Shown here: positions 1 through 64,000 of the stretch, piece by piece
Position numbering within the stretch: the stretch's first letter is position 1
Layout of the letters: every line of letters starts with the position of its first letter
Assembly: GCF_058153355.1 (NCBI RefSeq)
Contig: NZ_CM177019.1
Strand: one strand, 5' to 3'
Length of the DNA: 64,000 nt
The notes under the pieces: model-generated
Told to the model about the DNA's origin: nothing
Databases searched by the model: none
The model's input: the letters and a program-made list of their open reading frames with translations, nothing else
Program-made: the position numbers and the translations under genes

Positions 1-225
1 AGGCAAAGATGTCGCGCCATTCTCTTGTAGGGCGGTACTAAAACGTGAAGATGAAAAGATACATAACTTTGGTAGGCCTGATAGCGCAGGCCAGCGAGTG
101 TAACTGACAATACCGGAAACCATCGTACGCACGTTTTTCGCAACGTCTGAAGGTTCCTGAGCGAGTATTGGTGCTCCCGTCAGGAGGAGAATCAGTAGTA
201 AGAACAGACGATGAGAAAAACGCAT
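1..225 (-). CDS. yfiR: YfiR periplasmic protein, N-terminal 75 codons only (gene continues beyond window start)
   Basis: Minus-strand ATG at 225 gives [25 protein letters not shown]..., a signal-peptide N-terminus; reading frame runs off position 1. Confidence 0.75.
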
Positions 226-375
226 TCAGGGATCCTCACCATCTTCGCTTGCAATGCATCGATAATTTTTCAGAATGCTCATTAAAATATCATTTTTTTA
301 TGCAGTCGTCATCAGAGTGGGAAATAAAAAATAATAAGTAAAATCTCATGTTTAATTTATTGTTGGGGAGGTTAA

Positions 376-741
376 TTAATTTAATCGTATTGTGCTGGCA
401 TTCTCATCAGCCCCTTTTTGCCATACTTCATGCAGTTGGCTGGCATTTTCAACATTGTTGCAGCTGGCAGGAAAGCTTTTACCGGAAAGTCCTCGGGCAT
501 AAGTAAAATCGGTCTGGCAAGTTTTCTTTTGTCCTTCGGCATATCCTTTAAGGTATAGACCGCGATCCGCCTGTGAATCGCTAAATGCATCGTCATCTTT
601 TATGGCGTTGCCCGATATCGCATCTTCCATACCAACATCATACCAGTCGGTGCTGGTCAAGGTTGGCGCGTGAGTATAAGGATCAATCTGACATCCGCTA
701 ACCAGTAAAGCCAACAAGGGGGCGATAAACTTTTTCATCAT
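376..741 (-). CDS. yfiL: Lipoprotein YfiL
   Basis: ORF 376..807 trimmed to MMKKFIAPLLALLVSGC lipobox start; AGGAGA Shine-Dalgarno upstream. Confidence 0.85.
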   Translation of the reverse strand: MMKKFIAPLLALLVSGCQIDPYTHAPTLTSTDWYDVGMEDAISGNAIKDDDAFSDSQADRGLYLKGYAEGQKKTCQTDFTYARGLSGKSFPASCNNVENASQLHEVWQKGADENASTIRLN

Positions 742-786
742 TTCTTTCTCCTTTTTCAAAGCATAGCGGATTGTTTTCAAAGGCGA

Positions 787-900
787 TGTAAATTTATTTA
801 TACACAAACAAGGGTTAAAAGCGCGAATAAATTGCTTGTGTAAAGAAAAATGTACGAAATATGGATTGAAAACTTTACTTTATGTGTTATCGTTACGTCA
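787..900 (+). promoter_or_regulatory. aroF promoter region with TyrR-box-like palindromes
   Basis: TGTAAATTTATTTATACA at 787-804 matches TGTAAA-N6-TTTACA TyrR box; further TGTA/TTTAC motifs at 851-890 upstream of aroF. Confidence 0.6.
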
Positions 901-950
901 TCCTCGCTGAGGATCAACTATCGCAAACGAGCATAAACAGGATCGCCATC

Positions 951-2021
951 ATGCAAAAAGACGCGCTGAATAACGTACATATTACCGACGAACAAGTTTT
1001 AATGACTCCGGAACAACTGAAGGCCGCTTTTCCATTAAGCCTGCAACAGGAAGCCCAGATTGCTGACTCGCGTAAAACCATTTCAGATATTATCGCCGGG
1101 CGCGATCCTCGTCTGTTGGTAGTATGTGGTCCTTGTTCCATTCATGATCCGGAAACTGCTCTGGAATATGCTCGTCGATTTAAAGCCCTTGCCGCAGAGG
1201 TCAGCGATAGCCTCTATCTGGTAATGCGCGTCTATTTTGAAAAACCCCGTACCACTGTCGGTTGGAAAGGGTTGATTAACGATCCCCATATGGATGGCTC
1301 TTTTGATGTAGAAGCCGGGCTGCAGATCGCGCGTAAATTGCTGCTTGAGCTGGTGAATATGGGACTGCCACTGGCGACGGAAGCGTTAGATCCTAATAGC
1401 CCGCAATACCTGGGCGATCTGTTTAGCTGGTCAGCAATTGGTGCTCGTACAACGGAATCGCAAACACACCGTGAAATGGCCTCCGGGCTTTCCATGCCGG
1501 TTGGTTTTAAAAACGGCACCGATGGCAGTCTGGCAACGGCAATTAACGCTATGCGCGCCGCTGCCCAGCCGCACCGTTTTGTTGGCATTAACCAGGCAGG
1601 GCAGGTTGCGTTGCTACAAACTCAGGGGAATCCGGACGGGCATGTGATCCTGCGCGGTGGTAAAGCGCCAAACTATAGCCCTGCGGATGTTGCGCAATGT
1701 GAAAAAGAGATGGAACAGGCGGGACTGCGCCCGTCTCTGATGGTAGATTGCAGCCACGGTAATTCCAATAAAGATTATCGCCGTCAGCCTGCGGTGGCAG
1801 AATCCGTGGTTGCTCAAATCAAAGATGGAAATCGCTCAATTATTGGTCTGATGATCGAAAGTAATATCCACGAGGGCAATCAGTCTTCCGAGCAACCGCG
1901 CAGTGAAATGAAATACGGTGTATCCGTAACCGATGCCTGCATTAGCTGGGAAATGACCGATGCCTTGCTGCGTGAAATTCATCAGGATCTGAACGGGCAG
2001 CTGACGGCTCGCGTGGCTTAA
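951..2021 (+). CDS. aroF: DAHP synthase, Tyr-sensitive
   Basis: ORF 882..2021 trimmed to [15 protein letters not shown] start (356 aa); sequence recognised as AroF. Confidence 0.96.
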
Positions 2022-2031
2022 GAGGTTTATT

Positions 2032-3153
2032 ATGGTTGCTGAGTTGACCGCATTACGCGATCAAATTGATGAAGTCGATAAAGCGCTGCTGAATTTATTA
2101 GCGAAGCGTCTGGAACTGGTTGCTGAAGTTGGCGAGGTGAAAAGCCGCTTTGGACTGCCTATTTATGTTCCGGAGCGCGAGGCATCTATGTTGGCCTCGC
2201 GTCGTGCAGAGGCGGAAGCTCTGGGTGTACCGCCAGATCTGATTGAGGATGTTTTGCGTCGGGTGATGCGTGAATCTTACTCCAGTGAAAACGACAAAGG
2301 ATTTAAAACACTTTGTCCGTCACTGCGTCCGGTGGTTATCGTCGGCGGTGGCGGTCAGATGGGACGCCTGTTCGAGAAGATGCTGACGCTCTCGGGTTAT
2401 CAGGTGCGGATTCTGGAGCAACATGACTGGGATCGAGCGGCTGATATTGTTGCCGATGCCGGAATGGTGATTGTTAGTGTGCCCATCCACGTTACTGAGC
2501 AAGTTATCGGCAAATTACCGCCTTTACCGAAAGATTGTATTCTGGTTGATCTGGCATCAGTGAAAAATGGACCATTACAGGCCATGCTGGCGGCGCACGA
2601 TGGCCCGGTGCTGGGGTTACACCCGATGTTCGGCCCGGACAGCGGTAGCCTGGCAAAGCAAGTTGTGGTCTGGTGTGATGGACGTAAGCCCGAAGCATAC
2701 CAATGGTTTCTGGAGCAAATTCAGGTCTGGGGCGCTCGGTTGCATCGTATTAGCGCTGTCGAGCACGATCAGAATATGGCGTTTATTCAGGCTTTGCGCC
2801 ACTTTGCTACTTTTGCTTATGGGCTGCACCTGGCAGAAGAAAATGTTCAGCTTGAGCAACTACTGGCGCTCTCTTCGCCGATTTACCGCCTTGAGCTGGC
2901 GATGGTCGGGCGACTGTTTGCTCAGGATCCGCAGCTTTATGCCGACATTATTATGTCGTCAGAGCGTAATCTGGCGTTAATCAAACGTTACTATAAGCGT
3001 TTCGGCGAGGCGATTGAGTTGCTGGAGCAGGGCGATAAGCAGGCGTTTATTGACAGTTTCCGCAAGGTGGAGCACTGGTTCGGCGATTACGCACAGCGTT
3101 TTCAGAGTGAAAGCCGCGTGTTATTGCGTCAGGCGAATGACAGTCGCCAGTAA
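2032..3153 (+). CDS. tyrA: Chorismate mutase / prephenate dehydrogenase
   Basis: 373-aa ORF; GGGGQMG NAD-binding motif; directly downstream of aroF. Confidence 0.96.
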
Positions 3154-3195
3154 TAATCCAGTGCCGGGTGGCGTGTTTCACCCGGCACGATTTCA

Positions 3196-4356
3196 TTATG
3201 CCGGATCGACTGGTACCACATTCTCGCTTGGGTAACAGCCCAGGACTTTCATCGAGCGAGTGATTTCACCTAGCTCTTTCAACGCCTGTTGCATTTCCGC
3301 TGATTCCAGATTGGCCTGAATATCCAGATAAAACATCTCTTCCCACGGGTTTCCGTGAATCGGGCGTGATTCCAGACGGGTCATAATCAGATTGTGGTTG
3401 CGCAGTACCAGCAACGCTTCAACCAGCGCACCAGCTTGTTGTCCGGTCGCCATTAACAACGTCGTTTTCGCCGGAACCTGGTCAGAAACGTTAATGGCTT
3501 TACGTGCCAACACCACAAATCGGGTGAAGTTTTGTCGCTGATTCGCTTCAATATGCTCCAGTACCTGCAAACCGTACAAAGTGCCGCCAGCTTCGCTTCC
3601 CAACGCAGCAACATGCGGTGATTTTGCCTGTGCAACCTTTTCCATTGCCGCAGACGTACTTTCGGTATATTCAATCTTCCAGTGCGGATAACGATTAAGG
3701 AATTTGCTGCATTGCTGGAATGGCTGCGGATGGCTGTAGACCGTATTAATGGTGGATAAATCAGTAGTGCCGGAGACCAACAAACAATGATCGATAGTTA
3801 ACGTCATCTCGCCAACAATCGACAAACTGGTATGTTGCAGCAGATCGTAAACGTCGTTTATGGCACCGGAGCTGGTATTTTCAATCGGTACGACGGCATA
3901 GTCGGCCTGGCCGGTTTCCACCTGATTAAAAATATCGGCAAATTTGGCGCAGCCACTTTCAATGAATTGCTCAAAGTGACGCGCAGCGTACTGACGAGCG
4001 GCAAGATGTGAATAGGAGCCTTTGGGGCCGAGAAAAGCGATGCGTGCTGAGTGCGGATTAATTTTATTGAGATGTTGCTGGAGCAGTGCCTGCTGAGTTA
4101 ATACGGAATCTTCAATGATGAGCTGGAACAGGCGAGTAATGTAATGGGCGTCCAGATGGTGCGCTTTACCGAGCGTAATTAATCTTTCCAGCAAATCGCG
4201 TTCGCGATCAATATCACGTACCGGGCGATGAGAGAGCAGTTTGGCTTTTCCCACCTCGACGGCCAGTTCGCGCCGCTCTGCCAGTAATGCTAATAATTTT
4301 TCATCCAGCGCGCTGATTTTCTCTCGCAGCGCCAGTAACGGGTTTTCCGATGTCAT
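3196..4356 (-). CDS. pheA: Chorismate mutase / prephenate dehydratase
   Basis: 386-aa ORF recognised as PheA; preceded by pheL leader and attenuator. Confidence 0.96.
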
Positions 4357-4380
4357 AGTGTTGCCTTTTTGTTATCAATA

Positions 4381-4409
4381 AAAAAGGCCCCCCGGTTTGG
4401 GAGGCCTTA
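4381..4409 (-). terminator. pheA attenuator hairpin
   Basis: Minus strand reads GGCCTCCCAAACCGGGGGGCC followed by TTTTTT, between pheL and pheA. Confidence 0.85.
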
Positions 4410-4454
4410 TTGTTCGTCTTCGCATTCTGTTTCACACGACGAAACGCCTCCCAT

Positions 4455-4502
4455 TCAGGGGAAGGTAAAAAAGAATGCGAAGAAAAACGGTGTGTGTTTC
4501 AT
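4455..4502 (-). CDS. pheL: pheA leader peptide (Phe-rich)
   Basis: 15-codon ORF MKHTPFFFAFFFTFP with seven Phe codons, upstream of the attenuator hairpin. Confidence 0.85.
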   Translation of the reverse strand: MKHTPFFFAFFFTFP

Positions 4503-4605
4503 GTTTGTTTCCTTAAGTGACTTCAGTACAGTACCCGTACTGTTTTCACGCTGTCAACAAAAAACGCGCCCGAAGGCGCGTTGGCGATACACTCAATATA
4601 AAGGA

Positions 4606-5001
<396 letters not shown>

Positions 5002-5138
5002 TCAAAATGTGTGATGGAAATCTCATAATTTTGTCACTTTTTGTCAACGAATCTTTTTTGTGAGAAATCGCAGGAAGAGGTGTTTTTTTACTTGAGGAAT
5101 ATCTCAAAGCGAGCCATATTTGATGAGATCGATAGTGA

Positions 5139-5918
5139 CTAAATCGCTTCAGTTTCACAACTAACAGAATAAAAAAACGGCAGCTCAAGGCTGTAATGCC
5201 AGTCAGTTAAGCAACTGACTGGCTCTTTTTCGGGGCTGTGGGGTATTTCCAGGGCCTCTCCTTTACCACTCTCGGGAAGGCCCTTTCCCTTCTTGTCGGT
5301 AATTTCACTGGTTGTCCCATACTTGCAAGATCGCGCATCAGCTCCGGTATACGTCCCGGTGAAGCGCATGGCGTCCGTCATCGACGTCAGCAGATGGCTG
5401 GTCAGTTCCATCTGGCAGACCATTTTGACCTGCGGGTAGAGCGCCGGGTTCTCGGCATGTGTCTGGCGGGGGAAGGCTGCATCGTTCTCTGGTGTATCCG
5501 GTGTGCGCCAGAACACACCATCGATGGCCAGCAGGGTCAGGCCGCACCAGTGCGGATGCGGCGTGGCGTTATGCCAGAGCTGCGCTGTTTTCGTGAACAC
5601 GCGGCGGACAGCCTCACTTCCCAGGCGCTGGCGGGCCTGAATAACGGCACTGGGGGCAACGAAGGGGCGATTGCCCGGCAGCATGATGTCCAGGCGATTC
5701 ACAATCTGGTGAAGAGGTTCTTTACGCTCAAGCGCCATGCCAACAATACACCAGACCATCATTTCGAGGGGAAGACGGCGCTTGCGTAGCGTTACAGTAC
5801 CTGATTCGGCAAGGCAACGAGAGATGAGTTCGGGGTCGAGGTAATCCCCCAGAGAAGTCAGTGGGTTACGCAGAGAATCGTAACGGGATACCAGATCAAG
5901 AGCCTGTCCAATGTGCAT
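5139..5918 (-). pseudogene. IS4-type DDE transposase, truncated and fused to flanking sequence
   Basis: N-terminus MHIGQALDLVSRYDSL... and AIDG motif typical of IS4 transposase; ORF runs through the right IS end into host DNA, C-terminal half missing. Confidence 0.7.
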
Positions 5919-6002
5919 AAAAAAATCCGGAAACGAGTGAGCGTTTCCGGATTCTTACACAGGCACTGGATCGGTCAACTGATCCTTAACTGATCGGCAT
6001 TA
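5194..6002. mobile_element. IS4-family insertion sequence, internally deleted derivative (809 bp)
   Basis: Imperfect terminal inverted repeats TAATGCC(A/G)...CAGTTAAG at both ends; identical 13-bp direct repeats CAGCTCAAGGCTG at 5181-5193 and 6003-6015. Confidence 0.75.
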
Positions 6003-6038
6003 CAGCTCAAGGCTGCCGTTTTGTGTTTCAGGTTTCTG

Positions 6039-6776
6039 TTATGTATTGCTGCTGTTTGCGGCGATGATTTTCGCTACTTTTTCAGCTTGCGCATTCATCT
6101 GCATCTGACGGTATGCATTTTCCATCAGCGGCAGCGCATCACGCGTAGCCTGGGTATCCGGATAGTCGCGCAACATGCCTTCTACGCGGTTAACGACAGC
6201 AACCCATGCACCACGTTCTGTATAATACTCGGCAACGGAGTATTCATATTTCGCCAGACGATCTTTCAGGAATACCAGACGTTTGGTGGCATCGGTGGTG
6301 TACTGACTGTTCGGATAGCCGCGCACCAGTTTGGAAAAGTCACTAAACGCAGCTCGTGCATGTTGAGGATCGCGATCGCTACGGTCAACGCCAAAGAACC
6401 CTTGCAGCGCACTGTCATCCAGCGCCATATTGGTCAGGCCACGCATGTACATGACATAATCGATATTCGGATGGGTCGGGTTAAGGCGAATAAAACGATC
6501 GATGGCAGCCTGTGCTAACGGCAAATCGGCGTTTTTATAGTAGGCGTAGATGAGATCCAGCTGCACCTGCTGCGAATACGGACCAAACGGATAGCGATTA
6601 TCTAACGCTTCCAGTTGCGTTATTGCCTGTCTCCAGTTACCGTCCTGCAGCTTTTGTTGTGCAGTCGCGTAAATTTCATTTGGCGGATTATCAGGTACTT
6701 CTTCCTTTGACCCCGAGCAACCCGCCAAAAACAGGCTTAGTGTGGCGGCTGCCACCAGATATTTCATGCGCGTCAT
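6039..6776 (-). CDS. bamD: Outer membrane protein assembly factor BamD (TPR lipoprotein)
   Basis: 245-aa ORF, lipobox LFLAGCSG, recognised as BamD/YfiO. Confidence 0.95.
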
Positions 6777-6910
6777 GACGTTTTGACTTTCCTCAAAATG
6801 TAATACGGGAGATTCTCTGTTCCTGCTCCCGGTTAAGACCAGCTACAATAGCACACTATATTAAACGGCAAAGCCGTAAAACCCCAACGATAAACGAAGA
6901 AGCAGTATAT

Positions 6911-7891
6911 ATGGCACAACGAGTACAGCTCACTGCAACGGTGTCCGAAAACCAACTCGGTCAACGCTTAGATCAGGCTTTGGCCGAAATGTTCCCGGAT
7001 TATTCACGTTCGCGAATAAAAGAATGGATCCTCGACCAGCGCGTGCTGGTTAACGGCAAAGTTTGTGATAAGCCGAAAGAAAAAGTATTGGGTGGCGAGC
7101 AGGTGGCCATCAACGCTGAGATTGAAGAAGAAGCGCGTTTTGAACCGCAGGATATCCCGCTGGATATCGTCTATGAAGATGAAGATATCATCGTCATTAA
7201 TAAACCACGCGACCTGGTGGTACATCCTGGCGCGGGTAACCCGGATGGCACGGTACTGAATGCGTTGCTTCATTATTATCCGCCCATTGCCGATGTACCG
7301 CGTGCGGGCATCGTCCATCGTCTGGATAAAGACACCACCGGCCTGATGGTTGTGGCAAAAACCGTTCCGGCTCAGACGCGTTTAGTCGAATCTTTGCAAC
7401 GGCGTGAAATTACTCGTGAGTATGAAGCGGTGGCAATTGGTCATATGACCGCTGGCGGTACAGTAGATGAACCAATCAGCCGCCACCCGACCAAACGTAC
7501 TCACATGGCGGTGCATCCGATGGGTAAACCGGCGGTCACTCACTATCGCATCATGGAACACTTCCGTGTGCACACGCGTCTGCGGTTGCGTCTGGAAACC
7601 GGACGTACGCACCAGATCCGCGTGCATATGGCCCATATCACTCATCCGCTCGTGGGCGATCCGGTTTATGGCGGCCGTCCGCGTCCGCCAAAAGGTGCTT
7701 CGGAAGCGTTTATCTCCACGCTGCGTAAGTTTGACCGCCAGGCGCTTCATGCAACCATGCTGCGTCTTTATCACCCGATCTCCGGCATCGAAATGGAATG
7801 GCATGCGCCTATTCCACAAGATATGGTGGAGCTGATTGAGGTGATGCGCGCCGATTTCGAAGAGCATAAGGATGAAGTGGACTGGTTATGA
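6911..7891 (+). CDS. rluD: 23S rRNA pseudouridine synthase D
   Basis: 326-aa ORF with S4 domain N-terminus and HRLDKDTTG catalytic motif. Confidence 0.95.
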   Translation: MAQRVQLTATVSENQLGQRLDQALAEMFPDYSRSRIKEWILDQRVLVNGKVCDKPKEKVLGGEQVAINAEIEEEARFEPQDIPLDIVYEDEDIIVINKPRDLVVHPGAGNPDGTVLNALLHYYPPIADVPRAGIVHRLDKDTTGLMVVAKTVPAQTRLVESLQRREITREYEAVAIGHMTAGGTVDEPISRHPTKRTHMAVHPMGKPAVTHYRIMEHFRVHTRLRLRLETGRTHQIRVHMAHITHPLVGDPVYGGRPRPPKGASEAFISTLRKFDRQALHATMLRLYHPISGIEMEWHAPIPQDMVELIEVMRADFEEHKDEVDWL

Positions 7892-8619
7892 GTAAGCTGA
7901 TTGTCCCGCAGTGGCCGCTGCCAAAAGGTGTTGCGGCCTGTAGCTCTACCCGTATCGGCGGCGTGAGCTTGCCGCCGTATGACTCGCTCAACCTCGGTGC
8001 CCATTGTGGCGATAACCCGGATCACGTCGAGGAAAATCGTAAGCGACTTTTTGCTGCGGGCAATTTGCCTTCAAAACCGGTCTGGCTTGAGCAGGTACAC
8101 GGCAAAGATGTGCTTAAGCTTACTGGCGAACCTTATGCCTCAAAACGAGCGGATGCCTCTTATAGCAATACGCCCGGCACGGTTTGCGCCGTGATGACGG
8201 CTGACTGCCTCCCTGTGCTGTTTTGCAATCGAGCGGGAACGGAAGTCGCCGCCGCTCATGCTGGCTGGCGTGGACTGTGCGCAGGCGTGCTGGAAGAGAC
8301 GGTTTCCTGTTTTGCTGATAATCCCGAAAACATTCTCGCCTGGTTAGGGCCGGCAATTGGTCCACGCGCGTTTGAAGTGGGAGCGGAGGTTCGCGAGGCG
8401 TTTATGGCAGTAGACGCCAAAGCGAGTGCAGCTTTCATTCAGCATGGAGATAAATATCTGGCGGATATTTATCAGCTTGCCCGGCAGCGTCTGGCGAACG
8501 TTGGTGTTGAGCAAATTTTCGGCGGTGATCGCTGTACATACACAGAAAATGAGACATTCTTCTCTTATCGTCGCGACAAGACCACTGGTCGTATGGCAAG
8601 TTTCATTTGGCTGATATAA
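7888..8619 (+). CDS. yfiH: YfiH/PgeF family purine nucleoside phosphorylase-like protein
   Basis: 243-aa ORF overlapping rluD stop by 4 nt (ATGA coupling); conserved position before clpB. Confidence 0.9.
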   Translation: MSKLIVPQWPLPKGVAACSSTRIGGVSLPPYDSLNLGAHCGDNPDHVEENRKRLFAAGNLPSKPVWLEQVHGKDVLKLTGEPYASKRADASYSNTPGTVCAVMTADCLPVLFCNRAGTEVAAAHAGWRGLCAGVLEETVSCFADNPENILAWLGPAIGPRAFEVGAEVREAFMAVDAKASAAFIQHGDKYLADIYQLARQRLANVGVEQIFGGDRCTYTENETFFSYRRDKTTGRMASFIWLI

Positions 8620-8681
8620 CCTAAAGAATCAAGACGATCCGGTACGCGTGATTTTCTTTTCACATTAATCTGGTCAATAAC

Positions 8682-8710
8682 CTTGAATAATTGAGGGATG
8701 ACCTCATTTA
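8682..8710 (+). promoter_or_regulatory. Sigma-32 heat-shock promoter of clpB
   Basis: CTTGAAT then 14 bp then CCTCATTTA, matching sigma-32 -35/-10 consensus, about 40 bp upstream of clpB. Confidence 0.55.
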
Positions 8711-8748
8711 ATCTCCAGTAGCAACTTTGATCCGTTATGGGAGGAGTT

Positions 8749-11322
8749 ATGCGTCTGGATCGTCTTACTAATAAATTCCAGCTTGCTCTTGCCGATGCCC
8801 AATCACTTGCACTCGGGCACGACAACCAATTCATCGAACCACTTCATTTAATGAGCGCCCTGCTGAATCAGGAAGGGGGTTCGGTTAGTCCTTTATTAAC
8901 ATCCGCCGGCATCAATGCTGGTCAGTTGCGCACAGATATCAATCAGGCATTAAATCGTTTACCGCAGGTTGAAGGCACTGGCGGTGATGTCCAGCCCTCA
9001 CAGGATCTGGTGCGCGTTCTTAATCTTTGCGACAAGCTGGCGCAAAAACGTGGTGATAACTTTATCTCGTCAGAACTGTTCGTTCTGGCGGCACTTGAGT
9101 CTCGCGGCACGCTGGCCGACATCCTGAAAGCAGCAGGGGCGACCACCGCCAACATTACTCAAGCGATTGAACAAATGCGTGGAGGTGAAAGCGTGAACGA
9201 TCAAGGAGCTGAAGACCAACGTCAGGCTTTGAAAAAATACACCATCGACCTCACCGAACGAGCCGAACAAGGCAAACTCGATCCGGTGATTGGCCGTGAT
9301 GAAGAAATTCGCCGTACCATTCAGGTACTGCAACGTCGTACTAAAAATAACCCGGTGCTGATTGGTGAACCAGGCGTTGGTAAAACAGCCATCGTTGAAG
9401 GTCTGGCTCAGCGTATTATCAATGGCGAGGTACCGGAAGGGCTGAAAGGCCGCCGCGTACTGGCGCTGGATATGGGCGCGCTGGTGGCCGGGGCGAAATA
9501 TCGCGGTGAGTTTGAAGAACGTTTAAAAGGCGTGCTTAACGATCTCGCCAAACAGGAAGGCAACGTCATCCTGTTTATCGACGAATTACATACCATGGTC
9601 GGTGCGGGTAAAGCCGATGGCGCAATGGACGCCGGCAACATGCTGAAACCGGCGCTGGCGCGTGGTGAATTGCACTGCGTAGGTGCCACGACACTGGACG
9701 AATATCGCCAGTACATCGAAAAAGATGCTGCGCTGGAACGTCGTTTCCAGAAAGTGTTTGTTGCCGAGCCAACCGTGGAAGACACCATTGCTATTCTGCG
9801 TGGCCTGAAAGAACGTTACGAGCTGCACCACCATGTGCAAATTACTGACCCGGCAATTGTTGCAGCGGCGACGTTGTCTCATCGCTACATTGCGGACCGT
9901 CAGCTGCCGGATAAAGCCATCGACCTGATCGATGAAGCAGCATCCAGCATTCGTATGCAGATTGACTCAAAACCAGAGGAACTCGATCGACTCGATCGTC
10001 GTATCATCCAGCTCAAACTGGAACAACAGGCGTTAATGAAAGAGTCTGATGAAGCCAGTAAAAAACGCCTGGATATGCTTAACGAAGAACTGAGCGACAA
10101 AGAACGTCAGTACTCCGAGTTAGAAGAAGAGTGGAAAGCAGAGAAAGCCTCGCTCTCTGGTACGCAGACCATTAAAGCGGAACTGGAACAGGCGAAAATC
10201 GCTATTGAACAGGCTCGCCGTGTGGGTGACTTGGCGCGGATGTCTGAACTGCAATACGGCAAAATCCCGGAACTGGAAAAGCAACTGGAAGCCGCAACGC
10301 AGCTCGAAGGCAAAACTATGCGTCTGTTGCGTAATAAAGTGACCGACGCCGAAATTGCTGAAGTGCTGGCGCGTTGGACGGGGATTCCGGTTTCTCGCAT
10401 GATGGAAAGCGAGCGCGAAAAACTGCTGCGTATGGAGCAAGAGCTGCACCATCGCGTTATTGGTCAGAACGAAGCGGTTGATGCGGTATCTAACGCTATT
10501 CGTCGTAGCCGTGCGGGGCTTGCTGACCCGAATCGCCCGATTGGTTCATTCCTGTTCCTCGGCCCAACGGGTGTGGGGAAAACTGAGCTTTGTAAGGCGC
10601 TGGCGAACTTTATGTTTGATAGCGACGAGGCGATGGTCCGTATCGATATGTCCGAGTTTATGGAGAAACACTCGGTGTCTCGTCTGGTTGGTGCGCCTCC
10701 GGGATATGTCGGTTATGAAGAAGGTGGCTACCTGACCGAAGCAGTGCGTCGTCGTCCGTATTCCGTCATCCTGCTGGATGAAGTGGAAAAAGCGCATCCG
10801 GATGTCTTCAACATTCTGTTGCAGGTACTGGATGATGGGCGTCTGACTGACGGGCAGGGGAGAACGGTCGACTTCCGTAATACGGTTGTCATTATGACCT
10901 CTAACCTCGGTTCCGATTTGATTCAGGAACGCTTCGGTGAACTGGATTATGCGCACATGAAAGAGCTGGTACTCGGTGTGGTAAGCCATAACTTCCGTCC
11001 GGAATTCATTAACCGTATCGATGAAGTGGTGGTCTTCCATCCGCTGGGTGAACAGCACATTGCGTCGATTGCGCAGATTCAGTTGAAACGTCTGTACAAA
11101 CGTCTGGAAGAACGTGGTTATGAAATCCACATTTCTGACGAGGCGCTGAAACTGCTGAGCGAGAACGGTTACGATCCGGTCTATGGTGCACGTCCTCTGA
11201 AACGTGCTATCCAGCAGCAGATCGAAAACCCGCTGGCACAGCAAATACTGTCTGGTGAATTGGTTCCGGGTAAAGTTATTCGCCTGGAGGTTAATGAAGA
11301 CAGGATTGTCGCCGTCCAGTAA
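8749..11322 (+). CDS. clpB: Chaperone disaggregase ClpB (AAA+)
   Basis: ORF trimmed to [10 protein letters not shown] start (857 aa); two Walker A motifs GEPGVGKT and GPTGVGKT. Confidence 0.97.
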
Positions 11323-11436
11323 TGATAAAACGAGTCCTTCGGGGCTCGTTTTTGTCTATAAATTAGACGGAAAAGACTATATTCAAGATGTTTTGCCTGA
11401 AAAATGAGCGAACGATAAAGTTTTTATATTTTTCGC

Positions 11437-11582
11437 TTGTCAGGCCGGAATAACTCCCTATAATGCGCCACCACTGACACGGAACAACGGCAAACACGCC
11501 GCCGGGTCAGCGGGGTTCTCCTGAGAATCTCGACAGAGAAAAGCAAAAAAATGCTTGACTCTGTAGCGGGAAAGCGTATTAT
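11437..11582 (+). promoter_or_regulatory. rRNA operon tandem promoters P1 and P2
   Basis: P1 TTGTCA-16bp-TATAAT (11437-11464) with AT-rich UP element; P2 TTGACT-16bp-TATTAT (11555-11582); boxA-like TGCTCTTTAACAATTTATCA downstream. Confidence 0.8.
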
Positions 11583-11763
11583 GCACACCCCGCGCCGCTG
11601 AGAAAAAGCGAAGCGGCACTGCTCTTTAACAATTTATCAGACAATCTGTGTGGGCACTCGAAGATACGGATTCTTAACGTCGCAAGACGAAAAATGAATA
11701 CCAAGTCTCAAGAGTGAACACGTAATTCATTACGAAGTTTAATTCTTTGAGCATCAAACTTTT

Positions 11764-13305
<1,542 letters not shown>

Positions 13306-13390
13306 CCTTAAAGAACTGTTCTTTGCAGTGCTCACACAGATTGTCTGATAGAAAGTGAAAAGCAAGGCGTCTTGCGAAGCAGACTGATAC

Positions 13391-13466
13391 GTCCCCTTCG
13401 TCTAGAGGCCCAGGACACCGCCCTTTCACGGCGGTAACAGGGGTTCGAATCCCCTAGGGGACGCCA
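13391..13466 (+). tRNA. gltW: tRNA-Glu (UUC) in 16S-23S spacer
   Basis: GTCCCCTTCGTCTAGAGGCCCAGGACACCGCCCTTTCACGGCGG...GACGCCA, 76 nt. Confidence 0.97.
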
Positions 13467-13660
13467 CTTGCTGGTTTGTGAGTGAAAGTCGCCGACCTTA
13501 ATATCGTTAAAGATGACTTACGAGTCATGTTTAAGATATTTGCTCTTTAAAAATCTGGATCAAGCTGAAAATTGAAACACTGAACAACGAAAGTTGTTCG
13601 TGAGTCTCTCAAATTTTCGCAACACGATGATGAATCGAAAGAAACATCTTCGGGTTGTGA

Positions 13661-16564
<2,904 letters not shown>

Positions 16565-16658
16565 TACAACGCCGAAGGTGTTTTGGCGGATTGAGAGAAG
16601 ATTTTCAGCCTGATACAGATTAAATCAGAACGCAGAAGCGGTCTGATGAAACAGAATT

Positions 16659-16778
16659 TGCCTGGCGGCCTTAGCGCGGTGGTCCCACCTGACCCCATGC
16701 CGAACTCAGAAGTGAAACGCCGTAGCGCCGATGGTAGTGTGGGGTCTCCCCATGCGAGAGTAGGGAACTGCCAGGCAT
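16659..16778 (+). rRNA. rrfG: 5S ribosomal RNA
   Basis: TGCCTGGCGGCCTTAGCGCGGTGG...GGAACTGCCAGGCAT, 120 nt. Confidence 0.97.
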
Positions 16779-16790
16779 CAAATTAAGCAG

Positions 16791-16817
16791 AAGGCCATCC
16801 GTCAGGATGGCCTTTTT
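16791..16817 (+). terminator. rRNA operon intrinsic terminator
   Basis: AAGGCCATCC-GTCAGG-ATGGCCTT followed by TTTTT. Confidence 0.85.
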
Positions 16818-17102
16818 GCGCTGGTGCGGAAAAAATGCCGGATGCGACGCTGGCTGCATCTTATCCGTCCTACGCTCCCACATAAGCCAGATTCAACAGC
16901 GAATACGGCTTCCCCAACTTGCCCACTTCTATACGTCCTCCATACCTGAATTCTATACTGAAGATCCTCAATAACTATTCCCCTGCTAACTAAATTCATG
17001 GTTAAGGTTGCATAATTACATGCAACAAATGTATAACATTTTCTTTGCTAAAAAATAACGATAACCGATAAAGCATCGGATTACGGCAGGAGACATAATG
17101 GC

Positions 17103-18401
17103 ATGGCTGAAAGTACTGTAACGGCAGACAGCAAACTGACAAGTAGTGATACTCGTCGCCGCATTTGGGCAATTGTGGGGGCCTCTTCAGGTAATTTGGT
17201 CGAGTGGTTCGATTTCTATGTCTACTCGTTCTGTTCACTCTACTTCGCCCACATCTTCTTCCCTTCCGGGAACACGACGACTCAACTACTGCAAACAGCA
17301 GGTGTTTTTGCTGCGGGATTTCTGATGCGCCCAATAGGCGGTTGGCTATTTGGCCGCATAGCCGATAAACATGGTCGCAAAAAATCGATGCTATTATCGG
17401 TGTGTATGATGTGTTTCGGCTCACTGGTTATCGCCTGTTTGCCAGGCTACGAAACAATCGGTACCTGGGCTCCGGCATTATTGCTTCTCGCTCGTTTATT
17501 CCAGGGATTATCCGTTGGCGGAGAATATGGCACCAGCGCCACCTATATGAGTGAAGTTGCCGTTGAAGGGCGCAAAGGTTTTTACGCATCATTTCAGTAT
17601 GTGACGTTGATCGGCGGGCAACTGCTAGCTCTACTGGTTGTCGTGGTTTTACAACACACCATGGAAGACGCTGCACTCAGAGAGTGGGGATGGCGTATTC
17701 CTTTCGCGTTAGGAGCTGTGTTAGCTGTTGTGGCGTTGTGGTTACGTCGTCAGTTAGATGAAACTTCACAACAAGAAACACGCGCTTTAAAAGAAGCTGG
17801 ATCTCTAAAAGGATTATGGCGCAATCGCCGTGCATTCATCATGGTTCTCGGTTTTACCGCTGCGGGCTCCCTTTGTTTCTATACCTTCACCACTTATATG
17901 CAGAAGTATCTGGTAAATACTGCGGGAATGCATGCCAACGTGGCGAGTGGCATTATGACTGCCGCATTGTTTGTATTCATGCTTATTCAACCACTTATTG
18001 GCGTGCTGTCGGATAAGATTGGTCGTCGTACCTCAATGTTATGTTTCGGTTCTCTGGCAACCATTTTTACCGTTCCTATTCTCTCAGCATTGCAGAACGT
18101 TTCTTCGCCTTATGCCGCTTTTGGTCTAGTGATGTGCGCCCTGCTGATAGTGAGTTTTTATACTTCAATCAGTGGAATACTGAAGGCTGAAATGTTCCCG
18201 GCCCAGGTTCGCGCATTAGGCGTTGGTCTGTCATATGCGGTCGCCAATGCTATATTTGGTGGTTCGGCGGAGTACGTAGCGTTGTCACTGAAATCAATAG
18301 GAATGGAAACAGCCTTCTTCTGGTATGTGACCTTGATGGCCGTGGTGGCGTTTCTGGTTTCACTAACATTGCACCGTAAAGGAAAAGGGATGCGTCTTTA
18401 G
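17103..18401 (+). CDS. kgtP: Alpha-ketoglutarate permease (MFS)
   Basis: 432-aa ORF with multiple transmembrane segments, recognised as KgtP. Confidence 0.95.
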
Positions 18402-18721
18402 TGATGCGCCAGTTGCCAGACGGTATAGCCAGTAGTTGCACCGGCGACATCCCAGGTAAAATCTTTCCAGCTCCAGCCGCTCCCCTAGGGGCGGCTATCC
18501 CAAAGTTCTTTTGACGCGCCCAGCCCAACAGAGAACATCAGCCCGAAAGTGGCACTGCGATCGCGACTCATCCCCTGATGCTGTGCATATTCATTTCCGG
18601 CGGCGGAAAGCATCGCCGAGGCGATAAAGTGTTGAGCTTTATCCTGCCCGCTCCAGCTATCGTTAGCCATATGGCTGCATCCAGAAAGTAACAATAGCGA
18701 ACAGACAAAAAGAATACGCAA
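18398..18721 (-). pseudogene. yfiM: Lipoprotein YfiM interrupted by in-frame TAG at codon 79
   Basis: [18 protein letters not shown]... stops at TAG (18485-18487); same frame stays open 28 more codons ([28 protein letters not shown]) to TAA at 18398. Confidence 0.65.
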
Positions 18722-18765
18722 AACGTGGCCTCCAAAAACAAACCCCGTACAGGACGGGGTTGTGA

Positions 18766-20121
18766 TTACAGGATGCGGCTAATTAATCGGTCGATGCGGA
18801 TACGGCGCAAACGGCGAATGAGTTTACGAACCTTCACCGGATAATCGGCAATACTTTGCAGATCGCGATAGTGCTTAACGATGGTGGTATGCTCGCGGAT
18901 CAGCTCCAGTTCTTTCTCTCGCTGTGGCGCAAGCTCCAGTTGCGGATCGTGAATCAAAATAGCGTTTTCCAGATCCAGACGCCAGGCGCGCGGGTTCAGG
19001 TTATTACCGGTGAGCAACATCCACTTATCATCAACCCACATCCCTTTCAGGTGATAGGTGTTGTCGTCATCTTTCCATAACCGAACCACTAACTGGTCAG
19101 TGTTGACGTAATACTGTAAACGGCTCAGGAAACGACGCAGATTGATCTCATAGAGATAAGGCAATGCGCCAATTATCTTGAAAGGTTCATCTTCCGGAAT
19201 GTAGAAGTCATTCGCGGTTTTATCACCAACAATAATTTCGACCTTTTTCCCTTCGCGCAGCAACTGGATGATATTGCGCACAAGGATTGCTGGCAGGTTG
19301 AAGTATGGCGTACAGATGGTTAGTTTCTGCTCGGCACAAGGCATAAGGTGGAAAATGGTCTTGTTCAACAGACTCGATTTCCCCAGACCTACCAACGGCG
19401 TTACGGAAAGCTGATCGTTGTCAGCATCGCCCTGGAAATGATAAGCGGCATCACGCAGCTCCTGGCGGAACAGACGAATATCGTTCTTGATTTCCGGGCT
19501 TTTTGGCCGATTAACATCATCCAGACGATTAACGCCGCGGCCATTCATAATATTCTGTGTAACCCATTCAAACATAATGTCTGACATCTTACGGTTACGG
19601 ATCAGATGATAACGGTCGTAGCGATATTTATCGTGCTGATGCAGGTAAACATCGTTCAGGCTGGCACCGCTATAAAGTACGCTATCGTCGATGATAAAGC
19701 CTTTAAAGTGCAGAACACCAAGGGCCTCACGGGTATTGATTGGAACGCCATAAACTGGAACATCTACGCCCGGATTTTCCTGTGCCATGCGGCAGTACCA
19801 GTCAGCGTTAGTGTTAGATGCCGCAGCGCCAATGCGTCCACGTTGTGCACGATGCCAGTCGACCAGCACCCGTACATCCAGTTCCGGACGCTGCCGTTTA
19901 GCCTCATACAACGCGTTCAGAATGCCTTTGCCACCGTCATCCTGTTCGAGATACAGGGCGACAATGCAAATGCGCTGCTTCGCGCTGGCTATTTTTTCCA
20001 GCAGCGTCTCCCGGAAGTCGGCGGGAGCGTAAAAGAAATCGACATCATCAACTGATTGAGAAATCTTGGGTAGTTGGGCAAGGTGTTGTTGATGTTTATT
20101 ACGCTTAAATTTTGACAACAT
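18766..20121 (-). CDS. pssA: CDP-diacylglycerol-serine O-phosphatidyltransferase
   Basis: ORF trimmed to [12 protein letters not shown] start (451 aa); two PLD-type HxK motifs. Confidence 0.95.
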
Positions 20122-20234
20122 CACAGTGCATTTCTTCTCTGTTCATTGAAGGGTCCTCTGTGCAATGCAGACGACATAAGCGGGCAATAATAACACCAGT
20201 CCCGATTAAGTGGTCAACATTTCCAGTACCTTAC

Positions 20235-22895
20235 TCATGATTCCTCGCGTTGGGCAAGATTTAGCGTAAGCCCAACGATCCCCTCTTCGAGCTGGATATC
20301 AACGTTAAACCCGAGCTTGCGGGCCAGCGCCACCATGCCACGATTGTTTGGCATCGTAATACCATTCAGACGTTGCAGTCCGTGATCTCGCGTATAGGTA
20401 ATCAACTTTTCCATTAAGCGTCGACCTAAGCCTAACCCTTTGAGATCCGAGCGAACCAGCACGGCAAATTCGGCATCGATGTTATCAGGATCGGAGATCG
20501 CACGCGTGACGCCGAGGATCTCTTCCGTTTGATCAATACGTCGTACCGCTACAAATGCCATTTCCCGATCGTAGTCGATCTGCGTCATGTTGGCTAAATC
20601 TTCATGGGTAAATTCGTTGATCTCGCTAAAGTAGCGGTAATAAAGATCTTCTTTGGTGACTCGCGAAATGAACTGCTGAAGTTGTGGCTCATCTTCTGGC
20701 AAAATCGGGCGGAACAAGCAGCGTTCACCGTTTTTCAATTCTACCCACTCTTCCAGCTGATGTGGATAAGGGCGCACTGCCAGCCGGCTCTCGTTATCGC
20801 CTTCAAACGGCGCGATATCCAGCGTGACATCCAGCGCGGTAAATTCACTGCCAGAAGCCAGCAAAGGATGAATATCCAGACGTTGAATCTCCGGACAATC
20901 GACAATCAAGTTAGAAACCTGCACCAGTAACTGGCTTAATCCCGCCACATCCAGCGGGCGTAGCGCACTACGCGCACGAATCTTTTTACTTTTGATCCCC
21001 TGAATGACCAGATAACGTGCCAGGTTCATGTTCAGCGGCGGTAGTGCGACGACGGCTTGATCTTCAGGACGCCACTCCACACCGCCTTCGCCCAGCATGA
21101 TCAACGGTCCGAAAACCGGATCGTGCTCAACCACTACTCGCAACTCCTGAGCGCCAGCACGGTTAGCCATACTTTGTACCAACAGGCCGTGGATACGCGC
21201 CTGCGGCCAGGCCATTTTTACGCGATCGAAAATAGCATTTGCGGCTTGCTGGACTTCATTGGCTGTACGCAAGTAGAGCATGACGCCCTGAACTTCTGAT
21301 TTATGTGGAATATCCGGCGAGCGTAATTTTAGTGCCACCGGATAACCAATCTGTTCGGCAATATGCACAGCCTCGGTGCTGTCAGTGGCAATCCAGGTGG
21401 GAAGTGTGTTCATGCCGTACGCTTGCAGGATAGGCTGAACTTCATGGGTATCGAGCGAAGTAGCCCCTTCGACAATGGCCTGTTGCAACAGAAGATGCGC
21501 TTCTGCGGTATTAGAGGTCAGATTGCTGGGCAACGCCGGCGTTTCGCGTAGTTGCTTCTGATTACGCCGGTACTCCACCATATGCATAAAAGCGGTGATG
21601 GTTCCTTCCGGGGTGCGGTAGGTCGGCAGCCCGGCTTCGCTGAATAATCGTCGTGCCTCTTGCGAGGAGTGCTCGCCACACCAGTTCGTCAGCAGAGAAA
21701 CATACTTGCTGCGGGGATGATGCTTTACCGCTTCAATTAATGCATGCGCGCTTTCTGTTGCGGGAGCAGCGGCGCTGGGCGAATGAATAACCATCAGCGC
21801 ATCAAAATCCTGACTGTGGAGCAGAATATCCAGCGTTTTAATATAATGCTCGCTGCTGGCGTCATCGCGCAGATCGAGCGGGTTAGAGATTGCTACATGT
21901 TCTGGCAGCGTATCGCGTAGCTTCTGGCAGGTTTCTTCGCTTAGCGTTGCCAGCTTGCCATTGCGTGACCATAAGGCATCCAGCGCCAGCGCGGCAGGCG
22001 CGGCACCGTTGCTGATAATCATCAGCCGATCGCCACGCAGCGGGCGCATATGGCTAAGGGTTTCCACTGCCGAAAACAGTTCGTGGGTATCCTGTACCCG
22101 CAACAAACCGGCGCGCTGAATAGCTGCATCCCAGGCAGGATCCATTCCTGCAGTGGTGTTCAGTAGTCGTTGCGCAGCCGGGCTACGTCCACTTTTAATC
22201 ACCAGAATAGGTTTATTACGTGAGGCGCTACGTGCAGCCGAAACAAAACGTCGCGCATCACTTAATTGTTCGAGGTAGAGCAGGATTGCACTGGTTTTGC
22301 TGTCGCGCGCCAGATAATCGAGCAATTCATCAACGTCGATATCCAGGCTGTCGCCGAGAGCAATAAAGTAGGAAAAGCCCATTTCCCGCTGTTGTGCCCA
22401 GTCGAGGATGGTATTGGAGACGGCGGCAGACTGCGAAATAAACGCCAGTTTGCCGCGTTTAATCGGTACAGGCGAAAAGCTGGCATTCAGGCCTTGCCAG
22501 GGGGCCAGTAATCCCAGACTGTTTGGCCCCAGCAGACGCATGTTATGGCGCAGGGCGCAGGCGCGGAGATCTTCGTGTTGCGATGCCGGGGCGGAAAGAA
22601 TAATGCAGGTTTTACAGCCTTTCTCGCCGAGCTCTTCCAGAAGCGCCAGATTGCGGCTGGCATTGGTACACAGTACAGCAAGGTCGGGTGTAAATGGCAG
22701 ACTGGCGATATCCGGCCAGGCCAACACACCCAACACCGCTTTCCAGGCTGGCGTCACCGGTAACACCGGTCCGTTAAAGCCTCCCGCCAGCAGGTTACGC
22801 ATCATCAGGTAACCAGCGCGATTAGGTTTCATCGATGCGCCAATTACCGCTATTGATTTTGGTCGCAGTAGTGCTTCCAGTCCTCGCTGACTCAT
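20235..22895 (-). CDS. patZ: Protein lysine acetyltransferase (CoA-binding + GNAT domains)
   Basis: 886-aa ORF recognised as YfiQ/Pka/PatZ. Confidence 0.93.
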   Translation of the reverse strand: MSQRGLEALLRPKSIAVIGASMKPNRAGYLMMRNLLAGGFNGPVLPVTPAWKAVLGVLAWPDIASLPFTPDLAVLCTNASRNLALLEELGEKGCKTCIILSAPASQHEDLRACALRHNMRLLGPNSLGLLAPWQGLNASFSPVPIKRGKLAFISQSAAVSNTILDWAQQREMGFSYFIALGDSLDIDVDELLDYLARDSKTSAILLYLEQLSDARRFVSAARSASRNKPILVIKSGRSPAAQRLLNTTAGMDPAWDAAIQRAGLLRVQDTHELFSAVETLSHMRPLRGDRLMIISNGAAPAALALDALWSRNGKLATLSEETCQKLRDTLPEHVAISNPLDLRDDASSEHYIKTLDILLHSQDFDALMVIHSPSAAAPATESAHALIEAVKHHPRSKYVSLLTNWCGEHSSQEARRLFSEAGLPTYRTPEGTITAFMHMVEYRRNQKQLRETPALPSNLTSNTAEAHLLLQQAIVEGATSLDTHEVQPILQAYGMNTLPTWIATDSTEAVHIAEQIGYPVALKLRSPDIPHKSEVQGVMLYLRTANEVQQAANAIFDRVKMAWPQARIHGLLVQSMANRAGAQELRVVVEHDPVFGPLIMLGEGGVEWRPEDQAVVALPPLNMNLARYLVIQGIKSKKIRARSALRPLDVAGLSQLLVQVSNLIVDCPEIQRLDIHPLLASGSEFTALDVTLDIAPFEGDNESRLAVRPYPHQLEEWVELKNGERCLFRPILPEDEPQLQQFISRVTKEDLYYRYFSEINEFTHEDLANMTQIDYDREMAFVAVRRIDQTEEILGVTRAISDPDNIDAEFAVLVRSDLKGLGLGRRLMEKLITYTRDHGLQRLNGITMPNNRGMVALARKLGFNVDIQLEEGIVGLTLNLAQREES

Positions 22896-22926
22896 ACCAG
22901 CCTCCCGCAGAAGTGACTGAATGATT

Positions 22927-23625
22927 TTAAATGCTTTCTAACTGTTCTGCTGTGATGCTACCCAGATGTTGCGTTTTTCCTGCCAGATAGCGTGTTTTAA
23001 AGCGAGTGAAATGCTCGCCTAAGCTAGCCGCAGCTCCAGTATCGCCGGCCATATCTAACAGTGCGATGGCTACCTCGGCAGTACAATATTGGCCTTCAGC
23101 CTGGGCTTCACGCAGGCGATAGGCAGAAAGCCGGGAAAGATCGACGGAAATGACGGGAAGATTATCCAGATACGGACTTTTACGAAACATCTTGCGAGCT
23201 TCAGGCCAGGTACCATCGAGCATGATAAATAGCGGAGGCTTACCGGCAGGTGGTGTGAAGATCACTTCCCGTTGCTCATCAGCATACGAGGCGGGAAAGA
23301 CCACCATTGGCTGATAGTCCGGGTTTTGTACCAGATCCAGCAAATCTAGCGAGGGTTCGGTACGCGACCATTGAAACGCAACGGTATCAGGCAAAATATC
23401 AGCAATCAGACGCCCGGTATTACTGGGCTTCATTGGCTCGGTGTCGAACATCAGCAAACAGAAGCGACTTTTTGCTTGTGCTGGGGTAATTGTCGAACAG
23501 AGACATAATTTCTCTGGTAAAAGGCAGCGTTGGCAGCGACGAACGCGATTACCGCGGGCAAGAAAAGGACGTGTTGCGCGCGCAATACGCTCGGCGCGTA
23601 ACTGGAGAACAGCGTTTTCGGTCAT
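22927..23625 (-). CDS. yfiP: DTW-domain tRNA aminocarboxypropyltransferase
   Basis: 232-aa ORF with CxxC..C cluster and DGTW motif. Confidence 0.9.
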   Translation of the reverse strand: MTENAVLQLRAERIARATRPFLARGNRVRRCQRCLLPEKLCLCSTITPAQAKSRFCLLMFDTEPMKPSNTGRLIADILPDTVAFQWSRTEPSLDLLDLVQNPDYQPMVVFPASYADEQREVIFTPPAGKPPLFIMLDGTWPEARKMFRKSPYLDNLPVISVDLSRLSAYRLREAQAEGQYCTAEVAIALLDMAGDTGAAASLGEHFTRFKTRYLAGKTQHLGSITAEQLESI

Positions 23626-23694
23626 AAGAGAGCGTCGAAAAAAACGCCATTGTCGCAGAGGAGAAAACGGGGCACAAGATGCACCCCGACAAGA

Positions 23695-24114
23695 TTAAAG
23701 CGATTCGTTCAGCCAGCTATCGAAAGGTGCTTTTGGTACTGCGCCATTAAGCATGTCGACAACCTGACCGTTTTTGAAAATCATGATTGTCGGAATGCTA
23801 CGAATACCAAAGCGGCTGCTTAATTCACGTTCAGCTTCGGTATTCACTTTCACAAAGCGCACTTTACCGCTACGCTCTTGCGCAACATCTTCAAAAATTG
23901 GTGCGAAATTACGGCAGGGGCCGCACCACGGTGCCCAGAAGTCGATCACCACAGGCAGATCATCTTTCAGCAATTTATCGAGCGTTTCACCGGTCGCATT
24001 AATCACCTCTCCGTCAAACAAGTCGTGACCGCAGCGTCCGCATTTTGCCGCATCTTCGATCCGATCGTCGGGAATGCGATTGATGGCCTGACAATGGGTA
24101 CAAACGGTATTCAT
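23695..24114 (-). CDS. trxC: Thioredoxin 2
   Basis: 139-aa ORF with N-terminal zinc-binding CxxC pairs and WCGPC active site. Confidence 0.95.
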
Positions 24115-24320
24115 AACTAACCTCGGGATGAGTAAGGAGACTTATCGGCAACGACGCCGGTATGTTTCTAATATGTTACATATTATCGGGGACATTGTTC
24201 CAGACAACAATCTGTTTTATTCAATAGGTATGATAGTCGCAGGCTTTGGTACGAAATCATGGCGAACCGCGCGCACTTCGGGTAATCTGCGCGCTTCGCG
24301 CAGCGCTGGTGGAGAAAAGC

Positions 24321-25358
24321 ATGAACGATGAGATGAAAGGTAAAAGCGGCAAGGTCAAAGTGATGTATGTCCGCAGTGATGATGATTCTGATAAACGTAC
24401 CCACAACCCGCGTACCGGGAAAGGGGGCGGGCGTCCAGGAAAATCTCGTGCTGACGGTGGCCGTCGCCCCGCCCGCGATGACAAACAAAGTCAGCCCCGT
24501 GACCGCAAGTGGGAAGAGTCTCCGTGGCGCACGGTTTCCCGCGCACCGGGTGATGAGACGCCGGAAAAGGCCGATCACGGTGGCATCAGTGGTAAAAGTT
24601 TTATTGATCCGGAAGTTTTGCGTCGTCAGCGTGCGGAAGAAACCCGCGTCTACGGCGAAAACGCCTGTCAGGCACTGTTCCAGAGCCGCCCCGAAGCGAT
24701 TGTTCGCGCCTGGTTTATTCAGAGCGTAACGCCACGTTTTAAAGAAGCATTGCGCTGGATGGCGGCAAACCGCAAAGCGTATCATGTGGTGGATGAAGCG
24801 GAACTGACCAAAGCGTCAGGCACGGAACATCACGGCGGCGTTTGCTTCCTGATCAAAAAGCGTAACGGTACAACCGTGCAGCAGTGGGTAAGTCAGGCAG
24901 GTGCGCAGGATTGTGTACTGGCACTGGAAAACGAATCTAACCCGCATAACCTGGGCGGCATGATGCGCAGTTGCGCACACTTCGGCGTGAAAGGCGTTGT
25001 GGTGCAGGATGCGGCGTTGCTGGAATCCGGTGCGGCTATCCGTACCGCAGAAGGCGGTGCAGAGCATGTCCAGCCGATTACTGGCGACAACATTGTTAAC
25101 GTGCTGGATGACTTCCGCCAGGCGGGTTACACCGTAGTGACCACCTCCAGCGAGCAGGGTAAACCGCTGTTCAAAACCAGTCTGCCAGAGAAAATGGTGC
25201 TGGTGCTGGGTCAGGAATATGAAGGGTTACCGGATGCCGCACGCGATCCGAACGATTTGCGCGTGAAGATTGACGGAACTGGGAATGTTGCCGGGCTGAA
25301 TATCTCTGTTGCAACCGGCGTTTTGCTTGGCGAATGGTGGCGTCAGAACAAAGCCTGA
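24321..25358 (+). CDS. yfiF: SpoU-family RNA methyltransferase YfiF
   Basis: ORF 24246..25358 trimmed to [12 protein letters not shown] start after GGAGAA SD (345 aa). Confidence 0.9.
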
Positions 25359-25405
25359 TAAATCAGCCGGGTGGCAATTCTGCCATCCGGCGTTTTCCCT
25401 CAAAT

Positions 25406-26095
25406 TTACTCACTCTCTGCCGGTAATACTGGCATCCAGTCAATCGGTTTCTCGCCACGTTGTTCCAGCCACTGATTTGCCAGCACAAAATGATTGCAGC
25501 CAAAGAATCCACGATGTGCAGAAAGCGGCGATGGATGCGGCGCTTTCAGTACGTGATGGCGTTGCTTATCTATAATCGCCCCTTTCTTTTGCGCATGTGA
25601 TCCCCACAACAAAAACACCACGCCTTCGCGGTGCTGGTTAATCAGGCTGATGACTTTGTCGGTGAAGGTCTCCCAACCGAGGCTGGCGTGGGAATGCGCC
25701 TGACCTGCGCGAACCGTCAAGACGGTATTGAGCAGCAAAACGCCCTGACGCGCCCAGCTCTCAAGATAACCATGACCAGGGCGGGTAAAGCCGGGAATGG
25801 TATTTTCCAACTCTTTATACATATTCAGTAATGACGGAGGAATAGCGATTCCGGGACGAACAGAAAATGCCAGACCATGCGCTTGTCCGGGGCCATGATA
25901 GGGGTCCTGACCGAGGATCACGACTTTGACATCGCCCAACTCGGTAAAGCGAAAGGCGTTAAAGACATCTTTTTGTGGTGGATAGATAGTGATGCCGGAC
26001 TGCCGCTCGCTGGCGACGGTTTGAAGGGTATTAAGGAAATAGGGTTGCTGCTTCTCTTCAGCCAGCACGTCATGCCAGGTTAATTCGTTAGCCAT
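25406..26095 (-). CDS. ung: Uracil-DNA glycosylase
   Basis: 229-aa ORF with GQDPYH active-site motif. Confidence 0.97.
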
Positions 26096-26399
26096 CTCGC
26101 TCTCCTGCGAATCTTCAATCCGCCTAGCTTAACTGCTTCTTTCTACAGAACAAAACCAGGCTCGTTTTTTAGCCAAAAACACGTGAAAAAAAATGTAAAT
26201 TGGTAAAATTTCACACCCGTATAAGTTGATGTAAAACAATAAAATCCATTTGCGACCACACTTGATGCGTGGTTTTTATTGATTTAAATCAAAGAATCAA
26301 GGGTGTTTGAGGAGTATATATACACTCAAGCAACAATGGTTTTACCAATTGGCCGCGACAGGCTAATCAAATCAAATAATTTTGCCGGGGAGGCATCAC

Positions 26400-26783
26400 A
26401 TGATTACAGGTATCCAGATTACTAAAGCTGCTAATGACGATCTGCTGAACTCTTTCTGGCTGCTGGACAGCGAAAAAGGCGAAGCGCGTTGCATCGTTGC
26501 GAAAGCAGGTTTTGCAGAAGACGAAGTGGTTGCAGTAAGCAAACTGGGTGACATTGAATACCGTGAAGTTCCAGTAGAAGTTAAACCAGAAGTTCGCGTT
26601 GAAGGTGGTCAGCACCTGAACGTAAACGTTCTGCGTCGTGAAACTCTGGAAGATGCAGTTAAGCATCCGGAAAAATATCCGCAGCTGACCATCCGTGTAT
26701 CCGGTTATGCAGTTCGCTTTAACTCTCTGACTCCGGAACAGCAGCGCGATGTTATTGCTCGTACCTTTACTGAAAGCCTGTAA
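26400..26783 (+). CDS. grcA: Autonomous glycyl radical cofactor
   Basis: ORF trimmed to [12 protein letters not shown] start (127 aa); RVSGYAV glycyl-radical motif. Confidence 0.95.
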
Positions 26784-26838
26784 GGTTTAAGTAGCAAGTT
26801 ACTAAGCGGAAGAGGGCGACCTCTTCCGCTTTTTTTCA

Positions 26839-27426
26839 TTAACAGAAAATGCGCACTGCGCAATAGACCAGCAACAACGCCAGCACGATATTTAACTGGC
26901 GACCATACTGGCGAAACAATCGCTGAAACAGATGCCCCGCCAGCGCCCAGCACACATTGCCAAAGGTCCCAATCATTGCCAGCAAAACGCTGACGCCAAT
27001 CACCCAGCTTAACGCCTGCGTTTGTGGCAGGACAAATGTCGACAGTGCTGTAATGCCGTACAAAATAATTTTGACGTTCACAAACTGCAAAGCAAAGCTG
27101 GCCCAGAAGCTGATCGGTTTGGCCTGAAGTCCGTCTTCCTTAGTTGGACTGGTAGCGATTTTCCATGCCAGCCAGACAATATATGCTGCTCCTGCCCAAC
27201 TCAAAAGGTGCACCGCTGCCGGGTCGATAACAGCCAGTGAAAATGAAATTCCTGCACACAGTAACATCACAATCAAAAATCCCAGACTCATCCCTGCCAG
27301 CACGCGGGTACTCCGACGAAATCCATGCGACGTGGCAGAGCTAAGAGCGAGTATATTGTTTGGTCCTGGCGTCAGGGCGGTAATCAGGGTGTAGGTCCAA
27401 AAAGCACTTAAAAGGGTCGGTGTCAC
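26839..27426 (-). CDS. eamB: Cysteine/O-acetylserine exporter (LysE/RhtB family)
   Basis: 195-aa hydrophobic ORF recognised as YfiK/EamB. Confidence 0.9.
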   Translation of the reverse strand: MTPTLLSAFWTYTLITALTPGPNNILALSSATSHGFRRSTRVLAGMSLGFLIVMLLCAGISFSLAVIDPAAVHLLSWAGAAYIVWLAWKIATSPTKEDGLQAKPISFWASFALQFVNVKIILYGITALSTFVLPQTQALSWVIGVSVLLAMIGTFGNVCWALAGHLFQRLFRQYGRQLNIVLALLLVYCAVRIFC

Positions 27427-27483
27427 TTGTTATCTCCTCTGTTTTGGTAGACAGTACCCGACACGAAACATTTAAAAAAATGA

Positions 27484-28410
27484 ATGTTTTCACATTCTAA
27501 ATTCGATATTTTCGATAGGTTTGGAGTTATTGATCTGCGCCGTTTTATTACGCTTAAAACCGTGGTGGAAGAGGGTTCCTTTTTGCGAGCTTCGCAAAAA
27601 TTGTGTTGCACACAATCGACGGTGACTTTTCATATTCAACAGCTTGAACAGGAGTTCTCAGTACAATTGTTTGAGAAAATTGGCCGACGGATGTGCCTCA
27701 CTCGCGAAGGCAAAAAGTTGCTGCCGCACATCTATGAACTCACCAGAGTGATGGATACGCTTCGTGAGGCTGCCAAAAAAGAGTCTGATCCGGACGGAGA
27801 ACTGCGCGTTGTTTCAGGCGAAACGCTGCTCTCTTACCGAATGCCGCAGGTGTTGCAGCGTTTTCGGCAACGTGCACCAAAAGTGCGTTTATCACTGCAG
27901 TCGCTGAACTGTTACGTGATCCGTGATGCTCTACTGAATGATGAGGCCGACGTCGGTGTTTTTTATCGCGTAGGAAATGATGATGCTCTGAATCGACGAG
28001 AATTGGGTGAACAATCGCTGGTGCTGGTGGCTTCACCGCAAATTGCAGATGTCGATTTTACCCAGCCGGGAAGACATAACGCCTGTAGTTTTATTATCAA
28101 CGAACCGCAATGTGTCTTCCGGCAGATATTTGAGAGCACGCTGCGCCAGCGGCGGATCACGGTGGAAAATACCATTGAGCTTATAAGTATCGAAAGCATA
28201 AAGCGTTGTGTCGCGGCGAATATCGGAGTTAGCTATCTGCCGCGTTTTGCGGTGGCAAAAGAGTTGGAGTGCGGAGAATTAATCGAATTGCCTTTTGGCG
28301 AACAGTCGCAGACCATTACGGCAATGTGCGCTCACCATGCCGGGAAAGCGGTTAGCCCGGCGATGCACACTTTTATTCAGTGTGTTGAAGAGTGTTTTTT
28401 GCCGGGATAA
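27484..28410 (+). CDS. yfiE: LysR-family transcriptional regulator YfiE (start codon uncertain)
   Basis: N-terminal HTH LRASQKLCCTQSTVTFHIQQLE; first ATG lacks a clear SD, so the true start may be downstream. Confidence 0.85.
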   Translation: MFSHSKFDIFDRFGVIDLRRFITLKTVVEEGSFLRASQKLCCTQSTVTFHIQQLEQEFSVQLFEKIGRRMCLTREGKKLLPHIYELTRVMDTLREAAKKESDPDGELRVVSGETLLSYRMPQVLQRFRQRAPKVRLSLQSLNCYVIRDALLNDEADVGVFYRVGNDDALNRRELGEQSLVLVASPQIADVDFTQPGRHNACSFIINEPQCVFRQIFESTLRQRRITVENTIELISIESIKRCVAANIGVSYLPRFAVAKELECGELIELPFGEQSQTITAMCAHHAGKAVSPAMHTFIQCVEECFLPG

Positions 28411-28620
28411 AAATAATGCCGGGCTTAAACCCGGCACCCAACTTGTCGACGAAGTGCGTTTTGTTCATGCCGGATGCGGCGTGAACGCCTTATCCGGCCT
28501 ACAAGATCGTGCAAATTCAATATATTGCATGAGCCATGTAGGCCTGATAAGCGTAGCGCATCAGGCAGTTTTGCGTTTGCCAGCACTTTTAATTCCGGGC
28601 TTAAACCCGGAATTAAGATC
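28411..28620. repeat. REP/BIME-type extragenic palindromes
   Basis: GCCGGATGCGGCGTGAACGCCTTATCCGGCCTAC and inverted copy, flanked by GCCGGGCTTAAACCCGGC hairpins. Confidence 0.7.
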
Positions 28621-29953
28621 ACTCTTCTGTCGTTTGCGGTGGCACGCCCGTTCCGCTTGGTTTACGGCGCTTACCAATATTTTTGGTATCGCGATGGCGT
28701 TTTTTCACCCGTGGCTTCTCTTTCTCTTTAGCCTTTTTCTTCTCGGCGCGTTTTGCCAGTACTTTCTTCGATGGCTTGCCGGTCTGCTTCTCACTTGGCG
28801 CACGCGTTTTCGGGCGTAACTCATCAATTACGCGAGCTTTAATTGGCTCTTCAATATAACGGCCTACTTTGCCCAGCAGCAGATGGTCATGAGCTTCAAC
28901 CAGTGAAATCGCGGTTCCCTTACGACCAGCGCGAGCAGTACGTCCGATACGGTGTAAATAAGTATCGCCACTGCGTGGCATATCGAAGTTAAAGACATGG
29001 CTGACATCCGGAATGTCGATACCGCGCGCGGCAACATCGGTGGCAACCAGTACGTTAACGCGACCTTCGGTCAGACGCTTGATCGCTTCGTTACGCTTGC
29101 CTTGTACCATCTCACCTTCGAGATAGCAGTTGTTGATGCCCGCTTCGCGCAGCCAGTTTGCCAGTTCATGCACACGCTCACGCTTACGCACAAATACAAT
29201 TGAGCGGGTCGCTTCCGGTTGTTTTAACAGATGCACCAGTAATGCGGTTTTATGCTCAAGATCATCAGCACGGTAATACCACTGATGAATCTTTTTGCGC
29301 TCACGGGTGGATGGATTCGCAGAAACTTCCACCGGATCTTCAAGCAGACGCTCGGCAAAATCCTGAATGGCATCGCCTTCAAGCGTTGCCGAGAAGAGCA
29401 GGGTCTGTTTACGCCAGCGCGTTTCGCCTGCAATATGTTCGATATCCTGAGCAAAACCCATATCCAGCATACGGTCTGCTTCGTCGAGGATCAGCGTTTC
29501 AACCGCGCGGCAATCGAAGTTCTCTTCTTTTATGTATTGCAGCAGACGTCCGGTCGTGGCAACCACGATATCCTGGTTTTCGCTGAATACTTCCGCGTGG
29601 TTCATATAGGCTACGCCGCCGGTGATGGTGGCGATATCCAGATGCGTATGTTTCGCCAGTTCGCGGGCATGATCGGCCACCTGCATCGCCAGTTCGCGAG
29701 TCGGGGTGAGGATCAAAATACGCGGCGGACCGGATTTCTTACGGGGGAAATCGAGCAGGTGCTGCAACGCTGGCAGCAGATACGCCGCCGTTTTACCGGT
29801 GCCTGTCGGCGCAGAACCGAGTACATCACGGCCATCGAGCGCAGGCGGAATGGCGGCAGCCTGAATGGCGGTCGGGCGAGTGAAACCTTTATCCTGGAGG
29901 GCTTCCAGCAGGCTTTCGTCGAGTTCAAGTTCGGAAAAAGTCGTTACAGTCAT
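28619..29953 (-). CDS. srmB: DEAD-box ATP-dependent RNA helicase
   Basis: 444-aa ORF with GTGKT, DEAD and lysine-rich C-terminal tail. Confidence 0.95.
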
Positions 29954-30084
29954 GTTCTACCTCTGTGTGGGGCGCTGATTATAGACGTTACGGCTGCAAT
30001 CTTCATCTGTTTGTATGGATATCGCTTCTCGGGTATTGTTCTCACCCGGTGCTATCGCCGTTTTTCCTGCAAGGTTTTATTTTC

Positions 30085-32471
<2,387 letters not shown>

Positions 32472-32725
32472 TCATGTTGTGCGATTAAACACCTGCTATT
32501 TTAATTTTTGTTACAGGGGCTAAACAGACCGAATCACGGCGACGAGAAAACGAGAAGTTACTGGCTGGCGAAGGATTAGGTGGTGAAATAAAAAGGCCGT
32601 TGGGTTACTCTTCAGGCAGTTAAATGGGCATTTCTACACAGATAATGCGATGTTCAGATTCTGTAGACTTATAATGATAGATAATGATCCGTCTACAGCA
32701 TGACAAACAAAAACAGATGCGTTAC

Positions 32726-32755
32726 GGAACTTTACAAAAACGAGACACTCTAACC
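32726..32755 (+). promoter_or_regulatory. Sigma-E dependent promoter of rpoE
   Basis: GGAACTT at 32726-32732 and TCTAA at 32749-32753 match the sigma-E -35/-10 consensus. Confidence 0.6.
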
Positions 32756-32835
32756 CTTTGCTTGCTCAAATTGCAGCTAATGGAGTGGCGTTTCGATAGC
32801 GCGTGGAAATTTGGTTTGGGGAGACTTTACCTCGG

Positions 32836-33411
32836 ATGAGCGAGCAGTTAACGGACCAGGTCCTGGTTGAACGGGTCCAGAAGGGAGATCAGAAAGCCTT
32901 TAACTTACTGGTAGTGCGCTATCAGCATAAAGTGGCGAGTCTGGTTTCCCGCTATGTGCCGTCGGGTGATGTTCCCGATGTGGTACAAGAAGCTTTTATT
33001 AAAGCCTATCGTGCGCTGGATTCGTTCCGGGGAGATAGCGCTTTTTATACATGGCTGTATCGGATTGCTGTAAATACAGCGAAAAATTACCTGGTTGCTC
33101 AGGGACGCCGTCCACCTTCCAGTGATGTGGATGCCATTGAAGCTGAAAACTTCGAAAGTGGCGGCGCGTTGAAAGAAATTTCGAACCCTGAGAACTTAAT
33201 GTTGTCAGAAGAACTGAGACAGATAGTTTTCCGAACTATTGAGTCCCTCCCGGAAGATTTACGCATGGCAATAACCTTGCGGGAGCTGGATGGCCTGAGC
33301 TATGAAGAGATAGCCGCTATCATGGATTGTCCGGTAGGTACGGTGCGTTCACGTATCTTCCGAGCGAGGGAAGCTATTGATAACAAAGTTCAACCGCTTA
33401 TCAGGCGTTGA
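32836..33411 (+). CDS. rpoE: RNA polymerase sigma-E factor
   Basis: ORF trimmed to MSEQLTDQVLVERVQKGD start (191 aa). Confidence 0.97.
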   Translation: MSEQLTDQVLVERVQKGDQKAFNLLVVRYQHKVASLVSRYVPSGDVPDVVQEAFIKAYRALDSFRGDSAFYTWLYRIAVNTAKNYLVAQGRRPPSSDVDAIEAENFESGGALKEISNPENLMLSEELRQIVFRTIESLPEDLRMAITLRELDGLSYEEIAAIMDCPVGTVRSRIFRAREAIDNKVQPLIRR

Positions 33412-33443
33412 CGATAGCGGGATACTGGATAAGGGTATTAGGC

Positions 33444-34094
33444 ATGCAGAAAGAACAACTTTCCGCTTTAATGGATGGCGAAACGCTGGATAGTGAGCTG
33501 CTTAACGAACTGGCTCATAACCCAGAAATGCAGAAAACCTGGGAAAGCTATCACTTAATCCGTGACTCAATGCGGGGTGATACTCCCGAGGTGCTCCATT
33601 TCGATATCTCTTCACGCGTAATGGCCGCCATTGAAGAAGAGCCAGTACGTCAACCGGCGACACTGATCCCAGAGGCCCAGCCTGCGCCGCATCAATGGCA
33701 GAAAATGCCATTCTGGCAGAAAGTACGTCCATGGGCAGCACAGCTTACCCAAATGGGCGTAGCAGCATGCGTATCGCTTGCAGTTATCGTTGGCGTCCAG
33801 CACTATAATGGGCAATCTGAAACGTCCCAGCAGCCCGAAACGCCAGTATTTAATACACTGCCGATGATGGGTAAAGCCAGCCCGGTTAGCCTGGGAGTAC
33901 CTTCTGAAGCGACTGCAAATAATGGTCAACAGCAGCAGGTACAGGAGCAGCGTCGTCGCATTAATGCAATGTTGCAGGATTACGAACTGCAACGTCGACT
34001 CCACTCTGAACAGCTTCAGTTTGAGCAGGCCCAAACACAGCAAGCCGCTGTACAGGTGCCAGGAATTCAAACTTTAGGAACGCAATCGCAGTAA
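33444..34094 (+). CDS. rseA: Anti-sigma-E factor RseA
   Basis: ORF trimmed to MQKEQLSALMDGE start (216 aa); single TM segment, Gln-rich C-terminus. Confidence 0.95.
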   Translation: MQKEQLSALMDGETLDSELLNELAHNPEMQKTWESYHLIRDSMRGDTPEVLHFDISSRVMAAIEEEPVRQPATLIPEAQPAPHQWQKMPFWQKVRPWAAQLTQMGVAACVSLAVIVGVQHYNGQSETSQQPETPVFNTLPMMGKASPVSLGVPSEATANNGQQQQVQEQRRRINAMLQDYELQRRLHSEQLQFEQAQTQQAAVQVPGIQTLGTQSQ

Positions 34095-35050
34095 TGAAGC
34101 AACTTTGGTTTGCCATGTCATTAGTGACAGGTAGCCTGTTATTCTCTGCTAACGCCTCGGCCACTCCCGCGTCCGGGGCGTTATTACAGCAGATGAACCT
34201 GGCCAGTCAGTCACTGAATTACGAGCTGTCATTCATCAGCATCAATAAACAGGGTGTTGAGTCTCTGCGTTATCGACATGCACGCCTCGATAACCGTCCT
34301 CTTGCACAATTGTTGCAAATGGATGGCCCGCGCCGGGAAGTGGTACAGCGCGGCAATGAAATCAGCTACTTTGAACCGGGCCTTGAACCGTTCACGCTTA
34401 ATGGCGATTACATTGTTGATTCTCTGCCATCGCTCATCTATACCGATTTCAAACGCCTTTCTCCTTACTACGATTTTATCTCCGTGGGACGCACGCGTAT
34501 TGCTGATCGTCTTTGCGAAGTCATTCGCGTGGTGGCCCGTGATGGCACACGCTATAGCTACATCGTGTGGATGGACACCGAATCGAAATTACCGATGCGG
34601 GTTGATCTCCTTGATCGCGATGGTGAAACGCTGGAACAATTTCGCGTGATTGCTTTTAACGTTAATCAGGATATCAGCAGCAGTATGCAGACGCTGGCGA
34701 AAGCAAATCTGCCGCCGCTGCTTTCTGTTCCTGTAGGTGAAAAAGCTAAATTCAGCTGGACGCCAACCTGGTTGCCACAGGGGTTTAGTGAAGTTTCCAG
34801 CAGCCGACGTCCGTTACCGACGATGGACAACATGCCTATCGAATCACGTCTCTATTCCGACGGATTATTCAGTTTCTCGGTAAACGTTAACCGCGCTACG
34901 CCATCGAGCACCGATCAGATGTTGCGCACCGGACGCAGAACCGTCAGTACAAGCGTACGTGATAACGCCGAAATCACCATTGTCGGCGAACTGCCGCCAC
35001 AAACGGCGAAACGCATTGCCGAGAATATTAAGTTTGGGGCAGCGCAATGA
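34094..35050 (+). CDS. rseB: Sigma-E regulatory protein RseB
   Basis: 318-aa ORF with signal peptide, start overlaps rseA stop. Confidence 0.95.
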   Translation: MKQLWFAMSLVTGSLLFSANASATPASGALLQQMNLASQSLNYELSFISINKQGVESLRYRHARLDNRPLAQLLQMDGPRREVVQRGNEISYFEPGLEPFTLNGDYIVDSLPSLIYTDFKRLSPYYDFISVGRTRIADRLCEVIRVVARDGTRYSYIVWMDTESKLPMRVDLLDRDGETLEQFRVIAFNVNQDISSSMQTLAKANLPPLLSVPVGEKAKFSWTPTWLPQGFSEVSSSRRPLPTMDNMPIESRLYSDGLFSFSVNVNRATPSSTDQMLRTGRRTVSTSVRDNAEITIVGELPPQTAKRIAENIKFGAAQ

Positions 35051-35526
35051 TCAAAGAGTGGGCTACTGTCGTCTCCTGGCAAAACGGGCAGGCGCTGGTC
35101 AGTTGTGATGTTAAAGCCTCATGCAGCAGCTGTGCTTCCCGTGTCGGTTGCGGTAGCCGCGTGCTGAATAAACTTGGCCCACAAACCACGCATACCATTG
35201 TCGTACCCTGTGATGAACCATTAGTGCCGGGGCAAAAAGTGGAATTAGGAATCACCGAAGGCAGCCTGCTTAGCTCCGCATTACTGGTTTATATGTCGCC
35301 GTTGGTGGGATTATTCCTCATCGCTTCGTTATTTCAGCTACTCTTTGCTTCAGATATTGCAGCATTATGCGGTGCGATTCTCGGCGGCGTTGGTGGATTC
35401 CTGATTGCACGCGGCTACTCGCGAAAGTTTGCTGCCCGGGCGGAATGGCAACCGATCATCTTAAGCGTGGCATTGCCGCCAGGCCTTGTGCGATTTGAAA
35501 CATCTTCGGAAGACGCGAGCCAGTGA
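35047..35526 (+). CDS. rseC: Sigma-E regulatory protein RseC
   Basis: 159-aa ORF overlapping rseB stop; Cys cluster and two TM helices. Confidence 0.93.
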   Translation: MIKEWATVVSWQNGQALVSCDVKASCSSCASRVGCGSRVLNKLGPQTTHTIVVPCDEPLVPGQKVELGITEGSLLSSALLVYMSPLVGLFLIASLFQLLFASDIAALCGAILGGVGGFLIARGYSRKFAARAEWQPIILSVALPPGLVRFETSSEDASQ

Positions 35527-35723
35527 TTTCACTGGCTTTGTTGCATTTTGCATAACAAATGCGAGGACGTTTCCAGATACCACAATCCATACCGTATGAA
35601 CATTTCCTCGCCTCAATGTTGTAGTGTAGAATGCGGCGTTTCTATTAATACAGACGTTAAGCTCAGAACAGCGACTTCTAAAAGCCTGGTTAACCGGGCA
35701 TTAAGGCACAATAATCATACTTT

Positions 35724-37523
<1,800 letters not shown>

Positions 37524-37538
37524 CCCTTAGGAGTTGGC

Positions 37539-38513
37539 ATGGCGAATATGTTTGCCCTGATTCTGGTGATTGCCACACTGGTGACGGGCATTTTATGGTG
37601 CGTGGATAAATTCTTTTTCGCACCTAAACGGCGGGAACGTCAGGCAGCGGCGCAGGCGGCTGCCGGTGACTCACTGGATAAAGCAACGCTGAAGAAAGTT
37701 GCGCCGAAGCCTGGCTGGCTGGAAACCGGTGCTTCTGTTTTTCCGGTGCTGGCTATCGTATTGATTGTGCGTTCGTTTATTTATGAACCGTTCCAGATCC
37801 CGTCAGGTTCGATGATGCCGACTCTGTTAATCGGTGACTTTATTCTGGTAGAAAAGTTTGCTTACGGCATTAAAGATCCTATCTACCAGAAAACGCTGAT
37901 CGAAACCGGTCATCCGAAACGTGGCGATATCGTGGTCTTTAAATACCCGGAAGATCCAAAGCTTGATTACATCAAGCGTGCGGTGGGTTTACCGGGCGAT
38001 AAAGTCACTTACGATCCGGTTTCAAAAGAGCTGACGATTCAGCCGGGATGTAGCTCCGGTCAGGCGTGTGAAAACGCGCTGCCGGTCACCTACTCAAACG
38101 TGGAACCGAGCGATTTCGTTCAGACCTTCTCACGTCGTAATGGTGGGGAAGCAACCAGCGGATTCTTTGAAGTGCCGAAAAACGAAACCAAAGAAAATGG
38201 AATTCGTCTTTCCGAGCGTAAAGAGACTCTGGGTGATGTGACGCACCGTATTCTGACAGTGCCGATTGCGCAGGATCAGGTGGGGATGTATTACCAGCAG
38301 CCAGGGCAACAACTGGCAACCTGGATTGTTCCACCGGGCCAATACTTCATGATGGGTGACAACCGTGACAACAGCGCGGACAGCCGTTACTGGGGCTTTG
38401 TGCCGGAAGCGAATCTGGTAGGTCGGGCAACGGCTATCTGGATGAGTTTCGATAAGCAAGAAGGCGAATGGCCGACTGGTGTGCGCTTAAGTCGTATTGG
38501 CGGCATCCATTAA
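37539..38513 (+). CDS. lepB: Signal peptidase I
   Basis: 324-aa ORF with catalytic SGSMMPTL motif. Confidence 0.97.
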   Translation: MANMFALILVIATLVTGILWCVDKFFFAPKRRERQAAAQAAAGDSLDKATLKKVAPKPGWLETGASVFPVLAIVLIVRSFIYEPFQIPSGSMMPTLLIGDFILVEKFAYGIKDPIYQKTLIETGHPKRGDIVVFKYPEDPKLDYIKRAVGLPGDKVTYDPVSKELTIQPGCSSGQACENALPVTYSNVEPSDFVQTFSRRNGGEATSGFFEVPKNETKENGIRLSERKETLGDVTHRILTVPIAQDQVGMYYQQPGQQLATWIVPPGQYFMMGDNRDNSADSRYWGFVPEANLVGRATAIWMSFDKQEGEWPTGVRLSRIGGIH

Positions 38514-38528
38514 TAGCTTATCTTCGTT

Positions 38529-38557
38529 CACGTTGTCGCCGTTATGGCGACAACGTG
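38529..38557 (+). promoter_or_regulatory. Perfect hairpin downstream of lepB / in rnc leader
   Basis: CACGTTGTCGCC-GTTAT-GGCGACAACGTG perfect 12-bp stem; weak T-tract, so terminator or RNase III leader element. Confidence 0.5.
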
Positions 38558-38755
38558 AATTATTTATGAGATAAATCTCCTGTGGCTAACGACATCCCCC
38601 GTCGTTGTGTATAGAATATTCCCCCGAAGTTTAAGGTTGGCATCTCCAGGTTGCCACGGCACACGAAACAGCGTTGGTCCCCATATACCGGTAAACTGAA
38701 ACTGCAGCGAAGCAGTTAGCAGAGCCATGTATATCAGGTCTGTTTCGTGTGCTGA

Positions 38756-40368
<1,613 letters not shown>

Positions 40369-40379
40369 GAGTAACTCCG

Positions 40380-41108
40380 ATGGAAGGCTGGCAGCGCGCA
40401 TTTGTCCTGCATAGTCGCCCGTGGAGCGAAACCAGCCTGATGCTGGACGTCTTCACGGAGGAATCGGGTCGCGTGCGTCTGGTTGCCAAAGGCGCACGCT
40501 CTAAACGCTCTACTCTGAAAGGTGCATTACAGCCCTTCACTCCTCTCTTGCTACGTTTTGGCGGGCGTGGCGAAGTCAAAACGCTGCGCAGTGCTGAAGC
40601 TGTCTCGCTGGCGCTGCCATTAAGCGGTATCACCCTTTACAGTGGTTTGTACATTAACGAACTTCTCTCCCGCGTGCTGGAATACGAGACGCGCTTCTCT
40701 GAACTCTTTTTCGATTACTTGCACTGCATTCAGTCTCTTGCAGGTGCCACTGGTACGCCAGAACCCGCGCTGCGCCGCTTTGAACTGGCACTGCTCGGTC
40801 ATCTGGGTTATGGCGTCAATTTTACCCATTGTGCGGGTAGCGGCGAGCCGGTAGATGACACCATGACGTATCGTTATCGCGAAGAAAAAGGGTTTATCGC
40901 AAGCGTCGTTATCGACAATAAAACGTTCACTGGAAGGCAGTTAAAAGCGTTAAACGCGCGGGAATTTCCTGACGCAGACACACTACGCGCCGCGAAACGC
41001 TTTACCCGCATGGCGCTTAAGCCGTATCTTGGCGGTAAACCATTAAAGAGCAGGGAACTGTTCCGGCAGTTTATGCCTAAGCGAACGGTGAAAACACATT
41101 ATGAATGA
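40380..41108 (+). CDS. recO: DNA repair protein RecO
   Basis: 242-aa ORF recognised as RecO, conserved position after era. Confidence 0.95.
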
Positions 41109-41119
41109 TGAGGATTGTC

Positions 41120-41851
41120 ATGGCTGAATTACTGTTAGGCGTCAACATTGACCATATTGCAACGCTGCGTAACGCACGTGGTACTGCTTACCCGGATCCG
41201 GTGCAGGCGGCGTTTATTGCTGAGCAGGCGGGGGCGGATGGCATTACCGTGCATCTACGTGAAGATCGTCGCCACATTACCGACCGCGACGTGCGCATCC
41301 TGCGTCAGACGCTGGATACCCGCATGAATCTGGAGATGGCGGTGACCGAAGAGATGCTGGCGATCGCCGTTGAAACAAAGCCGCATTTTTGCTGCCTGGT
41401 ACCTGAAAAGCGCCAGGAAGTCACAACCGAAGGTGGCCTGGACGTCGCAGGGCAGCGTGACAAAATGCGCGATGCCTGTAAACGTCTGGCGGATGCCGGG
41501 ATTCAGGTTTCTCTGTTTATCGACGCCGATGAAGAGCAGATCAAAGCCGCGGCAGAGGTTGGCGCACCGTTCATCGAGATCCACACCGGTTGCTATGCTG
41601 ATGCCAAAACTGACGCCGAACAGGCGCAAGAGCTGGCGCGTATCGCCAAAGCCGCGGCCTTTGCCGCAAGTCTCGGTCTGAAAGTTAACGCTGGTCACGG
41701 TCTGACCTATCACAACGTGAAAGCCATTGCCGCCATTCCTGAGATGCACGAACTGAATATCGGTCATGCCATTATTGGTCGTGCAGTGATGACCGGACTG
41801 AAAGATGCGGTGGCAGAAATGAAGCGTTTGATGCTGGAAGCGCGTGGCTAA
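41120..41851 (+). CDS. pdxJ: Pyridoxine 5'-phosphate synthase
   Basis: ORF trimmed to [21 protein letters not shown] start (243 aa). Confidence 0.95.
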
Positions 41852-42231
41852 TGGCAATATTAGGTTTAGGCACGGATATCGTGGAGATCGCTCGCATAGA
41901 AGCGGTGATCGCCCGATCCGGTGAGCGCCTGGCTCGCCGCGTATTAAGCGATAACGAATGGGAAATCTGGAAAACGCACCACCAGCCAGTGCGTTTTCTG
42001 GCGAAACGCTTTGCCGTAAAAGAAGCCGCAGCAAAAGCGTTTGGCACCGGGATCCGCAATGGTCTGGCGTTTAATCAGTTTGAAGTTTTCAACGATGAGC
42101 TTGGTAAACCACGGCTGCGACTGTGGGGTGAGGCATTAAAACTGGCGGAAAAACTCGGCGTTGTAAATATGCATGTAACGCTGGCAGATGAACGTCATTA
42201 TGCTTGCGCCACGGTAATTATCGAAAGTTAA
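41851..42231 (+). CDS. acpS: Holo-ACP synthase
   Basis: 126-aa [20 protein letters not shown]... Confidence 0.95.
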
Positions 42232-42650
42232 AATAATACCGTTCTCTTTAAAAAGTAAAACCCCCGAACTGGTAAGGAACGGGGGTTTTACTTTACAACT
42301 TTAATTTTGTGCAGCACGCACCCTCAATGAGAGCGATTATGGATCAGTGTGGTTATCTTTTACAAGCAACTTGCAATCTTTAGTATAAAAACTCGAGCCT
42401 TGACGAAGAAATCGATATTGATGGAAAGATTAACGTGACCACCAATTCGTAAGTACATTAAAATTGGCTTCGTTATTGGAGATTTTGCTGTGCTTTAAAC
42501 CATATCACTGAATTCCCCCATTGAAACGAGTGGTGTCGTCAAAGCTCTGGTGTGGAGTGCAGCATGCACCCTCAATAACTCGCACGTTCAGATTTGGGGA
42601 GATGTAAGGGCTAATCTTAACGGCTGCATTCCTTGTTTAAGGAAAAACGA

Positions 42651-42731
42651 ATGACTGATTGCCGATACCTGATTAAACAGGTCATTAAAGTCGTCATTGC
42701 TGTTTTACAGCTGATCCTTCTGTTCTTGTAA
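42651..42731 (+). CDS. shoB: ShoB-like type I toxin peptide (26 aa, hydrophobic)
   Basis: Unlisted short ORF MTDCRYLIKQVIKVVIAVLQLILLFL with AAGGAA SD; matches recalled ShoB. Confidence 0.8.
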   Translation: MTDCRYLIKQVIKVVIAVLQLILLFL

Positions 42732-42924
42732 CACCAGGAAACGTACTTAAGGCGCGTCAGGTTAACCAGCCAGGCGCGCCTTTAATAATTATAAATAAAT
42801 GTCTGGGCAGATATTATATAAATTCATTTGGTGAATAATTATGCTAATGTCATCAATTAAATAAATATAATGGCGTTAAGGCTTTCCTGTAAAATAATTA
42901 ATACTCTACTTCCAGAGCAGAATA

Positions 42925-43194
<270 letters not shown>

Positions 43195-43393
43195 TTACCG
43201 TTAAATCATTTTAAAATCAGTAAGTTGTATCGAGTTTGTATGCTTTACTGTCATTAACTTACTGTATGTTGATCCAGTGTATTTAACCTTGATAAACTCA
43301 GTCCAGCAACACAAAACCGCAACACATTGCATTTTGTCCCGTAGAAAAGACTTGTATGTGTGAGCTTGTTTTCTGCGCCTACGCAGATAAGGA

Positions 43394-44797
43394 TTGAGAA
43401 TGCCGCGCACTGTAACACATAATCCGGATAGCCCCAATAATGACGATGTTTTAGCCGCATCTGAAAAATGGGACGCCTGTAAACCCCCCTATACCAGCGC
43501 ACACATGAAAATCTGTGTTGCTGCCGCCAAAATCATCCTCGCTGCTTCCGGCGTGGCTCGCCGTTCCAAATACGAAAAAGAGAACTATCTCCGTATCGAT
43601 TTCAGCAAAGCCGGTAAGGTTACATTTTACGCCGAGTTTCCAAAAAAGATGGGCCTCAAGGGTAAAAAGCTCGGCGAGTGGCCGGAGCTCGCTATCCAGC
43701 TGGCGCGCGAAAAAGCGCTAGGTATGGCTGACGGTGGCTTGCGGGCAGAGTCCGTACATGCAGCGCTGGAAATGTACCGGGATGACCTCAAAGCCAAAGT
43801 CGCCCGGCAGAAGCTGAGCCTGGACAGTTTCACAACCTACGGGGTGCGTATCGACCGGATTAAAGCAACGTTCGGCGAGCGTGAGGTGTTCAGCGACGTA
43901 ACATACAATCGGCTGGTGGAAGTGCTGGACGAGTGGATCGCCACTCGCTCGAACAATAACGCCCTGGAGTTGTTTGCCGAGCTCCGTCGGTTCTGGAAGT
44001 TCTGCGCACCTACTCTTTGCAACGGCCGCAATGTTGCCGCCAGTCTGCCAGATGATTATGTTTCCTCCCGCGTACAGAAACCCACCCCCACACGGCTTTT
44101 TACCGATATTGAATCAATCGCCCGACTCTGGCTCAATGTTGCTGCCTGCACCTCTGTACACCAGAAGAATGCTGTTCGCTTCATGATCATCACTGGTGTT
44201 CGTCCGATTAATGTCCATAACCTGCGCTGGGACTACGTTTACGAGGAGGCTGGTGAAATTGTTTATCCGGAAGGGGTTATCGGCATGCGAGGGGCTATGA
44301 AAACACAAAAGGCTTTCCGCCTGCCAATAACGCCGGAGATCCGGCGGATTATCGACGAGCAGAAAGCATGGCGTGATTCAGTTCCTGAGTGCAACAGGGA
44401 TTATGTATTTTTGCAGCCGCGTGATCCAATGCAGCCATTTTCAAAACGATCACTGGATAAGCTGGTGAAAACATACAGCCCGGACGGGGCTGTAAAAGGA
44501 ATAAAACATGATGGGACTGTTAAAGGGAAAGACGGTGCATTTAATACGATGTGCCGTAAATTCCTTAAGAGCAATGTTATTGCCTTGATGAAGGAAAGAG
44601 GCTATTCCCGATCAGACCGAAGGGAAATCAGCCTCCTTTGCCTTCACCACTCCAGCAAGTCAGATGACCCGATGGCAGAACATTACGACTTTTCTGATGA
44701 GATTTTACAGGAAGAGATTGCGTTAAAGCGCGAAGCTTTCGAGGCTCACGAGCGGAGCATACTTGCGCAGGTTGCATTGCTACGGCGGCGAGGTTAA
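43394..44797 (+). CDS. int: Phage integrase (probable tyrosine recombinase, divergent)
   Basis: 467-aa ORF at prophage edge beside AlpA-like gene; C-terminal region with conserved R, H and Y residues (..AEHYDF). Confidence 0.7.
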   Translation: MRMPRTVTHNPDSPNNDDVLAASEKWDACKPPYTSAHMKICVAAAKIILAASGVARRSKYEKENYLRIDFSKAGKVTFYAEFPKKMGLKGKKLGEWPELAIQLAREKALGMADGGLRAESVHAALEMYRDDLKAKVARQKLSLDSFTTYGVRIDRIKATFGEREVFSDVTYNRLVEVLDEWIATRSNNNALELFAELRRFWKFCAPTLCNGRNVAASLPDDYVSSRVQKPTPTRLFTDIESIARLWLNVAACTSVHQKNAVRFMIITGVRPINVHNLRWDYVYEEAGEIVYPEGVIGMRGAMKTQKAFRLPITPEIRRIIDEQKAWRDSVPECNRDYVFLQPRDPMQPFSKRSLDKLVKTYSPDGAVKGIKHDGTVKGKDGAFNTMCRKFLKSNVIALMKERGYSRSDRREISLLCLHHSSKSDDPMAEHYDFSDEILQEEIALKREAFEAHERSILAQVALLRRRG

Positions 44798-44994
44798 TAC
44801 TGGCTGCGACACTTTTGAATAAAAGCGTCGACATTTCGGCGCTCATAACGAACTACTTTTGCACTGAAACGAATTGGTGCCAGGATAGCCCGATGACGAT
44901 GCTTAATATTCCACTCACATAGCGTTTTCTGTGTAATACCTAACTTTTGGCATACTTCATCTGGGGTGAGTAAATCGTCGGGTTTCTCGCTCAT
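44794..44994 (-). CDS. AlpA/excisionase-type HTH DNA-binding protein
   Basis: 66-aa ORF LLTPDEVCQKLGITQKTLCEW typical of AlpA/Xis family; stop overlaps int stop. Confidence 0.75.
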   Translation of the reverse strand: MSEKPDDLLTPDEVCQKLGITQKTLCEWNIKHRHRAILAPIRFSAKVVRYERRNVDAFIQKCRSQY

Positions 44995-46385
44995 GCTATA
45001 CCTCTCTTTTTCATGGCATCGAGCAGGATGTCCTGCACTGTTCGTTTTGAGTTGCGCCGCTCCATCACCATTTCGTCCATAGTGTCGGCCGCAATAATGT
45101 GGTGAATAAATACCGGACGATTGTGTCCGGCCTGTATCTGCCTGGTGGGGCCGATACGTTCAATAATTTGCTGATACTGCTCCAGGTCCCACCAGTGTGA
45201 GAAAAATACTAGTATGTTTCCGCCGTCCTGCATGTTCAGACCGTGGCCCGCGCTGGCTGGGTGTGCAAAGAGAACAGGAATCTTTCCGGAATTCCAGTCG
45301 CGCAGTGTCTGTGGATCTTGGTCGAGGTGACGACCGCGAGGGAATGCTTTAAGCAAGCGTTCAAGATCGTGTTTCCAGTGATAAGCAACCAGCACAGGTG
45401 CGCCAGCTGCTTCGGTCAGTATGCTGTCCAGCGCCTGCAGTTTGGTGTCATGCAGTTCTGACCAACTTCCGGTGTCGTCTGTGTATACTGCGCCACTGGC
45501 GATTTGCAGACACTTCAGTGTCTTTGCCGCGGCGTTTGGTGCTTCGATGCCTTCGCCATTCAGCTCGAGGAACATTTCCTTTTCCATTTCACGATACTGC
45601 TGACGGGCCTTCGGCGGCATATCCACGCGGATTACGTTATGGATGGGGTCTTTGATATCGAACCAGTCGGCCGCATCCAGCGAGAGGGTCACATCGGCTA
45701 ATGCTCGCTGTATTTCAGCCTGTGAGTGAGCAAACGGCTCCAGTTTGGTCCAGCTCTGCCCTGGAAACTGTATCGAGTTGAACCAGCGTGAGGTAAACGC
45801 GCCGTAAGTGCGTCCGAGACGTTGCCCCTGGTCCACAAACCACGCTTGTCCCCACAAATCTACCAGGCCGTTCGGTGCTGGCGTCCCGGTGAGATTTATC
45901 CAGCGCCGGACATACTTATGCGCCACTTTGCCCAGCGCCGCCGCGCGCTTACCACCACCTCGCAGCCGGAAGGATTTTAGCCGGGTGCTTTCATCCGGAA
46001 TGACAGTACCGAACGGCCATCGTTCTCCCAATTCTTCAACCAGCCAGACAAGGTTATCGTAGTTGATGGTGAACACGCTTGCGTTGCTGTTCGCCAGCGC
46101 CGTAGAGCGCGCTTTGGCATTACCAACAATCGGCTGCACCTCGATATTGCGTAAATGCCCCCACTTCACTGCTTCATCCGGCCAGGTGTTTGCTGCAACA
46201 CGTAGCGGTGCGAGGACCAGTGCGGGGCGTGTTTCTGCCCCTGCCATAAAGAGATCTTCCAGCGCAGTGAGCGTTGCCACGGTTTTACCCATCCCCATAC
46301 CTGCCCAGATGTTGCCGCGCATGATGTCGATTTGGTGATTGATGATCAGGTCTTGATACGGGCGGGGGGTGAAAATTTGTCCCAT
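44991..46385 (-). CDS. SNF2/DEAD-like phage helicase
   Basis: 464-aa ORF with Walker A GMGMGKT and DEST motif II. Confidence 0.8.
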   Translation of the reverse strand: MGQIFTPRPYQDLIINHQIDIMRGNIWAGMGMGKTVATLTALEDLFMAGAETRPALVLAPLRVAANTWPDEAVKWGHLRNIEVQPIVGNAKARSTALANSNASVFTINYDNLVWLVEELGERWPFGTVIPDESTRLKSFRLRGGGKRAAALGKVAHKYVRRWINLTGTPAPNGLVDLWGQAWFVDQGQRLGRTYGAFTSRWFNSIQFPGQSWTKLEPFAHSQAEIQRALADVTLSLDAADWFDIKDPIHNVIRVDMPPKARQQYREMEKEMFLELNGEGIEAPNAAAKTLKCLQIASGAVYTDDTGSWSELHDTKLQALDSILTEAAGAPVLVAYHWKHDLERLLKAFPRGRHLDQDPQTLRDWNSGKIPVLFAHPASAGHGLNMQDGGNILVFFSHWWDLEQYQQIIERIGPTRQIQAGHNRPVFIHHIIAADTMDEMVMERRNSKRTVQDILLDAMKKRGIA

Positions 46386-46428
46386 AGTGTTTTAGCCAGT
46401 AGGGCGCGGGTAATCCCGCGCAATAATG

Positions 46429-47235
46429 TCAGATTAGATCGGTGTAGTAGGTGAAGTTGCCAAACTGCGGATGTGTCCAGCGCTTGCGGTTACCTTTCGG
46501 CGGTGTCGATTCGTTTAACAGCTTTTGAGCTGCTTGTTCGATCGCTGGGAGCTTAACGAGCAATCCCCGAACACCGGTGTCTGAACGTACCGGTATCTTG
46601 GCGAAGCCGATCAATTTCCGGCATGTTGAATCAGATAAACCTGTTTTCCATGCTGCTTTGCTGACGGGGACATATTCACCGTTACTGTGTGGTTGTGACT
46701 CTCTGACTTGTTGTTTTAAGTCTTCTACCCAGTTGGTTTCATGTCCCGGAGTTGAAAGCGTTACGTTTTGAACTTGCCGGGGAGCCATCACTTCGACAAT
46801 TGCTTTCATCGTGGCGGATGCCGTAGCTTCTGCAACGACACGGGCAAACTGAACGGTGTTGTCGTTTACCTGAATTGCAGGAGCTGGCACCGGTAATGAT
46901 GCCGGACGAGGTTGCTCTAATTCAATCTTCATCGCCTGCCACTGTTCGATGAGTGCCAGCCGGCGTTTTGCGTCGTAACCGGTGACGAGAGTCATGGAAA
47001 GATTTTCATCAAGCCAAATCTCGTCGATGACATCACGTCCCTTGTATTCTTTGCGCTTGATAATAAATCCTTTAAAATCATCATCATCCAAATCTGGACT
47101 ATAGATTTGTAACTGTTCAAGCATAGCCAGAATATCCCGTACAACATGCTTATGCTGTTTTCCAGTGACTTCTGCAATTTTCCGGCTGCCCATCATTGGT
47201 TGCTTGGTATCGTTTATCAGTGTTAAAGTATTCAT
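46429..47235 (-). CDS. Rha-family phage regulatory protein / antirepressor-like
   Basis: ORF 46429..47277 trimmed to MNTLTLINDT start with GGAGAA SD; SRKIAEVTGKQHKHVVRDI matches Rha N-terminal motif. Confidence 0.7.
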   Translation of the reverse strand: MNTLTLINDTKQPMMGSRKIAEVTGKQHKHVVRDILAMLEQLQIYSPDLDDDDFKGFIIKRKEYKGRDVIDEIWLDENLSMTLVTGYDAKRRLALIEQWQAMKIELEQPRPASLPVPAPAIQVNDNTVQFARVVAEATASATMKAIVEVMAPRQVQNVTLSTPGHETNWVEDLKQQVRESQPHSNGEYVPVSKAAWKTGLSDSTCRKLIGFAKIPVRSDTGVRGLLVKLPAIEQAAQKLLNESTPPKGNRKRWTHPQFGNFTYYTDLI

Positions 47236-47294
47236 GCTGTATTCTCCATTCAGTAAAAGATGCGCTGGTAGCTGCAACTATCAGCGCGTTTTGT

Positions 47295-47471
47295 TTATTC
47301 ATCCCACGGCTTGTTTGCAGCTTCCCTTGCGGCCTGCTGCGCAAAATAAATCAATTCAAAAGCTAACTGCTCTCCTTTTTCCAGCGAACTGAGAAGTCTT
47401 GCTGTTTCCAGCATGTCCGCGATATACCCGAAAATATCTGCCTGATGTAACTGCGTGATCTGAATAGCCAT
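47295..47471 (-). CDS. Hypothetical small protein (58 aa)
   Basis: Unlisted ORF MAIQITQLHQADIFGYIADMLETARLL... directly upstream of Rha gene, divergent from RHH gene. Confidence 0.35.
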   Translation of the reverse strand: MAIQITQLHQADIFGYIADMLETARLLSSLEKGEQLAFELIYFAQQAAREAANKPWDE

Positions 47472-47489
47472 AGCTTTAGCCTTGTTTTG

Positions 47490-47569
47490 TACTCATTGTG
47501 AGGACTTTATTTATTAGTACTCACAATGAGGCTTGAAGTCAACATGTTTGTGAGGCATGTTGTCCTCAC
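47490..47569. promoter_or_regulatory. Operator-like palindromes in divergent promoter region
   Basis: TACTCATTGTGAGGA (47490-47504) and its inverse TACTCACAATGAGGC (47518-47532), plus GTGAGG-N8-CCTCAC (47550-47569). Confidence 0.6.
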
Positions 47570-47587
47570 ACTTTCAAGGGATCATAT

Positions 47588-47917
47588 ATGAGCAAAAGAG
47601 ACGACCCGCAGTTGAGGGTACGCATACCAGAATTGCTAAAAGAGGCTTTGGAGAAGAAAGCACGGGCTAATAAGAGAACACTGACCTCTGAGATCGTTAG
47701 CCGGTTGGAATCTACTATTCTTCAGGACAAATTACTTCATACATCTAGGGGGTTTGAGGAAGCTGCTGATGAGATTCTCATACTCAGGGATCTTCTCGAG
47801 AAACTTAAAACAACGTACCATCGAGAGTATCAGGCCGAATGGGTTTATGAAAACAAATACGAGCTTATTGAAGCGATGGAAAAACTTAAGAAGTTGCTAA
47901 ATCCTGAGAATGAATAG
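47588..47917 (+). CDS. Arc/MetJ-type ribbon-helix-helix DNA-binding protein
   Basis: 109-aa ORF; N-terminal SKRDDPQLRVRIPELLKEALEKKARANKRTLTSEIVSRL is Arc-like RHH. Confidence 0.7.
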   Translation: MSKRDDPQLRVRIPELLKEALEKKARANKRTLTSEIVSRLESTILQDKLLHTSRGFEEAADEILILRDLLEKLKTTYHREYQAEWVYENKYELIEAMEKLKKLLNPENE

Positions 47918-48062
47918 TGGATTCATCCTCTAAACTTTTACGTAACCGCCGGGTGATTTCGGCGGTTAGTGTTCTGTCGTTTTCTCTGGAAATTTTTTCC
48001 AGTGCGTCTTTCAAGTCTTGCGGGATGCGTACCCGCAATTGTGGGTCATCACGTTTACTCAC
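47886..48062 (-). CDS. Second Arc-like RHH protein (paralog, GTG start)
   Basis: Unlisted 58-codon ORF VSKRDDPQLRVRIPQDLKDALEKISRENDRTLTAEITRRL; GGAGG SD; GTG overlaps VRR-NUC stop; 3' end antisense to 47588..47917. Confidence 0.5.
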   Translation of the reverse strand: MSKRDDPQLRVRIPQDLKDALEKISRENDRTLTAEITRRLRKSLEDESTIHSQDLATS

Positions 48063-48355
48063 AATATCCCCTCCAGATTTTTGCTATCTAATACCACCAC
48101 GCTAAAGCCCAGCTCGCGCAGCCGCTCGTGCTCGCGCAACTGGTCGGCGCGTGGTGCTTTGCCGGGTGCTTTGCATTCAACGAAAACAAGACGGCCGCCG
48201 GGTAGCAGAACAATGCGATCCGGTACCGAGCGGCGACCGGGAGATACGAACTTAAAGGCCACACCGCCAGCCTTTTTCACTTCAGCGACGAGGTGCTTTT
48301 CGATAAGGCTTTCACGTTCATAGGCCATCTGAATCCCACTCTTCAAAAAGCACAT
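48059..48355 (-). CDS. VRR-NUC domain nuclease
   Basis: 98-aa ORF with VAFKFVSPGRRSVPDRIVLLPGGRLVFVECKAPGK core typical of VRR-NUC. Confidence 0.75.
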   Translation of the reverse strand: MCFLKSGIQMAYERESLIEKHLVAEVKKAGGVAFKFVSPGRRSVPDRIVLLPGGRLVFVECKAPGKAPRADQLREHERLRELGFSVVVLDSKNLEGIL

Positions 48356-48617
48356 TCAATTCCAGTTTCTCTGCCAACGCGTTTTCTGCACGTGCGCCAG
48401 CAGAGTACTCCCACTCTTTGAGCATATAAATCGTATCGGCACAGCGAAGCATTGCGAGGCAGATGTCCATATACTGAGCCTGTGTCAAACCATTGGGTAA
48501 AGTTGCGGGGTTAAGCACAACATATCCCTTGTCCGTTAGCCTCTTTGCTGCGGAATGAAAAGCCGGGCGGTTAAATTGCTCGTAACCGCTCATCGGCCCG
48601 GCAACGTAAACGATCAT
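48318..48617 (-). CDS. DUF4406 / nucleoside 2-deoxyribosyltransferase-like protein
   Basis: 99-aa ORF MIVYVAGPMSGYEQFNRPAF..., resembling the deoxyribosyltransferase-like fold family. Confidence 0.55.
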   Translation of the reverse strand: MIVYVAGPMSGYEQFNRPAFHSAAKRLTDKGYVVLNPATLPNGLTQAQYMDICLAMLRCADTIYMLKEWEYSAGARAENALAEKLELNVLFEEWDSDGL

Positions 48618-48829
48618 TCTTCGACCGCCTTACGCTTTTCACGCATATTCTGCATCAGGCAAAAATCAGATCTGCGTTCACTCCATTCCTGATTCAGTTC
48701 GTGATGTGATTCGCGGTTGGCTTTTGCCCAGACCTTCGCTGCCCGGTCATATTCGCCGGATTGTTCAAGTCGCAAAGCCTCCCTTGCAGCCCTGTAATAA
48801 AGTGGATTGTCCCGGTATTTAAATGACAT
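48614..48829 (-). CDS. Hypothetical phage protein
   Basis: 71-aa ORF in operon between polymerase and DUF4406 gene; no recognisable motif. Confidence 0.4.
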   Translation of the reverse strand: MSFKYRDNPLYYRAAREALRLEQSGEYDRAAKVWAKANRESHHELNQEWSERRSDFCLMQNMREKRKAVEE

Positions 48830-48834
48830 AGGAG

Positions 48835-51762
48835 TTAATCCTTACGGTAGTGGTACGCCTCAAAACCGCCAGCGTTCAGTGGGATATCGGGCGCCCATTC
48901 GGGGTTAGTGGAGAGAAGCGCGGAAAGCGCTTTATCGTTGAAATCTTCTGTGTCAGGTGCTTCGGTGATCACCTCGTCGTGTACCGTCAGCACAATGCTG
49001 TAACCGGCATCTTCGATAAGCGGCATGTTTCCGGCCAGAACGTCGCGGGCGGCCGCCTGGGTGACGTTCTCTACCAGCTTTCCGCCGTAGGTTTTGAGTC
49101 GTTGCCATTTACGCGAATAAGAGTTAACACCCATGTAGGTGATATTCCCTTTTTCGATAACCGGAGACGGGTAGCATACAGCGCGTCCGGATGGTAGCTG
49201 TATGCGCAGCCACGCGCCATCGCGGCGGATTTTAAGATAACCGCAATACAATGTTTTTTGCGGTGTGGCGATTGCAGTGCGGATGGTGCGCTCCAGTTCG
49301 TACCAGAAATCGCAGGTCGCCGGGTGCGCCCTGCGCCAGAGACGTTTAAGTGAGTCGCAGGCGATAAATACCCGTTCAGAAAGGCCGTAGGTTGACTTAC
49401 GTTTAACCGATTCGTAGTACCAGCTTTTCGCCTCGCGGATAACATCGCGGGGAATGTTTGGCAGTGCGGCGTTCGCCAGCTCGTCGAGATCGAGACTGTA
49501 AACCAGTGCAAAAGTGATGAAGGCCGACACACCACCACCGTACCCGCAGTTGTGAACGATTAAATGTCCTGAGTCGGTTTTAATCGTGAATCTGTTTCGA
49601 GGCCCCGCATGTGCAATGTCGTAAACATCGCTCCAGCTCGTCGATACGTTTTTGCAGGTCTGCGATTTTTCTTCTGTTGCGGTTATTGTCTGCTTTGGAG
49701 ACGAACTGGATATTACCCGGTTCGTAGCCTTTGTTATTGTCGATGCGATCCATTTCCAACTTTGGGTCATTAAACCCTTTGATTTCCCTGACGTGTAGCA
49801 AAAAAGCTCTTTTATCTTCCTGCCATAGCTGACAAACGTAGATCCCCCGACCGCCGTAGTTGTGAAACAACCTGTTGGTGGGTTTATGGCAACGGCTGAT
49901 TGCGGCAGACAATCGGTTAAGTAGCCTGCGACGGGTTTCGTCATCTGCAATAGCATCCGCATAGCATAAGAATTTTTTACGATACTCGTTATGCTTTTTC
50001 TTTGCGCAAATGTTACATCGGGTACTTTTTCCTTTAAGGAGATTGCTGATTGTTGCGGTGTGAGGCATTGCACCACATTTGCATTTGACAAGTATCCTTC
50101 GGTCTTTTCCGGGTACTTTTTCCAGTTCTTTGATAACGGTAAGTTCTCCGAAGCAAGTTCCAGGCTTTGGTGAAGCGTATTTTTGTTTAAAGCGATAAGG
50201 TTTGCCAGCTTCCATCCAGTAGGGGTTAGCACCTGGTGATCCGGGGTCATTTTTGCTCCGTCCAGTGATATTAAGGCTTTGTACCCCCTGTAAATCAGTC
50301 CTTCGTGTTTTACCCATTCTTCTCCGTCCCATAACAAATCCGCGCCCGAAATACTAACAAGCGGCTTATAGCCTTTATCGGTGAGCACTAAAGTATCCGG
50401 AGCTATGCAAGCCAATTCCAGCACTTTACCTATCTGGCGCTGGTCTTTGGTGACGCGCTCAACTTCAATTCCGTAAGCTTTTGCATACGCCAGTTTATAT
50501 AAGTCCGGACCCGTTCCGGCGTCGTACTCTCTGAATGCATTCAGTTTCCATTCTTCTCCCGCCAGCCATGCCAGCATACGGCCTTCAATGTTCGACAAGT
50601 CACTTACCACCAGTTTTTTACCTGTTGGCGCGATAATGCAGCCACGTAACGCTGAACTGGTTAGTTCCATGATATTGTCAAACAGCAGGTCTGCACATCC
50701 GGCTTTCAGTGCTTCGATGCCTTCGTCTATTTGTTCCTGTTTTAGTGAAGGGCGGGGAAGATTCTGGGGCTGGAATAGCCGTCCGGCCCAGCGCCCGGTA
50801 CGTGACGCCCCGCAGAACTGTAGCGTACCGCGTAAGCGCCCGTCGTGGCTTACGCCTTTCATCAGTGCCTTGTATTTACTGGTGCTGGTAGTACTGGCTT
50901 GCTGGCGGATAGCCAGCAGTTCTTTCACGGCAGATGGTAAATCGGGGTCGGCTATACGACGTTCCAGGGTACTGCGTTGCATGTCTGGTAGCTCCACACC
51001 GTAGGATTCAACGATGTGCTTAATCAACGCGTCCCGTTGTGTGGCTGCCTGCACTTCGCCATCAGTCATTTCCTGTGTACGCTTTGCCAGGCGTTTTTGC
51101 TCCTGGTCTACCGCTTCGATCGCAGCGCGCGCGAGTTGAATGTCCATGCAGACGCCCCGGTCGTTGATCTGCTGATCACGATGCCAGAGCGCCAGTTCTG
51201 TCCCCTGATAATTCCACTTCGGCAGACGTTTATAGACTTCGCGCATTGCCTCGATATCCAGCCCGGCGTAAGCAACAAAGCGCCGCCATTCTTCCGGGTG
51301 GGTTTTACTGGTGGCCCGACGCAGTTTGCTGTTTTTCGGGCGTGGCTTACAGAACAGCTGGATCAGCGCTTTACCTTCTTTGTCCTTCGCTTTGTCTTGC
51401 GGGACGCCGAGTATTTCGCAGAGTTCCCCCAGAGACCCCGGGAGGCCGTGCGCCAGCGCCTGCACCATTGTGTCGCGCCAACGTTCGACTGGCGGTGCCA
51501 GTCGCGGCATTGCATAACGCAGGACGGTGCGGTCGAAGTGAGAGTTATGAAAATAAAGCAGGGTCTCAGGGGCTGCGATTGCTTCGTATAAGCCGTGTGG
51601 AATACCACCACCGGCAGTGATATCCCACACGTTTACGGGCCCGTCGTTGATAGCCCATGCGAACAGCATCACTTCAACGCCTTCGGCATACGCATGGGTA
51701 CCGTTCGTAATAGGGATTTCGCAATAGGTTTCCAGGTCGCCCCATAGAATGTTTTCAGACAA
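48835..51762 (-). CDS. Family-A DNA polymerase with 3'-5' exonuclease domain, interrupted by an in-frame intein
   Basis: 975-aa ORF; motif B reads [10 protein letters not shown][intein][10 protein letters not shown]; motif C VHDEV; N-terminal exonuclease domain. Confidence 0.85.
49549..50409 (-). other. Intein (287 codons) within polymerase motif B
   Basis: Starts [10 protein letters not shown], block [10 protein letters not shown], ends HLIVHN followed by Cys; central ~185 residues lack any endonuclease motif in frame. Confidence 0.75.
49580..50332 (-). CDS. HNH/His-Me finger-like endonuclease ORF in alternative frame inside the intein
   Basis: 250-codon ORF offset from polymerase frame; CKCG...CNIC zinc-finger pair and [27 protein letters not shown] resembling HNH motif. 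Confidence 0.45.
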
Positions 51763-51828
51763 GACAGGGTCCTCCGTGGACTAAACGGTGACAAAAAGCC
51801 CCTGGCTGAGCAGGGGCGGATTGAATGA

Positions 51829-52620
51829 TTAACGAGGTAAAGTGGGTGGAATATATCTGCCGATGCGGTCTTCTATGGTCGGCAGAGCACACATGCTGTC
51901 GCTGAAGCAATCATGCAACTGGTAAACCAGTTTCGAATCCATTTTTTCGAGGGCAGGCATTAACTGCGAGCGCCAGATTTCATTGATGCGCCGGAAGTTA
52001 TGACAGATGGCGCGGAGATTGTTGATGAACATTTCCTTCTCTGCGTCATTGATTGCTGTCTGCACTTTCTGAATACGCTTTGTGCTGCCGTTCCGGTAAA
52101 AGTCCTTCTGCGCAGCGACAGCCTCATCCACGGTCGGATAGCACCCTAAGTAAACGCTTTTCTCTCCGTCCCATGCATAAGCCCTGTACGGATTGTATTT
52201 GCTCCGGTGATGATAAACCATTTTCGGCAGACACTCCCTGTGCGGCGCCAGTATCGTGGAAGACTGCGGAACAGCGGTTTCTTTCTCGATAAGGTCAAGC
52301 ACCCAGCGACGAAATTCTTTTGCTACAGGAGTACTGGCAAGCATGGCGACTAGATGCGCGCCACGAAGGGAGAAAATGCGCGCTTTTGTACGAAGATTGC
52401 TGTAACCTTTTGATATTCCCGAGCACCTCAAATTGAGGTTCTCGGCGATTACAACCATCTCTGAAGAAAACTCGTCAGCGTTGCGGTTATAAATCTGGGT
52501 TATTTTATCTCCGCGTGAATATTCCAGCGCAGTAGCTAAAGTCGCAGCTGTGAACCACAACTTACCATTGTGTTCGACTGTTTCGAGAACGTGGGATTTG
52601 AAAGTGAGTTGAGAGCTCAT
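51829..52620 (-). CDS. Bro-N domain protein with C-terminal AP2-like domain
   Basis: ORF trimmed to MSSQLTFKSHVLE start; KLWFTAATLATALEY is Bro-N; YAWDGEKSVYLGCYPTVDEAVAAQKDF is AP2-like. Confidence 0.65.
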   Translation of the reverse strand: MSSQLTFKSHVLETVEHNGKLWFTAATLATALEYSRGDKITQIYNRNADEFSSEMVVIAENLNLRCSGISKGYSNLRTKARIFSLRGAHLVAMLASTPVAKEFRRWVLDLIEKETAVPQSSTILAPHRECLPKMVYHHRSKYNPYRAYAWDGEKSVYLGCYPTVDEAVAAQKDFYRNGSTKRIQKVQTAINDAEKEMFINNLRAICHNFRRINEIWRSQLMPALEKMDSKLVYQLHDCFSDSMCALPTIEDRIGRYIPPTLPR

Positions 52621-52946
52621 AGTTTTATGTCCTGGTAGATATTTTGAATTTACCCTTTTTGAGAGGGTGGCCGGGCGCTCAAAACCGCTACCAGTCGGCG
52701 GGCGTATTTCCCTTCGGAAGGGTATTGTATTAGCCGCACGCCCGACCATTGAATTCTCAATATCGTGGACATAAAAAATCCGCATGACTGACGGGCGCGG
52801 TTTCCGCTGGTAATAAAGGTGTTTTGAGCACCATGAAGCGGAATATACCCATTGGTTATCGCGGATGTCAATGTATGCTTTTGCAAAAGGTTGTCATCCC
52901 CTTTGCAAAAACACCCGGCGTGCAACCGGGCGTCTGTGAAGGCGGG

Positions 52947-53495
52947 TTAAATCAGTGCTTCAGCATCAGCACCTTCGCTGATATCGTCGAAATCGTCAGC
53001 GCTTGCCACTCCGCCGCCAGCGAATGCATCGCCGTCTCGCAGGAACTGGACTCCGCCGAGTGAGGCATTAATGCGTTTACCGAAATTATTGTCCTGTGCC
53101 CAGATATCGATAACGGCGTTTACATAGCACCCTGCATAGGGACGTCCGTCAGCCTGAATAAGTGGCGAACGATCGCGATCAAGAACAGCTGGGCGCGCTT
53201 TGTTAGCAGCATTCAGGAAGAAATTACCGGGGAAGCCTTCATACTCTGCTTTTTCATCACCATCATGCAGGCACAGATTGAGTTTTTTCTCCAGCTGGTT
53301 ATAAATGGGCTCCCACTTCTCTCCCCATTTTTCCTTCGCTACCTGCTTCATAGCTTTACGGATTTCTTCCAGTTGTGGGTGTTTGGGTGACATTAAAAAT
53401 ACTGCGGAGAAACGTGGATCGCCTTCGCCGTTTACAGTTTTAGCTTCAAACAGAGCAGGAAAAGCTAATCTCACGTTATTTAATTTAATCTTCAT
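52947..53495 (-). CDS. DUF2815-like putative ssDNA-binding protein
   Basis: 182-aa ORF MKIKLNNVRLAFPALFEAK... with acidic C-terminal tail, adjacent to DUF2800 and polymerase. Confidence 0.6.
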   Translation of the reverse strand: MKIKLNNVRLAFPALFEAKTVNGEGDPRFSAVFLMSPKHPQLEEIRKAMKQVAKEKWGEKWEPIYNQLEKKLNLCLHDGDEKAEYEGFPGNFFLNAANKARPAVLDRDRSPLIQADGRPYAGCYVNAVIDIWAQDNNFGKRINASLGGVQFLRDGDAFAGGGVASADDFDDISEGADAEALI

Positions 53496-54007
53496 TTCAA
53501 AACTCCTATAAATTCTATGGATTCTTTTTCCGCTGCTTTACGCGCAATTACAGCTTCCGCTACGGAATTAAATAGACCTAAATGTTTTTCTTTGCCGTGC
53601 AGCTTTATATAAGCTCTCCACTTATTACGGTGACGGCAAACCCCAACGGCACCGCTTTTATTATCAGAGCGTAAGGATTGGTTAATGTTATTTTCGGTAG
53701 AGGTTACAAGTCGTAGATTAGAAAGGGTGTAATTGCTCCGATTTTTGTCTATGTGATCTACCTCTAATCCCGAGGGGATACTACCGTTATGCATAACCCA
53801 GACGATGCGATGTAACAACATTTTCCGACCGTTTACACTTACGTGATAATACCCGTCCGGCCTTATATGTCCCGCTTGCTTATCTGCATATTTAGCATTC
53901 CAGGACAAATAGTCTCGCCGGGTTTTAAAATGGGTGAGCGGACGATATTTCCATATTAAAACGCCATTGTGATACCGGAAGCATTCATTTAAATATTCTT
54001 GATCCAA
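53492..54007 (-). CDS. HNH-AP2 free-standing homing endonuclease
   Basis: 171-aa ORF with LEVDHIDKNRSNYTLSNLRLVTSTEN HNH motif followed by AP2-type domain. Confidence 0.8.
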   Translation of the reverse strand: MDQEYLNECFRYHNGVLIWKYRPLTHFKTRRDYLSWNAKYADKQAGHIRPDGYYHVSVNGRKMLLHRIVWVMHNGSIPSGLEVDHIDKNRSNYTLSNLRLVTSTENNINQSLRSDNKSGAVGVCRHRNKWRAYIKLHGKEKHLGLFNSVAEAVIARKAAEKESIEFIGVLK

Positions 54008-54021
54008 ATAACCTCCTTAAA

Positions 54022-55331
54022 TCAGATGAGGTCTGCGGTTAGCGTATCGTCGGATACGTCGTCGAAATCATTTATAGGGTTGATATTGAGTGCGGGGCGT
54101 GGGTCTGACTCGGGAACGACGGTGGGTTTACCATCAGCTCGTGTTATCAGTGCCTCGACTTTTGACCAACGGCGCGGACTGGCCTTTTTGATAAGTTTTT
54201 CGGCTTTTGTGGGGCTAATAAGTTTAAAGTCGAATACTTCTTCAGTTTTGTACCTGAACTGGTCCTTCAGAAGTGCGCGAGCTGCCTCTTCATCACTCCA
54301 GGCCCGGTTACCTTGTTTTCCTGTTACCAGTTTAAACCCCGGTACCGGATGTCCGGCATTGAGTTCATTGTGAACCCGGTCCCGTACTGCCTTTAGCCAG
54401 GATTCAATAAAGTCGGCCTGACTATAGATCTCCGCAAGCTGCTCAATGGTTAACAGAGGTACACGTGCGCTGGCATTGGTGATTATTTCGCTGACAGGCT
54501 TTGTCAGATCTTCAAAGTCGCTGGCCGCTGTTTGTAAATGCTGCATTTTCTGGGCAGTGCAAATAGCTTTTGCTTTACAGAAGCGGCACTGTTTTTCTCC
54601 AGGTATGAAGTTTTCCAGCGGTAGTGTCTCAATGCCTTCGCATTCAGCAATATTGAGAACAAGGATCGCACTGGTTGCGGCCTCCTGTGCCCGTTCACCG
54701 AAAGACTGAAGTTCCTGTACGGTTAACGACCATTCTGAAACGTGGTTGAGCCTTGGCTGGTGAATAAATAATCTTACAGTCTCAAAGTCATACAGCATGC
54801 TGAATTGTTCGAGCGCACCCAGAGCATACAGTTGTAGTTGCTCATTTTGTTCTGCATCAATGCGGACGCCTTTGCCATATTTCAGGTCGTGGATTTGTAA
54901 TTCGTTACCAGCGATGATTATGCCGTCGGCAGTTCCGAAAGATTCTTCCACCCCCGTTATATGTGAGAAATCAACACGTTGTTCAACCAATAGTTCATTA
55001 TTCTGTGCAAGAGTCCAGACCGTATCAACATACCGGCCAACGGCTTCGACCATTTCATCATCCACCTGTGGGCCAGATGTATCATCAGGATTTTCGCGAA
55101 GGGGGTATGAGCCGAGAAACATAGAAACATAGAAACATTGCATCCGGCGTAGTGTTCCGGGTGGCTTTGCCTGTTTCGTAGAACTTTTTCAGCAAGCGCG
55201 TGCGCTGCAGTGCCCTCGATTGCAAAAGTTGTTTCTTTATCCGGTTGTGTGGCCTCCAGCGCCAGACTTCCTGGGCAGCGCATCCATCGATGCGCTGATG
55301 ATGGAGAAAGTTGTGCGTGAACGTCTGGCAT
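54022..55331 (-). pseudogene. DUF2800-like PD-(D/E)XK nuclease (Cas4-like), frameshifted
   Basis: N-terminal part (from 55331) [15 protein letters not shown] and body (to 54022) with DLKYGKG and C-terminal Cys cluster lie in different frames, switching at the 8-mer repeat. Confidence 0.7.
55115..55138. repeat. Tandem repeat (AGAAACAT)x3
   Basis: Three perfect head-to-tail 8-bp copies at the frame switch in the DUF2800-like gene. Confidence 0.9.
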
Positions 55332-55333
55332 GA

Positions 55334-56236
55334 TTAACCCTCCAGTGCTTTTTCAGCCAGGGTGATTACTTCAGCGAGATTTTCATCCGTTACTTCACCA
55401 AGTTTCCTGGCTCCCTGTTTTTCCAGAATTGCAATAGCTTCTGCCCGGTAGCCCCCTTTTGCTAACTGGAGGATCAACCCTTCAGCTTGTTTGCGTAGTG
55501 CCGCGAAATCAATTGTATGGTCATCTTTGGCGTCATTATTCTGGCTGGAATTTGCTGCGTCTCTGCGTGCAAATTCTTCCTGCAGCTGAAGGTACTCAAC
55601 ACGGTTGATCTCGATATGGCCTTTTTTAAGCATCTCGTTCAACTTGCGTAAGGTGTGGAGTTCACTGGCTGCTGTGCCGGATACATTTTTGACGTAAAAC
55701 GGCCCCGTGCGTTCTCCATCTTTGTTACTGGCCTTTTTCGGCTTAACTTCATCACGCCCATCTGCAGGTGCATCAAGTAGCTGCTCGGCAAAAGCACGTC
55801 GCTCGCCGATGGTTGGCAGGTCGTCCCAGAACTTAAGGATGTTACGGGACAGGTCCAGGAGAGCAGGTTTAAGCAGCGCCCTGGCTCGTTTGACGCCCTG
55901 CAATGCGCTGTCGAGAGCATCAATCTGAACTACTCGTTTATCGCCTTCAGCATCACGGTAGGCAACAGCACGTTGCAGCATGTCTTCTGTGATAGGGGTG
56001 GCTACCGGGTAGAAACCAGCCAGTGCGATAACATCGCTGAACTCCAGATCATCCAGTGTCATTGCCGCTGACATGTTTTCAGCTTCAGTTGCTGTATCCC
56101 GACATTCCTGCACTCGTGAAATCGTGTCAGGATGCATAACAATACCTGATGCCATTGTGCGGATAAGACGTTCAAGCAGCGCATTATGTTGTGCCAGAAG
56201 TTGATTATTAAGTTCTAGACTGGTTTCTAAACTCAT
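55334..56236 (-). CDS. Hypothetical phage early protein
   Basis: 300-aa ORF, helical and acidic, no recognised motif; start overlaps upstream small ORF stop. Confidence 0.5.
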
Positions 56237-56382
56237 ACTGTGGTCCTCGCTACAAGGAGAATGAAAGTGATGATCAGACCGAGCGCAGTGGCAACGGCCA
56301 GACCGGTCATCAAATCGAAGTTTTTACGGCGATAACGGAGAACATCGCGCCCCGTCAGTCGATGGATGTGTTCAGGTTTCAT
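56233..56382 (-). CDS. Hypothetical small membrane protein (49 aa)
   Basis: Unlisted [60 protein letters not shown]; single TM helix; ATGA overlap with next gene. Confidence 0.4.
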   Translation of the reverse strand: MKPEHIHRLTGRDVLRYRRKNFDLMTGLAVATALGLIITFILLVARTTV

Positions 56383-56498
56383 CGGTTGTATTCCTTTTTT
56401 CATATCGGGGAGCGCGCTGTTGCGAGTGCGCTTTCAGACATAAAAAAGCCCGTCACTTGCGGCGGGCAAAGACTACACACAGCAATTACATGGATGAT

Positions 56499-56693
56499 TC
56501 AGTTGGTATTGTGCGTACGTGGTACCACAAGGTTGAAGCGGACACGCCAGTGCGTTGCAATGGTATGCAGGAAAGCACCACATCCAGGGCAGTGCTCATA
56601 ACATTCGTTGATTTGGTATCGTTTTGGCTTTGGTGTCTGAAGCTGTGTTTGGCAAGCAGGGCATTCACCTTTGAGCGGTTTATACGTTTTCAC
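56499..56693 (-). CDS. Hypothetical zinc-ribbon protein
   Basis: 64-aa ORF with CPAC...CPGC pairs; GAGGAAA SD; first gene of leftward early operon. Confidence 0.45.
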   Translation of the reverse strand: MKTYKPLKGECPACQTQLQTPKPKRYQINECYEHCPGCGAFLHTIATHWRVRFNLVVPRTHNTN

Positions 56694-56859
56694 GCCGTTT
56701 CCTCATTCAGTTCACTTTGGTGGTTCGGCGGCTTCGACTTGTATCAGTAGACAGTGCTTCGCCGCACCCCAAAGGGAACTTACTGACCCGTATTGCCGAC
56801 ATCCTGTCCCGCCACGGTCCCGACGCATGGTTTAGAGTCGCGCCGTTCGACTTGTGGTT

Positions 56860-56940
56860 TAAATATCTGTGTATAGATATCTTAACCTAACGCATATAGT
56901 TAAGACCTCTAAACTCACAAAGTCAAGTGTTGTAGTTAAG
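56860..56940. promoter_or_regulatory. Putative left operator/promoter region
   Basis: CTTAAC-N12-GTTAAG inverted repeat (56871-56894) and further GTTAAG at 56935; same half-site as in the cI-cro intergenic region. Confidence 0.4.
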
Positions 56941-56963
56941 AAAAGTGAACTTTTTCGGATAGG

Positions 56964-56991
56964 TAAAGAAAAGCCCGCTTAGGAAGCGGGC
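56964..56991 (-). terminator. Intrinsic terminator downstream of repressor gene
   Basis: Minus strand GCCCGCTTCC-TAAG-CGGGC followed by TTTTCTTT, immediately after cI stop. Confidence 0.7.
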
Positions 56992-57015
56992 ATGTGGTAT
57001 AGAGTGAATTTACGC

Positions 57016-57708
57016 TCAGAGCAGAACGGAGTACCAAAATACTTGGCCTATAATCCTGATTTTATTAGCCTCTTGATTAAAATACTCTTCGTCTGCGTAT
57101 TCATCCCTATTGAAAGAGCGTATCCGGAGTCCGCTTGGGAGACGGTACAATAGTTTGACACGAAGTAATCCGTCTTGGTCTATAGCGTACATTTGACCAT
57201 CTTTTACACCTGTTTTTGATGTATCTATGCCGACGACAGCGCCATCCGGTAATACCGGTTCCATGCTGTTGCCGTGGATGCTGACACAAGCCGCACAATT
57301 TACGTCAACACCTGCTTTGCGCAACGTTGAACGGGCGAATCTTAACTTACATCCCATTCGATCTATATCAACATAAGTACCATTACCGGCAGATAGTTCA
57401 ATTTCCTGATAGAACGGTATTTCCACTTCATCATCCTCTAATGGCGTTGATGAGTCCCATACAGAAAACCCCCCTTCAACTTGTGCATTAGAATGTATTT
57501 CTTTGGTATCGCTTGTTTTGCCTGAAAGTAGCCACTCTGGAGAAACGTTCAATGCTTCGGCCAGATTTATAAGATTTTTCCCGTTAGGTGTAGTGTTTCC
57601 GGATTCCCATTGTGAAATCGTGGCTTTAGTTAGACCAATACGTTTAGCAAGCGCATCCTGCGTTAGGTGGACATTGCGACGAGCCTCGCGAATACGATCA
57701 TTAATCAT
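57016..57708 (-). CDS. cI: CI-type phage repressor (HTH + S24 LexA-like peptidase)
   Basis: 230-aa ORF; N-terminal LTQDALAKRIGLTKATISQWESG HTH; C-terminal S24 autopeptidase-like domain. Confidence 0.85.
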   Translation of the reverse strand: MINDRIREARRNVHLTQDALAKRIGLTKATISQWESGNTTPNGKNLINLAEALNVSPEWLLSGKTSDTKEIHSNAQVEGGFSVWDSSTPLEDDEVEIPFYQEIELSAGNGTYVDIDRMGCKLRFARSTLRKAGVDVNCAACVSIHGNSMEPVLPDGAVVGIDTSKTGVKDGQMYAIDQDGLLRVKLLYRLPSGLRIRSFNRDEYADEEYFNQEANKIRIIGQVFWYSVLL

Positions 57709-57821
57709 GGTTTTACCCTCATATAGTTTAGTTAGCTTAACTTAATCAGGGTATCGCTTTCTTGACTTATTGGTTTAGCTTTCTTAACCTCATATAACCA
57801 TATATTTCCTGGGTAACGGTT
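57709..57821. promoter_or_regulatory. Divergent promoter/operator region between cI and cro
   Basis: Rightward TTGACT (57772-57777) and TATAAC (57793-57798); repeated CTTAAC(C) half-sites at 57736 and 57783. Confidence 0.55.
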
Positions 57822-58004
57822 ATGAAAAAAGCAGAAGCAATTGAGCTTGCAGGAAGTAAAGCGAAACTAGCGAGACTATTGAAGGTTTCCAAAGGAGCCG
57901 TATCTCAATGGGGGGAGGAAATTCCAGAGCTAAGAGCTCTTCAACTTGAAAAGATTTTGGAGCAAAAAAATGTAGTCAAACAAAAAGGCGTAACCCATGT
58001 CTGA
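57822..58004 (+). CDS. cro: Cro-like HTH regulator
   Basis: 60-aa ORF with LAGSKAKLARLLKVSKGAVSQW HTH, divergent from cI. Confidence 0.65.
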   Translation: MKKAEAIELAGSKAKLARLLKVSKGAVSQWGEEIPELRALQLEKILEQKNVVKQKGVTHV

Positions 58005-60261
58005 TAACAAACCATGGGGAGCTACGCCCGATGAGTGGTTCCACTTCGATCTGGTGTTGGGGATGACAGACAGGCTTTTACCTGTGGTGTCCAATCCCTG
58101 TGCAGAACTGTCGCCTAATAGCAAGCTGTCTCATAATTTCGGCAAAACTCCCTGTTGCTACAATGGTCAACGTAAGGTTGTTGGTATCCCCGACTGGGCT
58201 AACTATGTTGTTACGGAAAACGATTTTGCCCGGTGGTCGAACGAACCCGATTACGGTATTTGCGTTCGTACTGGCGACGGGGTGGTGGCTCTGGACTGCG
58301 ATATCAATGACGCCGGGATGCAGGAGATCGTACGCAATATTATCCTGTCATGCCTGGGGGAACTTCCGCCACGTCGCTGGCGGGCTGACAGTCATAAATG
58401 CCTGTACCTGATTGCTGTTGATGGCGACTACCGTAAACGTGGTCACCGCCTGGAAGGCGAAAATAAACAAATAGAGCTGCTCGCTAAGGGCCAGCAGTTT
58501 GTGGCTTGTGGTACCCATCCGGCAGGCGAACGTATTCAGTGGGACTGCGGTTTGCCCGGCGAACCTCTGAAAATTACATCTGAACAGCTCGAAAGCCTGT
58601 GGCAGCGCCTGGCGGATAACTTACCCGTGAAAGACAGCTATACCGCAGGTGCGGGACGTCAGCGTGACCTTTCCTGTGTCGATCCTTCCGCGACAGATGA
58701 TGTCGCCGACTGGCTTGACGCGAACGGGTGGACTCTGTCGGTCAGCTCTGATGGTTCCCGCAATCTGAAACCGTTTCGGGATGAGTCAGAATACAGCAAC
58801 GGTTGCAGCGAAACATCCATTAAGTATTTCCCAAAAGGGACGGGGGGATTTGAACAGGGACATTTTAAAAGCATGCACAACACCGATGCGGGGCTTACTG
58901 ATGCCGACTGGCTGGAAGGCTACGGCTATACGCAATCTCTGTTCGAAGATCTCACGGTGGCTGAAGATGGCGATAAGCCTGAATTTACCGATATTAATAC
59001 AGATATGACAGCCCATTTTCTGGAACGCTTTATCTACGTCATCGAGGGTGACCAGGTATGTGATCTTAGCCGACCGCCATATCAGTGCATGATGGATATG
59101 AAGTCGTTCAAAAACCTGATGGCGCCTTACCAGTTCCCGCCAGAAGGGAAAGGGCAACCAGTCCCCGCAACCAAACGGTGGATAGAGCATCGGCATAAGA
59201 AGATTGCTGAGACGACAGGCTATAAGCCCGGTGCGGGACGTATTATCGAGCGTTTCGACGGGCGGTTTGAAATAAACGAATTTTATATGCCTGAACATCC
59301 ACGTACAGCGGATACAAGTAAGGTGTCCACGTTCCTTAATCATATGGCGTATCTGGTACCTGATGCCTGGCAGCGCGAGTTTTTCATCGCCCGTCTGGGA
59401 TGGATGGTTCAGCGTCCGGAGCGTCGATGCCCGATTTCTATTCTGCATGTGGCTACCGCACATGGTACGGGCAGAGGATGGGTCAGCCAGTTAATGGAGC
59501 GTGTGCTTGGTCCGTGGAACTGTGCTCGTACTCGCATGAAGATCCTGTGCGATAACCAGTTCCATGACTATCTGTACAATACGCTTCTATGCACCATTGA
59601 CGAGGTGCGCGAAAACGATAAGCGGTATGAGGTGAACGATAAGATCCGTGACGTGCTGACAGAACCACGGTTTGAAGTGAACCGCAAATATGGCAGCAAA
59701 AAAACGATGGATATATACACTGGCTTTCTGTTCTACACCAACCACTTTGATGCGCTGGCGCTGCCAGAGGAAGACAGACGTATCGCTGTGCTGGGGGGGC
59801 CTGACTTCGCCGCAACTGAAGAGCATTACGCCAGCCTGTACGGTGCGCTAAGCGACAGCGACTTTATCGCCCAGGTGTACTGGTATCTGATGGGTGTTGA
59901 CCTGTCTCGCTTTAACTGGCAGCGCGCCCCCGAGACGAAAGAACGCTTTCTGATGATTGAAAGCAATAAGAGCGATGTGGAGGCTGCTCTTATTGAAATC
60001 CTGGATAATCCGCCTGTGCCAGCAATGACTTATCAACAAATTGTTAACGCAATACTGGCAGAAGCAGGAATGGATGTAGAAATTAACCAGAAGCACATAA
60101 CAAAGCTATTGCGAGAAAAAACAAAAAGACAGCCAACAGATTTAGTAAAAATTGACGGAATGGGTTATCGCTTCTGGATACTTGCAAAAAATTGCGACTT
60201 CAATAATGAGGAATTGCGCGAAATATATAAAACTTGCGAAATTTTGCAATCTGGATTGTAA
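57997..60261 (+). CDS. Bifunctional primase-polymerase (PrimPol) fused to C-terminal NTPase/helicase-like domain
   Basis: 754-aa ORF; N-terminal PrimPol-like region; Walker B-like LLCTIDEV; start overlaps cro stop. Confidence 0.75.
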   Translation: MSDNKPWGATPDEWFHFDLVLGMTDRLLPVVSNPCAELSPNSKLSHNFGKTPCCYNGQRKVVGIPDWANYVVTENDFARWSNEPDYGICVRTGDGVVALDCDINDAGMQEIVRNIILSCLGELPPRRWRADSHKCLYLIAVDGDYRKRGHRLEGENKQIELLAKGQQFVACGTHPAGERIQWDCGLPGEPLKITSEQLESLWQRLADNLPVKDSYTAGAGRQRDLSCVDPSATDDVADWLDANGWTLSVSSDGSRNLKPFRDESEYSNGCSETSIKYFPKGTGGFEQGHFKSMHNTDAGLTDADWLEGYGYTQSLFEDLTVAEDGDKPEFTDINTDMTAHFLERFIYVIEGDQVCDLSRPPYQCMMDMKSFKNLMAPYQFPPEGKGQPVPATKRWIEHRHKKIAETTGYKPGAGRIIERFDGRFEINEFYMPEHPRTADTSKVSTFLNHMAYLVPDAWQREFFIARLGWMVQRPERRCPISILHVATAHGTGRGWVSQLMERVLGPWNCARTRMKILCDNQFHDYLYNTLLCTIDEVRENDKRYEVNDKIRDVLTEPRFEVNRKYGSKKTMDIYTGFLFYTNHFDALALPEEDRRIAVLGGPDFAATEEHYASLYGALSDSDFIAQVYWYLMGVDLSRFNWQRAPETKERFLMIESNKSDVEAALIEILDNPPVPAMTYQQIVNAILAEAGMDVEINQKHITKLLREKTKRQPTDLVKIDGMGYRFWILAKNCDFNNEELREIYKTCEILQSGL

Positions 60262-60530
60262 AAAGGTAACAGTAAGGTAACAGTAAAACGACTAACTGTT
60301 ACCTTGAAAATATCAATAAATTCACATGGATAGCTAAAAAAGGTAACAGGTAACAGTAGTATTTAGTTTATATACGCGAGACTTTATATTATACGTGCTA
60401 TACCTGCACATACGTATATAGAACTAAAAGCAACTGTTACCTGTTACCCAAAACGGGGTTAAGCCTTATGTGGCACGCCCTACAGGAGGTAACAGTTAGC
60501 TATTTATCTGTTACCTTACTGTTACCTCAA
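60262..60530. repeat. Iteron array, putative phage origin of replication
   Basis: Ten copies of GGTAACAG (five per orientation, several as tandem pairs) flanking an AT-rich core at 60361-60420. Confidence 0.75.
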
Positions 60531-60577
60531 CAATAAACTTGCAGAAAACTGCAAATAGCTAAGTGGAGTAAACAAAC

Positions 60578-60997
60578 ATGCAAAAAATACAAGTTTCAAA
60601 AATGATAGAAAATGAAACAGCGGAACCGGGAGAAGCATCCACGGCCATACGTTCAGTGGAAGCCGAGACAACCCGAAGGTTTTGGGTCGTAGAGCCCATT
60701 ATTGACAGGGATCAGACTCCCGCAGGTGAGGTTTTTTGGTTCCGCAGGGTGATTGCCTGGGCTGTTGTTCTTGAGCAACTGGAGGGTTTCTCACCGGTTT
60801 CTGCGGTACGTCCGCTTGCTCTGGATAGCGATCTGGGTCAACTGGAGGTTTCCCACGGCAACGTTGTTGAGCTGGAAGATATTCCAAAGGGCGCGACACA
60901 CACTTCCCCGGAGAAAATAGCATCTCGCAAACTGCCTGATGGGTTAGAGATGTCGTTAGACCTTGCGGTAAACGAGTTCTTCTTCCCTGTTGGGTGA
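60578..60997 (+). CDS. Hypothetical phage protein
   Basis: 139-aa ORF between origin and Q gene; no recognised motif. Confidence 0.4.
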   Translation: MQKIQVSKMIENETAEPGEASTAIRSVEAETTRRFWVVEPIIDRDQTPAGEVFWFRRVIAWAVVLEQLEGFSPVSAVRPLALDSDLGQLEVSHGNVVELEDIPKGATHTSPEKIASRKLPDGLEMSLDLAVNEFFFPVG

Positions 60998-61045
60998 TAA
61001 TCTTAGAAAAGTTTTTCCGTAACAAAACGTAGAGAGCAGATAACT

Positions 61046-61468
61046 ATGCGCAGAGATATGCAACTTGTTCTGGAGCGGTGGGGGCGATGGGCCGCGAGCG
61101 AGGAATACTGTTCAATGGTTGACTGGCCTTCGATGTCGGTGATGCCTCAACGCGTAACCGCCAGTGGCAAACCCGGTTGCTCCGACGAGGACGGAGCCGC
61201 AATTGACACCTGCATCGCCCACATGAGCATGGTGTGTCCGCATGACGACTTGCTGGTTCTTGGCCTACGTTTCATCGGCGGCTTTTCTACGCGCTCAATC
61301 GCTGAATCTGTGAATCGTAGCCACCTTAGCGTCAGAACATCGCTTAGAGCGTCAGAGGCATTTCTTGAGGGAGCGCTGGTGCTCCAGGGAATTCGACTGG
61401 ATATGGACCCTGAAGTTGCTTTACCTGAAAAGGTTGTGTGCGCACAAAAACATGTGCTATGGTTGTAG
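61046..61468 (+). CDS. Q-like late-gene antiterminator
   Basis: 140-aa ORF MRRDMQLVLERWGRWAA... resembling prophage Q N-termini; located just before lysis cassette. Confidence 0.65.
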   Translation: MRRDMQLVLERWGRWAASEEYCSMVDWPSMSVMPQRVTASGKPGCSDEDGAAIDTCIAHMSMVCPHDDLLVLGLRFIGGFSTRSIAESVNRSHLSVRTSLRASEAFLEGALVLQGIRLDMDPEVALPEKVVCAQKHVLWL

Positions 61469-61497
61469 CATCTAGAATTGTATTCTACGTTCTGAAA

Positions 61498-61521
61498 GGC
61501 TCCCGCAAGGGGGCCTTTTTT
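61498..61521 (+). terminator. Intrinsic terminator after Q gene
   Basis: GGCTCCC-GCAA-GGGGGCC followed by TTTTTT. Confidence 0.7.
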
Positions 61522-61751
61522 AATGCTCTATTCTCAGTAAAAGTTAATAAAACAGGGTTTTCGTCGCGAAAAAACGCTATGCATTTTTTGCCCTTTTTTA
61601 TGCACCTTTTATTCACTCGAATTTCGTCATTCTGGACCACTTAAGTTGATTAAATAGGCCTTTCATCGCAAATCTATTGCGAGCGGTGATCGTGTGGTTC
61701 CTATAACGTACATTATGTTAAATAACTTCCTTTTTTTAACAAATTTAACAA

Positions 61752-61775
61752 GGTTCGCTATGGCGAACTTTTTTT
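61752..61775 (+). terminator. Intrinsic terminator upstream of lysis genes (tR'-like)
   Basis: GGTTCGC-TATG-GCGAAC followed by TTTTTTT. Confidence 0.7.
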
Positions 61776-61876
61776 GTATTCAGGGCCCACCGAAGGACGG
61801 CTCATAACCCAATCCTACGGGCGTATACGCAGGGCCCGCCTTTCAACAACACCCCGTAATGGCGGAGGTGGGAAGT

Positions 61877-62218
61877 ATGAAAATGCACAATGCTCCTCAT
61901 TCCTGGCCTGGCTTACTGGAACTCTTACAAAGTTGGTGGCGTGGAGATACGCCGTTGGGCGCAGTGGTTATGTCAATTGTTATGGCTGGTTTGCGCATCG
62001 CCTATTTTGGCGGTGGCGGCGGCTGGAAACGAAAAACGCTCGAGATTTTGCTCTGTGGCGCTCTGACGCTGACTTTTGCATCCGCTCTTGAGTATGTCGG
62101 ATGGCCTAAATCACTTTCTGTTGCCATTGGTGGTGGTGTTGGGCTGATCGGTGTCGATGCTATTCGTGGGGCTGCAATGCGAGTAATCGGTAACAAGTTT
62201 GGTGGCTCTAAGGAGTAA
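61877..62218 (+). CDS. Putative holin (three TM segments, MKM dual-start motif)
   Basis: ORF 61859..62218 trimmed to MKMHN after GGAGG SD; three hydrophobic segments; directly upstream of endolysin. Confidence 0.55.
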   Translation: MKMHNAPHSWPGLLELLQSWWRGDTPLGAVVMSIVMAGLRIAYFGGGGGWKRKTLEILLCGALTLTFASALEYVGWPKSLSVAIGGGVGLIGVDAIRGAAMRVIGNKFGGSKE

Positions 62219-62221
62219 TTC

Positions 62222-62698
62222 ATGCAGACACTAAATTCCCAACGTAAAGCTTTCCTGGATATGGTGGCCTGGTCAGAAGGAACGGATAACGGGCGACAAC
62301 CGACACGTAATCACGGTTATGACGTTATCGTCGGAGGTGAGTTGTTCACTGATTACTCCGATCACCCTCGCAAACTTGTCACGCTAAACCCGAAGCTTAA
62401 ATCAACAGCCGCAGGCCGGTATCAGCTTCTTTCACGCTGGTGGGATGCCTACCGCAAGCAGCTTGGCCTGAAAGATTTTTCGCCAGAAAGTCAGGACGCT
62501 GTGGCGCTGCAGCAGATTAAAGAGCGTGGCGCTTTACCGATGATTGACCGTGGCGATATTCGTCAGGCAATCGACCGTTGCAGCAATATCTGGGCGTCGT
62601 TACCTGGTGCAGGTTACGGTCAGTATGAACATAAAATCGGTGACCTGATTTCCAGGTTTAAAGATGCTGGTGGGGTGGTAAATGAAGCTGACTTATAA
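62222..62698 (+). CDS. R: Lambda R-type endolysin (lytic transglycosylase)
   Basis: 158-aa ORF; QRKAFLDMVAWSEGTDNGRQPTRNHGYDVIVGGELFTDYSDHP is near-identical to recalled lambda R. Confidence 0.92.
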   Translation: MQTLNSQRKAFLDMVAWSEGTDNGRQPTRNHGYDVIVGGELFTDYSDHPRKLVTLNPKLKSTAAGRYQLLSRWWDAYRKQLGLKDFSPESQDAVALQQIKERGALPMIDRGDIRQAIDRCSNIWASLPGAGYGQYEHKIGDLISRFKDAGGVVNEADL

Positions 62699-63206
62699 GA
62701 TTGTCATCGCGGCATTTTTCTTCTCTGTCTTTGGGGCGCTCGTCTGGTCTGCAAACCATTACCACAGCAAGTATCAGGCAGAAAAGTTGCGGGCTGATAA
62801 AGCGGAAGGTGAAGCTGAATATCAAGGGAAAGTGATAGCTAATCAGGCATTAAACTTCAATCGTTTTAACCAGATAGCAGAAAACGCAAGCCGATTAAAT
62901 TCTCTGGTCGACATCGGTCACGAGAAGACAGTCATCAAATACCGTGAGGTTTTGCTCCGTGAAAAGAACTGTGATTTCCCTGTTCCTGTTGATATTGCTG
63001 TCGGGTTGCTCAACTACGCGAACCGTTTACGCGCCAGCGCATTGCACTCCGATTCCGGGGACATTGACTCAGCCGGTGATCGTGCCACTACCACCAGAAC
63101 GTTGACATATTGCCAGGCTGTTCTGTGGATTAACCCACTGTTGGCAGCCATCGAGAAGGCGAATAACCAGTTGGCTGGTGTCCGACAAATAGAACAGTCC
63201 CGGTAA
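62682..63206 (+). CDS. Rz: Rz-like i-spanin
   Basis: 174-aa ORF with N-terminal TM helix and coiled-coil body, overlapping end of R. Confidence 0.7.
   Translation: MKLTYKIVIAAFFFSVFGALVWSANHYHSKYQAEKLRADKAEGEAEYQGKVIANQALNFNRFNQIAENASRLNSLVDIGHEKTVIKYREVLLREKNCDFPVPVDIAVGLLNYANRLRASALHSDSGDIDSAGDRATTTRTLTYCQAVLWINPLLAAIEKANNQLAGVRQIEQSR
62959..63105 (+). CDS. Rz1: Rz1-like o-spanin lipoprotein embedded in +1 frame of Rz
   Basis: Unlisted 48-codon ORF (GTG start, GAGG SD): KRTVISLFLLILLSGC lipobox then Pro-rich STTRTVYAPAHCTPIPGTLTQPVIVPLPPER. Confidence 0.65.
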   Translation: MKRTVISLFLLILLSGCSTTRTVYAPAHCTPIPGTLTQPVIVPLPPER

Positions 63207-63267
63207 TAGCATTACAGAAGCTCTTCCTGGAGGGGCTTCGATAATGACCTGATAACTGGAAAATAAA

Positions 63268-63840
63268 ATGACTAAGAAGCTGAAAGCAAAACACGAGGTG
63301 TTTTGTCGCGAGTTTCTTGTCGATCTGAATGCTACACAAGCAGCTATTCGCGCAGGCTACGCCTCCAGGCGAGCACATGTTACGGGGGCTGAACTATACG
63401 GTAAACCTGAGATACGCGCCCGTATTAACGAGCTAAAGCAGGAGCGTATTGATCAACTGGGCATTGATGCGAATTATATGCTGATGCGACTGGTTGAGAT
63501 CGACAGGCTCGATGTGGCTGACATCCTGGAGGACGATTTAAGTATTAAGCCTCTGTCTGCGTGGCCGGAATCGTGGCGTCGGTACCTGAGTGGATTTAAC
63601 CTCGCTGAAATGTTTGAGGGGCGAGGAGATGACAGAGAAATGGTCGGGATCCTTAAAAAGATTAAGTGGCCTGATAAGGTTAAAAACCTTGAGTTGCTTG
63701 GGCGTCATGTTTCTGTTCAGGCGTTTAAAGACAACGTCAAAAATGAAGTGACTGGCGCTGATGGAGGACCAGTCAGAACAGAAATTACCAACTTAACGCC
63801 GGAGCAGGCTGCAGAGGCGTATAGAAAAATGATGGGCTAA
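63268..63840 (+). CDS. Terminase small subunit
   Basis: 190-aa [27 protein letters not shown] matches terminase small-subunit N-terminal motif. Confidence 0.75.
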
Positions 63841-63842
63841 GT

Positions 63843-64000
63843 ATGCCGTTACCATTCCCCTTCGATTTTAAACATCCTGATTACCAGATGGTTTTTGAAT
63901 GGCGGATGGAACGCCTACAGCGCATTCGCCAGAATCCTGAAATATTGCCTGCACTAAAACAGTTTTACCGTACCAACCCGGCTCAGTTCATTATCGACTG
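63843..64000 (+). CDS. Terminase large subunit, N-terminal fragment (continues beyond window)
   Basis: ATG at 63843 right after small subunit; open to window end. Confidence 0.55.

Follow-up and report, generated by a model that had tools for sequence, protein, structure and literature searches.

The question raised by this locus is how one strand of a prophage DNA polymerase gene can stay open in two reading frames across a long insertion, and what each of the two frames encodes there. The gene lies in a 64,000-nucleotide stretch of contig NZ_CM177019.1 (assembly GCF_058153355.1), referred to below as the window, to which all coordinates apply. The reading that we favor, with a probability of roughly three in four, is that the insertion is a composite selfish element: a class-1 mini-intein that carries, nested on the same strand in the −1 frame, the gene of a homing endonuclease.

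The polymerase gene and the ends of its insert

The host gene is an open reading frame of 975 codons from a TTG (48835 to 51762, minus strand; 944 codons in the RefSeq annotation). Its product, the precursor of a family-A DNA polymerase, matches Pfam DNA_pol_A. The gene is part of a prophage replication module, and its neighbors are the DUF2800, DUF2815, BRO-N, Ant and VRR-NUC genes. A first-pass annotation, made from the sequence alone, had described a 287-codon intein inserted within motif B of the polymerase and read through in frame, and these points were confirmed. The polymerase frame passes through 49549 to 50409 (minus strand) without a stop codon, and the insert has Cys1, T55-x-x-H58 and H286-N287 followed by Cys at +1, so that its terminal HN is joined to CGYGGG. 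Comparison with intein-free polymerases showed that the same polymerase is found, minus exactly 861 bp, in 155 E. coli genomes, the empty site reading RQIGKVMELG LGYGGG. The insert itself, a class-1 intein by its residues, is present in 3 of the 158 E. coli prophage polymerases.

To judge which positions matter, we used a set of 83 homologous inteins, 58 of which are non-redundant and extend down to about 40% identity. C1, T55, H58, D264 and N287 are invariant among the 58 and H286 is at least 90% conserved; the +1 residue is Cys, or in some homologues Ser. Conservation of these Hint residues, together with the open frame, led us to reject a group I intron as the identity of the insert. The N-terminal Hint lobe comprises intein residues 1-92 (50134 to 50409, minus strand; pLDDT 97-98) and the C-terminal lobe residues 253-287 (49549 to 49653, minus strand), which end in HN, both in the polymerase frame. 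AlphaFold2 gave pLDDT values of 95-98 for residues 1-92 and 255-287, and Foldseek matched the model to the Ssp DnaB, gp41-1, Npu DnaE and Mtu RecA mini-inteins in the PDB with a probability of 1.0. The folded part of the polymerase-frame insert is thus predicted to consist of its two ends only, arranged as a mini-intein. In profile searches, Pfam, run on the whole polymerase, matched DNA_pol_A but no Hint or intein family, and the NCBIfam model of the intein N-terminal region, TIGR01445, stayed below threshold (15.9 bits against a cutoff of 24.5). The PHROG family phrog_93 matches the intein with E = 4.6e-19. We infer that the intein is self-splicing, because its catalytic residues are invariant and because its host gene is the replicative polymerase of lytic Jersey-like phages.

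Between the lobes, the polymerase frame encodes a stop-free linker (intein residues ~93-252; 49654 to 50133, minus strand) that is predicted to be disordered, with pLDDT below 50 and without secondary structure. It is not conserved, amino-acid identity in the polymerase frame being 0.15-0.35 among homologues. The earlier description of an in-frame center rich in S, T and K and devoid of an endonuclease motif was correct in substance, as the segment is S/T/A/K-rich and unstructured, but its length is about 158 residues (94-251) and not about 185. A functional domain in the in-frame center was ruled out by the missing conservation and by the pLDDT below 50.

The nested product, its relatives and its mobility

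The second frame had been reported as open for 250 codons on the same strand, and we found the same: the longest nested ORF extends from 49580 to 50332 (minus strand), with the polymerase frame offset by +1 from it. Counted from a conserved ATG at intein nt 92, the ORF comprises 245 codons and a TAA (49580 to 50317, minus strand) and encodes a putative homing endonuclease. The zinc-finger pairs and the RIDNN...N..N motif noticed earlier are both present, as CxC...CxxC and DRIDNN...N..N. They map to residues invariant in the 58 homologues, namely C79, C81, C101 and C104 of a zinc ribbon (50006 to 50083, minus strand) and D190, R191, N202 and N211 of an HNH_3-like beta-beta-alpha core (residues 186-216; 49670 to 49762, minus strand), in which N214 is at least 90% conserved. 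Invariant residues total 22 in the nested protein. Its structure model has pLDDT above 90 across residues ~50-210, with beta-strands at 59-89.

Profile searches of the nested product gave HNH matches in one collection and none in two others. Three PHROG HNH families match the nested protein (phrog_374, 4.7e-37; phrog_2081, 1.2e-22; phrog_3377, 6.6e-22), and phrog_1035, 'endonuclease VII', matches it weakly (E = 3e-7), but Pfam and NCBIfam gave no match to it or to any of the 58 homologues. Its relatives in the AlphaFold DB (E = 1e-14 to 1e-10) carry the names HNH endonuclease or AP2 domain protein. Single-sequence and profile searches of solved structures found a weak zinc-ribbon similarity to Cox5b and nothing else, and the best structural match of the nested protein is PacI. 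The core can be aligned with the Pfam HNH_3 domain of another gene within the window, and in this alignment D190-R191 falls on the D-H of HNH_3, so that an Arg, invariant in the 58 homologues, occupies the position of the catalytic His. Free-standing relatives likewise have D-R, not D-H, at the catalytic position, and the canonical general-base His, expected where the first strand ends (D/E-H motif), is absent from the whole clade, these relatives included.

The element could work as follows. Ribosomes translating the polymerase would pass through the insert and synthesize Hint-N, a disordered 'nonsense' linker of about 158 residues and Hint-C, after which the Hint domain would excise itself together with the linker and restore motif B. 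Separate ribosomes on the same mRNA would initiate at the conserved ATG 92 nt into the intein and produce a protein of 245 residues, composed of a disordered leader over Hint-N, the zinc ribbon, a helical/AP2-like module and the HNH_3-like beta-beta-alpha core. This protein may cut intein-less polymerase alleles near motif B, and repair from the intein-bearing copy would then transfer the intein with its nested gene, along with a little of the adjoining extein sequence.

Such an element most likely originated when a free-standing endonuclease gene invaded a mini-intein. Free-standing relatives of the nested protein, of which ORF058 of Staphylococcus phage G1 is one, are annotated as HNH endonucleases, occupy intergenic positions typical of endonuclease genes and have the whole architecture of nested residues ~53-217. 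Alternatively, a canonical in-frame HNH intein might have acquired two compensating indels. In-frame HNH inteins are known in phages, and the allele of VL40, one of the three E. coli copies, has a single 1-nt insertion that is able to join the polymerase frame to the HNH frame. We consider this origin rather unlikely, since none of the approximately 120 loci examined holds an in-frame relative, the start and the stop of the nested ORF both lie within Hint-coding parts, related inteins use both shifted phases, and a single-indel intermediate would be lethal for the polymerase. Besides these points, it leaves the architecture shared with the free-standing relatives to be accounted for.

The distribution of the element fits that of a mobile one. 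Among 302 Guernseyvirinae phage records, 163 carry the intein and 139 are intein-less; presence is patchy among near-identical polymerase alleles, and Jersey phages with and without the intein exist whose flanks are about 95% identical. (Jersey-like phages also carry a helicase intein, which has an in-frame LAGLIDADG endonuclease.) The flanks of the window copy differ from those of an intein-less E. coli allele. On the N-extein side, a tract with 25 substitutions in 65 nt (50410 to 50474, minus strand) ends at a sharp boundary, and on the C-extein side there are 5 substitutions in 9 nt (49540 to 49548, minus strand), including the Leu to Cys change at +1; outside these co-conversion tracts, the background is 2-4 substitutions per 100 nt. 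The patchy distribution and the ~65-nt tract are consistent with homing. In all, the out-of-frame nested arrangement occurs in at least 360 IMG/VR contigs and in more than 160 sequenced Guernseyvirinae, and in 78 of 80 IMG/VR relatives the nested gene lies in the same phase inside a polymerase ORF of 600-1280 codons. The other shifted phase is used for the nested gene in two more clades, which show the same selection signature: one in Streptococcus prophages and one in APSE-type phages, the latter at a second polymerase site. This brings the totals to three clades, two sites in the polymerase and both shifted phases. No actinophage was among the organisms listed for the 192 tblastn matches of the intein.

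A different view of the nested protein is that it is conserved but does not, or no longer does, cleave DNA, and serves as a DNA-binding protein, a regulator or a helper that depends on another nuclease. The replacement of the catalytic His by Arg in every member and the missing Pfam HNH match would fit such a role, as would the presence of a canonical free-standing HNH_3-AP2 endonuclease gene (53492 to 54007) at a distance of about 3 kb within this replication module. In our judgement this view has only a small chance of being correct. The patchy presence among near-identical alleles and the co-conversion tract argue for a nuclease, as do the staggered and secondary sites at which related inteins are found and the endonuclease-gene-like intergenic positions of the free-standing relatives. 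PacI, moreover, belongs to the HNH enzymes and has a non-canonical active site.

Translation and constraint of the two frames

The next question is how the nested gene is translated. Upstream of the nested start lies a Shine-Dalgarno-like G-rich stretch (GTTATGGGACGGAGA; 50321 to 50335, minus strand), which also encodes the conserved W-D-G of Hint-N. Its anti-SD duplex energy was −6.4 to −10.7 kcal/mol in 57 of the 58 homologues and −4.3 in one, against a background median of −2.6, and the start codon was ATG in 43, GTG in 10, TTG in 3 and CTG in 2 of them, both features being partly forced by the conserved Hint-N sequence W-D-G-x-x-W and therefore not independent evidence. The E/K/Q codon before the nested start ends in A in 33 of 42 cases, compared with 34% in exteins, and 43 of the 58 sequences have a stop no more than 20 codons upstream of the start. 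The nested protein is probably initiated independently.

That the nested frame is instead entered by programmed −1 ribosomal frameshifting or by transcriptional slippage, either of which would yield an N-extein-Hint-N-HNH fusion, is very doubtful. A −1 shift would indeed lead from the polymerase frame into the nested frame, and the window copy has an in-phase T TTA AAC, the classic heptamer, at intein nt 218, immediately ahead of the folded part of the nested protein. However, a search for in-phase X XXY YYZ heptamers found none conserved at any aligned position in the 58 homologues; T TTA AAC is lineage-specific and is missing from two close relatives (L010 and L011). What is conserved is the start codon with its Shine-Dalgarno-like stretch, and the frame is closed just upstream in most lineages. 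In the opposite-phase clades, frameshifting would need a +1 shift.

Variation by codon position among the homologues changes frame along the intein. Between intein nt 92 and 181, the most variable position is the third of the polymerase frame, and amino-acid identity is 0.50 in the polymerase frame and 0.27 in the nested frame; between nt 272 and 766, the most variable position is the third of the nested frame, and identity is 0.30-0.67 in the nested and 0.15-0.35 in the polymerase frame. At the Hint ends, purifying selection thus appears to act on the polymerase frame, and in the center on the −1 frame.

The first-pass annotation had also held that both frames are kept open and that this would hardly happen by chance, and the larger set bears it out. 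The polymerase frame has no stop in any of the 83 homologous inteins, each of which lies in one contiguous ORF, and the nested ORF is intact in 82 of the 83. We generated synonymous shuffles in which the −1 frame protein was preserved together with its own pool of codons; of those made from the central 165 codons of the window copy, only 0.3% left the polymerase frame without stops, and across the set 2.4 polymerase-frame stops per sequence were expected and none was observed in 58 of 58, figures that overstate independence because the 58 sequences are phylogenetically related. In the third frame, stops are not avoided (8.8 observed, 9.1 expected). Across the Hint-N overlap, 0 nested-frame stops were observed compared with 1.07 expected. 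The polymerase frame in the center would accordingly seem to be constrained only against stop codons.

These results bear on the possibility that the −1 ORF is a dead relic, an HNH domain that was once in frame, was shifted and has simply not yet acquired stops. Inteins commonly lose their endonuclease, and one homologue, L061, does have an internal stop in the nested frame. Even so, a relic is extremely improbable, given that the third position of the nested frame is the most variable, and 22 residues invariant, across 58 lineages reaching down to about 40% identity; that nested-frame amino-acid identity is 2-3 times that of the polymerase frame; and that the ORF is otherwise intact and its structure model confident. 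Finally, the idea that two compensating indel errors of sequencing or assembly conceal a true single-frame Hint-HNH-Hint intein has next to no probability and appears effectively refuted: in VL40 the 1-nt insertion does fall in this region, and the copy is annotated there as a pseudogene, but the same phasing, and hence the frame offset first noted, recurs in two other E. coli assemblies (France and Thailand), more than 160 phage genomes and 78 of 80 IMG/VR contigs, the nested ORF begins and ends at a start and a stop of its own that are conserved, and the frame of selection changes gradually, through zones conserved in both frames. The overall reading given at first, with Hint ends, an unstructured center and a conserved protein in the offset frame, is supported.

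Implications and comparison with known systems

The element is a new and very widespread case of an arrangement that was first reported in 2025 in other phages. Gene callers miss the nested gene because it lies inside another gene on the same strand; the polymerase intein of the widely used Jersey-like Salmonella phages, annotated since 2012 as 'splicing domains' only, holds such a conserved hidden gene. Whether out-of-frame nesting is a stable and repeatedly evolved strategy, standard in a large superfamily of phage family-A polymerase inteins, with the endonuclease made separately, weakly initiated and uncoupled from the amount of polymerase, is in our view a matter of about even odds. If it is, many inteins catalogued as endonuclease-less 'mini-inteins' would be actively mobile, and the ~158-residue linker and the 45-residue leader would be clear examples of overprinting giving rise to coding sequence de novo, with the avoidance of stops as the sole constraint. 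The locus offers a natural experiment in overlapping coding, in which one frame is bound only to avoid stops, and it supports a model of intein evolution in which the splicing domain comes first and the endonuclease gene invades later. It is also tractable, as Jersey phages with and without the intein are suited to homing crosses.

Canonical phage inteins with an in-frame HNH or LAGLIDADG endonuclease share with this element the proposed cycle of protein splicing and DNA homing. In those inteins, however, the endonuclease is a domain of the intein and is made 1:1 with the host protein, whereas here we propose a separate translation product. The free-standing HNH/AP2 phage genes (G1 ORF058 and the gene at 53492 to 54007) have a folded core homologous to that of the nested protein, with 28-33% identity over residues ~53-217, and the HNH_3-like motif is common to both. 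They differ in being intergenic, with other frames rich in stops; the +1 frame of G1 ORF058 has 23.

In the fractured genes described by Dassa et al. 2009 (PMC2677866), a free-standing endonuclease gene lies between the halves of a split intein. There, as here, the endonuclease gene has its own start and stop, is placed at the endonuclease-insertion point of the intein and has free-standing kin. The fractured genes consist of two host ORFs whose products are joined by trans-splicing, whereas the present host gene is a single contiguous ORF of 975 codons, as the endonuclease gene brings no stop into the host frame. In the ShiLan element (Arsenault et al. 2025, PMC11855218), an HNH gene is hidden out of frame within the DNA methylase gene of a mycobacteriophage, and the insertion that holds it has, as ours does, no host-frame stops. 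The stop of the HNH ORF may in both cases overlap the end of the insertion, as TAAC in ShiLan and as T|AA across the His-Asn codons in many of our homologues. ShiLan lacks a splicing domain, so its insert remains as a loop of the methylase, whereas our nested gene has a complete Hint domain around it.

The closest parallel is the out-of-frame endonuclease of actinophage inteins described in a preprint by Gosselin et al. 2025, and because of it the arrangement is neither unique to this locus nor wholly new. In the text of that preprint, DNA polymerase III alpha is the only polymerase named as a host of inteins, and Salmonella, Jersey-type and enterobacterial phages are not mentioned. The two systems share an endonuclease ORF in same-strand frame 3 (−1) of the intein, an open host frame, an unstructured middle part and a proposed origin by invasion of a free-standing endonuclease gene. 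They appear to differ in the endonuclease, which here has a zinc ribbon and an HNH_3/AP2-like module and there is endonuclease VII-like, and they differ in the host, which here is motif B of a family-A polymerase in phages of Proteobacteria and Firmicutes. In the present system, the nested ORF starts and ends inside Hint-coding parts and both shifted phases occur, and the evidence for selection on an out-of-frame intein endonuclease, drawn here from 58 lineages, may exceed the comparative evidence of that report.

An insertion within motif B of the polymerase

The replication module of the prophage, in which DUF2800, DUF2815, BRO-N, Ant and VRR-NUC genes are neighbours, includes a family-A DNA polymerase ORF of 975 codons (Pfam DNA_pol_A; 48835..51762, minus strand). 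As the first-pass annotation had claimed, this ORF runs without a stop through a 287-codon insertion (49549..50409), and on that strand another ORF is open for 250 codons (49580..50332), with respect to which the polymerase lies in the +1 frame. When 5,426 complete E. coli genomes were searched with the region by megablast, 158 had the polymerase, and the 861-bp segment was present in only three of these alleles (99.8–100% identity), those of a French O121 strain and two Thai strains. The remaining 155 alleles lack precisely the 861 bp, and comparison of empty and filled alleles at the protein level placed the insertion point within polymerase motif B. The original observation, including its placement in motif B, is thus accurate.

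Alignment of 58 non-redundant homologues showed C1, T55, H58, D264 and N287 to be invariant and H286 to be conserved in at least 90%; position +1 is Cys or Ser, in agreement with the intein hallmarks noted earlier (N-terminal Cys, TxxH, C-terminal HN followed by Cys). Of the profiles searched with the in-frame insert, Pfam gave no intein or Hint match and TIGR01445 scored under its cutoff; the Hint fold was recognized instead by Foldseek, which matched the structured part to the Ssp DnaB, gp41-1, Npu DnaE and Mtu RecA mini-inteins with probability 1.0. AlphaFold2 modeling on the 58-homologue alignment gave pLDDT values of 97–98 for residues 1–92 and 95–98 for residues 255–287, and values below 50 with no secondary structure for residues 94–251. 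The polymerase-frame product is thus modeled as a mini-intein carrying a long unstructured linker, and it presumably undergoes protein splicing.

The distribution of the insert is patchy, since it also occupies only 163 of 302 Guernseyvirinae records, and intein-less relatives in this group have flanks up to 95% identical. When the window copy is compared with an intein-less E. coli allele, identity stops 65 nt before the insertion; this stretch holds 25 substitutions and the first 9 nt downstream hold five, against 2–4 per 100 nt elsewhere. This co-conversion tract is the pattern expected of homing from a diverged donor. The motif-B insertion points of related inteins are staggered, with three over four codons (KV|MELGLGY, KVM|ELGLGY and KVMELG|LGY; loci L007, L006, L067 and L045 versus the window), and at each point the +1 residue is altered to Cys or Ser.

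Two other features of the window deserve mention. A free-standing, canonical HNH_3 (Pfam E = 7e-19) and AP2-like endonuclease gene (53492..54007, minus strand) separates DUF2800 from DUF2815 in this replication module. Two of the three E. coli prophages that bear the intein have it annotated; strain VL40 lacks it, and it is missing at the DUF2800-DUF2815 junction of an intein-less prophage (L004). It appears to be another mobile endonuclease gene, polymorphic for presence and absence. In addition, two ORFs annotated as Arc-family DNA-binding proteins (47588..47917, plus strand, beginning MSKRDDPQLRVRIPELLKEALEK, and 47886..48062, minus strand, beginning MSKRDDPQLRVRIPQDLKDALEK) overlap at their 3′ ends, have near-identical starts, and are a convergent paralogous pair.

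The protein encoded in the shifted frame and its probable route of expression

Sequence searches of Pfam, NCBIfam and PDB with the nested protein, the product of the shifted frame, returned no match. The HNH assignment proposed for this frame found support in the PHROG families: residues 57–223 matched phrog_374, "HNH endonuclease", with E = 4.7e-37, and four additional nuclease families were matched at E = 1e-7 or better. A tblastn search of 50,697 phage genomes gave 777 records, among them free-standing genes annotated as HNH endonuclease, and the free-standing ORF058 of Staphylococcus phage G1 is 29% identical over residues 53–217. AlphaFold2 predicted a disordered region for the first 45 residues and pLDDT above 90 at residues about 50–210, and its neighbours in AlphaFold DB carry the names "HNH endonuclease" or "AP2 domain-containing protein" (E = 1e-14 to 1e-10). 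The −1 frame therefore codes for a genuine protein. Residues C79, C81, C101 and C104, the cysteine pairs previously noted as zinc fingers, are invariant and form a zinc ribbon. The family profile segment LEmDRid..GYEPGNLRF.t...N..N aligned to the Pfam HNH_3 core, LEVDHIDKNRSNYTLSNLRLVTSTENNINQ, of another gene in the window, and in this alignment the canonical D-H of HNH_3 corresponds to an invariant D-R. The protein may be a nuclease, but this is uncertain because Arg stands in place of the His.

The nested start, at intein nt 92, is ATG in 43 of the 58 sequences, GTG in 10, TTG in three and CTG in two. This start codon includes the final base of the polymerase-frame codon preceding the invariant W32. 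Of 42 such preceding codons for Glu, Lys or Gln, 33 have A in third position, versus 34% in the flanking exteins. From the start across the Hint-N overlap, no nested-frame stop was observed where 1.07 were expected, and a stop no more than 20 codons upstream closes the nested frame in 43 of 58. Pairing of the 15 nt upstream of the start with the anti-Shine-Dalgarno sequence is −6.4 to −10.7 kcal/mol in 57 sequences and −4.3 in the other (background median at NTG sites, −2.6 kcal/mol), a signal in part imposed by the polymerase frame, since the same bases encode the conserved W-D-G. No in-phase slippery heptamer is conserved among the 58 homologues. Given the conserved start, the upstream closure, the anti-Shine-Dalgarno pairing and the lack of a conserved heptamer, independent internal initiation appears to be the best-supported route of expression.

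The window copy does carry T TTA AAC, a classic −1 slippery heptamer, in phase with the polymerase frame (50185..50191, minus strand; intein nt 218–224) and just 5′ of the region encoding the folded portion of the nested protein. Every other non-redundant homologue, the nearest relatives L010 and L011 (65% identity) included, lacks it at the aligned position; it is lineage-specific.

Conservation of both reading frames

Both frames of the insert match homologues at identical places with a constant 122-nt offset, among others in Jersey-like Salmonella phages, Vibrio phage 97.13, Pseudomonas phage MR14 and EBPR siphovirus 2. A scan of IMG/VR yielded 362 relatives of the nested protein; of the 80 best, 78 share the window's nested phase and lie within an ORF of 600–1280 codons, with the insertion in polymerase motif B in every case. 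The polymerase frame has no stop in any of 83 delimited inteins, and the nested ORF is 238–261 codons long in 82 of them. As to the two exceptions among the 80, L061 has a stop inside the nested frame with the polymerase frame still open, and in L087 (IMGVR_UViG_638275545_000001) the two frames are disrupted differently, probably by frameshifts in old phage sequence.

Selection was analyzed in 58 sequences with nested-protein identity below 85%, aligned by nested-frame codons. Within intein nt 92–181, the most variable position is polymerase-frame position 3, and identity is 0.50 in the polymerase frame and 0.27 in the nested frame. Within nt 272–766, it is nested-frame position 3 (diversity 0.57–0.71), with identities of 0.15–0.35 and 0.30–0.67, respectively. 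Where these regions give way to the Hint lobes, two transition zones show conservation in both frames. Selection thus switches between frames along the intein. The polymerase frame also avoids stops: synonymous-codon shuffles of the central 165 codons, which kept each sequence's protein and codon pool, predicted a mean of 2.4 polymerase-frame stops, and none was observed in all 58 (probability of zero stops, 0.003 for the window copy; geometric mean across sequences, 0.03). The third frame shows no stop avoidance (8.8 observed versus 9.1 expected), and the +1 frame of the free-standing G1 ORF058 holds 23 stops. That the double coding is an artefact or a relic is ruled out by the conservation of both frames. 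The first-pass claim that both are kept open, and not by chance, was correct, and its finding is real and correctly interpreted. The data establish the anatomy, the two-frame conservation, the selection switch and the stop avoidance, as well as the patchy distribution and the co-conversion tract.

Origin and relation to known systems

The phenomenon extends beyond this intein family. Streptococcus prophage Javan104 and 12 IMG/VR relatives have a motif-B intein with the nested HNH gene in the other shifted phase, and APSE-7 and 12 relatives have a related intein inserted at a second site in the polymerase (GGKL|VEN..QAAARD), its nested HNH gene likewise in the other phase. Both clades repeat the pattern of the main family, with variability highest at nested-frame position 3 and identity in the nested frame roughly double that in the polymerase frame; the more distant relatives found in these searches are free-standing. 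The APSE-type clade (L092–L104) shows two staggered insertion points at the second site. One member, L093 (IMGVR_UViG_3300002732_000012), has a polymerase ORF of more than 1151 codons that appears to hold inteins at both sites, the second-site nested ORF being reduced to 169 codons.

One possible origin is a double indel within a canonical intein. We favour this less, because other clades and free-standing relatives exist, about 120 loci included no in-frame version, and the nested gene has its own start and stop. Of the first-pass proposal, the mini-intein with a nested gene stands, and its origin by invasion, here with free-standing endonuclease genes repeatedly entering mini-inteins, is favoured, though not proven. 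How a single indel could fuse the polymerase and HNH frames is illustrated by VL40, in which a 1-nt insertion (A, outside a homopolymer) at the centre of the intein (L002 position about 3510; window about 50092) brings the polymerase frame into register with the HNH frame shortly ahead of the zinc ribbon. RefSeq annotates this polymerase as two pseudogene fragments; the insertion is either a real inactivating prophage mutation or a sequencing error.

An out-of-frame endonuclease nested in an intein is a known, very recently described kind of arrangement. A bioRxiv survey of actinobacteriophage inteins (Gosselin et al. 2025), found by full-text search, reports an analogous out-of-frame endonuclease, and its text makes no mention of family-A polymerases, Salmonella or enterobacterial phages. 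In the vB_SenS-Ent1 record, as in papers on Jersey-like phages, the annotation of the intein is limited to splicing domains. In the literature searched, the family of the window intein, its breadth, its conserved internal start and the use of both phases appear to be unreported; the window intein is a very widespread new case of the recently described arrangement. In a methylase insertion without a splicing domain, the same group described a hidden HNH gene that is likewise out of frame (Arsenault et al. 2025, PMC11855218). In about one fifth of the homologues (for example L012, L013, L015, L036 and L072, not the window copy), the TAA of the nested ORF spans the terminal His-Asn codons (CAT AAC), so that the nested gene stops one base short of the intein end, resembling the TAAC end of that group's ShiLan element.

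What the first reader, a model, noticed from the sequence alone, without database searches (positions are those of the whole stretch)
51829..54007. Cluster of homing-endonuclease-type genes around the polymerase module
Besides the intein-associated HNH-like ORF, a free-standing HNH-AP2 endonuclease gene (53492..54007) lies between the DUF2815-like and DUF2800-like genes, and a Bro-N protein with an AP2-like domain (51829..52620) lies directly upstream of the polymerase. Three selfish-element-type genes within 5 kb suggests a hotspot of intronless homing.
Basis: inference. Interest (0 to 1): 0.45.

Follow-up and report, generated by a model that had tools for sequence, protein, structure and literature searches.

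The report
Homing endonuclease genes in a prophage
The replication genes of this E. coli prophage carry two real selfish nuclease elements, a free-standing HNH-AP2 gene and a polymerase intein with a hidden HNH gene. The third suspect, the Bro-N gene, is an antirepressor-type regulator and not a nuclease, so the finding is a tidy but ordinary "endonuclease island".

Summary
ORF 53492-54007 is a genuine HNH-AP2 endonuclease. Its closest solved relative is I-HmuI, and its C-terminal domain is AP2. It sits precisely in the short spacer between the DUF2800 and DUF2815 genes and is absent from that spacer in 152 of 155 related E. coli prophages. It is 91% identical to copies in the same slot of Salmonella-type phages whose flanking genes are only 71-84% identical. 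It travels with a 40-nt, almost purely synonymous recoded tract at the start of DUF2815. These are the marks of intronless homing.

The polymerase intein (49549-50409) is likewise present in only 3 of 158 relatives. Its HNH gene is read in the +2 frame, an arrangement shared with Jerseyvirus polymerases.

The Bro-N gene (51829-52620) has no nuclease domain. It is a self-contained cassette with a promoter, a C4/sRNA-Xcc1-type leader RNA and a terminator, and it resembles the phage P1 c4-ant immunity module. It occupies a variable cargo slot.

Relatives carry other HNH genes at four further positions, so the "hotspot" idea holds across the phage group. That pattern is already described as "HEG islands". 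Verdict: partly supported, a new member of a known kind, of modest interest.

The parts
53492..54007 (-). Free-standing HNH-AP2 homing endonuclease gene (171 aa). It has a TTG start preceded by AAGGAGG, and its stop overlaps the DUF2815 start (ATGA).
   Evidence: Pfam HNH_3 3.4e-19. PHROG phrog_99 8.3e-60. Family profile against PDB: I-HmuI 3.5e-12, AP2 domains 3e-5. AlphaFold mean pLDDT 88.5, top Foldseek hit I-HmuI. Absent from this slot in 152 of 155 E. coli relatives. dN/dS 0.11. GC 40.9%.
53455..53495 (-). Recoded 'AT-type' tract covering codons 1-14 of DUF2815, immediately downstream of the HNH gene. It is the proposed co-conversion or immunity tract and lies at or near the proposed target site.
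   Evidence: 16 differences within nt 6-40 of the gene against the common allele (14 of them synonymous), compared with scattered SNPs over the other 509 nt. The tract is present in every HNH+ locus, including Salmonella-type backbones, with 1-3 differences. It is 97.8% identical between window and L007, where the rest of DUF2815 is 83.9%.
54008..54021 (-). Spacer between the DUF2800 stop and the HNH start. The left insertion boundary lies at about 54013/54014, after TTTAAGGA.
   Evidence: Alignment with empty-site alleles L003 and L004.
52947..53495 (-). DUF2815 / Enc34-type ssDNA-binding protein gene. This backbone gene is the probable host target of the HNH.
   Evidence: Pfam PF10991 2.7e-44. 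Conserved in all 106 loci examined.
54022..55331 (-). DUF2800 (PD-(D/E)XK) gene, a backbone gene. In this window it is frameshifted by an extra copy of the 8-bp unit ATGTTTCT within 55115-55138.
   Evidence: Pfam DUF2800 is split over two ORFs. The 8-bp insertion shows against L001 and L003. The triple repeat is found in none of 106 related loci.
51829..52620 (-). Bro-N protein gene (263 aa): an N-terminal Bro-N domain, a central AP2-like unit and a helical C-terminus. It is antirepressor-type and not a nuclease.
   Evidence: Pfam Bro-N 1.2e-9. PHROG anti-repressor Ant 1.5e-29. hhalign to the AP2 part of the HNH family, probability 80%. Family members swap the N-terminal domain between Bro-N and AntA. 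The structure shows no nuclease fold.
52661..52747 (-). Structured leader RNA of the Bro-N cassette (Rfam sRNA-Xcc1, C4-like). Its hairpin loop CUGGUAG is complementary to CUACCAG next to the Bro-N ribosome-binding site.
   Evidence: Rfam RF02221, 68.2 bits, full length. Relatives have a C4 antisense RNA (RF01695) at the same position. A compensatory loop/target change is seen in L001.
52842..52871 (-). Sigma-70-type promoter of the Bro-N cassette (TTGACA-18-TATATT).
   Evidence: 11 of 12 match. A consensus match only.
51798..51817 (-). Intrinsic terminator after the Bro-N gene, just upstream of the polymerase ribosome-binding site.
   Evidence: 7-bp GC-rich stem followed by a T run.
48835..51762 (-). 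Family A DNA polymerase precursor (975 aa) that contains the intein.
   Evidence: Pfam DNA_pol_A. The intein-less homologues are 687-688 aa.
49549..50409 (-). Intein (287 aa; Cys1, TPDH block B, ...VHN|C) inserted in polymerase motif B (KVLELA|CGYGGG).
   Evidence: Boundaries from comparison with the L003 polymerase. Present in 3 of 158 E. coli relatives. GC 45.4% against 54.7% in the exteins. No Pfam or PDB sequence hit for the splicing domain.
49580..50332 (-). HNH endonuclease ORF nested in the intein, in the +2 reading frame.
   Evidence: PHROG phrog_374 4.7e-37. Over the intein, frame 0 has 0 stops, the HNH frame has one 250-codon ORF and the third frame has 22 stops. The Jerseyvirus polymerase intein has the same arrangement: the HNH frame is 48% identical and the intein frame 29%.
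50410..50465 (-). Diverged N-extein tract next to the intein.
   Evidence: 56 nt are replaced relative to intein-less alleles, with amino-acid changes.

Best explanation
The region is a replication module of a temperate E. coli phage that two independent selfish nuclease elements have colonised. It also carries one unrelated accessory cassette.

(1) ORF 53492-54007 encodes an I-HmuI-like HNH nuclease fused to an AP2 DNA-binding domain. It is inserted in the roughly 15-nt spacer between the DUF2800 and DUF2815 genes. It borrows the upstream ribosome-binding site and is translationally coupled to DUF2815. I infer that the enzyme nicks or cuts HNH-less alleles at or near the first 40 bp of DUF2815 when an HNH+ and an HNH- phage or prophage meet in one cell. 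Repair from the HNH+ copy would then copy in the gene together with the adjacent recoded 40-nt tract, and that tract would make the carrier uncuttable.

(2) The PolA intein (49549-50409) spreads by intein homing. Its nuclease would be the HNH encoded in the +2 frame inside it.

(3) The Bro-N gene is not a homing element. It is a promoter, C4-like leader RNA, gene and terminator cassette of the P1 c4-ant (immI) type. It probably encodes an antirepressor or DNA-binding regulator whose translation is held down by the leader RNA pairing next to its ribosome-binding site. It sits in a cargo slot that holds different genes in different relatives.

What is shown: domain content, insertion boundaries, population frequencies, similarity across backbones and RNA complementarity. 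What is inferred: cleavage, the target site, the immunity role of the tract, translation of the +2-frame HNH and antirepressor activity.
For: HNH-AP2 identity. D84, H85, N97 and N106 are invariant or nearly so and correspond to the catalytic motif of I-HmuI.

Precise insertion and empty sites: 152 of 155 empty; 0 of 80 IMG/VR loci occupied.

Same slot on diverged backbones that lack the intein and Bro-N.

The HNH is younger than its flanks. It is 91.1% identical at nucleotide level against 71-84% for the flanking genes. Its dS is 0.36 against 1.16 for DUF2815, and its dN/dS is 0.11. Its GC is 40.9% against 48-49%.

The recoded tract accompanies the HNH on both backbones.

Intein.

Bro-N cassette. 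The loop and its target change together (CUGGUAG/CUACCAG in the window against CUAGUAG/CUACUAG in L001).

Other HNH genes at other positions in relatives.

Literature: HNH-AP2 homing endonuclease genes and 'HEG islands' near DNA polymerase genes (PMC10448857); endonucleases encoded out of frame in inteins (bioRxiv 10.1101/2025.01.02.630785; PMC11855218); the P1 C4 RNA and Ant (PMC8201110).
Against: No cleavage, homing or expression data exist for any of these genes.

Ten HNH-less loci (L005, L006, L041, L045-L049, L056, L065) also carry the AT-type tract. The tract is therefore not strictly tied to the gene. It may be the ancestral allele of the lineage in which the HNH first inserted, and not an immunity adaptation.

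Within E. coli, the HNH, the intein and this Bro-N allele always occur together. That fits clonal descent of one haplotype as well as it fits ongoing homing.

The closest solved relative, I-HmuI, is a nickase, so the mode of cutting is uncertain.

The intein splicing domain has no significant Pfam or PDB sequence hit.

The window's leader RNA pairs with its target over only 7 nt, and 98 of 2000 shuffles do as well. There is no icd-like ORF between the RNA and the Bro-N gene, unlike in P1.
Confidence: 0.75

Rival explanations
1. One reading: all three genes, including Bro-N, are homing-type selfish elements, and the module is a hotspot of intronless homing with three active elements.
For: The Bro-N slot varies between relatives. 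The Bro-N protein shares an AP2-like segment with HNH-AP2 endonucleases.
Against: No nuclease domain or fold was found in the Bro-N protein. The 1675 homologues found are named regulators or antirepressors, and those listed carry only the Pfam domains Bro-N or AntA. The cassette has its own promoter, leader RNA and terminator. Its GC equals that of its neighbours. The slot holds unrelated cargo such as Nmad5 or an opposite-strand ORF, or is empty (88 nt), which is how exchangeable accessory cassettes (morons) behave.
Confidence: 0.04
2. The HNH gene is an old resident that was lost many times. Its patchy distribution would then reflect repeated deletion and vertical descent, not gain by homing.
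For: Within E. coli it is always linked to the same haplotype. HNH-less loci carrying the AT-type tract could be precise-loss derivatives.
Against: HNH dS is 0.36, a third of the 1.16 of the adjoining DUF2815 gene in the same genome pair. HNH nucleotide identity is 91% against 71-84% for the flanks. HNH GC is 7-8 points lower than its neighbours. Empty sites in three tract classes show a clean 15-18-nt spacer with no remnant.
Confidence: 0.1
3. The HNH protein is a domesticated, useful phage function, for example excluding competing phages, processing replication intermediates or degrading host DNA. It would then be kept for the benefit of the phage and not as a selfish element.
For: It is under purifying selection (dN/dS 0.11). 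It is embedded in the replication operon with translational coupling. Homing endonucleases are known to mediate marker exclusion (SegG is cited in PMC10448857).
Against: It is dispensable, since 152 of 155 E. coli relatives and 80 of 80 IMG/VR relatives lack it. A fixed slot with a linked flanking tract is the homing signature. Exclusion of competitors is in any case a consequence of homing and not an alternative to it.
Confidence: 0.1

Closest known systems
Free-standing HNH-AP2 phage homing endonucleases (Pfam HNH_3 family; solved relative I-HmuI; the HNH-AP2 class of Magnani et al. 2004; 'IPA-HNH' genes of Barth et al. 2023, PMC10448857)
   Same: An N-terminal HNH nuclease with an intact D-H...N...N motif and a C-terminal AP2 domain. 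A free-standing gene in an intergenic spacer next to essential replication genes. Patchy distribution. A diverged flanking tract.
   Different: At most 47% amino-acid identity to any deposited phage copy. It lives in a temperate prophage and not in a lytic phage. No biochemistry has been done, and the target is only inferred. I-HmuI is encoded in an intron, has a different DNA-binding module and is a nickase.
T4 Seg/Mob-type intronless homing with co-conversion of flanking markers (SegG, SegB, SegE)
   Same: A free-standing endonuclease gene lies between conserved genes. The carrier genome differs from recipients by clustered substitutions next to the gene. Flanking sequence is inherited together with the gene.
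   Different: A different nuclease family (HNH, not GIY-YIG). The co-inherited tract seen here is very short (about 40 nt, on one side). Encounters would involve prophages and not lytic co-infection.
HEG islands around phage DNA polymerase genes (Barth et al. 2023, PMC10448857)
   Same: Several endonuclease genes of different lineages bracket or interrupt the same essential replication genes, and their content turns over between relatives. Here that means five free-standing HNH slots plus the intein.
   Different: It is seen here in a family of enterobacterial prophages with a DUF2800/DUF2815/PolA module. Only about 12% of sampled relatives carry any such gene.
Inteins whose endonuclease is encoded out of frame (Gosselin, Arsenault and Gogarten 2025, bioRxiv 10.1101/2025.01.02.630785; 'hidden HNH' ShiLan element, PMC11855218)
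   Same: The splicing domain and the exteins are in one frame. A complete endonuclease ORF lies in 'frame 3' inside the intein, and the intein frame is kept open across it.
   Different: The host is an enterobacterial prophage PolA, and Jerseyvirus PolA, not actinobacteriophages. The nuclease matches PHROG HNH families (phrog_374), and only weakly an endonuclease VII family.
Phage P1/P7 immI module (c4 antisense RNA, icd, ant)
   Same: A promoter is followed by an 87-nt structured RNA, whose loops are complementary to the ribosome-binding region of the downstream antirepressor-type gene. Relatives score as Rfam C4 at the same position.
   Different: The window copy scores as sRNA-Xcc1 and not as C4. 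There is no icd-like ORF. The protein has a Bro-N domain and an AP2-like domain and is not P1 Ant. No repressor partner is known.

Membership tests
HNH (His-Me finger) homing endonuclease, HNH_3 / I-HmuI-like | HNH nuclease domain with intact catalytic and metal-binding residues | tested here: met
   Pfam HNH_3 3.4e-19. H66, H85 and N106 are invariant, and D84 and N97 nearly so, in a 23-member alignment. Aligned to the I-HmuI DH...N...N motif.
HNH (His-Me finger) homing endonuclease, HNH_3 / I-HmuI-like | beta-beta-alpha-metal fold like that of solved homing endonucleases | tested here: met
   AlphaFold mean pLDDT 88.5. Top Foldseek PDB hit is I-HmuI 1u3e, probability 1.00, E=5e-3, 116 columns.
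HNH (His-Me finger) homing endonuclease, HNH_3 / I-HmuI-like | Separate sequence-specific DNA-binding module (here AP2) | tested here: met
   Family profile against the AP2 domains of TEM1 (3.4e-5) and WRI1 (6.4e-5). Nine of 23 members hit PF00847. Foldseek AP2 hits with probability 0.97-1.0. The window protein alone does not hit Pfam AP2.
HNH (His-Me finger) homing endonuclease, HNH_3 / I-HmuI-like | Presence/absence polymorphism at one fixed site in otherwise collinear genomes | tested here: met
   3 of 155; 0 of 80.
HNH (His-Me finger) homing endonuclease, HNH_3 / I-HmuI-like | Signs of lateral movement: the element is more similar than its flanks, and flanking sequence is co-inherited | tested here: met
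   91.1% against 71-84% nucleotide identity. dS 0.36 against 1.16. The AT-type tract accompanies the gene on two backbones.
HNH (His-Me finger) homing endonuclease, HNH_3 / I-HmuI-like | Site-specific cleavage of the element-free allele, and gene conversion in crosses | not testable with these tools
   Needs a purified enzyme and phage crosses.
Homing endonuclease (as claimed for the Bro-N gene) | Any nuclease domain (HNH, GIY-YIG, LAGLIDADG, PD-(D/E)XK, T5orf172) | tested here: not met
   Only the Bro-N domain in Pfam, even at E<=10. PHROG hits are antirepressor families plus a 40-residue AP2-like match. No NCBIfam hit. No nuclease fold.
P1 immI-type c4-RNA / antirepressor module | C4-family structured RNA upstream of the antirepressor gene on the same transcript | tested here: inconclusive
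   The window hit is Rfam sRNA-Xcc1 (68 bits) and not C4. Relatives L005 and L006 have C4 (76 bits) at the equivalent position.
P1 immI-type c4-RNA / antirepressor module | RNA loops complementary to the ribosome-binding region of the downstream gene | tested here: met
   L006: 11 nt over the Shine-Dalgarno sequence (2 of 2000 shuffles). L001 AntA: 9 nt. Window: 7 nt next to the Shine-Dalgarno sequence, with a compensatory change in L001. The window pairing alone is weak (98 of 2000 shuffles).
P1 immI-type c4-RNA / antirepressor module | icd-like ORF between the RNA and ant | tested here: not met
   Only 40 nt separate the RNA from the Bro-N start codon.
P1 immI-type c4-RNA / antirepressor module | The protein binds and inactivates the prophage repressor | not testable with these tools
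   Only annotation by homology (PHROG 'anti-repressor Ant').
Intein | In-frame insertion in a conserved host motif, with Cys1, block B TxxH, a terminal His-Asn and a +1 Cys | tested here: met
   CIAPD..., TPDH...LIVHN|C in PolA motif B. The intein-less allele reads ELG|LGYGGG.
Intein | Recognisable Hint splicing fold | tested here: inconclusive
   No Pfam hit. The best PDB sequence hit is the Neq intein fragment at E=0.93. No structure was predicted. Homologous Jerseyvirus genes are annotated as intein-containing precursors.
Intein | Endonuclease domain in frame with the splicing domain (the canonical architecture) | tested here: not met
   The HNH is in the +2 frame.

The most novel reading that the evidence does not exclude
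The polymerase intein's HNH endonuclease is a conserved overprinted gene. It is read in the +2 frame inside an intein whose own frame is kept open only as a linker. The arrangement is shared by E. coli prophage PolA and the PolA of Jerseyvirus phages, which have been sequenced many times. That would make easily grown enterobacterial phages a model for how 'hidden' intein endonucleases are translated and how free-standing endonuclease genes become intein domains. A smaller second point is that the AP2-like unit in the large Bro-N/AntA antirepressor family may have been co-opted from HNH-AP2 homing endonucleases living in the same module.
Probability: 0.5. Interest if true: 0.55.

Novelty: new member of a known kind. 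Interest (0 to 1): 0.3.

Why it matters
The region is a clean natural example of intronless homing in temperate enterobacterial phages. It has an exact insertion site, an empty-site majority and a 40-nt synonymous tract that moves with the gene between E. coli-type and Salmonella-type backbones. That gives a concrete, testable guess at the enzyme's target.

It also corrects two annotation habits. Bro-N/Ant genes should not be counted as selfish nucleases. The N-terminal extension of the Bro-N ORF in RefSeq (the 300-aa version) overlies a structured leader RNA.

The general phenomenon, endonuclease islands around phage polymerase genes, is already described. The gain is therefore incremental.

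Tried and rejected
- Pfam AP2 on the window proteins themselves gave no hit, even at E<=10. The AP2 assignment had to come from family-level evidence.
- NCBIfam gave nothing for any of nine proteins.
- A PDB sequence search of the intein (E=0.93) and of the nested HNH (no hit) was uninformative.
- The Foldseek search with the Bro-N model gave no hit at E<=0.001. It supports only 'no nuclease fold' and a weak AP2 resemblance.
- I considered that the DUF2800 split might be related to the HNH insertion. I rejected this because all other HNH+ loci have an intact 433-aa DUF2800, and the cause here is a private 8-bp repeat expansion.
- I considered that the HNH could be the terminase-associated HNH type. 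I rejected this because it lies in the replication operon and most relatives lack it.
- I considered that the two long overlapping frames in the intein could be a sequencing error. I rejected this because the sequence is 99.9-100% identical in three independent complete genomes, and the arrangement recurs at 48% amino-acid identity in Jerseyvirus.
- A first regular-expression attempt to classify the tract returned nothing and was redone.
Full report
**Observation.** Window 44.9-57.8 kb is a minus-strand replication operon of a temperate E. coli phage. Megablast finds the module in 204 of 5426 complete E. coli genomes and in three deposited E. coli phages. In the direction of transcription the genes are:
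- a 300-aa hypothetical gene (55334-56236);
- DUF2800, a PD-(D/E)XK protein (54022-55331);
- the HNH gene (53492-54007);
- the DUF2815/Enc34-type ssDNA-binding protein gene (52947-53495);
- the Bro-N gene (51829-52620);
- the family A DNA polymerase gene (48835-51762).

Two qualifications apply. The AP2 domains do not reach Pfam thresholds in the window proteins themselves. The Bro-N protein has no nuclease domain in any library.

**The HNH-AP2 gene: what it is.** The protein hits Pfam HNH_3 (3.4e-19) and PHROG phrog_99 over its whole length (8.3e-60). A profile of 23 homologues finds the homing endonuclease I-HmuI (3.5e-12) over the nuclease half. Over the C-terminal 50 residues it finds the plant AP2 domains of TEM1 and WRI1 (3.4e-5 and 6.4e-5). 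Nine of the 23 members hit Pfam AP2 on their own. The AlphaFold model is confident (mean pLDDT 88.5). Its best PDB matches are I-HmuI and then AP2 domains. The D-H...N...N residues are conserved.

**The HNH-AP2 gene: insertion site.** Alignment with relatives that lack the gene fixes the insertion exactly. Sequence is shared up to TTTAAGGA, just after the DUF2800 stop codon. Then comes the 516-bp gene, whose TTG start uses the AAGGAGG formed there. Its stop codon overlaps the DUF2815 start (ATGA).

**The HNH-AP2 gene: frequency.** In complete E. coli genomes the junction is empty in 152 of 155 cases. It is empty in all 80 of the closest IMG/VR loci.

**The HNH-AP2 gene: evidence that it moves.**
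- A 92%-identical protein sits in exactly the same slot in Salmonella-type prophages. Those prophages have an intein-less 688-aa polymerase and an Nmad5 gene in place of Bro-N. The three elements of the finding are therefore not one inherited block.
- Between the window and such a locus (L007), the HNH gene is 91.1% identical at nucleotide level. The neighbouring genes are much less similar: DUF2800 75.7%, the 300-aa gene 71%, the body of DUF2815 83.9% and the polymerase exteins 83.7%.
- Synonymous divergence is 0.36 for the HNH and 1.16 for the adjoining DUF2815. The HNH dN/dS is 0.11, so the protein is under purifying selection.
- HNH GC is 40.9%, against 47.7-49.3% for its neighbours.
- The first 40 nt of DUF2815, directly downstream of the HNH, differ at 16 positions from the common E. 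coli allele. Fourteen of these are synonymous. The other 509 nt show only scattered SNPs.
- This 'AT-type' tract is found in every HNH+ locus on both backbones, with 1-3 differences. HNH-less Salmonella-like backbones carry a third version with 10-12 differences.

A short, sharply bounded, synonymous tract that travels with a free-standing endonuclease gene is what co-conversion predicts. It also fits target-site immunity, as described for the T4 Seg enzymes (cited in PMC10448857). I therefore infer that the enzyme's site lies in or next to DUF2815 codons 1-14 of HNH-less alleles.

**The HNH-AP2 gene: caveats.** Ten HNH-less loci also carry the AT-type tract. The tract could therefore be the ancestral allele of the lineage first invaded, and not an immunity adaptation. 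Within E. coli the HNH is always linked to the same haplotype. Nothing has been tested biochemically.

**The intein.** The polymerase contains a 287-aa insertion (49549-50409). It has Cys1, a TPDH block B and a terminal ...VHN followed by Cys. It sits inside motif B: KVLELA|CGYGGG, where the intein-less allele reads KVMELGLGYGGG. It is present in 3 of 158 E. coli relatives. These are strains O121 201805972, VL7S7 and VL40, which also carry the closest Bro-N allele; the three genomes with the HNH gene include at least the first two. Its GC is 45.4% against 54.7% in the exteins. About 56 nt of diverged N-extein sequence flank it.

Its endonuclease is not in frame. ORF 49580-50332 lies in the +2 frame and matches PHROG HNH families (phrog_374, 4.7e-37). 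Across the whole 861 nt the intein frame has no stop codon, while the third frame has 22. The same arrangement occurs in the 'intein-containing DNA polymerase precursor' of Jerseyvirus phages. There the HNH frame is 48% identical to the window over 238 residues, and the intein frame only 29%.

Endonucleases encoded out of frame in inteins were reported recently for actinobacteriophages (bioRxiv 10.1101/2025.01.02.630785). A related 'hidden HNH' has also been described (PMC11855218). This is therefore a new member of a recently described kind. It spreads by intein homing, not by intronless homing. The splicing domain itself gave no significant Pfam or PDB sequence hit.

**The Bro-N gene: the protein.** It has a Bro-N domain (Pfam 1.2e-9; PHROG 'anti-repressor Ant' 1.5e-29). 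A central unit of three strands plus a helix aligns with the AP2 part of the HNH family (hhalign probability 80%, E=1.5e-5; PHROG phrog_99 positions 217-257). The same unit gives weak Foldseek matches to ERF1 and TEM1. The C-terminus is helical. The protein belongs to a family with 1675 detectable members. In that family the N-terminal domain is either Bro-N or AntA on a shared C-terminal part, and members are named regulators or antirepressors. No nuclease was found.

**The Bro-N gene: the cassette.** The gene is a separate transcription unit. A hairpin followed by a T run lies after DUF2815. This was seen by eye and was not called by the scan. Next comes a TTGACA-18-TATATT promoter (52871-52842), and a strong terminator (51817-51798) lies just before the polymerase ribosome-binding site.

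Between the promoter and the start codon lies a full-length Rfam sRNA-Xcc1 match (52661-52747, 68 bits). Relatives have a C4 antisense RNA, or C4 plus isrK, in front of their Bro-N or AntA genes.

The loops of these RNAs are complementary to the ribosome-binding region of the downstream gene:
- 11 nt over the Shine-Dalgarno sequence in L006 (2 of 2000 shuffles do as well);
- 9 nt in the L001 AntA leader;
- 7 nt next to the Shine-Dalgarno sequence in the window (98 of 2000 shuffles do as well).

The window pairing is supported by a compensatory change in L001: CUGGUAG/CUACCAG becomes CUAGUAG/CUACUAG. This is the logic of the phage P1 immI module, in which the C4 RNA limits expression of the antirepressor Ant (PMC8201110). 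Here there is no icd-like ORF.

**The Bro-N gene: the slot.** The space between DUF2815 and the polymerase gene ranges from 88 nt (empty) to about 1.9 kb. It holds Nmad5, an opposite-strand ORF, Bro-N or AntA cassettes, or combinations of these. It is a cargo slot, not a homing site.

**Is the module a hotspot?** Across relatives, yes. Other HNH genes were found at these positions:
- Between the 300-aa gene and DUF2800: NUMOD4-HNH genes of two lineages only 48% identical to each other, in 9 of 80 IMG/VR loci and in L006 and L017.
- Upstream of the 300-aa gene: a frameshifted HNH-AP2 gene in L006 and L056.
- Between Nmad5 and the polymerase gene: L069.
- Just after the polymerase gene: L008, L068 and L072.

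About 12% of the sampled loci carry at least one. This matches the published description of 'HEG islands' and of HNH-AP2 genes near DNA polymerase genes (PMC10448857). The concept is therefore not new.

**Verdict.** Two of the three genes are true homing-type elements, one free-standing and one nested in the intein. The third is an antirepressor-type cassette regulated by a C4-like RNA. The case is well documented by comparison but ordinary in kind. I rate interest at 0.3 and novelty as a new member of a known kind.

Noticed in passing
window 49549-50409 (intein) and 49580-50332 (nested ORF), minus strand: The polymerase intein carries its HNH endonuclease in the +2 reading frame, and the intein frame stays open across all 287 codons. 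Jerseyvirus polymerase inteins (locus L105) have the same overprinted arrangement. There the HNH frame is 48% identical to the window and the intein frame 29%. The two inteins sit 4 codons apart in polymerase motif B.
   Followed up: partly
window 52661-52747, minus strand: A full-length Rfam sRNA-Xcc1 match (68 bits) lies in the leader of the Bro-N gene. Relatives have C4 antisense RNA or isrK at the equivalent place. Loop-to-ribosome-binding-site complementarity covaries between loci. The 300-aa and 318-aa versions of the Bro-N ORF, including the RefSeq annotation in relatives, overlie this RNA and are probably over-extended.
   Followed up: yes
window 55115-55138, minus strand (within DUF2800, 54022-55331): The 8-bp unit ATGTTTCT is present three times here and twice elsewhere. 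The extra copy frameshifts the DUF2800 gene into two ORFs. None of 106 related loci has the triple repeat, so this is either a private inactivating mutation of this prophage or an assembly error.
   Followed up: yes
L006 6056-6574 and 7727-8020; L017 4674-5192; L008 9894-10373; L069 7236-7790; L056 2553-3132: Related prophages carry other HNH endonuclease genes at four further positions of the same replication module. At one slot there are two NUMOD4-HNH lineages only 48% identical to each other, and there is one frameshifted HNH-AP2 pseudogene.
   Followed up: partly
window 52906-52932 (minus strand); weak Rfam STnc310 match at 52880-52944 (plus strand): A hairpin followed by a T run lies right after the DUF2815 stop codon. 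It looks like a terminator, and it would insulate the Bro-N cassette inside the replication operon. The terminator scan did not call it.
   Followed up: no
L001 3140-3456 and L017 11766-12082: In relatives, the AntA antirepressor gene inserted downstream of the polymerase gene is preceded by three Rfam RNAs in a row (sRNA-Xcc1, isrK, C4). This suggests a more elaborate leader than the one in the window.
   Followed up: no
window 13391-13466: A lone tRNA-Glu (UUC) lies far upstream of the prophage module. It suggests that the first part of the window is bacterial chromosome, possibly an rRNA operon spacer.
   Followed up: no

Follow-up and report, generated by a model that had tools for sequence, protein, structure and literature searches.

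The two small open reading frames that begin the leftward early operon of an E. coli prophage are separated by a 46-nt unit. By homology, this unit is a phage-borne copy of the 3′ part of the host small RNA RprA, the active part that is left after processing. The window that we analyzed is a 64,000-nt stretch of DNA, and the unit is on its minus strand. It is preceded by the conserved 5′ motif of the cassette, CTGAATCATCC (56492 to 56502, minus strand). It starts with a 24-nt seed, AATTGCTGTGTGTAGTCTTTGCCC (56464 to 56487, minus strand), that is identical to nucleotides 59 to 82 of E. coli K-12 RprA. An intrinsic terminator follows (56442 to 56467, minus strand), consisting of the stem-loop GCCCGCCGCAAGTGACGGGC (56467 to 56448) and a T6 run (56447 to 56442). 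In K-12, nucleotides 59 to 82 of RprA are the 5′ end of its processed form, RprAproc. RprAproc comprises the final 47 nt of RprA; it is present in vivo together with the full-length RNA and has activity of its own (PMC9262595). An RprA60-105 species has also been reported (PMC3465796).

The Rfam RprA model (RF00034) matched positions 56438 to 56547 on the minus strand with 48.2 bits and an E value of 5.5e-5, and the 3′ half of this alignment was near-perfect. The conserved 3′ domain of RprA is present, with the seed AAUUGCUGUGUGUAGUCUUUGCCC agreeing at 24 of 24 nt and leading into the hairpin and T6 of a Rho-independent terminator. The 5′ half of the alignment had no identity to the RprA 5′ stem-loop or to its central rpoS-pairing region (about nt 30 to 58), both of which the phage element lacks. 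A score of 48.2 bits does not reach the RF00034 gathering threshold of 70 bits, and annotation pipelines miss the element because of this. The genomic setting differs as well. RprA has an RcsB-dependent promoter of its own and a core-genome locus between ydiK and ydiL, whereas the phage element is in the 3′ UTR of an early gene in a prophage operon. No Rcs-type promoter was found for it, and there was no promoter-like site of its own on the minus strand within 56500 to 56700.

Apart from these differences, the element resembles RprAproc in its first 24 nt, its single-stranded seed, its U-rich stretch, GC hairpin, and U-tail, its complementarity to csgD site Ib, and its predicted fold, which is identical in shape. 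The sequence of the hairpin is not that of RprA, and it includes a phage-specific stretch, GCCGCAAGUGAC. The copy in the 64-kb window has a C-A mismatch in its hairpin and a tail of T6 only, and its fold was not above shuffles (z of −0.51). The AUU at +1 to +3 of the element is invariant. The surrounding sequence agrees with the RNase E consensus in part: position −2 is a purine in some contexts only and is U in this element.

Near-exact copies recur in hundreds of phages and in some plasmids. We found the exact 24-mer in 63 viral contigs; in none of them is the seed immediately preceded by RprA sequence of the E. coli type. We counted 86 unique elements in viral contigs, with at least 46 different contexts upstream, and nearly all continue into a hairpin and a T-run. 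Searching with either half of the pattern recovered the other half likewise conserved. Among 78 loci, a set retrieved only via the 49-aa protein encoded downstream, 76 had the seed and 2 were entirely without it. Column identity in this set was 99% in the seed versus 44 to 53% upstream and 76% in the loop and downstream. The left edge of the identity between phage and RprA falls at nucleotide 59/60 in most loci. The terminator stem covaries, with 90.4% of cells paired and compensatory changes in five of seven pairs, and none of 500 shuffles was as good. A small hairpin, AGCGC...GCGCT (56411 to 56432, minus strand; read by eye), separates the terminator from the 49-aa gene. Its stem pairs, also compared by eye, shift from G-C to G-U to A-U across variants (AGCGC/GCGCT, AGCGC/GTGCT, and AGCAC/GTGCT).

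The element also recurs in unrelated settings. Lytic N4-like phages of Erwinia have it directly after thyA, plasmids in E. coli genomes have it at 27 places, and in three contigs it is near tRNA genes, 100 to 500 nt downstream of the tRNA and on the same strand. Prophages of the type in the window are carried by E. coli O55:H7 CB9615, ETEC H10407, and TB06051. One relative, L240, keeps the frame of the cassette with other sequence in place of the seed, and the seed is absent from the CPS-53 prophage of E. coli K-12. We saw no earlier account of RprA-like elements in phages or plasmids in the literature available to us.

One alternative is that the seed and hairpin do nothing more than terminate transcription, or that they are a mosaic boundary sequence spread by recombination among phages and plasmids. 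The match to RprA would in that case come from shared ancestry of an effective terminator module, and the element would not act in trans. Several observations fit this. The element is exactly at a mosaic junction, with homology to phage vB_EcoM-606R2 beginning at 56495, and it is the first terminator after the early promoter PL in several phage types. The TGA within the 5′ motif ends the 64-aa ORF upstream and, in other phages and one plasmid, several ORFs unrelated to it. Also, no target of the seed within the 64-kb window scored above shuffles. However, a terminator needs a hairpin and a U-run only, and here the hairpin varies, whereas the single-stranded 18 to 24 nt upstream of it are invariant (99% versus 76%). 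The conserved part coincides with the experimentally defined RprA pairing region and the 5′ end of RprAproc (PMC3465796, PMC9262595). Recurrence after thyA of lytic N4-like phages, near tRNA genes, and on plasmids, which are unrelated settings, also argues against this explanation, and we consider it rather unlikely.

Our preferred reading, that the unit mimics RprAproc, includes the arrangement of the operon. According to the initial annotation, the leftward early operon starts with the two small genes, downstream of a putative OL/PL region, and this was borne out by what we found upstream of them. Three operator-like 16-bp sites, GTTWAG-N4-CTWAAC, make up OL (56871 to 56950; sites at about 56873 to 56888, 56899 to 56914, and 56935 to 56950). 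Two related sites lie between the repressor and cro genes (57726 to 57741 and 57773 to 57788). A putative PL promoter (56898 to 56926, minus strand) has a −35 element TTGACT (56926 to 56921), a 17-nt spacer containing one of the operator-like sites, and a −10 element TTAACT (56903 to 56898). This promoter was read directly from the sequence; its −10 element matches the consensus at only three of six positions, which is why it is absent from the list produced by a consensus promoter scan. We infer that transcription starts near 56891. A terminator of the repressor gene (56973 to 56991, minus strand) shields PL from transcription of that gene.

Downstream of the inferred start, by about 40 nt, is an RNA element (56781 to 56852, minus strand) homologous to the putL antiterminator RNA of phage HK022. 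The leader has 82% identity over 72 nt (E value of 5e-10) to sequences of HK022, HK75, and O276, where it is annotated "putL antiterminator RNA," and both sequence and position are those of a put site. Its two stem-loops are supported by covariation: among 11 sequences, one of them from HK022, stem I and the inner stem II both covary, with changes such as AGTCG/CGACT versus AGACG/CGTCT and with the variants GACA/TGTC, AGCA/TGCT, GGCA/TGCC, and GTTC/GAAC around a conserved AGGAT loop. An RNAalifold consensus recovers only part of this covariation. In HK022, put RNA acts in cis to suppress downstream terminators, dependent on the zinc-binding domain of the RNA polymerase beta′ subunit, and putL needs no phage protein. 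A 38-aa ORF at 56712 to 56828 overlaps putL, has no PHROG match, and was treated as spurious.

On the minus strand, OL/PL is followed in turn by putL, a cargo gene, the 46-nt seed and terminator, the small hairpin, a 49-aa gene, a 300-aa gene, and replication genes. HK022 likewise has a homologous putL directly after PL, then an accessory gene, and then a terminator. In HK022, however, the slot holds nun, whereas here it holds a gene for an unrelated 64-aa zinc ribbon; the terminator after nun has no RprA seed; and the downstream genes in the prophage are a PolA-type replication module. The best explanation of the region, judged from sequence and probable when taken jointly with the RprAproc-mimic reading, is that it is the start of a PL operon in an E. 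coli prophage with HK022-type RNA-mediated antitermination.

What the seed might do is suggested by its predicted pairing. GCUG (nucleotides 63 to 66) of RprA has been validated genetically at csgD site Ib (PMC3465796). The phage element is predicted to form a perfect 15-bp duplex with site Ib in the csgD 5′ UTR (−97 to −83), the same as that predicted for RprAproc. It shares with RprAproc, in sequence, both the start at RprA nucleotide 59/60 and the csgD anti-site Ib. Activation of rpoS was examined and rejected, with a predicted duplex with the rpoS leader of −25.7 kcal/mol that is equal to shuffles (−26.6 ± 3.9), compared with −30.7 for RprA nucleotides 30 to 70.

We lean toward a model in which the early leftward transcript gives rise to a phage-borne RprAproc mimic that would regulate targets of host RprA, csgD among them. 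After induction or infection, PL transcripts that stop at the terminator would be trimmed at the invariant AUU junction. The trimmed product, about 47 nt long, would have the hallmarks of a small RNA that binds Hfq. The released RNA, carrying the RprAproc seed and lacking the rpoS-activating domain, might then reach host RprAproc targets, for example at csgD site Ib. The remaining PL transcription would be by putL-modified polymerase that passes the terminator, so that the terminator would let only modified polymerase reach the replication genes. Several points run counter to this model. The element has no promoter of its own among those found, its Rfam score is under the threshold, the RNase E consensus is matched in part, the fold of the window copy is no better than shuffles, and L240 and 2 of the 78 loci are without the seed. 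In addition, PL should be repressed in a lysogen, and putL-modified polymerase is expected to read through the terminator, which makes the yield of a discrete 3′ end uncertain.

A broader proposal is more tentative, and we hold it with a little less than even confidence. It is that a mobile RprAproc cassette, a host small RNA seed fused to a terminator, sits in Enterobacterales phages and plasmids at the 3′ ends of many unrelated transcription units (PL operons, thyA of lytic phages, plasmid ORFs, and sites near tRNA genes). It might impose part of the Rcs/RprA envelope-stress output, such as csgD and curli shutdown and altered narP, while leaving RpoS inactive. Because the left boundary is sharp and falls at the RNase E cleavage site, the processed RNA may have been what was selected, or even what was captured.

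Regulatory small RNAs that arise as by-products of termination or processing have been described. StxS is a by-product of termination of a phage transcript under antitermination (PMC7547250), and CpxQ is derived from a 3′ UTR by mRNA processing (as described in PMC5861431). The phage element would resemble both in this respect. It differs from StxS, which comes from the late PR′ transcript and has a sequence of its own, whereas the element copies the seed of a core host small RNA. DicF, AgvB/AsxR, and HnrS are small RNAs of mobile elements that act on host networks (PMC5069750, PMC4104026, bioRxiv 10.1101/2025.11.27.690950). AgvB and AsxR mimic an mRNA target to sponge a host small RNA, whereas the element mimics the small RNA itself, in the same sense orientation. 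DicF and HnrS are unrelated to it in sequence and location. We excluded the prophage RNA HnrS as the identity of the element; it is a different RNA, in the late genes.

Known phage small RNAs have their own sequences or mimic mRNA targets, whereas a widespread phage and plasmid copy of the active, processed form of a core small RNA would be direct small RNA mimicry. If so, mobile elements would gain a handle on biofilm, curli, and nitrate-response regulation. The element would also amount to a naturally occurring separation-of-function allele of RprA that keeps the RprAproc seed but not rpoS activation, and it would bear on the role of the processed form. The two small genes that drew attention to this locus are more ordinary: one is exchangeable cargo of a put-type operon, at the position of nun, and the other would be a conserved membrane partner of a replication module. 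Both are on the minus strand where the initial annotation had put them, and both are genuine protein genes, as shown by conservation, dN/dS ratios of 0.16 to 0.38, and ribosome-binding sites. Conservation across relatives, proposed there as a check, showed both frames kept under purifying selection. The two ORFs are not one simple unit, as the intrinsic terminator with its RprA-derived seed lies between them.

The first gene (56499 to 56693, minus strand) has a GTG start and a conserved Shine-Dalgarno sequence, GAGGAA (56704 to 56699), 6 nt upstream. It encodes a 64-aa protein with cysteines at residues 11, 14, 31, 35, and 38. This is a rare family of five clusters, and C11, C14, C35, and C38 (CPxC...CPxC) are invariant in all five, whereas C31 is variable. 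Its dN/dS was 0.16 to 0.38 against E. coli and Enterobacter homologues. An AlphaFold2 model (pLDDT of 85.8) is all-beta with five strands and, with the two CPxC knuckles, points to a generic zinc ribbon. Every Zn-ribbon match in Pfam was under its cutoff. A Foldseek search of the PDB with the model gave nothing with an E value of 0.001 or less (the top match was LysW, at 0.14), a PDB sequence profile search also returned nothing, and tblastn against 50,697 phage genomes had no match. A precomputed Pfam tag, "Phage_Mu_gp6," on homologue P0005 was not reproduced when we searched Pfam again.

Alternatively, this ORF might not be a gene at all, with 56499 to 56693 being the noncoding 5′ part of a longer RprA-like RNA, or it might encode an N-like antiterminator that allows passage of the terminator. 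Rfam does align the full RprA model over 56438 to 56547, and the ORF has the position of N in lambda, first in line and ahead of the first terminator. However, Rfam aligns the 5′ half with low posterior probability and without real identity, and the dN/dS ratio, the four invariant cysteines, the conserved Shine-Dalgarno sequence, and the confident model all argue for a protein. We dismissed the N-like role: the leader is putL, whose HK022 counterpart works without a phage protein, so a regulatory first gene is unnecessary, and relatives have the same terminator without the ORF. Together, these alternatives are very improbable. As a protein-coding gene, the ORF occupies a variable cargo slot between putL and the terminator, where close relatives have other ORFs or nothing, and by this comparison it is dispensable. 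By analogy with nun, in the same slot in HK022, we infer that it is an accessory, "moron"-type gene.

The second gene (56233 to 56382, minus strand) has an ATG start and AAGGA at 56396 to 56392, and its product matches PHROG 11981 (phrog_11981) over its full length (residues 1 to 49 of 49; E value of 1.5e-36). Both small genes had been described as unannotated. This did not hold for the 49-aa gene, which PGAP calls as the same 150-nt gene in E. coli TB06051 and which is annotated as hypothetical in RefSeq relatives. It held for the 64-aa gene in TB06051, where PGAP does not call it, but not in some GenBank records. The 49-aa stop was correctly described as overlapping the next start; it shares ATGA with the start of the 300-aa ORF (GTATGAGT). 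That ORF (55334 to 56236, minus strand; phrog_6784) is translationally coupled to the 49-aa gene and is the first large gene of the replication module, which contains DUF2800, DUF2815, and PolA. Its product is a full-length member of PHROG 6784 (E value of 5e-179). Neither PHROG family has an assigned function, as is also true of their members here.

The initial annotation suggested that the two small proteins act in host takeover, Kil-like toxicity, or lysogeny control, which would put them at the functional center of the locus. In favor of this, both are small early proteins under purifying selection, the 49-aa peptide is predicted to be membrane inserted, and in HK022 the slot that here holds the 64-aa gene is occupied by Nun, an exclusion factor. 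However, searches of Pfam, PHROGs, NCBIfam, PADLOC, and the PDB revealed no homology of either ORF to a Kil, toxin, defense, regulator, or lysogeny-control family, and from these comparisons neither protein has an assignable function. The dispensability of the 64-aa gene also speaks against such a role, and in 80 loci the 49-aa gene is found in close linkage with the replication module and coupled to it, which suits a structural partner better than a toxin. A takeover, toxic, or lysogeny-control function at the center of the locus is unlikely. Unlike the 64-aa gene in its cargo slot, the 49-aa gene belongs, by this linkage, to the conserved replication module. Its dN/dS was 0.30 against E. coli and Enterobacter homologues, and the N terminus is conserved among 42 protein variants. 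The Kyte-Doolittle maximum over 19 residues is 2.56, at residues 27 to 45, predicting a single membrane span, and the N-terminal part has seven positive and three negative charges. The peptide might be an N-in membrane partner of the 300-aa protein.

Chromosomal E. coli sequence, with an rrn operon, the pheA leader, rseC, and rnc, makes up the first ~45 kb of the window. Both small open reading frames (ORFs) and the element between them are inside a prophage, in a region present in 152 of 5,426 complete E. coli genomes. Upstream of them is an S24/HTH repressor gene on the minus strand (57708-57016), and its own terminator (56991-56973) comes after it; cro and the gene for a DUF5906 primase are transcribed divergently. 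Genes for DUF2800, DUF2815, Nmad5, and a family-A DNA polymerase are downstream. The initial annotation placed the small ORFs at the head of a leftward early operon, after a putative OL/PL. That label is reasonable because there are three operator-like sites (GTTWAG-N4-CTWAAC) at 56871-56950 and a promoter read from the sequence, TTGACT-17-TTAACT (56926-56898), with one operator within its spacer. Two further operator-like sites lie between the repressor gene and cro.

The ~190-nt leader of the PL transcript contains a 72-nt homologue of putL (56852-56781, minus strand), with 82% identity to the RNA annotated as the putL antiterminator in HK022, HK75, and O276. Among 11 versions, including that of HK022, stem I covaries (AGTCG/CGACT versus AGACG/CGTCT), as does the inner stem around a conserved AGGAT loop (GACA/TGTC, AGCA/TGCT, GGCA/TGCC, and GTTC/GAAC). 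The put RNA of HK022 makes RNA polymerase resistant to terminators in cis, and no phage protein is needed. A 38-aa ORF that overlaps putL (56712-56828) is probably spurious.

The two small ORFs had been described as encoding a 64-aa CxxC protein and a 49-aa membrane peptide, and the coordinates, Cys motif, hydrophobic segment, and stop/start overlap all matched. The 64-aa ORF (56693-56499, minus strand) has a GTG start with GAGGAA six bases upstream, and its product has Cys residues at positions 11, 14, 31, 35, and 38. Two exhaustive protein searches found homologues in only five clusters, with identities of 98, 89, 76, 60, and 49%. The invariant residues of this family are KPLKGxCPxC...KPxRY...CPxC..L..IATHW, and C31 is not conserved. 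The AlphaFold2 model is a five-stranded all-beta zinc ribbon (pLDDT 85.8). There was no informative match in PDB, NCBIfam, or PADLOC, and all Pfam matches were below the cut-off. Compared with copies from E. coli (L067) and Enterobacter bugandensis (L066), dN/dS was 0.16 to 0.38. It is very improbable that this ORF is an artefact or encodes an N-like factor, with both its coding signals and the presence of putL speaking against that. HK022 has nun as the next gene after putL. The 64-aa gene occupies that slot, and the arrangement of the operon head is a variant of PL-putL-nun in HK022. Among close relatives, the slot contains a 33-aa acidic ORF (L073), a 54-aa ORF, or a 91-aa ORF, or it is empty. 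Therefore, the 64-aa protein is best seen as the product of a swappable accessory gene and not as a regulator required by the operon.

The 49-aa ORF (56382-56233, minus strand) has an ATG start and an AAGGA Shine-Dalgarno sequence, and its stop overlaps the ATG of a 300-aa ORF (56236-55334) within GTATGAGT. A basic N terminus precedes hydrophobic residues 27 to 45 (Kyte-Doolittle 2.56). The protein is a full-length member of phrog_11981, and PGAP calls the gene in relatives. There were 42 variants among the fetched loci, in which the N terminus (MKPEHLHRLTGRDVLRWRR) is strongly conserved; the membrane segment is variable in sequence, with hydrophobicity kept in all 42. Its dN/dS was 0.30. Judged from their homologues or variants and these dN/dS values, both small ORFs are real genes. 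They might be Kil-like or host-takeover factors, as the initial annotation proposed, but homology gives no support for this. As a finding they are ordinary. The cassette between them, which resembles RprAproc, the processed 3' form of the E. coli small RNA (sRNA) RprA, would be of real interest if its expression and trans activity were confirmed.

This 46-nt element consists of a seed and an intrinsic terminator. A match to Rfam RprA (RF00034) spans 56547-56438 on the minus strand (48.2 bits, E = 5.5e-5), below the gathering score of 70 and with nearly the whole score from the 3' half. The 24-nt seed (56487-56464; AATTGCTGTGTGTAGTCTTTGCCC) is identical to nt 59-82 of annotated K-12 rprA. On its 3' side, the terminator (56467-56442, minus strand) is the hairpin GCCCGCCGCAAGTGACGGGC followed by T6, and the fold predicted for the element matches in shape that of RprA's last 48 nt. 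A small hairpin, AGCGC...GCGCT (56411-56432, minus strand), lies between the terminator and the 49-aa gene, and its stem shifts from G-C to G-U to A-U among relatives.

Cleavage by RNase E shortens RprA (PMC6202311). RprAproc comprises the final 47 nt of RprA, is found alongside the full-length RNA, and alone suffices for narP repression via the first 50 nt of narP (PMC9262595). Northern blots show an RprA60-105 species; csgD anti-site I falls within RprA nt 60-97, where compensatory mutation validated GCUG 63-66 (PMC3465796). The phage copy, with its identity to nt 59-82, thus begins exactly at the RprAproc start and includes the nucleotides whose pairing was validated. Its predicted duplex with csgD positions -97 to -83 is 15 bp long and perfect, the same as that of RprAproc. 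The rpoS-pairing domain is absent, and a duplex with the rpoS leader was no better than with shuffles. We consider the element RprAproc-like by sequence, yet not a member of RF00034: its score is too low, it lacks the 5' domain, no promoter of its own was found, and its locus is a different one. In concept it comes nearest to 3'UTR-derived sRNAs and to StxS, which is an sRNA produced from a phage transcript that has terminated. Full-text literature searches turned up no description of RprA-like elements in phage or plasmid DNA. HnrS was rejected as the same RNA; it is a different one.

The exact 24-mer is in 63 IMG/VR contigs, and E. coli-type RprA sequence was directly upstream of it in none of the 63. 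When the 3' 17-mer was the sole query, [A/C]ATTGCT was upstream in 122 of 139 matches. The 5' 15-mer as sole query was followed by TCTT and then a variable GC stem. Altogether, the distinct elements numbered 86 and came from at least 46 upstream contexts; a hairpin and T-run are present in nearly all of them. The hairpin is 90.4% paired, with compensatory changes in five of seven pairs, and shuffles and slid controls were all far below this. A locus set fetched solely via the 49-aa protein, and so unbiased regarding the RNA, had the seed in 76 of 78 loci. Its column identity was 99% in the seed, 44 to 53% upstream of it, and 76% across the loop and the sequence beyond. In most loci, identity to RprA begins on the left at nt 59 or 60; the longest stretch runs from nt 52 to nt 98. 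A pure terminator or a recombination "boundary" module would account for the mosaic junction at 56495, but not for an invariant single-stranded part beside a drifting hairpin, and we consider that explanation unlikely.

The order of parts is PL, putL, the 64-aa gene, the seed and its terminator, and the 49-aa gene. We propose that when PL is active, part of the transcripts would end at this terminator, and a cut at the invariant AUU junction would release a ~47-nt RNA. With its U-rich stretch, hairpin, and U-tail, features of Hfq-binding sRNAs, this RNA might act on host mRNAs as RprAproc does. Polymerase modified by putL would pass the terminator into the 49-aa, 300-aa, and replication genes, and therefore the terminator would also limit these genes to PL-initiated transcription. 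There are weak points. The hairpin in the window contains a C-A mismatch and its U-tail is just six residues long, the match to the RNase E consensus is partial, and PL should be repressed in lysogens. Also, a more distant relative with a zinc-ribbon homologue, P0004 (L240, 417-480), retains the 5' motif CTGACATCATCCCTGTAATT and the terminator, with CCTTGCCAAGCCCTTT standing where the RprA seed would be. Different seeds may share the cassette as a scaffold.

The same unit occurs in other settings. Lytic N4-like phages of Erwinia carry it after the stop codon of thyA. In one of these, Ea9-2 (L070, 1499-1544), the exact 24-nt seed and terminator are immediately 3' of the thymidylate synthase stop codon and overlap the start of an annotated 56-aa ORF. 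Three contigs have the unit 100 to 500 nt 3' of a same-strand tRNA gene (L050, 7224-7461; L062, 5848-6264; L064, 5355-5982). In four (L023, L056, L057, and L062) it is directly after T-arm-like sequences, none of which ARAGORN calls as a tRNA. In phage LLS it follows PL. Just 3' of PL, this phage (L071, 1190-1215) and L002 (~6200-6260) have a conserved hairpin, GCCTGATGTGGTTAAAAGCAGGC. Both have the RprA seed terminator and no putL, and the hairpin may represent another kind of nut- or put-like site. On large plasmids the unit follows an 86-aa ORF, and it is in 27 places on plasmids of E. coli genomes. The copy on pABWA45_1 (NZ_CP022155.1; L072, 3001-3059) has the seed AATAGCTGTGTGTAGTCTTTGCCC, a perfect 7-bp hairpin, and T6; it is right after the 86-aa hypothetical ORF, and a RES/Xre toxin-antitoxin pair and umuDC adjoin. 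At the listed chromosomal matches, there is no RefSeq annotation beneath the element.

Elsewhere in the prophage, the DUF2800 (PD-(D/E)XK nuclease) gene (54022-55331, minus strand) is two overlapping ORFs, split by an 8-bp tandem duplication at ~55131-55138. It has three copies of ATGTTTCT, versus two in the E. coli relative TB06051, which could point to a frameshift, a pseudogene, or a site of slippage. Next to DUF2800 is a 171-aa ORF (53492-54007, minus strand) that has an HNH-like motif and is absent from TB06051. The equivalent position in L067 has a 172-aa ORF tagged NUMOD4/HNH_3, similar in length and position, and the 171-aa ORF may encode a homing endonuclease. The prophage replication module also contains a match to Rfam sRNA-Xcc1 (RF02221) at 52661-52747 on the minus strand, which at 68.2 bits is above the gathering score.

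What the first reader, a model, noticed from the sequence alone, without database searches (positions are those of the whole stretch)
56860..57821. Candidate CI operator half-site CTTAAC shared by left and right control regions
Both the cI-cro intergenic region (57736, 57783) and the region just beyond the cI terminator (CTTAAC-N12-GTTAAG at 56871-56894, GTTAAG at 56935) carry the same hexamer, and the rightward promoter TTGACT/TATAAC is interleaved with it. This suggests OR and OL sites for the CI-like repressor, with cI separated from OL only by a terminator.
Basis: inference. Interest (0 to 1): 0.35.

Follow-up and report, generated by a model that had tools for sequence, protein, structure and literature searches.

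The report
Prophage repressor operators, P22-like type
The repeated CTTAAC hexamer is one half of a 16-bp binding site (GTTTAG-N4-CTTAAC) for the repressor and Cro of an E. coli prophage, arranged on both sides of the repressor gene much as in phage P22, so this is an ordinary genetic switch with a binding specificity I found described nowhere.

Summary
The hexamers are real. The left dyad lies at 56881-56904, not 56871-56894. They are strongly clustered: 5 in 221 bp of control DNA against about 0.13 expected. CTTAAC is the better-conserved half of a 16-bp pseudo-palindrome, GTTTAG-N4-CTTAAC. Its only matches at ≤1 mismatch in 64 kb are at 56871, 56899, 57726 and 57773, with weaker copies at 56935 and 57751. 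That gives three sites left of the repressor gene (OL) and three between the repressor gene (cI) and cro (OR).

In 23 related viral loci (repressor identity down to 52%) the 12 outer bases are invariant and the central 4 vary. The motif is missing from the three loci whose repressor and Cro recognition helices differ.

The repressor's N-terminal domain is closest to P22 C2, and the Cro belongs to the P22_Cro family. P22's operator (ATTTAAG-N4-CTTAAAT) has the same geometry, and P22's PL/OL lines up almost base for base.

Two details do not. The N12 dyad joins halves of two adjacent sites. The −10 TATAAC is unconserved and 25 bp from TTGACT; the conserved candidate is TAACCT, inside the operator.

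This is a new member of a known kind. No binding experiment exists.

The parts
56871..56886 (+). OL site L1, GTATAGATATCTTAAC (1 mismatch to consensus). It lies downstream of the inferred PL start and has no P22 counterpart.
   Evidence: It is conserved in position, 28 bp from L2, in relatives. Half-site identity is 0.86.
56899..56914 (-). OL site L2, GTTTAGAGGTCTTAAC (exact). This is the core operator of PL, filling the spacer and overlapping the -10. It is the counterpart of P22 OL1.
   Evidence: Half-site identity is 0.99 against 0.69 for the centre. Comparison with P22 PL.
56897..56902 (-). Inferred PL -10, TAACTA, starting at the third base of the CTTAAC half-site.
   Evidence: Inferred from the register of P22's annotated PL -10, TAAATT. 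Conservation is 0.89, against 0.54 for the neighbouring TATATG.
56921..56926 (-). PL -35, TTGACT.
   Evidence: Identity 0.93 across 9 diverged loci. It aligns with P22's annotated PL -35, TTGACC.
56935..56950 (-). OL site L3, GTTCACTTTTCTTAAC (2 mismatches), 7 bp upstream of the -35 in 18-bp site terms. It is the counterpart of P22 OL2.
   Evidence: The GTTAAGA half is invariant and the other half is degenerate. P22 OL2 has the same 7-bp offset (read).
56973..56991 (-). Intrinsic terminator of the repressor transcript: an 8-bp stem (GCCCGC..GCGGGC) followed by a T run.
   Evidence: It is conserved in relatives, with stem changes on both sides in L018 and L027.
57016..57708 (-). Repressor (CI-like) gene, 230 aa: an HTH_3 domain plus a Peptidase_S24 domain. 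The recognition helix is TKATISQWES (residues 27-36). The Ala-Gly of SAG(106-108), GNSMEP at 146 and RVKLL at 183 match the self-cleavage motifs.
57726..57741 (+). OR site R3, GTTTAGTTAGCTTAAC (exact), nearest the repressor gene. It overlaps the inferred PRM -10 and is the counterpart of P22 OR3.
   Evidence: Half-site identity is 1.00. It aligns with P22 OR3.
57734..57739 (-). Inferred PRM -10, TAAGCT, with a poor -35 AGAAAG at 57757-57762 on the - strand. This is the least certain part.
   Evidence: Inferred from the register of P22's annotated PRM (-10 TAAGAT inside OR3, -35 inside OR2). Three of the four central bases of R3 are conserved, unlike the other sites. L021 has TAAGAT here.
57751..57766 (+). 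Candidate weak OR site R2, GTATCGCTTTCTTGAC (3 mismatches), 25 bp from R3 and 22 bp from R1. It is the positional counterpart of P22 OR2.
   Evidence: P22 spacings are 25 and 23 bp. Its right half coincides with the PR -35, so its conservation is ambiguous.
57762..57767 (+). PR -35, TTGACT.
   Evidence: Invariant in 10 diverged loci.
57773..57788 (+). OR site R1, GTTTAGCTTTCTTAAC (exact). This is the core operator of PR, filling the spacer and overlapping the -10.
   Evidence: Half-site identity is 0.99 against 0.78 for the centre.
57785..57790 (+). Inferred PR -10, TAACCT, 17 bp after TTGACT.
Evidence: It is the only hexamer at 15-19 bp spacing with T1, A2 and T6 (read).
57822..58004 (+). cro gene, 60 aa, P22_Cro family. 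The recognition helix is SKGAVSQWG.
   Evidence: 60 bits against a cut-off of 30.2. (37% identity to P22 Cro). The helix is conserved together with the motif.
56858..57983 (.). The exchangeable immunity cassette: OL, terminator, repressor gene, OR and cro, bounded by mosaic junctions.
   Evidence: The eight partial-match rows listed all match only query bases 1-458, ending at window 56857. Four phage records begin matching at query base 1584, window 57983. CB9615 carries a different repressor/cro pair in the same slot.

Best explanation
The region is the immunity switch of an E. coli prophage, built on the P22 immC plan.

A LexA-like, self-cleaving repressor (CI; 57016-57708, - strand) and a P22-type Cro (57822-58004, + strand) are transcribed divergently. 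Both are predicted to bind, as dimers, a 16-bp pseudo-palindromic operator, GT(T/A)TAG-N4-CTTAAC. It has two 6-bp half-sites around a 4-bp centre whose sequence is free.

Three sites lie between the two genes: R3 57726, weak R2 57751 and R1 57773. Three lie just beyond the repressor gene's terminator: L3 56935, L2 56899 and L1 56871.

R1 and L2 fill the spacer of the early promoters and overlap their -10:
- PR = TTGACT (57762) - N17 - TAACCT.
- PL = TTGACT (56926..56921, - strand) - N18 - TAACTA.

A repressor bound at R1 and L2 would therefore exclude RNA polymerase and keep the prophage silent. R3 overlaps the likely maintenance promoter of the repressor gene, which would give negative autoregulation and a Cro target. 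RecA-stimulated self-cleavage of the repressor would release PR and PL.

Shown: the existence, clustering, conservation and co-variation of the sites, and the homology to P22 c2 and Cro. Inferred: binding itself, the -10 and PRM assignments, the role of R2, and cooperativity.
For: - Matches to GTTTAG-N4-CTTAAC at ≤1 mismatch number 4 in 64 kb against 0.19 expected, and all lie in the two control regions. The 19.7 kb held of a near-identical prophage gives the same result.
- All 23 related viral loci whose repressor keeps the helix (T/S)K(A/S)TISQWES, down to 52% identity, have the sites at the same relative positions. The three loci with other helices have none. Cro's helix co-varies in the same way.
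- Half-site identity is 0.85-1.00, centres 0.68-0.83, and intergenic DNA outside the sites 0.57-0.61.
- A census that assumed no consensus ranks CTTAAC and CTAAAC first (19 of 19 regions) and GTTTA-N5-CTTAA as the top gapped pattern.
- The best solved relative is the P22 C2 N-terminal domain (E=5e-14; 39% identity). The Cro is in the P22_Cro family.
- The P22 operator consensus is ATTTAAGATATCTTAAAT, with TTAAG half-sites and a 4-bp centre (PMC5175364).
- P22's record annotates OL1-3 beside c2 and OR1-3 between c2 and cro. Its PL -10 starts at the third base of the OL1 half-site, and its OR spacings are 25/23 bp against 25/22 here.
- Two heteroimmune loci carry their own dyads at the equivalent left and right positions. 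One is the CB9615 cassette on the same prophage backbone. The other is the unrelated viral contig L025.
Against: - There is no binding, footprinting or transcript-start data; every functional step is inferred.
- The inferred -10 hexamers match the consensus at only 3 of 6 positions, and the consensus promoter scan reported no promoter.
- R2 has 3 mismatches, and its conserved right half is also the PR -35, so it may not be an operator.
- The repressor and Cro are inherited together with the sites, so comparison cannot say which of them binds.
- The strict asymmetry (always GTTTAG on one side and CTTAAC on the other) is not what a symmetric dimer alone would predict.
- The PR -35 sits between R2 and R1 here but between OR3 and OR2 in P22, so the analogy is not exact.
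Confidence: 0.85

Rival explanations
1. One reading: the operator unit is the wide dyad CTTAAC-N12-GTTAAG (56881-56904), with the single hexamers elsewhere acting as isolated half-sites.
For: The dyad exists, and the 12-bp gap is kept in most relatives, with L1 to L2 spaced 28 bp start to start. CTTAA-N13-GTTAA ranked ninth in the gapped census, with 14 occurrences.
Against: No such dyad exists in OR, where the hexamers are 47 bp apart and in the same orientation. Each hexamer has a conserved partner (GTTTAG or GTATAG) 4 bp away. GTTTA-N5-CTTAA is twice as frequent, with 29 occurrences. The 12 bp between the arms are not conserved. P22 c2, the closest solved relative, binds half-sites 4 bp apart.
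Confidence: 0.04
2. The conserved blocks are promoter elements only (-35, -10, UP-like sequences). They are conserved for RNA polymerase, not as repressor sites.
For: TTGACT is invariant in both regions, and the CTTAAC halves of R1, L2 and R3 overlap the inferred -10 hexamers.
Against: The same 16-bp unit also occurs where no promoter element is expected: L1 is downstream of PL and L3 is upstream of its -35. The GTTTAG halves lie in promoter spacers, which are normally free to vary, yet are invariant. The pattern of 6 conserved, 4 variable, 6 conserved bases matches the P22 c2 dimer footprint. The motif disappears when the recognition helices change.
Confidence: 0.05
3. Only one of the two proteins (Cro alone, or the repressor alone) recognises the 16-bp sites, and the other acts at a different sequence.
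For: Both proteins are inherited together with the sites, so comparison cannot separate them.
Against: The two recognition helices resemble each other (TKATISQWES and SKGAVSQWG), as do those of P22 c2 and Cro. From established knowledge of P22, c2 and Cro share the same operators. No second conserved repeated motif is seen in OR or OL.
Confidence: 0.06

Closest known systems
Salmonella phage P22 immC region (c2 repressor, Cro, OL1-3, OR1-3)
   Same: - The repressor's N-terminal domain is the best match among solved structures (1ADR, 2R1J) and is 39% identical. Cro is in the same Pfam family and 37% identical.
- The operator geometry is the same: TTAAG-type half-sites around a 4-bp centre.
- The order is the same: OL, repressor gene, OR, cro, with OL next to the repressor gene.
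- The PL design is nearly base for base the same: an upstream site, 7 bp, TTGAC(T/C), 5-6 bp, then a core site whose CTTAA half overlaps the -10.
- OR spacings are 25/22 bp here against 25/23 bp.
   Different: - Recognition residues differ. P22 S31-N32-V33-A34 is T-K-A-T here, so the 'valine cleft' residue is alanine. P22 E42, E44 and E48 are N, T and K.
- The operator's outer base is G/C rather than T/A, one half is GTTTAG, and the centres are not A/T-rich.
- P22's own operators match this motif with 2 mismatches at best, so a distinct immunity is likely.
- The PR -35 lies between R2 and R1, not between OR3 and OR2.
- There is an extra site, L1, downstream of PL, and an intrinsic terminator between the repressor gene and OL.
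- The C-terminal domains are not detectably similar by BLASTP.
- The phage backbone is unrelated: a DNA polymerase/DUF2800/DUF2815 left arm and a prim-pol replicase.
Phage lambda OR/OL switch (CI, Cro)
   Same: Divergent repressor and cro genes, a tripartite OR, an OL that controls a leftward early operon, and an S24 self-cleaving repressor. The back-to-back PRM/PR arrangement flanking the middle site is inferred, and the comparison with lambda rests on established knowledge.
   Different: Lambda has 17-bp operators of unrelated sequence, and rexAB lies between cI and OL. Lambda's Cro has a different fold family from P22_Cro. No N or cII homologue is evident next to this switch.
Heteroimmune cassette of the same prophage family (E. 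coli O55:H7 CB9615, locus L002)
   Same: It has the same backbone up to the junction at window 56857 and the same slot layout: left sites, repressor gene, right sites, then an HTH gene and a replicase.
   Different: It has a different LexA-family repressor (207 aa) and a different dyad, ATACAA-N6-TTGTAT. It has no GTTTAG-N4-CTTAAC at ≤2 mismatches.

Membership tests
P22 c2/Cro-type immunity region | The repressor has an N-terminal HTH domain homologous to the P22 c2 N-terminal domain. | tested here: met
   Best PDB matches are 1ADR, 3JXB and 2R1J, with E=5e-14 to 6e-13. BLASTP gives 39% identity over 84 aa, E=5e-19.
P22 c2/Cro-type immunity region | A divergently transcribed Cro of the P22_Cro family. 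| tested here: met
   PF14549 scores 60 bits against a cut-off of 30.2. Identity to P22 Cro is 37%, E=4e-11.
P22 c2/Cro-type immunity region | Operators made of two TTAAG-like half-sites around a 4-bp centre that the protein does not contact, in several copies. | tested here: met
   GTTTAG-N4-CTTAAC occurs six times. The outer 12 bases are invariant and the centre varies in relatives. The P22 consensus comes from PMC5175364.
P22 c2/Cro-type immunity region | Operator clusters on both sides of the repressor gene, overlapping PL and PR/PRM. | tested here: met
   Site positions. P22 annotation. Alignment to P22 PL and OR. The promoter assignments themselves are inferred.
P22 c2/Cro-type immunity region | A tripartite OR with a weak middle site that is filled cooperatively. 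| tested here: inconclusive
   R2 is at the P22-like spacing (25/22 against 25/23 bp) but has 3 mismatches and overlaps the PR -35. Cooperativity cannot be tested here.
P22 c2/Cro-type immunity region | The same DNA specificity as P22 (homoimmunity). | tested here: not met
   The recognition helix differs at four consecutive positions, including V33 to A. The best match to this motif in P22's immC has 2 mismatches. So this has the same design but is probably a different immunity type.
P22 c2/Cro-type immunity region | The repressor and Cro physically bind these sites and repress PR and PL. | not testable with these tools
   Needs gel-shift or footprinting assays and reporter assays.
LexA/CI-type SOS-inducible repressors (Peptidase S24) | An S24 domain with an Ala-Gly cleavage site and a Ser/Lys dyad. 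| tested here: met
   PF00717 E=2.8e-17. SAG is at residues 106-108, GNSMEP at 146 and RVKLL at 183. Cleavage itself was not tested.

The most novel reading that the evidence does not exclude
The invariant asymmetry of the strong sites (always GTTTAG on one side and CTTAAC on the other, never a symmetric version) might reflect a built-in coupling. The TTAA core of the CTTAAC half would double as the start of a -10 hexamer at all three promoters (TAACCT, TAACTA and TAAGCT, read on either strand). Operator specificity and promoter identity would then be forced to evolve together. The GTTTAG half might also let the repressor and Cro tell sites or orientations apart. The extra downstream site L1, and the 0.87 kb between OL and OR, could further support roadblock or looping control that P22 lacks.
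Probability: 0.15. Interest if true: 0.35.

Novelty: new member of a known kind. Interest (0 to 1): 0.2.

Why it matters
It gives a concrete, testable operator consensus and site map for an uncharacterised immunity type. That type occurs in 17 of 5426 complete E. coli genomes and in related viral contigs. The analysis also shows that OL, the repressor gene, OR and cro travel as one 1.1-kb exchangeable cassette in this prophage family. This helps with prophage annotation, with predicting superinfection immunity groups, and as a natural variant for studying how P22 c2-type helices read DNA (alanine replaces the 'valine cleft' residue). It does not change how such switches are understood.

Tried and rejected
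1. Rejected because it is absent from OR, each hexamer has a conserved partner 4 bp away, and the 12-bp gap is not conserved.

2. The -35 is kept because it is invariant. The -10 is rejected because the spacing is 25 bp and conservation only 0.47. TTGGTT-N17-TATAAC is also dropped, because neither hexamer is conserved.

3. The consensus sigma-70 scan found no promoter in 56600-58000. Promoters were instead inferred from conservation and from the P22 annotation.

4. A P22-like position for PR, with the -35 between R3 and R2. No conserved -35 or -10 lies there (read).

5. Rfam found no RNA family in 56-58 kb. The PL leader folds only modestly better than shuffles, z=-2.2.

6. Literature searches for this operator sequence or this prophage's switch returned only irrelevant papers.

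7. No deposited phage genome encodes this repressor above 49% identity, and the near-DNA search of phages matched only the cro-replicase junction.

8. Motif matches with 2 mismatches at 32.4 kb and elsewhere in the window lie in host chromosome or coding DNA, and their number is at chance level.

Full report
**What is in the sequence**

The window from 56.4 to 58.1 kb holds four genes:
- a 230-aa repressor gene on the - strand (57016-57708; HTH_3 plus Peptidase_S24 domains);
- a 113-bp intergenic region;
- a 60-aa cro on the + strand (57822-58004; P22_Cro family, 60 bits against a cut-off of 30.2);
- a prim-pol/DUF5906 replicase (57997-60261).

An intrinsic terminator for the repressor transcript lies at 56973-56991 on the - strand. 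Window bases 1 to about 43 kb are E. coli chromosome, with an rrn operon, rseC and rnc. The element is a prophage whose left arm encodes a DNA polymerase, DUF2800, DUF2815, VRR-NUC and SNF2 proteins. Its right arm encodes a Q antiterminator, lysis genes and terminase.

**Checking the observation**

CTTAAC is at 57736 and 57783, and GTTAAG is at 56935, as stated. The dyad CTTAAC-N12-GTTAAG exists, but at 56881-56904, ten bases right of the stated coordinates.

Window-wide the hexamer is only mildly enriched: 41 against 27.7±5.1 expected. However, five copies fall in the 221 bp of non-coding control DNA against 0.12-0.15 expected, P≈2-5e-7.

TTGACT (57762) and TATAAC (57793) are both present but 25 bp apart.

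**The real unit**

Repeat analysis and a mismatch scan show that each hexamer is the right half of a 16-bp pseudo-palindrome, GTTTAG-N4-CTTAAC.

| Site | Coordinates | Strand | Sequence | Mismatches |
|---|---|---|---|---|
| L1 | 56871-56886 | + | GTATAGATATCTTAAC | 1 |
| L2 | 56899-56914 | - | GTTTAGAGGTCTTAAC | 0 |
| L3 | 56935-56950 | - | GTTCACTTTTCTTAAC | 2 |
| R3 | 57726-57741 | + | GTTTAGTTAGCTTAAC | 0 |
| R2 | 57751-57766 | + | GTATCGCTTTCTTGAC | 3 |
| R1 | 57773-57788 | + | GTTTAGCTTTCTTAAC | 0 |

At ≤1 mismatch there are 4 matches in the window against 0.19 expected, and none lies outside the two control regions. The 19.7 kb held of a near-identical prophage gives the same result.

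**Comparative evidence**

A scan of viral contigs returned 26 loci encoding relatives of the repressor, from 100% down to 28% identity.

- All 23 loci that keep the recognition helix (T/S)K(A/S)TISQWES, down to 52% identity, have two exact or near-exact sites upstream of the repressor gene. They also have two or three sites downstream of it, at constant spacing.
- The three loci with other helices (L025, L026, L028) have none.
- Cro's helix, (S/T)KGAVSQW, is conserved in the same set.

In alignments of diverged representatives, identity to the window sequence was as follows:

| Element | Identity |
|---|---|
| Half-sites | 0.85-1.00 |
| 4-bp centres | 0.68-0.83 |
| Intergenic DNA outside the sites | 0.57-0.61 |
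| PR -35 / PL -35 (TTGACT) | 1.00 / 0.93 |
| TAACCT (57785-57790) | 0.98 |

A census that assumed no consensus ranked CTTAAC and CTAAAC first (19 of 19 regions). It ranked GTTTA-N5-CTTAA as the top gapped pattern, with 29 occurrences.

**The cassette**

The eight partial-match E. coli genomes listed match the window only up to 56857. Four phage records begin to match at 57983. OL, the terminator, the repressor gene, OR and cro therefore form a 1.1-kb mosaic unit.

In E. coli O55:H7 CB9615 the same slot holds a different LexA-family repressor. That cassette has its own dyad, ATACAA-N6-TTGTAT, and all three matches at ≤1 mismatch lie in the equivalent left and right regions. It has no GTTTAG-N4-CTTAAC. 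L025 likewise has its own ATAAGTTAT-type dyads on both sides of its repressor gene.

The layout is thus general, and the motif tracks the proteins.

**Relation to P22**

The best solved relatives of the repressor are the P22 C2 N-terminal domain structures, 1ADR, 3JXB and 2R1J (E=5e-14 to 6e-13). Identity is 39% over the N-terminal 84 residues, and the C-terminal domains are not detectably similar.

P22 c2 binds six operators with the consensus ATTTAAGATATCTTAAAT. These are TTAAG half-sites around a 4-bp centre that the protein does not contact, with V33 packed against the TTAA methyl groups (PMC5175364).

The P22 record annotates OL1-3 38 bp beyond c2, and OR1-3 between c2 and cro. Its PL is TTGACC-N17-TAAATT, with the -10 beginning at the third base of the OL1 half-site.

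Read without gaps, the two PL regions correspond almost base for base:
- here: AGTTCACTTTTCTTAACT-ACAACAC-TTGACT-TTGTGA-GTTTAGAGGTCTTAAC;
- P22: ATTTAAGTTTTCTTCAAA-AATACAC-TTGACC-ATTTA-ATTAAGAAGTCTTAAA.

The three OR sites are positional counterparts of OR3, OR2 and OR1, with spacings of 25/22 bp against 25/23 bp.

There are also differences:
- The helix residues S31-N32-V33-A34 of P22 are T-K-A-T here, and E42, E44 and E48 are N, T and K.
- The outer operator base is G/C, and the centres are not A/T-rich.
- The PR -35 lies between R2 and R1 rather than between OR3 and OR2.
- L1 has no P22 counterpart.
- A terminator separates the repressor gene from OL.

**Mechanism**

The following is inferred.

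- PR = TTGACT (57762-57767), N17, TAACCT (57785-57790).
- PL = TTGACT (56926..56921), N18, TAACTA (56902..56897) on the - strand.

R1 and L2 fill the spacer and overlap the -10 of these promoters, so a bound repressor dimer would exclude RNA polymerase.

By the register of P22's annotated PRM, the maintenance promoter would be AGAAAG (57762..57757), N17, TAAGCT (57739..57734). Its -10 would lie inside R3 and its -35 inside R2. This would explain why three of R3's four central bases are conserved, unlike those of the other sites.

Repressor self-cleavage (SAG at 106-108, GNSMEP at 146, RVKLL at 183) would lift repression after DNA damage. Cro would then act at the same sites.

**Caveats**

- There is no experimental evidence.
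- The inferred -10 hexamers match the consensus at 3 of 6 positions, and the consensus scan found no promoter.
- R2 may be conserved only because it overlaps a -35.
- The repressor and Cro cannot be separated by comparison.
- The strict GTTTAG/CTTAAC asymmetry is unexplained.

**Novelty**

No deposited phage genome encodes this repressor above 49% identity. No paper in the held library describes this operator. The complete module is in 17 of 5426 complete E. coli genomes.

This is a new immunity specificity within a thoroughly understood kind of switch. The finding is correct in its main claim and is ordinary.

Noticed in passing
window 56499-56693 (- strand): An unannotated 64-aa ORF with two CxxC pairs. 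It has a GTG start and a GAGGA Shine-Dalgarno sequence 6 nt upstream, and would be the first gene of the PL operon. Pfam gives only sub-threshold zinc-ribbon hits. The near-identical RefSeq prophage does not annotate it.
   Followed up: partly
window 56694-56857: The roughly 165-nt PL leader is backbone shared with heteroimmune prophages. The mosaic junction (56857/56858) directly follows the second copy of a direct repeat, TTCGACTTGT (56733 and 56846). The RNA folds only modestly better than shuffles, z=-2.2.
   Followed up: partly
window 52661-52747 (- strand): An Rfam sRNA-Xcc1 match (68 bits against a gathering score of 53) in the prophage left arm. In the near-identical prophage the corresponding position lies between a small hypothetical gene and the Nmad5-family gene.
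   Followed up: no
L021 2276-2821: In this relative (repressor 60% identical) the OL-type sites lie about 1 kb beyond the repressor gene. An AT-rich 181-aa ORF on the opposite strand sits in between. This is an accessory-gene position like lambda rex or P22 sieB.
   Followed up: partly
L002 4465-4482, 5286-5303, 5331-5348: The heteroimmune cassette of E. coli O55:H7 CB9615 has its own candidate operator dyad, ATACAA-N6-TTGTAT, in both its left and right control regions.
   Followed up: partly
window 1-43000: The first two thirds of the window are E. coli chromosome: the Phe leader, RyfD, an rrn operon at 11.7-16.8 kb, AsrC/rseC, rncO and ohsC. The prophage therefore starts after about 43 kb and runs off the right end of the window.
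   Followed up: no
window 57983-58063: The cro-replicase junction is a second mosaic point. Relatives switch between DUF5906-type and VapE-type replicase genes just after cro.
   Followed up: no

What the first reader, a model, noticed from the sequence alone, without database searches (positions are those of the whole stretch)
59446..59481. PrimPol-helicase C-terminal domain with an atypical P-loop
At the position where an SF3/D5-type Walker A (GxxxxGKS/T) would be expected the protein reads HVATAHGTGRGW, with no Lys-Ser/Thr, although a Walker B-like LLCTIDEV follows. It may be an NTPase with a non-canonical P-loop or a degenerate domain retained for origin binding. This rests on visual alignment only.
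Basis: inference. Interest (0 to 1): 0.3.

Follow-up and report, generated by a model that had tools for sequence, protein, structure and literature searches.

The report
Phage helicase with arginine-type P-loop
A prophage replication protein (primase-polymerase fused to a ring helicase) carries arginine where virtually all P-loop NTPases have an essential lysine, and this swap is conserved and under selection across a large, undescribed phage clade rather than being decay, which makes it a natural test of whether arginine can do the lysine's job.

Summary
HVATAHGTGRGW is aa 484-495 of a 754-aa ORF (57997-60261, +). Sequence, profile and fold alignments all place R493 on the catalytic Walker A lysine (K453) of the phage NrS-1 helicase, and no canonical Walker A exists elsewhere in the protein. 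The motif is not a degenerate relic. In 150 R-type sequences, Arg is invariant and so is the rest of the ATPase set: Walker B Glu, sensor-1 Asn, the Arg finger and the channel-hairpin Lys. All six Arg codons are used in genuine loci, and the helicase half is under stronger purifying selection (dN/dS about 0.03-0.07) than the PrimPol half. Of 146 cluster representatives (50% identity), 142 carry GxGRG. All six deposited phage relatives I checked carry Lys. Origin binding maps to a different part of the protein: a C-terminal winged-helix tail whose wing residues co-vary with a dyad-symmetric iteron array just downstream (60262-60577). Best reading: a working SF3 initiator-helicase with an arginine-type P-loop. 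Whether it hydrolyses NTP fast or slowly needs biochemistry. I class it as a new variant of a known kind, of moderate interest.

The parts
57997..60261 (+). PrimPol-helicase gene (754 aa). Its ATG overlaps the stop of the cro-like gene by 8 nt (ATGTCTGA).
   Evidence: annotated as 'DUF5906 domain-containing protein' in E. coli genomes
58228..58551 (+). AEP Prim-Pol catalytic core (aa 78-185). The DxD motif (D100, D102) lies at 58294-58302.
   Evidence: Pfam PF09250 31.2 bits vs 22.8 cutoff; D100/D102 nearly invariant in 90 homologues; profile hits pRN1 ORF904
59287..59916 (+). SF3 / DUF5906 (NrS-1/D5-like) AAA+ ATPase core, aa 431-640
   Evidence: Pfam PF19263 52.1 bits vs 27.6 cutoff; NrS-1 CTR E=1e-38 by profile and E=3e-19, TM 0.67 by Foldseek
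59446..59481 (+). Arginine-type P-loop HVATAHGTGRGW. R493 (codon AGA, 59473-59475) occupies the Walker A Lys position and G494 the Ser/Thr position.
   Evidence: R 150/150, G492 150/150, G494 143/150 in R-type sequences
59581..59607 (+). Walker B TLLCTIDEV. E536 (59602-59604) is 149/150 conserved; the preceding acidic position (D535) is variable in the clade.
59668..59712 (+). Central-channel beta-hairpin with K564 (59686-59688), equivalent to NrS-1 K525
   Evidence: strands 558-562 and 568-572 in the model; K 148/150; NrS-1 K525A loses unwinding
59740..59742 (+). Sensor-1 / motif C Asn (N582)
   Evidence: 147/150 in R-type, 10/10 in K-type
59773..59781 (+). D593-R594-R595 arginine-finger pair, equivalent to NrS-1 R555/R556
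   Evidence: R595 150/150, R594 144/150; NrS-1 mutant data
59917..60258 (+). C-terminal winged-helix tail (aa 641-754). The segment aa 703-736 (60103-60204) is the putative iteron-specificity determinant.
60262..60577 (.). Putative origin of replication: AT-rich region (GC about 31%) with 10 GGTAACAG iterons, 5 per strand, in the dyad-symmetric layout ->-><- ... ->-> [AT-rich core about 60357-60433] <-<- ... -><-<-
   Evidence: 14 sites in the window vs 1.4 expected; 10 of them here; the same architecture with other iteron sequences in L009, L010, L011
57822..58004 (+). cro-like HTH gene immediately upstream in the same early rightward operon
57016..57708 (-). cI-like repressor (HTH plus S24 peptidase), divergently transcribed

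Best explanation
The C-terminal half is a genuine NrS-1/poxvirus-D5-type SF3 ring ATPase, not a relic. Its nucleotide site has been remodelled. Arg493 replaces the Walker A lysine, Gly494 replaces the Mg-binding Ser/Thr, and the first Walker A glycine is lost. Every other element needed to bind and hydrolyse NTP at a subunit interface and to grip DNA in the central channel is retained: Walker B Glu536, sensor-1 Asn582, Arg finger R594/R595 and hairpin Lys564. The proposed mechanism is as follows. After the cI-like repressor is inactivated, the gene is expressed together with cro. The winged-helix tail (aa 641-754) recognises the inverted AGGTAACAG iterons just downstream of the gene. Rings, probably two in head-to-head orientation as for SV40 LTag, papillomavirus E1 and mpox E5, assemble around the AT-rich core. 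NTP bound through Arg493, the P-loop backbone and the neighbouring subunit's Arg finger drives melting and translocation. The N-terminal PrimPol then primes for the phage Pol A, working with the SSB, SNF2 helicase and nucleases of the same module. What is shown: the homology, the fold, the position of Arg493, its conservation and selection, the iteron array and its co-variation with the tail. What is inferred: NTP binding and hydrolysis by the Arg-type site, hexamer formation, origin function and the double-hexamer geometry.
For: R493 aligns to NrS-1 K453, with the expected strand-loop-helix topology at pLDDT 97-98. The top fold hits are NrS-1 CTR, mpox E5, vaccinia D5, ASFV PrimPol and SaPI5 PriRep. 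In 150 R-type sequences (pairwise identity median 35%, minimum 19%), R493, G492 and R595 are 150/150, E536 is 149, K564 is 148, N582 is 147 and R594 is 144. In NrS-1 these equivalent residues are needed for dNTPase and unwinding activity. All six Arg codons occur in the 36 genuine IMG/VR loci, and there is no genuine HGTGKGW locus. dN/dS for the helicase half is 0.03-0.07, against 0.09-0.12 for the PrimPol half. The helicase core is 97-100% identical among prophages whose PrimPol half is only 63-69% identical. R-type and K-type proteins sit in the same replication module (Pol A, Enc34 SSB, DUF2800, VRR-NUC, SNF2). NrS-1, which has GKG with no Ser/Thr and NE in Walker B, is an active (d)NTPase and helicase, so part of this deviation is already compatible with activity. 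Origin evidence.
Against: There are no biochemical data for any R-type member. Engineered Walker A Lys-to-Arg mutants usually keep nucleotide binding but hydrolyse very slowly, for example RecA K72R. A survey of more than 3000 P-loop sites treats Lys(WA), Ser/Thr(K+1) and Asp(WB) as strictly conserved, and the R-type lacks the first two and varies the third. The module also encodes a separate SNF2-type helicase, so fork unwinding need not depend on this domain. Conservation of the catalytic residues fits a slow switch equally well. I could not inspect side-chain geometry or model a nucleotide-bound hexamer.
Confidence: 0.6

Rival explanations
1. A nucleotide-binding switch that hydrolyses poorly. 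The Arg-type site binds NTP tightly and turns over slowly, so the ring acts as a long-lived origin-melting and primase-loading platform in the manner of an ORC/Cdc6/DnaA/DnaC-type initiator. Processive unwinding is left to the phage SNF2 helicase or to host DnaB.
For: Engineered K-to-R mutants bind ATP but hydrolyse slowly and form hyperstable assemblies (RecA K72R). A separate SNF2/DEAD helicase is always nearby. Switch-type AAA+ initiators also keep Walker B, sensor and Arg-finger residues, so the conservation seen is compatible. In NrS-1 the authors likewise propose that the helicase domain has a role distinct from that of the phage-encoded helicase.
Against: K-type relatives (Chi, Enc34-like) live in the same module with the same SNF2 helicase, so the partner helicase does not explain why only this clade has Arg. 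The channel-hairpin Lys, needed for unwinding in NrS-1, is 148/150 conserved. A clade has had time to evolve compensating changes (Gly at K+1 in 95%, Trp at K+2, loss of Gly at K-6) that a point mutant lacks.
Confidence: 0.3
2. A degenerate pseudo-ATPase. The domain no longer binds nucleotide and is kept only as an oligomerisation scaffold or origin-binding module.
For: All three canonical Walker A hallmarks are missing (first Gly, Lys, Ser/Thr) and the first Walker B acid is variable.
Against: The Arg finger (150/150), Walker B Glu (149/150) and sensor-1 Asn (147/150) have no known role apart from the nucleotide site, yet they are invariant. The P-loop itself (GxGRG) is invariant and maintained through synonymous codon turnover. 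The lowest dN/dS in the gene is in this half. Origin specificity maps to the winged-helix tail rather than to this domain.
Confidence: 0.05
3. An artefact: misalignment, a canonical Walker A elsewhere, a sequencing error or a pseudogene.
For: The original call rested only on visual alignment.
Against: There is no alternative Walker A anywhere in the protein. Three independent alignment methods agree. The same peptide is present in 44 near-full-length E. coli genome copies, 4 isolated phages and hundreds of clusters. The ORF is intact.
Confidence: 0.01

Closest known systems
Nitratiruptor phage NrS-1 polymerase gp28 (PrimPol plus SF3 helicase; PDB 6K9C/6K9E/6LRB; PMC7102993)
   Same: It has the same architecture (N-terminal PrimPol, head, DUF5906 ATPase, tail) and is the best sequence, profile and fold match. 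It shares GTG-x-G with Gly at K+1, the NRK hairpin, the S/T-N sensor and the DRR finger. It is also encoded in the early region of a temperate phage, next to a cII-like regulator gene.
   Different: NrS-1 has Lys453 and the first Walker A Gly (GKQGTGKG), whereas the query has Arg493 and no first Gly (TAHGTGRG). Identity is only about 22%. NrS-1 activity has been measured; the query's has not.
Poxvirus D5 / mpox E5 and ASFV C962R primase-helicases
   Same: AEP primase fused to a D5-type SF3 hexameric helicase; Foldseek E=1e-11 to 1e-9. E5 forms head-to-head double hexamers at unwinding initiation (PMC12137749, abstract seen), which matches the dyad-symmetric origin found here.
   Different: They are eukaryotic-virus proteins with canonical GxxxxGK[ST], D5_N/Pox_D5 flanking domains and no winged-helix iteron-binding tail of this type.
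Chi-like / Nazgul-like phage primases (Chi gp2, Enc34, BcepNazgul, AXY1)
   Same: DUF5906 primase-helicases inside the same replication module: Pol A, DUF2815 SSB, VRR-NUC, SNF2 helicase and DUF2800.
   Different: They are K-type (GSGKT, GDGKS), 24-27% identical, from virulent or other phage lineages.
Satellite phage P4 alpha, SaPI5 PriRep, pRN1 ORF904
   Same: Self-contained initiator proteins with primase, SF3 helicase and origin-binding functions. The SaPI5 and PriRep1 folds match and pRN1 ORF904 matches the PrimPol half.
   Different: They have canonical Walker A Lys. P4 alpha uses a different primase and origin organisation (from my own knowledge).
Engineered Walker A Lys-to-Arg mutants (e.g. 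RecA K72R)
   Same: The same residue substitution at the same structural position.
   Different: Those are single laboratory mutations that cripple hydrolysis. Here Arg is the wild-type, clade-wide state, accompanied by changes at K-6, K+1 and K+2.

Membership tests
SF3 helicase, D5/NrS-1-like (Pfam DUF5906, PF19263) | Significant match to the family profile | tested here: met
   52.1 bits vs gathering cutoff 27.6, aa 488-595; PHROG 1156 E=6e-84
SF3 helicase, D5/NrS-1-like (Pfam DUF5906, PF19263) | AAA+ alpha/beta fold superposable on a solved member | tested here: met
   Foldseek NrS-1 CTR E=3e-19, TM 0.67 normalised to the target, then E5, D5, C962R and PriRep; model pLDDT 90.4
SF3 helicase, D5/NrS-1-like (Pfam DUF5906, PF19263) | Walker A GxxxxGK[S/T] with catalytic Lys | tested here: not met
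   The aligned site reads TAHGTGRG: Gly(K-6) is Thr, Lys is Arg, Ser/Thr is Gly. No canonical motif exists elsewhere.
SF3 helicase, D5/NrS-1-like (Pfam DUF5906, PF19263) | Walker B acidic residue(s) at the end of a hydrophobic strand | tested here: met
   LLCTIDEV; E536 149/150. The first acid is variable, as it is in NrS-1 (NE).
SF3 helicase, D5/NrS-1-like (Pfam DUF5906, PF19263) | Motif C / sensor-1 Asn | tested here: met
   N582, 147/150
SF3 helicase, D5/NrS-1-like (Pfam DUF5906, PF19263) | Trans-acting arginine finger | tested here: met
   R594-R595 align to NrS-1 R555-R556; R595 150/150
SF3 helicase, D5/NrS-1-like (Pfam DUF5906, PF19263) | DNA-binding beta-hairpin in the central channel | tested here: met
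   Hairpin 558-572 in the model; K564 corresponds to NrS-1 K525 and is 148/150 conserved
SF3 helicase, D5/NrS-1-like (Pfam DUF5906, PF19263) | Hexameric ring, NTPase and 3'-5' unwinding activity | not testable with these tools
   Needs purified protein, or multimer and ligand modelling
Archaeo-eukaryotic primase, Prim-Pol (PF09250) | Profile match and catalytic DxD plus downstream His | tested here: met
   31.2 bits vs 22.8 cutoff; ALDCDIN with D100/D102 nearly invariant; GTH at aa 172-174; pRN1 ORF904 hit
Pseudo-ATPase / degenerate AAA+ domain | Loss or drift of several catalytic residues and relaxed selection | tested here: not met
   Only the Walker A residues differ and the rest is invariant; omega 0.03-0.07
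Winged-helix origin-binding domain (tail, aa 641-754) | Winged-helix fold, cognate repeated sites nearby, and specificity residues that track the site sequence | tested here: met

The most novel reading that the evidence does not exclude
The GxGRG P-loop is a fully competent catalytic site. In that case a whole clade of ring helicases hydrolyses NTP and unwinds DNA without the Walker A lysine, without the Mg-binding Ser/Thr and with a variable Walker B aspartate position. That would be a distinct, naturally evolved solution to triphosphate and Mg coordination in P-loop NTPases, and it would show that Lys-to-Arg is not intrinsically ATPase-dead.
Probability: 0.35. Interest if true: 0.75.

Novelty: new variant of a known kind. 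Interest (0 to 1): 0.5.

Why it matters
The Walker A lysine is treated as a near-universal, essential residue of P-loop NTPases, and Lys-to-Arg is the textbook way to build a mutant that binds nucleotide but cannot hydrolyse it. Here nature has fixed Arg in at least 142 protein clusters (50% identity) of phage replication initiators and kept every other catalytic residue intact. That gives a clean, genetically tractable system in an inducible E. coli prophage for two questions: can Arg support hydrolysis in a suitably remodelled P-loop, or do some viral initiators deliberately run a slow nucleotide clock? There is also a practical point. Annotation rules and catalytic-site filters that require GK[ST] will wrongly label this clade as inactive. 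The associated tail and iteron sets are a ready-made case of origin-specificity switching.

Tried and rejected
1. I searched the whole protein for a canonical or relaxed Walker A and found none.
2. I looked for a relocated lysine (WNK-like), meaning a Lys conserved only in R-type sequences. No R-type-specific conserved Lys appears among columns with 80% or more conservation, but only 10 K-type sequences were available for contrast.
3. NCBIfam gave no meaningful hit.
4. The search for related loci with the 90-sequence alignment failed because it had no conserved stretch. I replaced it with degenerate DNA-pattern scans. 84 of the first 120 R-pattern matches and all 14 K-pattern matches were out-of-frame chance hits.
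5. A search seeded with the four K-type intermediates returned only 2 proteins, so the K/R boundary stays thinly sampled.
6. NJ trees with bootstrap were too saturated to place those intermediates. They imply at least 3 K<->R changes, but I do not rely on that.
7. Literature searches for natural Walker A Arg, 'GTGRG' and DUF5906 found no description of this clade. The library is limited to open-access papers, so this absence is weak evidence.
8. A specific partner gene explaining the Arg was rejected, because the same replication module accompanies K-type primases.

Full report
OBSERVATION. window:59446-59481 on the + strand translates to HVATAHGTGRGW. This is aa 484-495 of a 754-aa ORF, 57997..60261. 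The Arg codon is AGA (59473-59475). LLCTIDEV follows at aa 530-537. A scan of the whole protein finds no GxxxxGK[ST], no relaxed [AG]xxxxGK[STG] and no GxGK. The only GK[STG] tripeptides (aa 49 and 384) lie outside the ATPase core.

WHAT THE PROTEIN IS. Pfam gives Prim-Pol (aa 78-185, 31.2 bits vs 22.8) and DUF5906 (aa 488-595, 52.1 bits vs 27.6). PHROGs gives phrog_1156 'DNA primase', E=6e-84. The best solved relative is the C-terminal region of the phage NrS-1 polymerase (6K9C/6K9E), at E=7e-8 with the single sequence and E=1e-38 with a profile of 90 homologues. Both alignments put HGTGRGW on QGTGKGL. In NrS-1 the Walker A is 447-GKQGTGKG-454, and Lys453 is described as corresponding to the catalytic lysine of SF3 helicases and binds a phosphate in the crystal structure. 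K525 (hairpin) and R555/R556 (Arg fingers) are needed for dNTPase and unwinding activity (PMC7102993). An AlphaFold2 model of the whole protein is confident (mean pLDDT 90.4; 97-98 around the motif). It shows strand 481-485, loop 486-492 and helix 493-504, the classic P-loop topology, with Arg493 as the first helix residue. Foldseek against PDB returns NrS-1 CTR (E=3e-19, TM 0.67 normalised to the target), then mpox E5, vaccinia D5, ASFV C962R, SaPI5 primase-helicase and PriRep1. Arg493 therefore sits exactly where the Walker A lysine belongs. Gly494 sits where the Mg-binding Ser/Thr belongs, as in NrS-1. The first Walker A glycine (K-6) is also absent.

NOT A ONE-OFF AND NOT DECAY. Every close homologue from E. 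coli, Salmonella, Citrobacter, Klebsiella, Serratia, Xenorhabdus, Arsenophonus and Limnobaculum, down to 43% identity in this domain, keeps GTGRGW. One exception, P0053, looks like a bad local alignment. An exhaustive HMMER search of 1.84 billion cluster representatives with aa 430-754 found 7344 relatives (E<=1e-3). Of the 146 best that could be aligned across the site, 142 have GxGR[G/S/T] and 4 have GxGK. In an alignment of 150 R-type and 10 K-type domains (R-R pairwise identity median 35%, minimum 19%), the R-type shows R493 150/150, G492 150/150, R595 150/150, E536 149, K564 148, N582 147, R594 144 and D593 142. These residues are the same in K-type relatives. Features that go with Arg are Gly at K+1 (143/150, versus S/T/G in K-type), Trp at K+2 (123/150), His at K-4 (110/150) and loss of Gly at K-6. 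The residue before the Walker B Glu is variable (E/D/H/P/G...), as it also is in NrS-1 (Asn). No R-type-specific conserved lysine that could act as a relocated catalytic Lys was seen.

The matched control HGTGKGW gave 14 matches, none of them genuine. The 36 loci use all six Arg codons (AGA 11, AGG 11, CGC 5, CGT 4, CGG 3, CGA 2), so Arg has been held through synonymous turnover. Nei-Gojobori dN/dS against related loci is 0.03-0.07 for the helicase half and 0.09-0.12 for the PrimPol half where dS is informative. Among enterobacterial prophages the helicase core stays 97-100% identical while the PrimPol half drops to 63-69%. These results exclude relaxed selection.

HOW UNUSUAL IT IS. All six deposited phage relatives I examined are K-type: NrS-1 GTGKG, RDJL3 GTGKS, Chi GSGKT, AXY1 GDGKS, PW916 GTGKS and Vibrio 1.093.O GNGKT. 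Among 50,697 deposited phage genomes, only four E. coli phages carry a close copy, and every other hit is below 30% identity. Four K-type sequences (e.g. SKAHGIGKSW, SLYQGVGKGW) already lack Gly(K-6) and share the H...GW signature. Their nearest neighbours are mostly R-types. They look like intermediates, but the deep tree is unresolved. Named carriers are Enterobacterales, Pasteurellaceae and a gammaproteobacterial MAG; most are unnamed metagenomic contigs. A survey of more than 3000 P-loop catalytic sites treats Lys(WA), Ser/Thr(K+1) and Asp(WB) as strictly conserved (PMC9599734). The engineered equivalent, RecA K72R, binds ATP but hydrolyses it slowly (PMC3458574). I found no paper describing this clade or the GTGRG motif, but the searchable library is incomplete.

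CONTEXT. The window holds a temperate E. coli prophage. The gene is 97-99% identical to copies in 47 of 5426 complete E. coli genomes and in four induced phages. It lies immediately after a cro-like gene, with an 8-nt ATGTCTGA overlap, and opposite a cI-like repressor. It is followed by Q, lysis genes and terminase. The leftward operon encodes DUF2800 nuclease, Enc34-type SSB, Pol A, DUF4406, a VRR-NUC-like ORF and an SNF2 helicase. The same module accompanies R-type genes at 41-46% identity. It also accompanies K-type primases of Chi/Enc34-like phages, so the partner genes do not explain the Arg. The same PrimPol (97% identical) is fused in other prophages to a VapE domain that keeps Lys-Ser, which shows that the ATPase module is exchangeable.

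MECHANISM AND RIVALS. The best reading (0.6) is a working SF3 initiator-helicase whose P-loop uses Arg. The tail reads the inverted iterons. Rings assemble around the AT-rich core, plausibly head-to-head as in LTag, E1 and E5. NTP held by Arg493, the P-loop backbone and the neighbouring Arg finger powers melting and translocation, and the PrimPol primes for the phage Pol A. The main rival (0.3) is a tight-binding, slow-hydrolysing nucleotide switch that leaves unwinding to the SNF2 helicase or to DnaB. Sequence data cannot separate these two. A nucleotide-free degenerate scaffold (0.05) is contradicted by the invariant Arg finger, Walker B Glu and sensor-1 Asn, and by the low dN/dS. An artefact (0.01) is excluded.

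VERDICT. The finding is a new variant of a known kind: a large, previously unremarked clade of D5/NrS-1-type helicases with an arginine-type Walker A. Interest is moderate (0.5). The finding is surprising to P-loop and AAA+ specialists and directly testable in E. coli, but its functional meaning is still inferred.

Noticed in passing
window 60262-60577: AT-rich intergenic region with 10 GGTAACAG iterons (5 per strand) in a nested dyad-symmetric layout around an AT-rich core. It is a probable phage origin of replication. Analogous arrays with different repeat sequences follow diverged homologues (L009 12267-12560, L010 9482-9744, L011 5116-5367).
   Followed up: yes
window 60103-60204 (aa 703-736 of the PrimPol-helicase): Loop and beta-wing residues of the C-terminal winged-helix tail switch in step with the central bases of the downstream iteron (AAC-A, GAC-G, GGC-A, GTC-A, GAC-A) among prophages whose helicase core is 97-100% identical. 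This looks like a set of origin-specificity types.
   Followed up: yes
window 54022-55331 (-), indel at ~55131-55138: The DUF2800 PD-(D/E)XK nuclease gene is frameshifted by an 8-bp tandem duplication (ATGTTTCT, three copies versus two in intact relatives L001 and L002). This splits it into two overlapping ORFs. It could be a pseudogene, slip-strand variation or an assembly error.
   Followed up: partly
window 57997-59286 versus proteins P0046-P0120; locus L019: There is domain-level mosaicism. The same PrimPol N-half (up to 97% identical) is fused to a VapE (PF05272) ATPase in other enterobacterial prophages. Conversely, L019 has a 98%-identical helicase half with a 69%-identical PrimPol half.
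   Followed up: partly
proteins P0046, P0050, P0071 (VapE-fused relatives): Their VapE domain has a mildly deviant Walker A, SQQGKNKS (first Gly is Ser, and the Gly before Lys is Asn), where sister sequences have GPQGCGKS.
   Followed up: no
window 51829-52785 (-) and 46429-47277 (-): Bro-N and Rha family genes are inserted within the leftward replication operon (between Pol A and the SSB, and next to the SNF2 helicase). Neither is annotated in the corresponding stretch of E. coli B771 (L001).
   Followed up: no
window 57709-57821: The cI-cro intergenic region carries short direct repeats (GGTATCGCTTTCTTGAC / GGTTTAGCTTTCTTAAC at 57750 and 57772; TTACCCTCATATA / TTAACCTCATATA at 57713 and 57784) that may be operators.
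   Followed up: no
window 59473-59475: Arg493 is encoded by AGA, a rare codon in E. coli that is one transition away from AAA (Lys). AGA and AGG together make up 22 of the 36 Arg codons at this site in genuine IMG/VR loci.
   Followed up: partly
window 48835-51762 (-): The Pol A reading frame stays open for about 288 codons upstream of the start used in relatives (687 aa), and it matches only part of the DNA_pol_A profile (positions 72-214 of 381). This is a divergent family A polymerase, and the upstream extension is probably not coding.
   Followed up: no
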